Shown: piece by piece, positions 1 to 28,639 of the stretch
Layout of the letters: each line of letters starts with the position of its first letter
Numbering within the stretch: position 1 is the stretch's first letter
Origin: an uncultured Candidatus Saccharibacteria bacterium
Lineage (GTDB): Bacteria > Patescibacteriota > Minisyncoccia > Phycocordibacterales > UBA9973
DNA: 28,639 nucleotides
Direction of reading: 5' to 3'
NCBI GenBank assembly: GCA_964462355.1
Contig: CAYWZM010000001.1
Coordinates: 1 to 28,639 of the forward strand
Made by a program: the position numbers and the translations under genes
Notes under the pieces: generated by a model
Told to the model about the DNA's origin: nothing
The model's input: only the letters and a program-made list of their open reading frames with translations
Databases searched by the model: none

Positions 1-41
1 TTAATATTAAGCAGTTATACATCATGCACCTTGATGACTCT

Positions 42-2414
42 ATGAAAAAAGACTCACTACGTATTCTGATACTACTTGTGGTAATAGTACTCACAGGAGG
101 TTTTGTAACAGGAAAATTAACAAACTGGGGACAAGTAGCACAAGTTGTGACATCAAATGCACAAGTGCAAATACCTCTTACTGTGACGGGTACACCAGTG
201 AAAGTTCCTGGTACGCTTTTTGGTGTGCATTTGGGATCGTACTATTCTAAAGTTCGATACAATAAAGATAATCCACTTCAATACAATCCAGTAACTGGAT
301 ACACATTTGATCAAGAAGAAATAAATGCACTCGACAATCTCGGTGCACGAGTGTATCGTTTTCCTTCAGGGACAGATTCACGCTATTATCATTTCTTTAC
401 TTCAAACACAAATACCACACCGGCGCGAGGTTATGGGTACAGAATGGAAGATGTAAACAATGATATTGCCGTTTACGGACATCACGAGGTTCCAAATATA
501 TATGGTACGCCCCAGCAATATATTGCATACGAGCAAACTCTTCCAGCAGGGCGAAATTTTATTTTTGACTATATTGATGATCTCAAAAGAGACAGTGCCC
601 GTGCCATGCTTGTGGCAAATGTAATATATGGCACACCAGAAGAAGTGGTTGCACAAATTGCACTCCTTAAGCAAAATGGTGTATCAATTGCTGGTGTTGA
701 GATGGGCAATGAGACTAACGCCGATGATATTGGTTTTGGAGGTGACCCTGCATTATATCTCGCAAAAGCTCGAACATTTGCAACTGCTATTAAAGCTCAG
801 TATCCAGAAGTAAAGGTAGGACTAGTTTCTGCACCGCATAGACTTCCTAATTCAGATGCATTTATAAAAAACGATGCGTGGAATACCGCAATAGCTAACG
901 CTCTGGTCACTGATAGTGCACTTTATAATGCGTATATTTTCCATTCATATCCACAAGTTAAATGTGACAGTAAGCCTTCACGAGAAGAAGTGTTTGATTG
1001 TGCAAATGAATACACAGGATTCATGAAAAATAGTCCAACAGCGCAGTCAGTGAAGGATGTTACTGGAAAAAATATTGGGTTCCCAACAATAACTGAGAGT
1101 TTTGAATACTACAAAACAAAGTTCCCTGGAAAAAAGATGTGGATCACAGAATGGAATCTTTCGCACTGGACTGGACCTGCATATCAGGGAAGTGGATATT
1201 ATTCAAACTCAATGTTAAACGCATTGTTTACAGGTATATACAGAAATGAGATGAATAAGTTTGCTCTCCAAAATCCAAACGTGATTGAATTTGCAATTCA
1301 ACATAATATTACTGGATTTATGGCCTACGGACTTTTTAATGAAAAATTGGCAGATGAGTCTTCGTCGATCGCAATGCCTGGAATGTTTTATGTAAAAAGA
1401 GCGCTATACCATGAAGCAATAATCTCAAAACAGATTTATACAAGAGGATTATATAGAGTAAATGTTGCTGCTCAAACAAGCGAGAATGTTGATGTGTATG
1501 CATATCTTGATCAAACTGCGAATAATCTATTCGTTTATTATGCAAACAGATCTGGTAAGACTGTTTCGTTTCCACAACTCACTTACAATGGTACACAAGT
1601 AAACATGGTTTCAAACTCAGCAAAATATTACCAGATGTCTTCAAACACACTTCTTGGAGCAATTGGAAAGGGAGGTGCAGGAGATTTCTTGTATGACACA
1701 CCTGACCAAATAAGTGTTGCAAGTGGAAGTATTCCATCGCCCGCATTGTTTGTTGTTCCACCGTATGCTTATGGATATATTTCAGTATCGTTGAGTTCTC
1801 CAGCTCAATCAAACACTGCTCCACTTGTTTCAATTTCTACACCAATAGAAGACCCTTCATTTACTACATCACTACCTACTATTACATTTGGAGGTTCTGC
1901 AAGTGACAATGATGCAGGAGATAGTGTGACAGTATCTTGGGAAAATGTAGATGCACAAGGTGGTGTAACTTCAGGTACAACTATTCTTACAAACGGCGCA
2001 TGGCAACAAGGACCAATCACACTTAAATCTGGAGTGAATACGTTTAAGGTAATTGCAACAGACACAAAAGGACTTTCATCTGAAGATACAATTTCTGTCA
2101 CATACACACCTGTGATCGACATGCAAAATCCAACAGTTAAAATTGTAAGTCCATTTGGAAACAACTTAACACTCAAATTTAATGACCCTGTAACAATCAC
2201 TGCGACAGCCACAGACAATATTGGTGTGAAGCAAGTAGACTTTTATGGAGGTTCAACAAAAATATGCACCGACACAACTTCACCGTATACTTGCGACACA
2301 TTTGTTCCTGCGGGAGTTGGTACATATCAAACAAACTCCTTTAGAGCATTTTCGAAAGACTATTCGAATCGAACAAGTAGTCCCGCAACAATATCATTTA
2401 CAGTGACACCTTAG
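42..2414 (+). CDS. Secreted/membrane-anchored clan GH-A glycoside hydrolase (GH79/GH51-like TIM barrel) with two C-terminal Ig-like domains, about 790 aa
   Basis: N-terminal basic+hydrophobic anchor (MKKDSLRILILLVVIVLTGG). RFPSGT, EMGNE (acid/base Glu) and WITEWN (nucleophile Glu) motifs. C-terminal NTAPLVSISTP.. and PTVKIVSP..ITATATDNIGVKQVDFY Ig-like modules. ORF track starts at 24; ATG at 42 fits the signal better. Confidence 0.7.
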   Translation: MKKDSLRILILLVVIVLTGGFVTGKLTNWGQVAQVVTSNAQVQIPLTVTGTPVKVPGTLFGVHLGSYYSKVRYNKDNPLQYNPVTGYTFDQEEINALDNLGARVYRFPSGTDSRYYHFFTSNTNTTPARGYGYRMEDVNNDIAVYGHHEVPNIYGTPQQYIAYEQTLPAGRNFIFDYIDDLKRDSARAMLVANVIYGTPEEVVAQIALLKQNGVSIAGVEMGNETNADDIGFGGDPALYLAKARTFATAIKAQYPEVKVGLVSAPHRLPNSDAFIKNDAWNTAIANALVTDSALYNAYIFHSYPQVKCDSKPSREEVFDCANEYTGFMKNSPTAQSVKDVTGKNIGFPTITESFEYYKTKFPGKKMWITEWNLSHWTGPAYQGSGYYSNSMLNALFTGIYRNEMNKFALQNPNVIEFAIQHNITGFMAYGLFNEKLADESSSIAMPGMFYVKRALYHEAIISKQIYTRGLYRVNVAAQTSENVDVYAYLDQTANNLFVYYANRSGKTVSFPQLTYNGTQVNMVSNSAKYYQMSSNTLLGAIGKGGAGDFLYDTPDQISVASGSIPSPALFVVPPYAYGYISVSLSSPAQSNTAPLVSISTPIEDPSFTTSLPTITFGGSASDNDAGDSVTVSWENVDAQGGVTSGTTILTNGAWQQGPITLKSGVNTFKVIATDTKGLSSEDTISVTYTPVIDMQNPTVKIVSPFGNNLTLKFNDPVTITATATDNIGVKQVDFYGGSTKICTDTTSPYTCDTFVPAGVGTYQTNSFRAFSKDYSNRTSSPATISFTVTP

Positions 2415-2427
2415 GAGATGTAAATAT

Positions 2428-2455
2428 AAAAAACCCCGCATATGCGGGGATTTTT
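2428..2455. terminator. Bidirectional intrinsic terminator
   Basis: A6-CCCCGCATATGCGGGG-A-T5; perfect 16-bp palindrome 2434-2449 just after the GH stop codon. Confidence 0.8.
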
Positions 2456-2464
2456 ATATTATCT
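2443..2464 (+). repeat. 22-bp direct repeat, copy 1 (TGCGGGGATTTTTATATTATCT)
   Basis: Identical to 3727-3748; the upstream CCCCGCA arm is also shared. Confidence 0.9.
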
Positions 2465-2495
2465 ATGATTCATCAATATGTTTCTGGTTTATTAA

Positions 2496-2524
2496 TTGAC
2501 TTTGCTTCTTTAAAATGACAGTAT
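2496..2524 (+). promoter_or_regulatory. Putative sigma70-type promoter of the DHS-family gene
   Basis: TTGACT (2496-2501), 17-nt spacer, TGn + CAGTAT (2519-2524); the -10 box is weak. Confidence 0.35.
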
Positions 2525-2580
2525 TGTATGAAATTGAACAAAATGTTCATTGTCTTTAAACAAAATAAAAACCAAAAACT

Positions 2581-3693
2581 ATGGCACTAGAAGAAAAACT
2601 TCGAACACTGAGTGATGACCTGCAGCAAATGATTGTTGTAGGTGAAAGAAGGTACACACCAGATTCGCACACTCCTATTACAAACTGGCTTGTTGATCGC
2701 AAGCGACATTGTAATGGCGGAAGGACTGTCGATGCAGGACTCTGGCTCAAAGACCATTGCGACAATGGCGGTAAAATCTTTATGAGCATGGCAGGAGCGG
2801 GCTCATCTTTCCAGATGGGAAGAGATATTTCCGAAATGATTCGTGATGGTAAAATAGCTGGCTTGTCTGTCACAGGAGCAAACATGGAAGAAAGTTTGTA
2901 TCGACTTATCTCACACGAAGATTATGCCTACATTCCAAACTATGAACAACTCACACGTCAACAAGAAAAAGAGTTGGATAATGCTGGTTTTCGTCGAATT
3001 ACGGACACCTTTTTACCGGAAGAAGAAAGTGTGAGAAAAGTTCTTCCTGTGTTAGAGCAACTTTGGTGGGAGGCAGAATCAACAGGTAAGTACTTATTTT
3101 GGCATGAGTATTTTTGGCAACTCTTTGAAAGAAATCTTATTACATTCAAAGAAGAGGATGCTCTCAATTGCTGGCTGTATCAAGCATGGAAACACAATAT
3201 TCCCGTGTTTGTTCCTGGAGTTGAAGATTCAACAATGGGAAACATATTTACCTACTACAGCTATAATGGAAAACATCCTTTTGTGTCAAAGTATAAACAA
3301 CGACAACCCGTTAAAATACAAGTCGTTCGTCATTCGTTTGAATATATGCACAAGTTGGTTGAGTGGTACATGGACAACACGCGCGAAAAAGGATTGGCAT
3401 TTCTTCAGTATGGTGGTGGGATTGCTGCAGATTTCTCAATATGTGTCGTTCCTCACCTGAAAAAGGATTTTCTTGCAGAGTTGTCAAATGATGAACAAGA
3501 AAAACTTGTGCGTTCATGGGCAGGATTTGTTGAAATTCATCTTGCTCCAATGAGTGCAGGTTCATATTCTGGAGCAGGGTACAAAGAAAAAATCACATGG
3601 GGAAAGTTTGATATTGATGCATTCGGTATTCAGATTTATGGTGACTATACTTCGGTAGGGCCAGACATTTGTGCAATCGTACTTGGCAAATAA
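2581..3693 (+). CDS. Deoxyhypusine synthase family protein (bacterial DHS-like / homospermidine synthase type), 370 aa
   Basis: Motifs SMAGAGSS, TGANMEE, RRITDT, VPGVEDSTMGNIF, GGGIAADF, GSYSGA..EKITWGK (catalytic Lys in the WGK motif) and YGDYT. Confidence 0.85.
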   Translation: MALEEKLRTLSDDLQQMIVVGERRYTPDSHTPITNWLVDRKRHCNGGRTVDAGLWLKDHCDNGGKIFMSMAGAGSSFQMGRDISEMIRDGKIAGLSVTGANMEESLYRLISHEDYAYIPNYEQLTRQQEKELDNAGFRRITDTFLPEEESVRKVLPVLEQLWWEAESTGKYLFWHEYFWQLFERNLITFKEEDALNCWLYQAWKHNIPVFVPGVEDSTMGNIFTYYSYNGKHPFVSKYKQRQPVKIQVVRHSFEYMHKLVEWYMDNTREKGLAFLQYGGGIAADFSICVVPHLKKDFLAELSNDEQEKLVRSWAGFVEIHLAPMSAGSYSGAGYKEKITWGKFDIDAFGIQIYGDYTSVGPDICAIVLGK

Positions 3694-3712
3694 TCTAATA
3701 ATTAAAAAACAC

Positions 3713-3739
3713 AATCCCCGCAATGTTGCGGGGATTTTT
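3713..3739. terminator. Bidirectional terminator between the DHS-like gene and rny
   Basis: AATCCCCGCAA-TG-TTGCGGGGATT followed by a T run, between convergent genes. Confidence 0.8.
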
Positions 3740-3748
3740 ATATTATCT
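3727..3748 (+). repeat. 22-bp direct repeat, copy 2; includes the last codon and stop of rny
   Basis: Identical to 2443-2464; on the minus strand it reads AGA TAA TATAAAAATCCCCGCA. Confidence 0.9.
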
Positions 3749-5269
3749 TGCGTACTCAACAATTCTGTTTTCTCTGATTACTGTCACTTTGATTTCACCA
3801 GGATATTTGAGTTCGTTTTCAATCTTTTGTGCAACATTTCGTGCGAGTTCTTTTGCTTCGACATCTGATACTTTTTCTGGAGTTACAAACACACGCACTT
3901 CTCGTCCTGCAGAAATAGCATATGATTTTTCAACCTCTTTGAAACCATTTATGAGTGCTTCGAGTTCTCCGAGTCTCTTCAAATAGTTTTCAACTGTATC
4001 TCGTCGTGCGCCTGGTCGACCCCCTGAAATATAGTCCGCTGTTTGTACAATGACCGCTTCGATTGATTCATGTGGGCAATCATCATGATGTGATTTCATT
4101 GCAGTGATGATGCGCGGATCAGCTCCAAACTTTTGCAGAATTCGAATACCAATATCTATGTGCGTTCCCTGGACTTCATGATCGAGTGCTTTACCGATGT
4201 CATGCACAAGTGCTCCTGCTTTTGCCACATATACATCTGCTCCGAGTTCTTCTGCGAGCATTCCTGCAATGTGTGACATTTCTATTGAATGCTGGAGAAC
4301 ATTTTGTCCATAACTGGTTCTGAAATATAGTCGTCCGATGATTGCAATAATGCGAGGATCAAAATTAAATATTCCACATTCATATACTGCCTGCTCACCT
4401 TTTTCTTTGATGATTTTATTTATTTCCTCTTTTGCTTTTTCAACGAGTTCTTCAATCTTTGCGGGTTGGATACGTCCATCAAGTATAAGATTTTCGAGTG
4501 CGACGCGTGCAATCTGTCTTCGTACTGGATCGAATGATGAAATAATAATTGTTCCAGGTGTATCGTCTACAATCAGTTCTACTCCTGCTGCGCGCTCAAA
4601 TGATCTGATATTTCTTCCTTCTTTTCCAATAATCTTTCCTTTGATATCGTCTGAAGGAATGGTCACATTTGTGGTCATCATTTCTGATGCAGTCGATGAT
4701 GCGAGTCGTTGGATTGATGTTGCAAGAATTTCTTTTGCGCGCTTGTCGAGCTTTTCGTGATTTGCTTGCTCCATTTTTTGTATACGAATCATCAAGTCCT
4801 CTTCGTAATTTTTTTCAATTGTGCGCACGAGTTCTTCTTTTGCTTGTTCTCTTGAAAGTGTCGCTAAGCGTTCGAGTTCTTTTGTTTTTTCTTCATCGGC
4901 GGCATCGATACGCTCTTTTATTTTTTTTACTTCATCAATTTTGAGTTTGATGTTTTCTACTTCTTTATCGATTTCGATTTGTCGTGCGTCGAGAAGTTCT
5001 TCCTTTTTGATAAGTCGTTCTTCTGTTTTTTTGAATTCTGCTTCTTTGTTTTTCTCTTCTTCTTTCAATGCTTCACTACGCTCTTCTGCTTTCTTTTTTG
5101 ACTCATCAAGAATGCGTCCTGCTTCTTCTTTTGCTCCTACGAGCATTTGCTTAATTTCAAGTTCCATTGAGCCTCGTTGTCCTTTGGAAATTAAAATTCG
5201 CAAATAATAACCGAGACCCGCACCAATCAGGGCAGCTGTCGTCGCGATTATAAGTGCTAATGTCGACAT
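3743..5269 (-). CDS. rny: Ribonuclease Y
   Basis: N-terminal TM helix, coiled coil, KH domain (KGKIIGKEGRNIR), HD domain (YFRTSYGQNVLQHS, HDIGKA) and C-terminal YPGEIKVTVIRE. Confidence 0.97.
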   Translation of the reverse strand: MSTLALIIATTAALIGAGLGYYLRILISKGQRGSMELEIKQMLVGAKEEAGRILDESKKKAEERSEALKEEEKNKEAEFKKTEERLIKKEELLDARQIEIDKEVENIKLKIDEVKKIKERIDAADEEKTKELERLATLSREQAKEELVRTIEKNYEEDLMIRIQKMEQANHEKLDKRAKEILATSIQRLASSTASEMMTTNVTIPSDDIKGKIIGKEGRNIRSFERAAGVELIVDDTPGTIIISSFDPVRRQIARVALENLILDGRIQPAKIEELVEKAKEEINKIIKEKGEQAVYECGIFNFDPRIIAIIGRLYFRTSYGQNVLQHSIEMSHIAGMLAEELGADVYVAKAGALVHDIGKALDHEVQGTHIDIGIRILQKFGADPRIITAMKSHHDDCPHESIEAVIVQTADYISGGRPGARRDTVENYLKRLGELEALINGFKEVEKSYAISAGREVRVFVTPEKVSDVEAKELARNVAQKIENELKYPGEIKVTVIRENRIVEYAR

Positions 5270-5280
5270 AAAATAAATGT

Positions 5281-5404
5281 GTAGGTATGCAACTTTTACC
5301 GTCCTGTGTGAGGGAAGGTGTGATGTCTAAGTAATTTCTTTGAGAGTTGGGTAAAAAATCGCTTCATGAAATTTCGGTAATCAGACTGTAAAAGTGGATA
5401 CTAC
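5281..5404 (-). ncRNA. Candidate structured RNA in the rny leader (cis-element or 6S-like RNA)
   Basis: 5382-5404 pairs with 5281-5306 (21 Watson-Crick pairs, 3 bulges, 2 mismatches). Inner AATTTC/GAAATT stem (5333-5338/5368-5373) and an asymmetric bubble. A TTGACA lies upstream at 5449-5444 without a clear -10 box. Confidence 0.45.
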
Positions 5405-5478
5405 GGTACTAATCTAATAAATTCGATTATCTTTATAATACAGTGTCAATGCGTATTCGTAAATAGGCTGACTTTGTG

Positions 5479-5515
5479 TCATAAAAAAGACGGCATAGTG
5501 CCGTCTTTTTTATGA
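5479..5515. terminator. clpP terminator (17-bp perfect arms)
   Basis: TCATAAAAAAGACGGCA-TAG-TGCCGTCTTTTTTATGA; overlaps the clpP stop codon. Confidence 0.85.
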
Positions 5516-6094
5516 TTTTGCCTTTGTGATAACTGCATCAATGATGCCGTACTTTTTTGCTTCTTCAGCACTCATCCAGTTGTCTCGTTCAACGTCTTTT
5601 TCAATGACCGAAACTTTCTGCCCTGTGTTTTTTGCCATAAGTTCATTGAGTTGTGCACGAAGTTTGAGAATGTGTCTCGCGTTTATTTCAATATCTGTTG
5701 CCTGACCTTCTGCTCCTCCATGAGGTTGGTGAATCATGACTTCAGAATTTGGAAGGGAAAAACGTTTTCCTTTTGCTCCGCCAGAGAGTAAGAATGCTCC
5801 CATAGATGCTGCCATTCCGACACATATGGTCGACACATCAGGTTTGATGAATTGCATGGTGTCATAGATTGCAAGTCCAGATGCGACTGACCCTCCTGGA
5901 GAATTGATATAAAGGTGTATGTCCTTTTTAGGATCTTCGTTTGCAAGGAAAAGAAGCTGTGCGATCACGAGATTTGCCATGTAGTCATCGATTGGGCCAC
6001 CAAGGAAAATAATACGATCCTTCAAGAGTCTTGAGTAAATATCGTATGCACGCTCGCCAAACTGTGATTTTTCTAAAACTGTTGGAATAAGCAT
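5510..6094 (-). CDS. clpP: ATP-dependent Clp protease proteolytic subunit
   Basis: [38 protein letters not shown] (catalytic Ser), MIHQP (catalytic His). Confidence 0.98.
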
Positions 6095-6126
6095 ATAAAA
6101 TAATGGTTATTTGTAAGAATAATGAA

Positions 6127-6155
6127 ATAATACCACAAAATATAGGTTTTTGAAA
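6127..6155 (-). promoter_or_regulatory. Putative clpP promoter
   Basis: Minus strand TTTCAA-17-TATTAT with the extended -10 TG. Confidence 0.45.
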
Positions 6156-6180
6156 GGTCCTGTATTTAAGAAGAGAGGTA

Positions 6181-6208
6181 TTGACAAATCACATATATTT
6201 GCTATAAT
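6181..6208 (+). promoter_or_regulatory. Consensus sigma70 promoter
   Basis: TTGACA-16-TATAAT with TGn extension, 30 nt upstream of ATG 6239. Confidence 0.85.
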
Positions 6209-6238
6209 ATATTCAGAAAAATCAAAAACTAAATAGCG

Positions 6239-6670
6239 ATGAAAAAAATGATCACGCTCTCAGCCTCAGCAATGATTATTATGGTGATGACCATTACCTC
6301 ATGCGAAGTTTCAAGTGACCCCGGATATGATGGCCCGTCTCAATGTACCTGTGGAAATGGCGGAGGTGGTACTGGAGGAAATGGTGGCGTATGGACAGGT
6401 GGTGGCTCAGGATCAATCCCTCCACCTATCGAAGGATATGTTTACGGTCTTCCTGCGGGAGGAATGATCGGAGTTGATACTGATATGAACGGCTCAGAAG
6501 ATATTACAGTCTACGCTCACCAGAATTTGTATGGTGACCTAAACAGTGAATGCTTCAACGTGTGCCCAGTAGGGTATATTAAAAGAGCAATAGTGTCCGT
6601 AAAATGGACACAGGATACATATGGTAATTGGAAGCAATTTGCTTCATTCACCGGATGTGCATCATACTAA
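6239..6670 (+). CDS. Orphan Gly/Cys-rich putative lipoprotein, 143 aa
   Basis: MKK + hydrophobic stretch + ITSC lipobox (Cys22), Gly-rich linker, five further Cys; has its own promoter and terminator. Confidence 0.7.
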   Translation: MKKMITLSASAMIIMVMTITSCEVSSDPGYDGPSQCTCGNGGGGTGGNGGVWTGGGSGSIPPPIEGYVYGLPAGGMIGVDTDMNGSEDITVYAHQNLYGDLNSECFNVCPVGYIKRAIVSVKWTQDTYGNWKQFASFTGCASY

Positions 6671-6693
6671 CACAAAGCGGTTTTATCAGCTTG

Positions 6694-6720
6694 CGCACTC
6701 GAAAGAGTGCGTTTTTTTTT
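6694..6720 (+). terminator. Intrinsic terminator
   Basis: CGCACTC-GAAA-GAGTGCG followed by T9. Confidence 0.9.
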
Positions 6721-6735
6721 ATTCAATTTAAGATA

Positions 6736-6763
6736 TTGACTTTTTAGTTTAAATTGATATAAT
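6736..6763 (+). promoter_or_regulatory. Near-consensus sigma70 promoter
   Basis: TTGACT-16-TATAAT with TGn extension, 25 nt upstream of ATG 6789. Confidence 0.8.
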
Positions 6764-6788
6764 ATATTAAATTTAAATTAACAAAAAA

Positions 6789-6932
6789 ATGGTAACAAAG
6801 TTGATTCTTGATCTGGCAACCTTAACAGGTATTCCAGTCATCTGTTGGGCAATAGGATTCGCTGTGCTCTGCACAACAATCTTGTTTAGTATGAAGTCAG
6901 TAGAAACACCTGACATCAGACTCCCCAAGTAG
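6789..6932 (+). CDS. Small hydrophobic membrane protein, 47 aa (not in ORF track)
   Basis: MVTKLILDLATLTGIPVICWAIGFAVLCTTILFSMKSVETPDIRLPK; first ATG after a strong promoter; one TM-length stretch. Confidence 0.6.
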   Translation: MVTKLILDLATLTGIPVICWAIGFAVLCTTILFSMKSVETPDIRLPK

Positions 6933-6958
6933 AATCAACCTACGACCACAAAACCCTA

Positions 6959-6987
6959 AAAGGGTCGGCCCAAATTGCCGACCCTTT
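6959..6987. other. 11-bp GC-rich hairpin between the two small ORFs
   Basis: AAAGGGTCGGC-CCAAATT-GCCGACCCTTT; only a short U tract on either strand. Confidence 0.6.
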
Positions 6988-7017
6988 CACTGTCTGAACC
7001 TTAAACCACATATATGC

Positions 7018-7173
7018 ATGCTTAAACTAGTCACCATCCTCTCGGCAAGTGATTTATCTACACAAACTGATGATAATCACTCAAAAATCACAGGGATAAT
7101 TGTACTGCTTGCAATTTTTATTATCTCAGCATTGGTTGCTGTGAATGATAAAAAACACAAAAGAAATTCTTAA
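7018..7173 (+). CDS. Small single-pass membrane protein, 51 aa (not in ORF track)
   Basis: MLKLVTILSASDLSTQTDDNHSKITGIIVLLAIFIISALVAVNDKKHKRNS; clear TM helix followed by a basic tail; its stop abuts a terminator. Confidence 0.55.
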   Translation: MLKLVTILSASDLSTQTDDNHSKITGIIVLLAIFIISALVAVNDKKHKRNS

Positions 7174-7175
7174 GC

Positions 7176-7204
7176 AAAAAGTCCCGACAGGTCGGGACTT
7201 TTTT
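7176..7204. terminator. Bidirectional terminator
   Basis: AAAAAGTCCCGA-CAGG-TCGGGACTTTTTT between convergent genes. Confidence 0.85.
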
Positions 7205-7986
7205 TATTGAGCTTCTTTTATTGCATCAAAGAGGGCAGTGTAACCTTGTTGAATTGAGTCTCGAGCATTTTTAACGTACTCAGAGAGAAGTTTTTGAATG
7301 CCTGGAACAGAATCTGGTACTGTTGAGTCTTTTATATAGTGACGAGAGTTTCGAATTGCTTCATCAAGATTAAGAAGGGCATTCTTTGCTTGTGTCGTAT
7401 CTTTTCCTTCTTGCTCCATAAGAGTAATTTTTTCAGAAAGAGAGTCGCGTGCATCTTCTAGTCGAGCGAGGTTTAATTGAAATCTGTATGAAATATTTTT
7501 TCGTGATACTTCAAATTGAGCAACTTTCAACGCCAATTCCTCTGCATCTTTTATTTCTTGGTCGGTTTGTTCCTCTGTTTCAAGTGGTACTTCTTGGTTT
7601 TCGGTCAAAACTTCTTCTTGGGGAGTGTCTTGGATGCTTTCAGTTGTGTCAGTATTTTGTTCTGATGATTGATTTGATTCATCTCGAGTAGTTTCTTGGT
7701 CGTCAGGTTGAGCATTTTCTGTAATCTCTCTGATTTCTTCACTGGTGAGTTCTTGTTCTGTAGATACCGCTTCGTCTTGTGCTGGGTCTGAAGAGATATC
7801 TTCACTTCGTTCAGATTGTGCTTCTTCAATGATACTCTCAGATTCGTCGTTGACCGACGGATTTGCAACCTGTGATATTTGGAAGAGCGCACGAAATGAA
7901 GGATTTTCTTCTACGAATGTAGTAAATACACTTAATCCAATAATTAGTACAGGTAGTATGAAGATTGAAAGGCGAGTATTGTGCAT
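7204..7986 (-). CDS. Membrane-anchored protein with an acidic disordered linker and C-terminal helical domain, 260 aa
   Basis: N-terminal TM, E/D/Q/T-rich middle, helical C-terminus resembling part of 9679-10536. TGn-TATACT promoter at 8004-7996, 9 nt before the ATG. Confidence 0.75.
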   Translation of the reverse strand: MHNTRLSIFILPVLIIGLSVFTTFVEENPSFRALFQISQVANPSVNDESESIIEEAQSERSEDISSDPAQDEAVSTEQELTSEEIREITENAQPDDQETTRDESNQSSEQNTDTTESIQDTPQEEVLTENQEVPLETEEQTDQEIKDAEELALKVAQFEVSRKNISYRFQLNLARLEDARDSLSEKITLMEQEGKDTTQAKNALLNLDEAIRNSRHYIKDSTVPDSVPGIQKLLSEYVKNARDSIQQGYTALFDAIKEAQ

Positions 7987-8032
7987 TGCATTCTCAGTAT
8001 ATCACCAAGTTGTTAGGATGGTAAAGCTGGAA

Positions 8033-8070
8033 TATAAAAAACTGCAGTGTATACATTGCAGTTTTTTATA
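8033..8070. terminator. tig terminator (near-perfect 38-bp palindrome)
   Basis: TATAAAAAACTGCAGTGTATACATTGCAGTTTTTTATA, one G-T position. Confidence 0.8.
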
Positions 8071-8075
8071 TTGGT

Positions 8076-9131
8076 TTATTGTCTTTCGCCTTCTAGAAGC
8101 GCAAATACTTTTTCGTGCATGAGTACTTGTTCAACATATGCCTGTGCACGCATTTTATCTGCTCCAGGATAGTGTGTAAGAACTGCTTCTACTTCTCTTT
8201 CAACTTCTTTATCATCAAGTTTCATTTCTTCTTTTTTTGCAATTTCAAAAATGAGTAGCTCAAGTGATGCTTTTTTGATTGCATCTGGAGTCCATTCCTT
8301 TTTGATATCATCTTCAGTTTTTGAAATGTTTTTTAGATATTCTTCAAACTTAATTCCTGCGTGCTCAACATCAGTCTTGAGTCGAAACATCATTTTTTCT
8401 AATTCACTATCAATAAGAATCTGAGGAACTTCCATTTTTGTTTTTTCAAGGAGTGCTTCTGCGATTTTTAGACGCATAGTACTTCGAGCTTCGCGTTCCT
8501 TTTCTTTTGAGATATTTTCTTTGAGTTTCTCTTTGAAAGCATCAACATTTTCAAAGCCGCCAAGTGTTTTTACAAATTCGTCATTAAACTCTGGTAATTG
8601 TTCATCTGTGATTGGAGCATGTGAGTGATCATCATGTGCATGACCACCTTCCTTGTGGAGATCTTCGTGTGCACGCATTCTTCTGATTTGAAGAATGGTA
8701 TCGTCAATGTCTTTGTCTGTGACTTCAATAACCACTTTATCTTTGCGAGTTTCCTTTGCAATTGTTTTGTATTCAGGAAGAGTGATTTCAGGGAGTGTGT
8801 CGAATGTAATCTTGAATCCGAGAGGGTTTCCTGGTGCGAGTTTGGTAATAGTGATTTGAGGTCTTCCAATAGCATCAAGCTTTTCAGTTTCAAGAATTTT
8901 TGGGTAGTGTTCGCCGAGTGCCATTTCTGCCATTTCTTCAAGAAGCATATTTTCTGGAATGTGCTTCATGAGAACAGAAGACGGAACATGACCTTTTCGA
9001 AACCCATCGACTTCTATATGAGCGCCGAGGTGTTCGAGGGCGCGTGCTTTGTATCCTTCAAAAATATCAACCGCAAGTTCTCCTTCAATTTCTATACGGC
9101 TATTTTCTAATTTTTTTATTGTGTGCGACAT
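8076..9131 (-). CDS. tig: Trigger factor, short form lacking most of the FKBP domain
   Basis: Ribosome-binding signature VDGFRKGHVP and C-terminal chaperone domain; only 351 aa, with a His-rich stretch where the PPIase domain normally lies. Confidence 0.9.
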   Translation of the reverse strand: MSHTIKKLENSRIEIEGELAVDIFEGYKARALEHLGAHIEVDGFRKGHVPSSVLMKHIPENMLLEEMAEMALGEHYPKILETEKLDAIGRPQITITKLAPGNPLGFKITFDTLPEITLPEYKTIAKETRKDKVVIEVTDKDIDDTILQIRRMRAHEDLHKEGGHAHDDHSHAPITDEQLPEFNDEFVKTLGGFENVDAFKEKLKENISKEKEREARSTMRLKIAEALLEKTKMEVPQILIDSELEKMMFRLKTDVEHAGIKFEEYLKNISKTEDDIKKEWTPDAIKKASLELLIFEIAKKEEMKLDDKEVEREVEAVLTHYPGADKMRAQAYVEQVLMHEKVFALLEGERQ

Positions 9132-9199
9132 GAAATGATATGTATTTAGAGTAATTAATAACTATGAATATGCGGCATATATTCCTTTGGAAAGACACG

Positions 9200-9227
9200 A
9201 ATTTACCACATAAAACACATAGTGCAA
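9200..9227 (-). promoter_or_regulatory. Putative tig promoter
   Basis: Minus strand TTGCAC-16-TAAATT with TG extension. Confidence 0.45.
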
Positions 9228-9240
9228 TGAGTCTACAACA

Positions 9241-9295
9241 ACTATTCAAAAAAACAAAATCGCCATCAAGTGGCGATTTTGTTTTTTTGAATAGT
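9241..9295. terminator. Terminator with 25-bp perfect arms
   Basis: ACTATTCAAAAAAACAAAATCGCCA-TCAAG-TGGCGATTTTGTTTTTTTGAATAGT downstream of the 9305 ORF. Confidence 0.85.
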
Positions 9296-9304
9296 GAGCA
9301 AGTC

Positions 9305-9652
9305 TTATTGAAGGGCTGCATCTACTCCGTAGTCAACAGAATTAATATCTGTTGCATCTATGTCAGAACCAATATCAGACAATTCATCTGATGCTGAGAC
9401 TGATGATTGTGATTCAAGATATGTTTCTGTGTCAACGACTGCATCATTTTGAGTGACACCCATTTCTTCTTGGATGTTTTCTTGAGGAGGTTGAGTATTT
9501 TTGATTACATAGAATGCTCCAATGATAATTATTGCAATGATAATTATTGAACCAATAAGCGCACCTTGTCCATGTGGTTTTGTGTCGCCACTGTTTATAG
9601 GAGCTTGATTTTGCATTGGAGGCATTTGAGTGTTTTGTGTAGAGTTGTCCAT
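9305..9652 (-). CDS. Small single-pass membrane protein with acidic C-terminus, 115 aa
   Basis: TM GALIGSIIIIAIIIIGAFYVI; tail SDELSDIGSDIDATDINSVD. Confidence 0.75.
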   Translation of the reverse strand: MDNSTQNTQMPPMQNQAPINSGDTKPHGQGALIGSIIIIAIIIIGAFYVIKNTQPPQENIQEEMGVTQNDAVVDTETYLESQSSVSASDELSDIGSDIDATDINSVDYGVDAALQ

Positions 9653-9678
9653 TGTGAGAAAATTATTTGGCTATTAAA

Positions 9679-10536
9679 TTATTGATTTGAACCTGTTGCG
9701 TCATCTCCTGATGAGTCATTGTTTGAATCATCACTTGCTTCTGGAACAAGAACTTTGATGATTGCCTTGAATGATTCTCGAAGGTCTGTATGAGCGAGCT
9801 TCATTTCTTCTTTTGCATTTTTAAGCAATGCTCGGATTTCATCACGTAGTGCTTGATCGATACTATTTGATGAACCTGAAACTGTTGCAGTATCTTGTGT
9901 GGTTTGTGTTGGAATTTTTGCTTTTGCTTGTGCAATCAAATCTTTTGCTTTTGCAAGGTGTGATTTTGAAGAATCAAGCAGAGTTTTTGCTGAAGACATA
10001 TTTTTTCCTTCTGCAGTATATGCTTCTATTCGTGTAGTGAGTTTGTCTTGGATTTGAGTAAGTCTTTCTGTTGCAATCTCAAATCGTGTAAATATTTCCC
10101 CTCGCACTTCTCCAAGTTTGTCATGGAGTTCTTTTTTCATTTCTTCCTTTTTCTTCTTGAACTCATCACTTCGCTTTTCATACTCAGCTTTGAGTAATTC
10201 TCTCTTTGCTTTGAATTCATCCTTGAGACCAGTTAGTGTACTCTTAGTTTCTTCTCTTTTAATTTTGAATTCATCTTTTGAAGCTTCAAGAGCTCGTTTC
10301 CAGTCTTCGCGCTCTTTTTTAAACTCCATTTCTCTTATTTTGTCACCACGTGGGCGAAGACCTCCTTTGTCATCATCTGAATCATCATCAGAGTCGTCAT
10401 TTGAATCATCAGTAGATATTGAGCTATCATCGTCATCAGTATCACTTCCACTTTCAGCATGTACTGTATGTGATAAAGTTGCGAATCCTGTTATGGCAAG
10501 AATAAATGCCAAAAACATGTTGAATAAATATTTCAT
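9679..10536 (-). CDS. Secreted coiled-coil/helical protein, about 285 aa
   Basis: Signal peptide MKYLFNMFLAFILAITGFATLSHTVHA, D/S-rich linker, long K/E heptad region. Start moved from 10602 to the ATG at 10536. Confidence 0.8.
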   Translation of the reverse strand: MKYLFNMFLAFILAITGFATLSHTVHAESGSDTDDDDSSISTDDSNDDSDDDSDDDKGGLRPRGDKIREMEFKKEREDWKRALEASKDEFKIKREETKSTLTGLKDEFKAKRELLKAEYEKRSDEFKKKKEEMKKELHDKLGEVRGEIFTRFEIATERLTQIQDKLTTRIEAYTAEGKNMSSAKTLLDSSKSHLAKAKDLIAQAKAKIPTQTTQDTATVSGSSNSIDQALRDEIRALLKNAKEEMKLAHTDLRESFKAIIKVLVPEASDDSNNDSSGDDATGSNQ

Positions 10537-10649
10537 AATTATAATTTGTGTATTATCGATTAATAATAATCTCTCACGTAAACTATAACGAACACGAACC
10601 ATGTGTCGTTACTGTATAGTATATAACACAACAATCTTCGTGTATGTGC

Positions 10650-10683
10650 AAAAAACACCATGCATTATGCATGATGTTTTTTT
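10650..10683 (-). terminator. ppa terminator
   Basis: A6-CACCATGCA-TTA-TGCATGATG-T7 immediately after the ppa stop. Confidence 0.65.
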
Positions 10684-10688
10684 GTTTA

Positions 10689-11216
10689 TTATTGATGTTT
10701 TTCTTTATAGAGAGAAAGCGATCGAACAACTGCGCGTTTTGCTTCATCTGCTCCTTCAAAACCATTGATCTCAACTGTTTTGTTTTGAATTTTCTTGTAT
10801 GTGGCAAAGAAGTGCTCTATTTCCTTGAGTGTGTGCTTGTTTATGTCAGCAATATCTTTGACATCATTCCATCGTGGGTCGTCTTCTGGCACGGCAATAA
10901 TTTTTTCGTCTGCTTCACCGCCGTCCACCATGTGCATAATTGCGACTGGGCGTGCGCGCACCAATATTCCTGGGAGAAGTGCGTATGTAGTAAGCAATAC
11001 TACATCAAGTGCATCACCGTCATCCCAAAGGGTTTGAGGCACAAATCCATAGTCAAAAGGGTAGTCCTGGCTCGTATGCATTGCTCGGTCTAGGGCAATG
11101 ATGCCTGTTTCTTTGTCGATTTCGTACTTGTTTTTTGATCCTTTGTTGATCTCAATAATCACATGTATTGATTCTGGGGTATTTTTTCCTGGTTCTATGT
11201 CGTGTAGTAAGTTCAT
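10689..11216 (-). CDS. ppa: Family I soluble inorganic pyrophosphatase
   Basis: IEINKGSKNKYEIDKE, YPFDYGFVPQT, DGDALDV, DGGEADEKII, IEHFFATYK. True start likely MNLLH at 11216. Confidence 0.95.
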   Translation of the reverse strand: MNLLHDIEPGKNTPESIHVIIEINKGSKNKYEIDKETGIIALDRAMHTSQDYPFDYGFVPQTLWDDGDALDVVLLTTYALLPGILVRARPVAIMHMVDGGEADEKIIAVPEDDPRWNDVKDIADINKHTLKEIEHFFATYKKIQNKTVEINGFEGADEAKRAVVRSLSLYKEKHQ

Positions 11217-11305
11217 TTTTTTAAGATAAAATTCTAATAAATTTCCACATACTATATACAATGTAGAAGTACAGTATAGCAAATAGTAGTTTATTTTGAA
11301 AAAAA

Positions 11306-11334
11306 TTGCACACACTACACTCTCATGGTATAGT
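11306..11334 (+). promoter_or_regulatory. Putative nusA promoter
   Basis: TTGCAC-17-TATAGT with TG extension; implies a leader of about 175 nt beginning with a 7-bp hairpin (11342-11361). Confidence 0.6.
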
Positions 11335-11431
11335 CAAAGTACGTCCGTACCGAAACGGGCGTTCTTTATTACAAAAATCCTTATTTTATAAAGCTTTTTT
11401 GGAAATAATGACAATTTAATACTAATAATAA

Positions 11432-11502
11432 GTGAAAAGTTATAAGGGTATAGGGAACTAGGAAAGTTAAAATCCACTCGCTATCCGCTTATCTCTTTTC
11501 AC
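11432..11502 (+). promoter_or_regulatory. Long imperfect hairpin in the nusA leader
   Basis: GTGAAAAG/CTTTTCAC, ATAAG/CTTAT, GG/CC and ATAG/CTAT: 19 Watson-Crick pairs ending 12 nt before the ATG. Confidence 0.5.
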
Positions 11503-11514
11503 CAATAACTAGCT

Positions 11515-12738
11515 ATGTTAGACCTAAAAGTTATGAAATCAGCCCTCCTTCAACTTGAAGAAGAGCGAAAAATACCGAAAGAAAAGATAATTGATGCCAT
11601 CGAGCAAGCACTTGCTGCTGCATATAAAAAAGATTACGGAAAGAAAGGACAAATTGTTCGAGCCCATTTTGATATTGAAACAGGAGAAACTTCGTTTTTA
11701 CAGGTAAAAATCGTAGTCGATGAGTCGACCGCACGAATGATAAACCCAGAAGAAGAAGGTGAAGCCGTAGATCTCGGTGATACCGAAGACATTATTGAAG
11801 GTGACGACCGGGTGCGATTTAATCCAGAGCACCATATTCTTCTCGAAGATGCAAAACTTATCAAAAGTGATGCAAAACTAGGAGATGAGATTATTTTCCC
11901 ACTTGAAACACAAGAAAATTACGGGCGAATCGCTGCACAAACTGCAAAACAAGTAATCATACAGCGTATTCGTGAAGCTGAACGTGGATCTATTATTGAT
12001 GAATACGGAAACAAAGAAGGAGAAATCATCAATGGTGTGATTCAAAAAATAGAACGAGGAACTATTTTCGTTGATTTCAATCGAGCAACAGGTATTCTTC
12101 CACACGATGAGCAAATTCCTGGAGAGCGATACAACCGAGGAGACAGAATCAAAGCATATTTGTACCTTGTTGAAGAAACACCTCGAGGGGTAAACTTGAA
12201 ACTTTCACGTTCACACCCACGATTTCTCGGAGAACTTTTCAAGGTAGAAGCTCCAGAAGTCGCAAGTGGTGTAGTGGAAATCAAGTCAATCGCTCGTGAG
12301 GCTGGTTCACGTTCAAAGATTGCCGTTCACTCAAATGACGAACATGTTGACCCTGTAGGATCATGCGTAGGTCAAAAAGGTGTTCGCGTGACTACTATTA
12401 TGTCTGAACTCAATGGAGAAAAGGTAGATATTATCCCTTGGTCAGCAGACCCAAAAGAATTTGTTGCAAAATCTCTTTCACCTGCAAAAGTTCTCTCTAT
12501 AGATGTAAACGAAGAAGAGCACAAGGCTATGATTGAGGTTGCAGAAGATCAGCTTTCACTTGCAATTGGAAAAGGTGGGCAAAATGTTCGACTTGCAGCG
12601 AAACTTACTGGTTGGAGAATCGACATTAAAGGCATAAAAGGCGATGATGTTGTTGAATCAGGTGATGATGAAGGATATGCATCACTTTCAACACTCAAAG
12701 AAGTTGCTGAAGAAATTTCAGACGAAGATACAAATTAA
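11515..12738 (+). CDS. nusA: Transcription termination/antitermination factor NusA
   Basis: RIAAQTAKQVIIQRIREAER, S1 domain, AREAGSRSKIAV, DPVGSCVGQKGVRV, AIGKGGQNVRLAAKLTGWRIDI. Confidence 0.98.
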   Translation: MLDLKVMKSALLQLEEERKIPKEKIIDAIEQALAAAYKKDYGKKGQIVRAHFDIETGETSFLQVKIVVDESTARMINPEEEGEAVDLGDTEDIIEGDDRVRFNPEHHILLEDAKLIKSDAKLGDEIIFPLETQENYGRIAAQTAKQVIIQRIREAERGSIIDEYGNKEGEIINGVIQKIERGTIFVDFNRATGILPHDEQIPGERYNRGDRIKAYLYLVEETPRGVNLKLSRSHPRFLGELFKVEAPEVASGVVEIKSIAREAGSRSKIAVHSNDEHVDPVGSCVGQKGVRVTTIMSELNGEKVDIIPWSADPKEFVAKSLSPAKVLSIDVNEEEHKAMIEVAEDQLSLAIGKGGQNVRLAAKLTGWRIDIKGIKGDDVVESGDDEGYASLSTLKEVAEEISDEDTN

Positions 12739-12780
12739 ATCAAAAAACGCACATAATAATGTGCGTTTTTTGATTTAATT
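12733..12780. terminator. nusA terminator (22-bp perfect arms)
   Basis: AATTAAATCAAAAAACGCACAT-AATA-ATGTGCGTTTTTTGATTTAATT; includes the nusA stop codon. Confidence 0.88.
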
Positions 12781-12803
12781 ATCCACACATTTACATGAGA
12801 AGA

Positions 12804-12823
12804 CACTCAGTGAGTGATACTAT
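12804..12823 (+). promoter_or_regulatory. Extended -10 promoter with overlapping palindrome
   Basis: CACTCA-G-TGAGTG (12804-12816) overlapping TGA-TACTAT (12815-12823), upstream of the surface-protein operon. Confidence 0.4.
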
Positions 12824-12852
12824 AAAGTAGTACTCTAATAATTACATTTACT

Positions 12853-13152
12853 ATGGAACAAAATCCACTCACTCAATCACACGTGCCTCACACTGATAAG
12901 AAGAAAGTGTATATTTCAATTATCATTATCCTTGTTCTTATCCTTGGAACAATTTTTGTACTTCGACAGTTTGGTGATTACAAAATCAAAAAGCAAAAAG
13001 AACAAATGGTACAACAACTCAAAGACGGCAAGGAGCCAACCATCAAAGAAAAACTCGACATTTCTGAAATAATAATCGAAAATACGACTACTAGTGCAGA
13101 AGAAGTGAATAATAAAAAACAAGATCTTATAAATAAAATAAAAAACCAGTAG
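12853..13152 (+). CDS. Small single-pass membrane protein, 99 aa
   Basis: KKK followed by TM VYISIIIILVLILGTIFVL and a charged helical tail; 4-nt gap to the next gene. Confidence 0.7.
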   Translation: MEQNPLTQSHVPHTDKKKVYISIIIILVLILGTIFVLRQFGDYKIKKQKEQMVQQLKDGKEPTIKEKLDISEIIIENTTTSAEEVNNKKQDLINKIKNQ

Positions 13153-13156
13153 CGCT

Positions 13157-15601
13157 ATGGGAAAAAAGATACAAAAAATAATACCTGCACTTGTAATGTT
13201 TTTTGCCGGAATTGTGGGTGTCGGTGTCACGTATGCTCAATCTGGAACAGTTGAGCTCGAAGGATATGCATGGAGTGATGGAATTGGTTGGATAAGTCTC
13301 AATTGTAAAACAGGAAGCCCTACTGCATCTGATATTTGTGGTATTTCTAACTACAAAGTCACCGTAGGAACAGGCGGAGCACTTAGTGGGTATGGATGGA
13401 GTGATAACCTTGGGTGGATAAAATTTGGCGGACTTTCTGGTTTTCCTTCAGGAGGAACAAATGCAACATATGATTCTGTTACAGGAAAAATCTCTGGTTT
13501 TGCAAGATTTTGCTCTGGATTAAATGGATCAAATTATTTTTCTATAAATAATTCATGTAGTGGTTCAGCAAGAACAGACGGATGGGATGGGTGGCTTTCT
13601 CTTTCTGGCACAACACCAAACTATGGAGTAACTGTTGCATCAAATGGTCTTTTTTCTGGTTTTGCATGGGGAGATAGTGTTGTGGGATGGGTTGATTTCT
13701 CAGCAGTAAAACTTTCAACTTCTATTGTCGCACCATCTGAAACAGTGTTTCTGGATGTCGGTACAGTCCCACCCGGATCACCAGTAGGAACACCTGTTTC
13801 ATATGTACCCGCACTCCTTACTTCGGTTCCTAGTCCAATTGGTCAACCTTTCACTCTTGAAATTGCGACAACACAAAAACTTTATTACAAATGGAACACA
13901 AGTAGTGCAACTTCATGTGCATTTTCTGGTGCAAGCAATGGCCCAGTCCCCGCAATCTATTTAGTGACTGGTTCAAGTGGGGTAGGTCTCAGTCTTCCTG
14001 TCGGTCAACATTATCTTGCACTGACTTGTACAATGACCAGTGGAGCTACAATTGTCAGAGTTGGAACTATTAATGTTCTCGATATTGGTGTATGGCTTTA
14101 CCAGAATCCAAATATTACCACTACGTCAGATAAAGCTGCACTTAGTTATTACACAGTTGGAGTTACCCCTGGATCTTGTGACGCATATTCTCTTGATGCA
14201 TCAAATTATGGGCTTGCGTCAACATGGCCAAATAATGAACTTGGTCCGTTTGGGACTGGACCTGGGCTTCAGTCAAGTCTTCCCGTTTCGGTCAAGAACC
14301 TTGTTGGTACTTCAGTTCCACCAAATACATCTGACTGGAACCCTGCAAAAACACTTACAACAATCAGTGGTGGGCAATATTCAGGATATGGAATAATTAC
14401 ACGTGAGTCATCGCAGGCACGATATTATGTCGAGTGTCTAAACCCCCTCAACGGAAAAGTTGTTCACGCATCTGTAGATGTTGGACCACTCGAAGTAATA
14501 CCCATGACTCTTCGCGCTCTGAAATCAGGAGTTGTGGTGACTCAAGTAAACCAAGGTGATAATGTTGATCTTGAGTATGCGCCACAAAGCATGGGGTATA
14601 CATTTTCTTCATGTCAAGGTAAAGCTACAGATATTACAGGGGGAGGAAGTACTCCGCTTTCAATTTCAAATTGGAATGGGCCTATAGTCCCTTCATTTAC
14701 ACCTCAAAGTGTCACAGTTCCTTCTTATGTAAATGGTGTATCAACTGCCATTGCGTCAGGTGATGTGGAGTATGAAGTAAGTTGTGTTACTCCATGGGGT
14801 GCTCTCGCAAGTGCTACAACAATCGTTCGAGTGAACGCGACTGGAAATCTTGTGTTGTCAGCATCACCTTCATCATTCTTGGAGAATACAAGCGGTCTAA
14901 AAACAACGCTCTCATGGTCACACCCAAATACATCACTGTTTGGTCTTAATGCATGTCTTCCAGGTGATGGTACACCAGGGTCAACTGGACTTAAATTGAA
15001 CGGTGTATGGAAGCCAGCATCAAACTGGTCAGGACTACCAAAACTTGGAAGTCCAAACGATTCACAGCCTAACGTAGAGGTCAAAAGTGCATCGGTGGGT
15101 ACAATTGCAGAGTATTCAATTATCTGTAAAGACATAAATGGAGTCGATCATGTTGCTCGTGCCAATATCACGTACACTCGTCCACCTCAAGATCCATTAC
15201 AGCAAGCAATTATTGCTCAGTGTTTACCAGACGATGTAAATGCCACAGAGTTTGAAGTATCATGGATTTCTACTCCTTCATCAAACACTGGATGTTACCA
15301 AGTTGTTTCTCCTTCAAATACATCAATACCCTGGACACCTGGTCCGCATGGCGATGGGCTTCCTCCAACCCCTGGTTCTCCATACAATCCAACAGGACTA
15401 CTTAATCAATATGCAGTAAATTCAGGATCATTCACACTTCCATACACTACTATTCAACCTCAAGGATATACCGTGACAATGCAATGTTATGATGAAGATG
15501 AAAATCCGATTCCTGGCACAGTGTCAACCACAATATATCCTGATTGTCGGGTCGAAACAGGATCATCTGGACCTAGAAAGCCACGATTTGAGGAGTTTTA
15601 A
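13157..15601 (+). CDS. Large secreted surface protein, 814 aa: N-terminal GYAWS/GW repeat domain plus about five Cys-containing Ig-like repeats
   Basis: Signal peptide; repeats GYAWSDGIGWISL, GYGWSDNLGWIKF, GFAWGDSVVGWVDF; recurring (L/F)xWxS...C...YxxxC units; S/T/G/P-rich. Confidence 0.8.
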   Translation: MGKKIQKIIPALVMFFAGIVGVGVTYAQSGTVELEGYAWSDGIGWISLNCKTGSPTASDICGISNYKVTVGTGGALSGYGWSDNLGWIKFGGLSGFPSGGTNATYDSVTGKISGFARFCSGLNGSNYFSINNSCSGSARTDGWDGWLSLSGTTPNYGVTVASNGLFSGFAWGDSVVGWVDFSAVKLSTSIVAPSETVFLDVGTVPPGSPVGTPVSYVPALLTSVPSPIGQPFTLEIATTQKLYYKWNTSSATSCAFSGASNGPVPAIYLVTGSSGVGLSLPVGQHYLALTCTMTSGATIVRVGTINVLDIGVWLYQNPNITTTSDKAALSYYTVGVTPGSCDAYSLDASNYGLASTWPNNELGPFGTGPGLQSSLPVSVKNLVGTSVPPNTSDWNPAKTLTTISGGQYSGYGIITRESSQARYYVECLNPLNGKVVHASVDVGPLEVIPMTLRALKSGVVVTQVNQGDNVDLEYAPQSMGYTFSSCQGKATDITGGGSTPLSISNWNGPIVPSFTPQSVTVPSYVNGVSTAIASGDVEYEVSCVTPWGALASATTIVRVNATGNLVLSASPSSFLENTSGLKTTLSWSHPNTSLFGLNACLPGDGTPGSTGLKLNGVWKPASNWSGLPKLGSPNDSQPNVEVKSASVGTIAEYSIICKDINGVDHVARANITYTRPPQDPLQQAIIAQCLPDDVNATEFEVSWISTPSSNTGCYQVVSPSNTSIPWTPGPHGDGLPPTPGSPYNPTGLLNQYAVNSGSFTLPYTTIQPQGYTVTMQCYDEDENPIPGTVSTTIYPDCRVETGSSGPRKPRFEEF

Positions 15602-15617
15602 AATCAATTAGTCTACT

Positions 15618-15971
15618 ATGAAAACAGATATCTATTCACAAATAAAAACATTGGTAGTAGTGACAGTAATCGGAGTGGGTGTGATGGTTGTGTCTCCTGT
15701 TTTTGGTTGGAACCCCCCAACAACAACACCAACAGGAAATAATGCATTACCTCCTTTGCTCTCAGATTCATCACCTCAAGCAAAAGGAGGAGCAGGAATG
15801 GGATCGTTTCTCTATGATGTACAAGGATTATTACTCTCAAATGATTTAGTTGTTGCAGGGACATCAGTATTCGGAGGAAAATTTACAAATACACTTATTG
15901 GTGACAGTTCTCGAACCACTCCAGTACCTGTATGTGTTGCAAGTAGTGGTAATCTCGTAATTTGTCCTTAA
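15618..15971 (+). CDS. Secreted protein consisting only of a W-x-P/NN/PQxKGG base module, 117 aa
   Basis: Signal peptide; aligns without gaps to residues 1-114 of the next gene; ends CVASSGNLVICP. Confidence 0.75.
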   Translation: MKTDIYSQIKTLVVVTVIGVGVMVVSPVFGWNPPTTTPTGNNALPPLLSDSSPQAKGGAGMGSFLYDVQGLLLSNDLVVAGTSVFGGKFTNTLIGDSSRTTPVPVCVASSGNLVICP

Positions 15972-15996
15972 AAGTTTATTTAATTATTAAAAGTAT

Positions 15997-17178
15997 ATGA
16001 TGAACACATTTTCAAAAAGTTTAAAAATACTCGCACTGTGTCTGGTCATTGGTTTTGGTGCACAGATTGCATTCTCTGCATGGGGTGGAGCGCCAGGTAA
16101 TCCCCCTTCAAACAATAAAGCAGCTCCGATTAACGTGACTTCAACTCCACAAGGAAAAGGTGGAACACCGACATCAGGATCACTCCTTGATATTCATGGA
16201 CTTCTTGCTGCAAATCAACTTGGAGTTGCAGGAGATTCTATCTTTGGTGACCAAGTAATGGTTCTCCCACTCTCTGATACTACAAGAACAACACCTGAAC
16301 AAATTTGTGCCGATTCTAATGGAACACTTGTACTTTGCGGAACTTCTGGTCCAACAGGAAATACTCAAATATATACCATGCAAGGCACTTCACAGTATAC
16401 TTCTGGTCCGTGTACTATTTGTATGGCAAATACTTTTTATGTTGATCCTTCACTTGCAGGAAAAACATTTACAGTAAAAGTATGGGGTGCAGGAGGTGGT
16501 GGAGGTGCTGGTTCTGTTCACACAAGTGCGAGTGCTATCTCTCGTGATGGTGCCAAAGGTGGAGATTCAACTCTTACTAAAGTTGGTCAAGTTGTTGCTT
16601 CTGCAGTAGGCGGAGAAGGTGGTAAGGGGGGTCGCAAGGTTTGCTCGACTCCATCAATTTGTGCCTCATCGCTTGTAAACACTGGTGGTGTTGGAGGATT
16701 GACCTCTGGAACACAAACTGGACAAGATGGAGATGATGGTTCCGGAATGCTTGCTTCATCAAACCCAAAAATTGGTGGTGCAGGAGGTGGTGGAGGTGCT
16801 GGTGAGTATAAAACATATACACTTAATCTGACAGCGGGAGCAACATATGTAGTTACTCTAGGTGTAGGTGGTAGTGGGGGTACACCTTCAGAAGGAGATT
16901 CAACATTTAATGGAATTTCAGATGTTTGTGGAGGTGGTGGTGGTAATGGAAGTCAGACTACACTTAAGGATTTCTTGATAAAAACAGCATACGCTACAGG
17001 TGTTGCAGCAAATGGAGGACTTGGAGGTGTTCCATCGTCAGCTTCTGGAACATACGGAAAAGGTGGTGACGGAGGAAGTGCGGATAACTGCGGCTCGGAT
17101 ACTTCACTAGCATCAGGGGCAAAAGCAAATTCGGGAAATGGAGGATTTGGTGGACGAATGGAAATTTCATGGAACTAA
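15997..17178 (+). CDS. Secreted protein with the same base module plus a glycine-rich domain, 393 aa
   Basis: Signal peptide, base module to Cys114, then VKVWGAGGGGGAG..., YVVTLGVGGSGG, GDSTF and C-terminal GRMEISWN, typical of glycine-rich surface/fibre domains. Confidence 0.8.
   Translation: MMNTFSKSLKILALCLVIGFGAQIAFSAWGGAPGNPPSNNKAAPINVTSTPQGKGGTPTSGSLLDIHGLLAANQLGVAGDSIFGDQVMVLPLSDTTRTTPEQICADSNGTLVLCGTSGPTGNTQIYTMQGTSQYTSGPCTICMANTFYVDPSLAGKTFTVKVWGAGGGGGAGSVHTSASAISRDGAKGGDSTLTKVGQVVASAVGGEGGKGGRKVCSTPSICASSLVNTGGVGGLTSGTQTGQDGDDGSGMLASSNPKIGGAGGGGGAGEYKTYTLNLTAGATYVVTLGVGGSGGTPSEGDSTFNGISDVCGGGGGNGSQTTLKDFLIKTAYATGVAANGGLGGVPSSASGTYGKGGDGGSADNCGSDTSLASGAKANSGNGGFGGRMEISWN
16486..16803 (+). 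repeat. Two identical 27-nt copies (16486-16512 and 16777-16803) encoding GAGGGGGAG
   Basis: GGTGCAGGAGGTGGTGGAGGTGCTGGT twice, 291 nt apart, in frame. Confidence 0.85.
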
Positions 17179-17180
17179 TC

Positions 17181-17216
17181 ATAAAAACTCACAGCATGTA
17201 TGCTGTGAGTTTTTAT
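17181..17216. terminator. Terminator of the surface-protein operon (16-bp arms)
   Basis: ATAAAAACTCACAGCA-TGTA-TGCTGTGAGTTTTTAT. Confidence 0.85.
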
Positions 17217-17252
17217 ATTGCTGATATACTAATGATAAGTAATTCAATTTTT

Positions 17253-19004
17253 ATGCGCAATCAAGATACTCAACTTAAAAAATTTATTCTAGAAGCTGGT
17301 TTGGCATCAAAGGCAGATATTGTTGAAGCTGAAAGGCGTATTGAGGACACAAACGAAACAATAGGCAATGCGCTTCTTTCTTTAGGGAAAATAAAAGAAG
17401 AAGATCTTCGTCGAACCGAAGCATATGTACTTGGTATTCCTTTTGTAAGTCTTCAAGGAGAAAAAATTGATTTTTCAATTTTGTCATTGATTCCTGAGCC
17501 AATCGCACGAACTCACAATGTAATCGCGTATCAAAAAACAAAAGAAGGATTGGAAGTAGCAATGCTTGATATTGACGATCTTTCTGTGATTGATTCAGTA
17601 AAAAAGAAAGTAGGGTTGAAAATTCTCCCGCGACTTACTGATCAAGAATCTATTAAATCAGCACTTCTTCAGTATAAGAAAACACTCAAGGCAGAATTTG
17701 ACGATATCATCAAGAAAGAATCTGCATCACTTAAAACAATATCAGAAGCAGATGGGGAGAATGTCACAGAAAAAGATTTGAAAGAAATGGCAGAAGATTT
17801 GCCTGTTGTGAAAATTGTCGACACGCTCATTTCTCATGCCATCATCCAAAACACCTCCGATATTCATATCGAACCAGGAGAACACGAACTCATTGTGCGT
17901 TATCGTATTGATGGACTTCTTCGTGATGCCATGGTACTCCCAAAAGATGCAGCTGCAGGAATTATTGCTCGTATCAAAGTACTTTCTAATTTAAAACTTG
18001 ATGAAAAGCGAATTCCTCAAGACGGAAGATTCAAAATTGAAAATGATGGAGAAAAAGTATCATTTCGTGTCTCAACACTCCCAACATACTACGGAGAAAA
18101 AACTGTTATCCGTATTTTGAAAGAAAATTCAAAGGGATTCACACTTGAGGCACTTGGATTTCATGGAGAATCACTCGACAGAATTCATGATGGCATGAAG
18201 CAACGCACTGGAATGGTGCTTGCTGCGGGGCCGACTGGATCTGGAAAATCTACAACGCTCTATACGATTCTAGACATTTTGAATACTCCAGATGTGAATA
18301 TTTCTACAGTCGAAGATCCTATCGAATACCAAATGCCTCGAATCAACCAGACACAAGTCAAACCAGAAATTGGTATGACATTTGCAAACGGACTACGCGC
18401 GCTTCTCCGACAAGACCCTGATATTGTAATGGTGGGGGAAATTCGTGATGGAGAAACTGCATCTTTGGCCGTGAATGCTGCTCTTACTGGACACTTAGTG
18501 CTTTCAACTATTCATACAAACTCTGCAGCAGGTGCAGTGCCCCGAATGATTGATATGGGTGTTGAGCCATTCCTGATTGTGTCGACGGTAAAAGTTGTGA
18601 TCGCACAACGTCTCGTACGACGACTTACTAACGCAAAAGAGAAGTATATTTTGTCAGAAGGGGAACCCAAAGCATTGAGTAATATTGTTGATCTTGATCG
18701 AATGCTTTCATTGCTTAAACTTGAAAAAGCTGTAGGTGAGAAAGATGATTGGAGTACTATTTCATTTTATAGACCTAAGAAAAGTGAAGAAAGCGAAGAT
18801 GGATACAAGGGGCGAGTGGGAATCCATGAAGCCCTCAAGATGAGTCCTGCAATTAAGGAATTGGTATTAAAGGGTGCATCTGCCGATGATATTGAAGCAC
18901 AGGCAAAAAAAGAAGGCATGATGACAATGATTGAAGACGGAATATATCAAGCGGTGATGGGATTTACTACAACAGAAGAAGTGTTGCGTGTGGTAAGTGA
19001 ATAG
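17253..19004 (+). CDS. pilB: Type IV pilus assembly ATPase (PilB/GspE family)
   Basis: N-terminal MshEN/GSPII-like region, SDIHIEP, RIPQDGRF, Walker A GPTGSGKST, TVEDPIEY, LRQDPDIVMVGEIRD, LSTIHTNSA. Likely start ATG 17253 behind TGA-TATACT (17222-17230). Confidence 0.93.
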   Translation: MRNQDTQLKKFILEAGLASKADIVEAERRIEDTNETIGNALLSLGKIKEEDLRRTEAYVLGIPFVSLQGEKIDFSILSLIPEPIARTHNVIAYQKTKEGLEVAMLDIDDLSVIDSVKKKVGLKILPRLTDQESIKSALLQYKKTLKAEFDDIIKKESASLKTISEADGENVTEKDLKEMAEDLPVVKIVDTLISHAIIQNTSDIHIEPGEHELIVRYRIDGLLRDAMVLPKDAAAGIIARIKVLSNLKLDEKRIPQDGRFKIENDGEKVSFRVSTLPTYYGEKTVIRILKENSKGFTLEALGFHGESLDRIHDGMKQRTGMVLAAGPTGSGKSTTLYTILDILNTPDVNISTVEDPIEYQMPRINQTQVKPEIGMTFANGLRALLRQDPDIVMVGEIRDGETASLAVNAALTGHLVLSTIHTNSAAGAVPRMIDMGVEPFLIVSTVKVVIAQRLVRRLTNAKEKYILSEGEPKALSNIVDLDRMLSLLKLEKAVGEKDDWSTISFYRPKKSEESEDGYKGRVGIHEALKMSPAIKELVLKGASADDIEAQAKKEGMMTMIEDGIYQAVMGFTTTEEVLRVVSE

Positions 19005-19006
19005 TG

Positions 19007-19042
19007 AAAATAAAAAACTCTTTAAAAAGAGTTTTTTATTTT
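19007..19042. terminator. AT-rich inverted repeat/terminator after pilB
   Basis: AAAATAAAAAACTCTTT-AA-AAAGAGTTTTTTATTTT, 17-nt arms. Confidence 0.7.
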
Positions 19043-19061
19043 ATAAACGAGCAAAAAAAAA

Positions 19062-19081
19062 TTTTTATCGTATAATATATT
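19062..19081 (+). promoter_or_regulatory. pilC promoter motif, copy 1
   Basis: TTTTTATCG-TATAAT-ATATT; 19/20 identical to 22776-22795. Confidence 0.6.
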
Positions 19082-19111
19082 TATACCCTATTTTAGTGTG
19101 TTTTAACTCTA

Positions 19112-20329
19112 ATGAAATTTCAATACAAAATTCAAACAAAAGAAGGACAAATTCAAGAAGGTGTTATTGAAGCACCAGATAAATTTGCTGTTACAAAACA
19201 ATTTAGAGAGCAAGGAATTGTTCCGATTATGGTTATTGAAAAAAAGGGAGCACTTGAAATTAATATTCCTTTTGTGAGCGCGTTGTTTGGTAAAATTAAA
19301 CTCTCAGAAAAAATTATTTTTACACGAAATCTTTCAGGAATGATTTCAGCAGGACTTCCTCTTTCTCGTGCACTTCAAGTTCTTCATAAGCAGACAAAAA
19401 ATAAAAAATTTCAGAGTGTCATTGATGATCTCATGAAAAATATTGACAAGGGAGGCACACTTTCAGATGGAATGGCAAAGTATCCAAAAGTATTCTCAAC
19501 ACTTTTTATTTCAATGGTTCGAGCAGGTGAAGAATCAGGAAAGCTCGCTCCTTCACTTACTGAGATAGGTGCAAACCTCGAGAAGAGCTACAATCTGACG
19601 CGAAAGGTAAAAGGTGCTATGACGTATCCTTCTGTTATTGTCTCAGCGATGTTTTTGATTGGAATTTTGATGATGATTTACGTGGTGCCAACACTCACTG
19701 GAACATTCAAGGAGCTCAATATTGAGTTACCGGCATCGACAAGACTTGTTATTTGGATAAGTGATACTCTTTCATCTTCACCATTGTTGGTGTTTGCATC
19801 ATTGATTGTATTTGTGTTTTTACTTAGAGCGTTTGTCCGCGCAGAACGAACACAACCATTTATTGATATTGTCATTTTGAAAATTCCTGTAGTTGGAAAC
19901 ATTATCAAGGAAATGAATTCTGCTCGAACCGCACGAACGCTTTCGTCACTGCTTGCCTCTGGTGTAGATGTCACGCGTGCACTACAAATTACAAAAGATG
20001 TTGTTCAGAATGTTCATTATAAACGCTTGATACAAAAAGCAGTCGATGCTGTCCAGAAGGGTGTTCCTATCTCGTCAATCTTTAAAGAACGGACAGATCT
20101 CTACCCGGTTATGGTTGGTGAAATGATGGAGGTTGGAGAAGAAACAGGAAAGTTTGGTGATATGCTTCTGGATATTGCGACCTTTTATGAATCTGAAGTT
20201 GAAGCAAAGACCAAAGATCTTTCAACTATTATCGAACCAGTACTTATGATACTTATTGGAGGAGCGGTAGGATTTTTTGCGGTATCGATGATTACCCCAA
20301 TGTATTCATTGATGGATAGCATAGGATAA
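19112..20329 (+). CDS. pilC: Type IV pilus inner-membrane platform protein (PilC/GspF)
   Basis: FTRNLSGMISAGLPL, MVRAGEESGKL, KVKGAMTYP, VGEETG, IEPVLMILIGGAVGFFAVSMITPMY. Confidence 0.95.
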   Translation: MKFQYKIQTKEGQIQEGVIEAPDKFAVTKQFREQGIVPIMVIEKKGALEINIPFVSALFGKIKLSEKIIFTRNLSGMISAGLPLSRALQVLHKQTKNKKFQSVIDDLMKNIDKGGTLSDGMAKYPKVFSTLFISMVRAGEESGKLAPSLTEIGANLEKSYNLTRKVKGAMTYPSVIVSAMFLIGILMMIYVVPTLTGTFKELNIELPASTRLVIWISDTLSSSPLLVFASLIVFVFLLRAFVRAERTQPFIDIVILKIPVVGNIIKEMNSARTARTLSSLLASGVDVTRALQITKDVVQNVHYKRLIQKAVDAVQKGVPISSIFKERTDLYPVMVGEMMEVGEETGKFGDMLLDIATFYESEVEAKTKDLSTIIEPVLMILIGGAVGFFAVSMITPMYSLMDSIG

Positions 20330-20334
20330 ACACG

Positions 20335-22143
20335 ATGTACAATTATTTTTATACAAAACGATACACAAAAGGGACAACTCTCGTCGAGACACTAGTTGCT
20401 GTAGCTTTTTTTGTGGGAGTATCAATGGCACTCTACGGAGTGTATCAAAAAGTCACTACACTTTTGTCTATTATCAAAGTCAAAACTGTTGCAACAAATA
20501 TTGCAAACGAACAACTAGAAATTATTCGAAATCTTTCTTATTCATCAGTTGGTACAAGTGGCGGTATCCCCTCAGGAACACTTCCTCAGACACAAACTGT
20601 TACTCGTGATGGCATTTCGTTTACTGTGGGAATAACAATTCGAAACGTTGATCAAACTTATGACGGAACTTTGGGTGGTAATCCAAATGATACTTCGCCT
20701 GCAGATAATAAATTTGTTGACATAGAAGTTTCGTGTACAGAATGTAAGTACACAAGTCCAATATCTCTTTCAACCTTGGTTGCCCCAAAAAACCTGGAGC
20801 TCACATCAAATAATGGCGCACTTTTTGTTCAAGTATTTGATGCAAATGGACAACCTGTTTCAGAAGCTGATGTGACCGTGGTCAACAGTTCTGTGTCTCC
20901 TGCTGTTAATCTTACAGACGAAACAAGTGTGGATGGAATACTTCGAATTATCGATGTACCTCCTTCATCTGCATACAGTGTGAGTGCTACAAAAAATGGA
21001 TATTCAACTTCACGTACGTACACAACCACCGAACTTTCGGGGTCAACACCTATTACACCTCAAGCTTTTGTTGCATCACAAACTATAACTCAAATCTCGC
21101 TTGCAATTGATAGATTGAGCACACTTTCGGTTGATAGTGTTACATCAACATGTACACCCGTATCTGGTTTTGATTTTTCTCTTAAAGGTACAAAAAAGAT
21201 TGGTACAAATCCTGATGTAATTAAATATAATCAAAATCATGCAACAAACAGCTCAGGTTCGCTTTCACTTTCTACTCTTGAGTGGGATACGTACAACATT
21301 ACACCTATTGATTCAAATTATGATCTTATTGGCTCAAACCCGCTTTTGCAATTCGATGTATTACCAAACTCTTCTCAATCAATACAATTTATTGTTGCAC
21401 CTCGAGCACCCAAAACACTAATGGTTACAGTAAAGGATTCTTCGACAGGGCTTCCAATTTCTGGTGCTTCAGTAGAACTCGATGATCAGCAAAGTTCTTT
21501 TGAAAGTACAAAAACCACTGGCCAAGGCTTCTTTTCTCAGACAGATTGGTCGGGTGGAAGTGGTCAAGCAAACTTTACAGATTCGACACATTATTTTGGA
21601 GATAATAATTTCGTGAATACTACAACAGTTCCTGGTACGCTGTCGTTGGTGAATTCAGGTGGGACATATACGTCAAATGGAATTCTTGAGTCATCTACAT
21701 TTGATACCGGATCTACTTCAACAAATTACAATGAGATTTTGTGGTTACCACAAGATCAACCGATCGCAACCGGGAGCGAAAGTGTTAAGTTTCAGATTGC
21801 ATCAAACAATGACAATGCAACATGGAATTTTACAGGACCAGATGGAACAGGTGCATCGTATTATACAGCTGCGAATAAAACTCTCGGTACTCATCATAGT
21901 GGTAATCGATATATTCGTTATAAAATATTTTTAAGCACAGAGTCTTCTAGTACTACTCCATCTGTGTCTGATGTGAGTCTCACGTATTCCTCGTCGTGTA
22001 CACCGCCTGGACAAGTGTCGTTTCAAAATTTAGATTCAAGTACGTATTCACTTACAGTGTCAAAATCAGGATATAATGATTCAAGTACTCTTGTGAATAT
22101 TTCCTCTGATTGGCAACAATCAAACGTAACACTAAACCCTTAA
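20335..22143 (+). CDS. Giant PilV-like minor pilin with carboxypeptidase-regulatory-like domains, 602 aa
   Basis: Class III signal KG|TTLVETLVAV (Glu5), ATNIANEQLEIIRNLSY, then repeated VQV.D..G.PVS.A.V...YSV.A.K.GY modules. Confidence 0.85.
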   Translation: MYNYFYTKRYTKGTTLVETLVAVAFFVGVSMALYGVYQKVTTLLSIIKVKTVATNIANEQLEIIRNLSYSSVGTSGGIPSGTLPQTQTVTRDGISFTVGITIRNVDQTYDGTLGGNPNDTSPADNKFVDIEVSCTECKYTSPISLSTLVAPKNLELTSNNGALFVQVFDANGQPVSEADVTVVNSSVSPAVNLTDETSVDGILRIIDVPPSSAYSVSATKNGYSTSRTYTTTELSGSTPITPQAFVASQTITQISLAIDRLSTLSVDSVTSTCTPVSGFDFSLKGTKKIGTNPDVIKYNQNHATNSSGSLSLSTLEWDTYNITPIDSNYDLIGSNPLLQFDVLPNSSQSIQFIVAPRAPKTLMVTVKDSSTGLPISGASVELDDQQSSFESTKTTGQGFFSQTDWSGGSGQANFTDSTHYFGDNNFVNTTTVPGTLSLVNSGGTYTSNGILESSTFDTGSTSTNYNEILWLPQDQPIATGSESVKFQIASNNDNATWNFTGPDGTGASYYTAANKTLGTHHSGNRYIRYKIFLSTESSSTTPSVSDVSLTYSSSCTPPGQVSFQNLDSSTYSLTVSKSGYNDSSTLVNISSDWQQSNVTLNP

Positions 22144-22757
22144 TGAAATCATCACCAACTACAATTCGCGGTTTTTCTCTTGCTGAAACAATTGTGACAG
22201 TAGCTATTGTTGCGGTAATTGGAATTGGTGCGGGCAAATTTAGTGGGGATGTGTTTTCTTTCAATCGCTATTTTTCAAAGTCATTAAATGTAGCAAGTGA
22301 CGCACGAAAAGTCCTTCGCCCTATGGTGAATGAAATACGCAGTGCATCTCTCTCGTCACTTGGCGGGTATCCTATTGAAGTTGCTGGAACAAACGAATTT
22401 GTATTTTTTACTGATACTGATGACAACGGAGTTAAGGAAAGAGTCCGCTATTACCTAAGCGGAACTACTCTTAAAAAGGGAATAACTGTTCCGACTGGGA
22501 ATCCGTATGTATACAATACCGCAAACGAAACCTCATATGATTTGATTCAATATGTCCGAAATGGATCAACTCCGATATTTACATATTATGATTCAAATTA
22601 TAACGGTTCGACATCGGCTCTTACATCACCAGTTTCTGTCACGAGTGTGCGATTGGTGCGGATTGAAGTTATCATTGATGAAAAAGTAAATATTCCACCT
22701 GCGCCGCTTTCGATTGTGACACAAGTCTCGTTCCGTAACTTAAAAGACAACTTATAA
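22143..22757 (+). CDS. PilW/PulJ-like minor pilin, about 204 aa
   Basis: Class III signal RG|FSLAETIVTV (Glu5), MVNEIRSAS, C-terminal TQVSFRNL. ATG overlaps the upstream TAA (TAATG). Confidence 0.85.
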   Translation: MKSSPTTIRGFSLAETIVTVAIVAVIGIGAGKFSGDVFSFNRYFSKSLNVASDARKVLRPMVNEIRSASLSSLGGYPIEVAGTNEFVFFTDTDDNGVKERVRYYLSGTTLKKGITVPTGNPYVYNTANETSYDLIQYVRNGSTPIFTYYDSNYNGSTSALTSPVSVTSVRLVRIEVIIDEKVNIPPAPLSIVTQVSFRNLKDNL

Positions 22758-22775
22758 TGTGCACATTTTTTTGAT

Positions 22776-22795
22776 TTTTTATCGTACAATATATT
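22776..22795 (+). promoter_or_regulatory. pilX-like gene promoter motif, copy 2 (leaderless geometry)
   Basis: TTTTTATCG-TACAAT-ATATT; the -10 box ends 6 nt before ATG 22797. Confidence 0.6.
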
Positions 22796-22796
22796 C

Positions 22797-24305
22797 ATGG
22801 TGCGCATTTTAGAAAAAACAACAAAAAAAGTTCGTGGCGCAATGCTTATTGGTGTTGTAGTTTTTTCTTCAATTGCAATTGCGCTTGTTGCTGGATTTGT
22901 GGGATGGACGCAGTCTACAATGGCACTATCTCGACATACTATTTATCGTGAACAGGCATTTCAAATTGCTGAAGCTGGAATTGATTATTATCGATGGCAT
23001 CTTGCACACAACAAAAATGATTTTAAAGATGGAACAAACAGCAATGGTCCGTACACACATGAATTCAAAGATGAAAATGGAAATGTTATAGGTCATTTTA
23101 TTCTCACAATTACTCCTCCTGTTACTGGATCTACTGTGGTCACTATACGATCAGAAGGAACAGTTGTCGCAGATCCATCAGCATCTCGAATTATTCAAAC
23201 CAAACTTGCCATTCCTTCGTTTGCAAAATGGGCAGTGGTTGCAAATGATACGATGCGATTTGGAGAGGGTACTGAAACATTTGGCCCGATTCATTCAAAT
23301 GGAGGAATTCGATTTGATGGATTGGCCCACAATTTAGTTACAAGTACTGTATCTAGTTATGATGATCCAGACCATGATGAGCCTGGTGCAGATAAATTAG
23401 AATTTGGAGTACACACGCACGTGAAGCCGCCACCTCAAACTGGTTCGTATGTCCAATATGTTGCCGCAGAGACACCACCTGCAACTCCTCAGGCTCGAAC
23501 AGATGTGTTTATGGCAGGAAGACAATTTCCTGTTGCGTCGGCAGATTTTAATGGTATTACTTCAAGTCTTTCTCAGATTAAAACAAGTGCTCAATCAAGT
23601 GGAAGATATTTTGCTGCATCGGGATATCAAGGTTATCGAATAGTGTTAAAAACAAATGACACTTTTGATCTGTATCGTGTTACAAATCTTTCAACTGTAA
23701 CAAATGGATGTAGTCAGAATTCAAGCGGAGAAGATGAATGGGGGACATGGAGTATTAGATCAAACAATGGGCAAGTACTCCTTGGAAATTATGCATTTCC
23801 TTCAAATGGTTTAATTTTTGTTGAGGATAATTTGTGGATTGACGGAACTATCAATACCGCACGTCTTACAATCGCAGCAGGAAGATTTCCCGACAATGCA
23901 AACACACGAAAAAGTATCACCATAAATAATGATTTAAAGTATACAAACTATAATGGAACTGATGTCATTTCACTTATTGCCCAAAAGAATATCAATGTAG
24001 GATTTGTCTCCGAAGACGATCTTCAGATAGATGCTGCACTTGTAGCTCAAAATGGACGAGTAGGGAGATATTATTACTCCTCGGCGTGTAGCACCTACTA
24101 TACACGTTCTATCTTGAGACTGTATGGAATGATTGCTTCAAACCAACGATATGGTTTTGCCTTCGCAAACTCTGGTGGACAGCATGTAAGTGGATATGAA
24201 GACCGTGTGATTACTTATGATGCAAATCTCCTTTATGCGCCACCTCCATCATTTCCTCTCACTTCAGACTCATACAGTACGATTTCATGGGAGGAAATTG
24301 AGTAA
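22797..24305 (+). CDS. PilX-like minor pilin with large C-terminal beta domain, 502 aa
   Basis: RG|AMLIGVVVF with no Glu5, EQAFQIAEAGIDY PilX N-terminal motif, HSNGGIRF, C-terminal TYDANLLYAPPPSFP...WEE. Confidence 0.85.
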   Translation: MVRILEKTTKKVRGAMLIGVVVFSSIAIALVAGFVGWTQSTMALSRHTIYREQAFQIAEAGIDYYRWHLAHNKNDFKDGTNSNGPYTHEFKDENGNVIGHFILTITPPVTGSTVVTIRSEGTVVADPSASRIIQTKLAIPSFAKWAVVANDTMRFGEGTETFGPIHSNGGIRFDGLAHNLVTSTVSSYDDPDHDEPGADKLEFGVHTHVKPPPQTGSYVQYVAAETPPATPQARTDVFMAGRQFPVASADFNGITSSLSQIKTSAQSSGRYFAASGYQGYRIVLKTNDTFDLYRVTNLSTVTNGCSQNSSGEDEWGTWSIRSNNGQVLLGNYAFPSNGLIFVEDNLWIDGTINTARLTIAAGRFPDNANTRKSITINNDLKYTNYNGTDVISLIAQKNINVGFVSEDDLQIDAALVAQNGRVGRYYYSSACSTYYTRSILRLYGMIASNQRYGFAFANSGGQHVSGYEDRVITYDANLLYAPPPSFPLTSDSYSTISWEEIE

Positions 24306-24314
24306 CAATCAATA

Positions 24315-24323
24315 TGGTATACT
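24315..24323 (+). promoter_or_regulatory. Extended -10 promoter of tpiA-pgk (leaderless geometry)
   Basis: TGG-TATACT, then 6 nt, then ATG 24330. Confidence 0.6.
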
Positions 24324-24329
24324 TTTTCT

Positions 24330-25118
24330 ATGACTACACTACATATCATAGGAAACTGGAAAATGAACCCCAAGACTTCACGTAAAGTTGAGGGGTTTGT
24401 TCGTGAATACGCAGTGCGAACAAAATCTATTAAAAACATCTACCACGCGGTATGCCCACCGTTTGTGTACCTATCTCTGTTTCAGAAAAATAAAAAAATA
24501 TACTACGGCGCACAAGATGTTCACCAAGCGAAAGAGGGTGCGCACACATCAGGTGTTTCAGCAGGTATGGTCTCAGGCCTCGGTGCTACTTTTGCGATAG
24601 TGGGTCATTCAGAGAAAAGAAGAGATGGTGATACAAATGAAATCGTTGCGCAAAAAGTAGAGCAAGCTCTCAAAGCTGGTTTGAAAGTAGTGGTATGTGT
24701 CGGAGAAAAAAGTCGTGAAAATGGCGCAGATTATCATGTAAGTGTAAAACGAGATCTCGAAGAATCACTCTCACGATTTCCAAAGGCAAAAATCGGATCG
24801 CTCATTGTTGCGTATGAGCCTGTGTGGGCAATCGGTAAAGATGCAGTTCGTGAGGCAACACCTGAAGAATCTCGCGAAATGTCTGTGTTCATCAAAAAAG
24901 TATTGACTGACATGTTTGATAAAAAAGGTGGGCTCGTTCCAGTGCTTTATGGGGGTTCAGTTAATGTTGAAAATTGCGAATCATTTTTGAAAGAAGGTGG
25001 GGTTGAAGGATTGCTTGTAGGAAGAGATAGTCTAAATGCAGTTCGGTTCTCTAAAATAGTTGCAAAGGCATCTTCACTCATCAGTGCGTCTCTTTCTCCA
25101 AAAAAAGTAAAAAAGTAA
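24330..25118 (+). CDS. tpiA: Triosephosphate isomerase
   Basis: GNWKMNP, IVGHSEKR, AYEPVWAIG, VLYGGSVN. Confidence 0.96.
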   Translation: MTTLHIIGNWKMNPKTSRKVEGFVREYAVRTKSIKNIYHAVCPPFVYLSLFQKNKKIYYGAQDVHQAKEGAHTSGVSAGMVSGLGATFAIVGHSEKRRDGDTNEIVAQKVEQALKAGLKVVVCVGEKSRENGADYHVSVKRDLEESLSRFPKAKIGSLIVAYEPVWAIGKDAVREATPEESREMSVFIKKVLTDMFDKKGGLVPVLYGGSVNVENCESFLKEGGVEGLLVGRDSLNAVRFSKIVAKASSLISASLSPKKVKK

Positions 25119-25122
25119 TACT

Positions 25123-26241
25123 ATGAAAACACTACGACAGATAAGTGGAATAAAAAACAAAACAGTACTGGTACGATCAGATCTAAATGTGCCAATCGAT
25201 AATGGAAAAGTCCGTGATCCGTTTCGAATAGATAAAGCACTCGCAACTATTTCATTTCTAATTAAAAAAGGTGCAAAGGTTGTTGTAATGAGTCATATCG
25301 GTGAAGGAAAGCATGATACTCTTCTTCCTGTGTTTTTTCATCTAAAAAAGAAAAAAGTCTCATGTGTCTTTCTTGATTCATTTGAAAAAGGAAAGGTTGA
25401 AAAGGCAGTCTCAGAACTAAAGAAGGGGCAGTTTCTGCTTCTTGAGAATCTTCGTCATGAATCAGGAGAGAAAGACAATGATCAGATGTTTGCAAAGCAG
25501 CTTGCATCACTAGGTGATGTGTATGTAAACGATGCATTCTCAGTATCGCATCGATCTCATGCGTCAATTGTTGGTGTACCCAAATACCTTCCTTCATATG
25601 CAGGTCTTCAGATGACAGAAGAAATAAAAAATCTCTCACTTGCACTTAATCCATCTCATCCATTTATTTTTATACTTGGTGGTGCAAAAATTTCTACAAA
25701 ACTTCCGCTCATTTCTCGCTATATCAAAACTGCTGATGAAGTATTTGTAGGTGGAGCAATTTTGAACAACATCCTAAGAGATAAAAAAATTCCAATAGGT
25801 GAATCTCTTGTTGATGATACTGAAACACCTCGTGCTATTTTGAATTCTCCAAAAATTCTTCCAGTACTAGATGTGGTTACTGAAAACACTCAAGGTGTCT
25901 CTCGAACGATACTTCCTCTTGATGTAAGTGATGATGAAAAAATTGTTGATATTGGACCTGAGACGATTGCGTCGTTTAAGCCAATTTTTGCAAAAGCAAA
26001 ACTTATTGTGTGGAATGGGCCACTTGGAAATTATGAAAAGGGATACGATAAGGGCACAGTACTTCTTCTCAAACTTCTCGCTTCACTAAAAGCTAAGACA
26101 ATACTAGGAGGAGGGGACACTGTTGCGCTTGTTTCAAAACTCAAGCTCGAGAAAAAATTTACTTTTGTATCGACTGGTGGTGGTGCGACACTTGATTTTC
26201 TTTCTCAGGGAACGCTCCCAGGTATAAAGGCGCTCAAATAG
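25123..26241 (+). CDS. pgk: Phosphoglycerate kinase
   Basis: RSDLNVP, LLENLR, YVNDAFSVSHRSHAS, GGAK, WNGPLG, GGGDT, STGGGATL. Confidence 0.97.
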   Translation: MKTLRQISGIKNKTVLVRSDLNVPIDNGKVRDPFRIDKALATISFLIKKGAKVVVMSHIGEGKHDTLLPVFFHLKKKKVSCVFLDSFEKGKVEKAVSELKKGQFLLLENLRHESGEKDNDQMFAKQLASLGDVYVNDAFSVSHRSHASIVGVPKYLPSYAGLQMTEEIKNLSLALNPSHPFIFILGGAKISTKLPLISRYIKTADEVFVGGAILNNILRDKKIPIGESLVDDTETPRAILNSPKILPVLDVVTENTQGVSRTILPLDVSDDEKIVDIGPETIASFKPIFAKAKLIVWNGPLGNYEKGYDKGTVLLLKLLASLKAKTILGGGDTVALVSKLKLEKKFTFVSTGGGATLDFLSQGTLPGIKALK

Positions 26242-26247
26242 TATCAC

Positions 26248-26275
26248 TTGACAATATAATTTAGTATGATATTAT
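26248..26275 (+). promoter_or_regulatory. Near-consensus sigma70 promoter
   Basis: TTGACA-16-TATTAT with TGn extension, 21 nt upstream of ATG 26297. Confidence 0.75.
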
Positions 26276-26296
26276 ATTGTCAGAAAAACTATTCAT

Positions 26297-26428
26297 ATGA
26301 GACAACAACTAACACCAATGACCAGGAATGACAATGAGATTGTTGTTCCGTGGCCATCAAGAGGTAGGACTGTGATCGCACTTTCCATCTTGATAACGAT
26401 TTTATCCTGCATGTTTTTATTTCATTGA
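26297..26428 (+). CDS. Small C-terminally anchored membrane protein, 43 aa (not in ORF track)
   Basis: MRQQLTPMTRNDNEIVVPWPSRGRTVIALSILITILSCMFLFH; lies between a strong promoter and a terminator. Confidence 0.55.
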   Translation: MRQQLTPMTRNDNEIVVPWPSRGRTVIALSILITILSCMFLFH

Positions 26429-26436
26429 CAAAGAGT

Positions 26437-26473
26437 CCAGATATACCAAATGGTATATCTGGCTTTTCTTTTT
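26437..26473 (+). terminator. Intrinsic terminator after the 43-aa ORF
   Basis: CCAGATATACCA-AA-TGGTATATCTGG followed by CTTTTCTTTTT. Confidence 0.7.
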
Positions 26474-26521
26474 GGTTACATATTTGATACTATAAGAGTC
26501 CAACAATGTACCCTAAGAAAA

Positions 26522-26791
26522 ATGAATACACCAAACAACACACAATTTGAAGGCTTCAAAGGTGAAGTATTCAAAACAATTACCCAAGCAGGCGAGAAAG
26601 GGATTACCTATAAAAAATTAAAAGATAAGTATGTTTCCACACTGCTTAATGATTCACTCGCACTTGATAAAACAACCACCCCAAATCTTCACGCCACGCT
26701 TCTTGTACTTACGAACGGAGGTCATGTTTCTTCAACGCCAGCCCGCTCCGCATTGTTCGAAGATGATGATGTGTTTCGAGTGAAAAACTAA
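26522..26791 (+). CDS. Hypothetical protein, possible winged-helix fold, 89 aa
   Basis: VFKTITQAGEKGITYKKL...LHATLLVLTNGGHVSST pattern. Start at 26522 behind TGA-TACTAT (26485-26493); the ORF-track start at 26450 lies inside a terminator. Confidence 0.55.
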   Translation: MNTPNNTQFEGFKGEVFKTITQAGEKGITYKKLKDKYVSTLLNDSLALDKTTTPNLHATLLVLTNGGHVSSTPARSALFEDDDVFRVKN

Positions 26792-26796
26792 TAGGC

Positions 26797-26829
26797 AAAA
26801 GCCCTCATGATTATCCGAGGGCTTTTTTT
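26797..26829. terminator. Bidirectional terminator
   Basis: AAAAGCCCTC-ATGATTATCC-GAGGGC-T7; the HIT stop codon lies in the loop. Confidence 0.75.
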
Positions 26830-27203
26830 ATATTTTCAGAAACAGTGGTCATTTCGTTGTCGTTATATGAAATAGTTGGAAAATTTGGGAGTGCGTCGTT
26901 GAAATAACGCGGGATGAGATGAATATGGAAATGTGGAACGTCTTTCCCCACAACACTTATCTGAACATAATCACACATTAGTCCTGATTTAATAGCATTC
27001 ATTAATTTTTTTGTCTTTATAAACATACGCGCAAGGAGTTCATCCGGGACGTCATTCATCCAGACATAAGGTTCTTTCGGAATAAGAAGCGTATGACCTT
27101 TTGAAACTGGTGCTATGTCTAAGAATGCGAGTGATTCCTCATCTTCATAAACCTTTGTTGCCGGAATTTCACCGCGTATAATTTTTGAAAATACTGTATC
27201 CAT
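26811..27203 (-). CDS. HIT family nucleotide hydrolase (HinT-like)
   Basis: VFSKIIRGEIPATKVYED, AFLDIAPVSKGHTLLIPK, PHFHIHLIP histidine triad. Confidence 0.95.
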   Translation of the reverse strand: MDTVFSKIIRGEIPATKVYEDEESLAFLDIAPVSKGHTLLIPKEPYVWMNDVPDELLARMFIKTKKLMNAIKSGLMCDYVQISVVGKDVPHFHIHLIPRYFNDALPNFPTISYNDNEMTTVSENIKKALG

Positions 27204-27258
27204 TTGGTAAGTATACTCTCAAAAACTAAAAGCCAAAAGCATGTGATACAATCTCTCC
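27204..27258. promoter_or_regulatory. Divergent back-to-back promoters of the HIT gene and recJ
   Basis: Minus strand TATACT (27215-27210), 6 nt, ATG; plus strand TGA-TACAAT (27244-27252), 6 nt, ATG. Confidence 0.6.
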
Positions 27259-28639
27259 ATGTCTTACCCATTTTTTCCGTATGCCGAGCAAGATGCACCG
27301 GATTCGCTCAAACAATTTCCTTCGCTTACTGCGCGTTTGCTTGCAAATCGTGGGATCCTTACACAAGAACATGCGCAGTCGTTTATATATCCTCGATATG
27401 AAGATATGTATGATCCTCTTTTGATGGATGATATGGAGCGTGCTGTTGTGAGAATTTTTGAAGCCATAGAATCCAATGAAAAAATTGTGATATATAGCGA
27501 TTATGACTGCGATGGAATTCCTGGCGGAACACTTCTCCATGATGTATTCAAAAAGATTGGTTATACAAACTTTGAAAACTACATTCCACACCGTCATGAA
27601 GAAGGATATGGTCTCAATCATGATGCTGTTGATGAATTTATTACACAAGGAGTCAGACTTATTATTACAGTTGATCTCGGTTCAACCGATATCAAAGAAG
27701 TTGCGCACGCACAGACAAATGGCATAGATGTCATCATCACAGATCATCACGAGCTGCCTCCAGAGCTTCCTCATGCATTTGCTCTTGTTAATCCTAAAAA
27801 GGGTTTATACCCAGACAGAATGCTTTGCGGAGCAGGTGTGGCATTTAAGCTTGTTCAGGCATTTCTTCAAAAGTACGGGGAATATTTCAACATACATCAC
27901 GGCTGGGAAAAATGGCTCCTTGATATGGCAGGACTTGGAACAATGGCCGACATGGTTCCTCTTGTAAATGAAAATAGAATTTTTGCCTATTATGGATTGA
28001 TGGTACTTCAAAAAACAAAAAGACCAGGCCTTATTTCACTTCTTAGAAAGATGAATATTGATCCTCGTCGCTTGAATGAAGAAGATATTGGATTTATGAT
28101 TGCACCGAGAATTAACGCTGCGTCTCGAATGGATATTCCCATGCGCGCATTTGAACTACTTTCGACAACTGACCACGAGCATGCAAAGAACCTTGCCGAT
28201 CATCTTTCTCGTATCAATGACGATCGAAAATCATCTGTTGCGGTAATTATGCGTGAAATCAATAAAAAGTTTGCCGACAAAGAACCATCTCAAGTTATCG
28301 TGGTGGGTAATCCTGCGTGGAATGCGGGCGTGCTTGGTCTCGTTGCGTCAAAAATTGTTGAGGCATACAAATGCTCAGCGTTTGTATGGGGAGGTGAGTC
28401 TGATGAAGGATTTAAAGGTTCATGTAGAAGTGATGGAACACTCAATGTCGTTGAGTTGATGAGGGTAAGTCAGCATGTGTTTATTGATTTTGGCGGACAT
28501 GAACACGCAGGAGGATTTTCTGTTGATCATGAGCACATAGTACTTTTAGAAAAAACACTAGTAGAGTCAGTGGCATTGTTGCCCGAACTGGAAAAAATAA
28601 ACACATCATCATATTTGATTGACGCTGTGCTTGGTGGTC
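27259..28639 (+). CDS. recJ: Single-stranded DNA exonuclease RecJ (3'-truncated by the window end; missing from the ORF track because no stop codon is reached)
   Basis: Open frame from ATG 27259: SDYDCDG, YIPHRHEEGYGLN, ITVDLG, ITDHH, IAPRINAASRM, KGSCRS, FGGHEHAGGF. Confidence 0.95.
   Translation, partial: MSYPFFPYAEQDAPDSLKQFPSLTARLLANRGILTQEHAQSFIYPRYEDMYDPLLMDDMERAVVRIFEAIESNEKIVIYSDYDCDGIPGGTLLHDVFKKIGYTNFENYIPHRHEEGYGLNHDAVDEFITQGVRLIITVDLGSTDIKEVAHAQTNGIDVIITDHHELPPELPHAFALVNPKKGLYPDRMLCGAGVAFKLVQAFLQKYGEYFNIHHGWEKWLLDMAGLGTMADMVPLVNENRIFAYYGLMVLQKTKRPGLISLLRKMNIDPRRLNEEDIGFMIAPRINAASRMDIPMRAFELLSTTDHEHAKNLADHLSRINDDRKSSVAVIMREINKKFADKEPSQVIVVGNPAWNAGVLGLVASKIVEAYKCSAFVWGGESDEGFKGSCRSDGTLNVVELMRVSQHVFIDFGGHEHAGGFSVDHEHIVLLEKTLVESVALLPELEKINTSSYLIDAVLGG

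Follow-up and report, generated by a model that had tools for sequence, protein, structure and literature searches.

Bacteria of the CPR (Patescibacteria) account for a large part of bacterial diversity, and they live attached to other microbes. The type IV pili of Saccharibacteria aside, we know of no molecule with which they choose or hold their hosts. The stretch of DNA analyzed herein (28,639 nucleotides, referred to below as the window) contains two tandem genes, A and B, whose products share an N-terminal module. In B, the module is followed by a C-terminal domain, hereafter called its payload; in A, it is followed by a single residue. What might such a module do, and why should it occur in a copy that carries nothing? 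An earlier note, made from the sequence alone, suggested that the module serves in assembly or export, and that the empty copy could be a spacer, a cap or a co-subunit. The evidence assembled here favors, with a probability of about 55%, the view that A and B belong to a so far undescribed family of exported surface proteins of the Minisyncoccia (CPR/Patescibacteria), in which the shared unit provides a cell-proximal docking or assembly base for exchangeable outer tips.

The module of A and B and its family

The two genes and their parts are as follows.

15618-15971, + strand: gene A, a module-only protein of 117 aa, with a signal peptide at residues 1-30 (15618-15707) and the module from W31 to C116 (15708-15965), then Pro and the stop codon
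15933-15965, + strand: C-x9-C hairpin that closes the module of A; C106 and C116 are kept in at least 90% of 67 modules, and the model places strands at residues 105-107 and 113-115
15997-16338, + strand: start of gene B, which encodes a protein of 393 aa (15997-17178), with a signal peptide at residues 1-28 and the module from W29 to C114 (16081-16338)

Protein A and residues 1-114 of B are identical at 43 of 116 positions (BLASTP, E 2e-20, covering residues 1-116 of A), which bears out the proposal that the tandem genes have a base module in common. Between the first Trp and the last Cys, the two align ungapped at offset 2 with 35 identical columns, precisely the 35/86 that had been counted in the earlier note. 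That note regarded the whole alignment as free of gaps, and this holds from the Trp onward; in the Pro-rich head, BLASTP introduces a single gap of 2 residues. The motifs quoted for the module are present in both proteins, as is the leader pattern K-x-L-x4-VIG-x-G, and the short gene does stop one residue past the last Cys, this residue being a Pro. A and B are the only copies of the module in the 679-kb, 96.7%-complete genome. As had been suspected, no named domain lies on the module: Pfam and NCBIfam (E<=0.1), PHROGs and a PDB sequence profile all returned no match, so that it did not turn out to be a characterized domain with another name. No description of it was found in the literature.

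A word-indexed protein search was too insensitive for this family, and B as the sole query retrieved no related loci from genome contigs. An exhaustive profile search was run over 1.84 billion representatives, with a threshold of E<=1e-3. The catalogue that resulted, of a kind that the earlier note had recommended, comprises 86 proteins (14 of them at E<=1e-10) with diverse C-terminal partners, and 24 of the 86 are module-only proteins of no more than 150 aa. In nearly all members, the match begins at residue ~25-30, directly after a hydrophobic leader at the N-terminus. The three repeat proteins P0031, P0050 and P0073 match a central stretch only and were rejected as members.

An alignment of 67 full modules (A3) gave the consensus. 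The head, which follows the leader, reads W-x2-P-x3-PP-x-NN-x3-PIN-x5-Q-x-KGG; the neck reads GSLLDI-x-G-x-LS-x3-L-x-V-x-G-x-A, then VC-x-D-x2-G-x-L-x2-C. Q54 is invariant, and K56 and G70 are kept, like both Cys residues of the hairpin, in at least 90% of the modules. The leader has a pattern of its own, K-I-I-x-L-G/A-x3-S/G-x-G-x2-Y-x2-A followed by Trp, with K10 in 58/67 and L14 in 52/67 sequences, small residues at positions 15, 19 and 21, and Y24 and A27 before the Trp; judging from this pattern, cleavage probably occurs at A|W. When all open reading frames of the genome were searched with an HMM of the leader alone, A and B were the only hits (E 2e-9 and 3e-9; next best 0.07). The leader thus belongs to the conserved unit and is not a generic signal peptide.

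The reach of the family is uneven. In a sample of 400 genomes from the phylum, 20 genomes had matches, and most of these covered only the leader and the head (model positions 1 to ~60-90). The full module with its hairpin is concentrated in the family and order of the window organism (20 of 60 relatives). The head is therefore the older part of the unit and the neck the younger. Named relatives assign the organism itself to the class Minisyncoccia, and its DNA recurs in wastewater and activated-sludge metagenomes.

An AF2 model of the module, built with a 67-row alignment (pLDDT 80, pTM 0.39), consists of a leader helix (residues 2-29), an extended chain and two small hairpins (54-56/66-68 and 105-107/113-115). 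Searches with this model found no fold match above noise in the PDB (Foldseek, VIA wide), the AFDB clusters or BFVD. An extended model of this kind would fit a piece that folds on its partners; given the empty fold searches, it could also be an under-determined prediction. Tail-fibre names in the BFVD list were not taken as evidence since the matches are non-significant, and an AF2 fold of B computed from its sequence alone was of no use (pLDDT 34).

Payload replacement at the hairpin boundary

The domains fused to the module are of many kinds. Among the 86 proteins, the partners include Flg_new_2 Ig-like repeats (12), Gly_rich_2 (7), DUF4215 (6), fn3 (5) and Peptidase_S74 (4), as well as CARDB, FG-GAP, SH3_3 and Hint. 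Most of them start a few residues past the hairpin. In one protein, P0075, the head alone is combined with an S74 chaperone and a region that resembles phage tail fibres. The unit itself is constant, and everything behind the hairpin, be it glycine-rich, Ig-like, Cys-rich or of the tail-fibre/S74 type, is exchangeable or absent. Together with the replacement described below, these partners strongly support the idea, already put forward in the earlier note, of a constant module with variable C-terminal fusions.

16339-17178, + strand: payload of B, a short linker and a glycine-rich, Gly_rich_2-like domain, with the best stretch at 16774-17154
16332-17183, + strand: exchanged segment, which runs in B from residue 112 through the stop codon and lies between blastn blocks that end at 16331 and restart at 17184

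PF21722 (Gly_rich_2) is a glycine-rich domain that occurs in bacterial surface proteins and in proteins resembling phage tail fibres; it is related to the glycine-rich domain of ALK/LTK (PF12810). The payload of B resembles it in having a beta-strand followed by VWGAGGGGG and then repeated G-rich turns, and an Atlas feature search led to Gly_rich_2 as well. Its score against PF21722 is 13.9 bits (E 0.055), or 10.8 bits in a six-frame search, and lies below the cut-off of 24.3 bits, which is passed by P0003, the sister-strain allele of B (29.5 bits), and by the family member P0029 (46.7 bits). The payload of B is therefore best named Gly_rich_2-like. This likeness concerns the payload of B alone and not the shared module.

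A sister-strain locus from another metagenome (L043) shares ten genes with the window, in unchanged order. At the DNA level, it is 94.4% identical to the window over 11340-16331 and 96.2% over 17184-23171, and blastn found no match to it over 16332-17183. The proteins that flank this segment are 94.6-99.5% identical to those of the window. Within B, residues 1-101 are 100% identical in the two strains despite ~13 synonymous differences, and all non-synonymous changes lie past codon 101; the payloads share ~33% protein identity. The break point falls 2-3 codons before the last Cys, whose coordinate is the very end that the earlier note had assigned to the module in B. Five more protein pairs behave in the same way, with modules 85-98% identical and payloads 34-43%. 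The hairpin boundary is thus a recombination joint.

The glycine-rich payloads could not be aligned by pairwise BLASTP, but could be by phmmer. In the latter, the payload of B matched those of P0006 (6e-30), P0012 from the same genus (5e-24) and P0004 (4e-17), and its own sister-strain allele, P0003, at just 0.011. The payload of P0003 groups instead with P0021, P0011 and P0027. Moreover, the modules of P0011 and P0012 are 81% identical, and their payloads are of opposite types. It follows from this grouping and mismatch that at least two glycine-rich payload types have been shuffled against the phylogeny of the module.

A diversity-generating retroelement was rejected as the source of the difference since the entire domain differs. 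Neither silent payload cassettes nor a second GW gene were found elsewhere in the genome. In contigs of four wastewater metagenomes, no alternative junction was seen at 16331, all of them carrying the window's own allele, a weak result because contigs hide rare variants. The absence of cassettes and of alternative junctions makes the exchange look like allele replacement between strains rather than switching on site.

Gene neighborhood and the bare copy

The module genes lie in a block with the following neighbors.

12853-13152, + strand: small single-pass membrane protein of 99 aa, with whose gene the block begins; relatives have a homolog, or a gene in the equivalent position, before the GW gene
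13157-15601, + strand: secreted Trp-rich GW-repeat protein of 814 aa, with a Cys-containing Ig-like region and a conserved C-terminal tail, ...KPRFEEF
17169-19004, + strand: PilB/GspE-type assembly ATPase (PF00437, E 1.7e-123); its start probably lies a few codons in, the sister-strain call being 12 residues shorter
19112-20329, + strand: PilC/GspF platform protein (PF00482, E 2.9e-56)
20335-24305, + strand: three pilin-like genes (602, 215 and 502 aa) with prepilin leaders; the first two have canonical G|(T/F)xLxE N-termini

Across 20 related genomes, nusA is followed by the small membrane protein, the GW protein and one to three module genes, and then by either pilB-pilC with pilin-like genes or, directly, tpiA-pgk. 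The module genes are tightly linked to those of the GW-repeat protein and the small membrane protein, and usually to pilB-pilC. The GW gene abuts them in 18/20 of the related loci, and pilB follows them in about half; at the scale of the phylum, ~8/20 loci have a GW-type gene no more than a few kb away. In the window, the successive gaps between the genes for the membrane protein, the GW protein, A and B are 4, 16 and 25 nt, no terminator-like site was found on the + strand inside the block, and a strong hairpin lies 3' of nusA. The block appears to be a single transcription unit.

This arrangement raises the possibility that the module is recognized by the type IV pilus machine, and that the protein either rides on a minor-pilin tip, as PilY1 does, or is pushed out by a pseudopilus in a manner resembling type II secretion. 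The position of the module genes directly 5' of pilB-pilC and of three prepilin-type genes in the window, repeated in ~10/20 relatives, and the apparent cotranscription are what would be expected if this were so. However, the leaders of A and B are of the Sec type; they match neither TIGR02532 nor PF07963, end at A|W and have no Glu at +5. The GW protein, too, has no prepilin leader, nor does it have the leader of the module family (leader HMM, E 11). Signals for type II secretion are, besides, normally not linear N-terminal modules. In roughly half of the loci, moreover, tpiA/pgk directly adjoins the module genes and pilB-pilC is not in the vicinity, and the GW gene is still adjacent. A link to the pilus is therefore not obligatory, and we consider a pilus-dependent cargo or tip complex rather unlikely, though it deserves more weight than the other rivals of a docking base discussed below.

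Alternatively, the 90-residue module might by itself bind the wall or the S-layer, the short protein being its basic form and the long ones fusions, with no complex with the GW protein at all. Module-only forms are indeed frequent (24/86), one related genome (G023) contains two module-only genes and no payload-bearing one, and some loci at the phylum level encode head-motif proteins and have no GW gene nearby. Against this stand the very tight adjacency of the GW gene (18/20 loci), a predicted chain that is extended and seems to have little self-contained fold, and the company that the short gene keeps. In all nine loci in which this could be assessed (G000, G006, G018, G023, G028, G034, L045, L068 and L070), it adjoins another module gene and is never the sole one, while a lone long gene is found in 10/20 loci. 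An envelope binder that stands alone is accordingly an improbable account of the family.

What, then, is the bare copy? The nearest relative of A is P0005, a protein of 113 aa that is 46% identical to it over the full length. Its gene is preceded by the end of a GW-protein ortholog that also has the ...KPRFEEF tail, and is followed by the start of P0004, which is long like B and orthologous to it. On a tree of modules, A and P0005 are sister to the group of B, P0003 and P0004 (SH-aLRT 87). Thus, A arose by tandem duplication within this lineage and has been kept through divergence down to 46% identity; its payload was either lost or never present. The next branches are single long genes of two same-genus genomes that have no short gene. 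That these two genomes manage with one long gene speaks against a docking base. The earlier note had asked whether the short gene might be a recent truncated duplicate that is absent from relatives. Recent it is not, in view of the 46% identical ortholog that another species has in a matching GW-short-long arrangement and of module-only genes in several lineages; its absence is confirmed for the two same-genus genomes searched.

A retains all near-invariant residues of the family, and it is 97.4% identical to its counterpart in the sister strain, with five synonymous and three non-synonymous changes (pN/pS 0.21, on the small number of eight changes). Fourteen of the 24 module-only proteins end 0-1 residue past the last Cys, and one Pro is often all that follows it. 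Short forms are scattered over the tree (at least three changes are forced, and parsimony counts 18), frequently with a long relative or a tandem partner beside them (for instance G006, G023, P0061/P0077 and P0010/P0017). Since G023 has no long gene, the bare copy is not merely the partner of a tipped one. Most simply, it would be a co-subunit or an adaptor that acts through the same interface as its payload-bearing paralog.

A more elaborate proposal, and a doubtful one in our judgment, is that the module is the subunit of a novel CPR surface appendage. Bare module proteins would self-assemble on the GW-repeat protein, forming a short shaft or a ring through contacts of the head and perhaps of Q-x-K or the Cys hairpin, and payload-bearing paralogs would be built in as interchangeable tips. 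Such an assembly would involve neither pilins nor sortases and would have its own dedicated signal peptide. Least of all do we believe that the short gene is a by-product, left by deletion of a payload at the hot boundary and drifting to loss with no role of its own: the recombination joint, the scatter of short forms beside long relatives and the lack of a short gene in two same-genus genomes could be so explained, but A and P0005, with the same ending and the same neighbors, testify to a copy that survived a long divergence, the near-invariant residues are all in place, synonymous change per site exceeds non-synonymous change, and 14/24 short proteins extend no more than one residue past the hairpin.

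A proposed docking base with exchangeable tips and its known counterparts

Taken together, the constant unit of leader and module, the variable payload, the recombination joint and the linkage to the GW protein and the membrane protein fit a docking base with fast-changing tips. With such a base, the module protein would be exported by Sec, and the module would fix it to a complex of the co-encoded GW protein and the membrane tether beside the pilus machine. The C-terminal domain would then point outward as a ligand-binding tip, diversified by allele replacement. Bare A would use the same docking or oligomerization surface as a co-subunit, whether as an adaptor or as a tip-less chain in a mixed assembly, which would set the number or spacing of tips.

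The family provides a concrete candidate for host attachment in the CPR that can be recognized from sequence, with a constant base, a diagnostic leader and a fixed address beside pilus genes. An outer domain that is replaced wholesale between strains ~95% identical elsewhere is the pattern expected of a determinant of host range or immune evasion. A profile of the module may allow the tips to be catalogued across CPR genomes and tip types to be linked to hosts, and the recurrent paralog with no payload may offer a simple handle on how the apparatus is built.

Several known systems share parts of this design. The PilY1/PilC tip adhesins of type IVa pili are, like the module proteins, Sec-exported non-pilins encoded with minor pilins and assembly genes, and both are presumed to be adhesive. 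However, searches of Pfam and NCBIfam showed no similarity between the two, and the module proteins are much smaller and persist where pilB-pilC is not adjacent. In chaperone-usher pili (FimF/FimG versus FimH) and in the modular type IV pilins PilB/PilC of Streptococcus sanguinis, one assembly module occurs either bare or, in the tip subunit, fused to a binding domain. By analogy, the same bare-versus-tipped logic may apply to A and B, although the module lacks both the pilin fold and the leader of prepilins, its payload is C-terminal, and the block encodes no usher, chaperone or sortase.

The closest described system is that of the mosaic adhesive trimer (MAT) fibres of Bdellovibrio bacteriovorus, the resemblance being a functional analogy. 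All 21 MATs have a conserved N-terminal domain after the signal peptide; it has no structural homologue, is thought to sit at the predator surface and was proposed to bind a surface element there, and the tips, some with S74 and some lacking it, are exchangeable (Caulton et al. 2024, PMC10769870). The two differ in several respects. The N-terminal domain of MATs has ~130 residues and the module ~88, and PDB profile and fold searches with the module were empty. The shaft of MATs is an intertwined trimeric beta-helix/prism; most payloads of the module family come straight after the module, a long beta-helical shaft being absent, and in B, too, no shaft separates the two. Many payloads here are of the monomer-type Ig-like kind, so that a model of trimeric fibres does not fit the family as a whole. 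Paralogs lacking a payload and obligatory GW neighbors are not described for MATs. Nonetheless, the layout is the same in both systems, with a conserved N-terminal domain right behind a Sec signal peptide, the C-terminal tips are highly variable, a subset of them carries Peptidase_S74 (4/86 in the present family), and several paralogs occur per genome. In both, moreover, the producers attach to other bacteria, and an interplay with type IV pili is suspected.

Block edges and gene order

The following features concern the upstream edge of the surface-protein block and the start of pilB.

12733-12780: hairpin of 20 pairs, A/T-rich around its GC core, located directly after nusA and scored as a minus-strand terminator
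17169-17260: the pilB start region, where the longest pilB open reading frame overlaps the stop codon of gene B by 10 nucleotides

The hairpin is the upstream edge of the block. As for pilB, which codes for a PilB/GspE-type ATPase, the gene call in the sister strain is 12 residues shorter than the longest frame of the window, and the protein of relatives starts at MRNQDTQLKKF. Translation of pilB thus probably begins near 17250, in which case B and pilB are separated by a short gap.

A metagenomic locus, L070 (656-5671), begins with three module genes (379, 115 and 121 amino acids), followed by an opposite-strand lipoprotein-like gene and then by the small membrane protein, the GW protein and pilB. 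Thus, module genes can be located upstream of the tether/GW pair.

Divergence and tail of the GW protein

Comparison of the two strains gives 94.6% amino acid identity for the GW protein (13157-15601), with a pS of 0.21 and a pN/pS of 0.14; this protein is clearly more diverged than its neighbours, which share 97-99.5% identity with a pS of 0.06-0.12. The GW protein may also be subject to diversifying pressure or recombination.

15560-15601: the C-terminal tail of the GW protein, compared with the GW C-termini of the related loci L023-L042 and L070

A short conserved tail (hydrophobic-x-Glu-hydrophobic) closes the GW-repeat proteins at or near their last residues, with variants including KPRFEEF, PPVFEEF, KPKFEEF, PTWIEF and LFIEF. 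This conservation spans many genera, and the tail possibly acts as a docking strand or sorting signal.

Payload assembly and separability of the module

The single long module gene of a same-genus genome (L023, G001:C2, 9215-9950) contains a run of N, marking an assembly gap, that interrupts its glycine-rich payload, and contigs from several metagenomes end within the window's payload too, at 16500-16640 and 16870-17080. Evidently, the payload assembles poorly.

In P0075, a metagenomic family protein of 603 amino acids, the module is reduced to its leader and Pro-rich head, which are fused to a shaft resembling that of phage tail fibres and to a Peptidase_S74 chaperone; the head is thus separable from the neck with its hairpin. 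Among family members, P0075 is the one most like MAT fibres.
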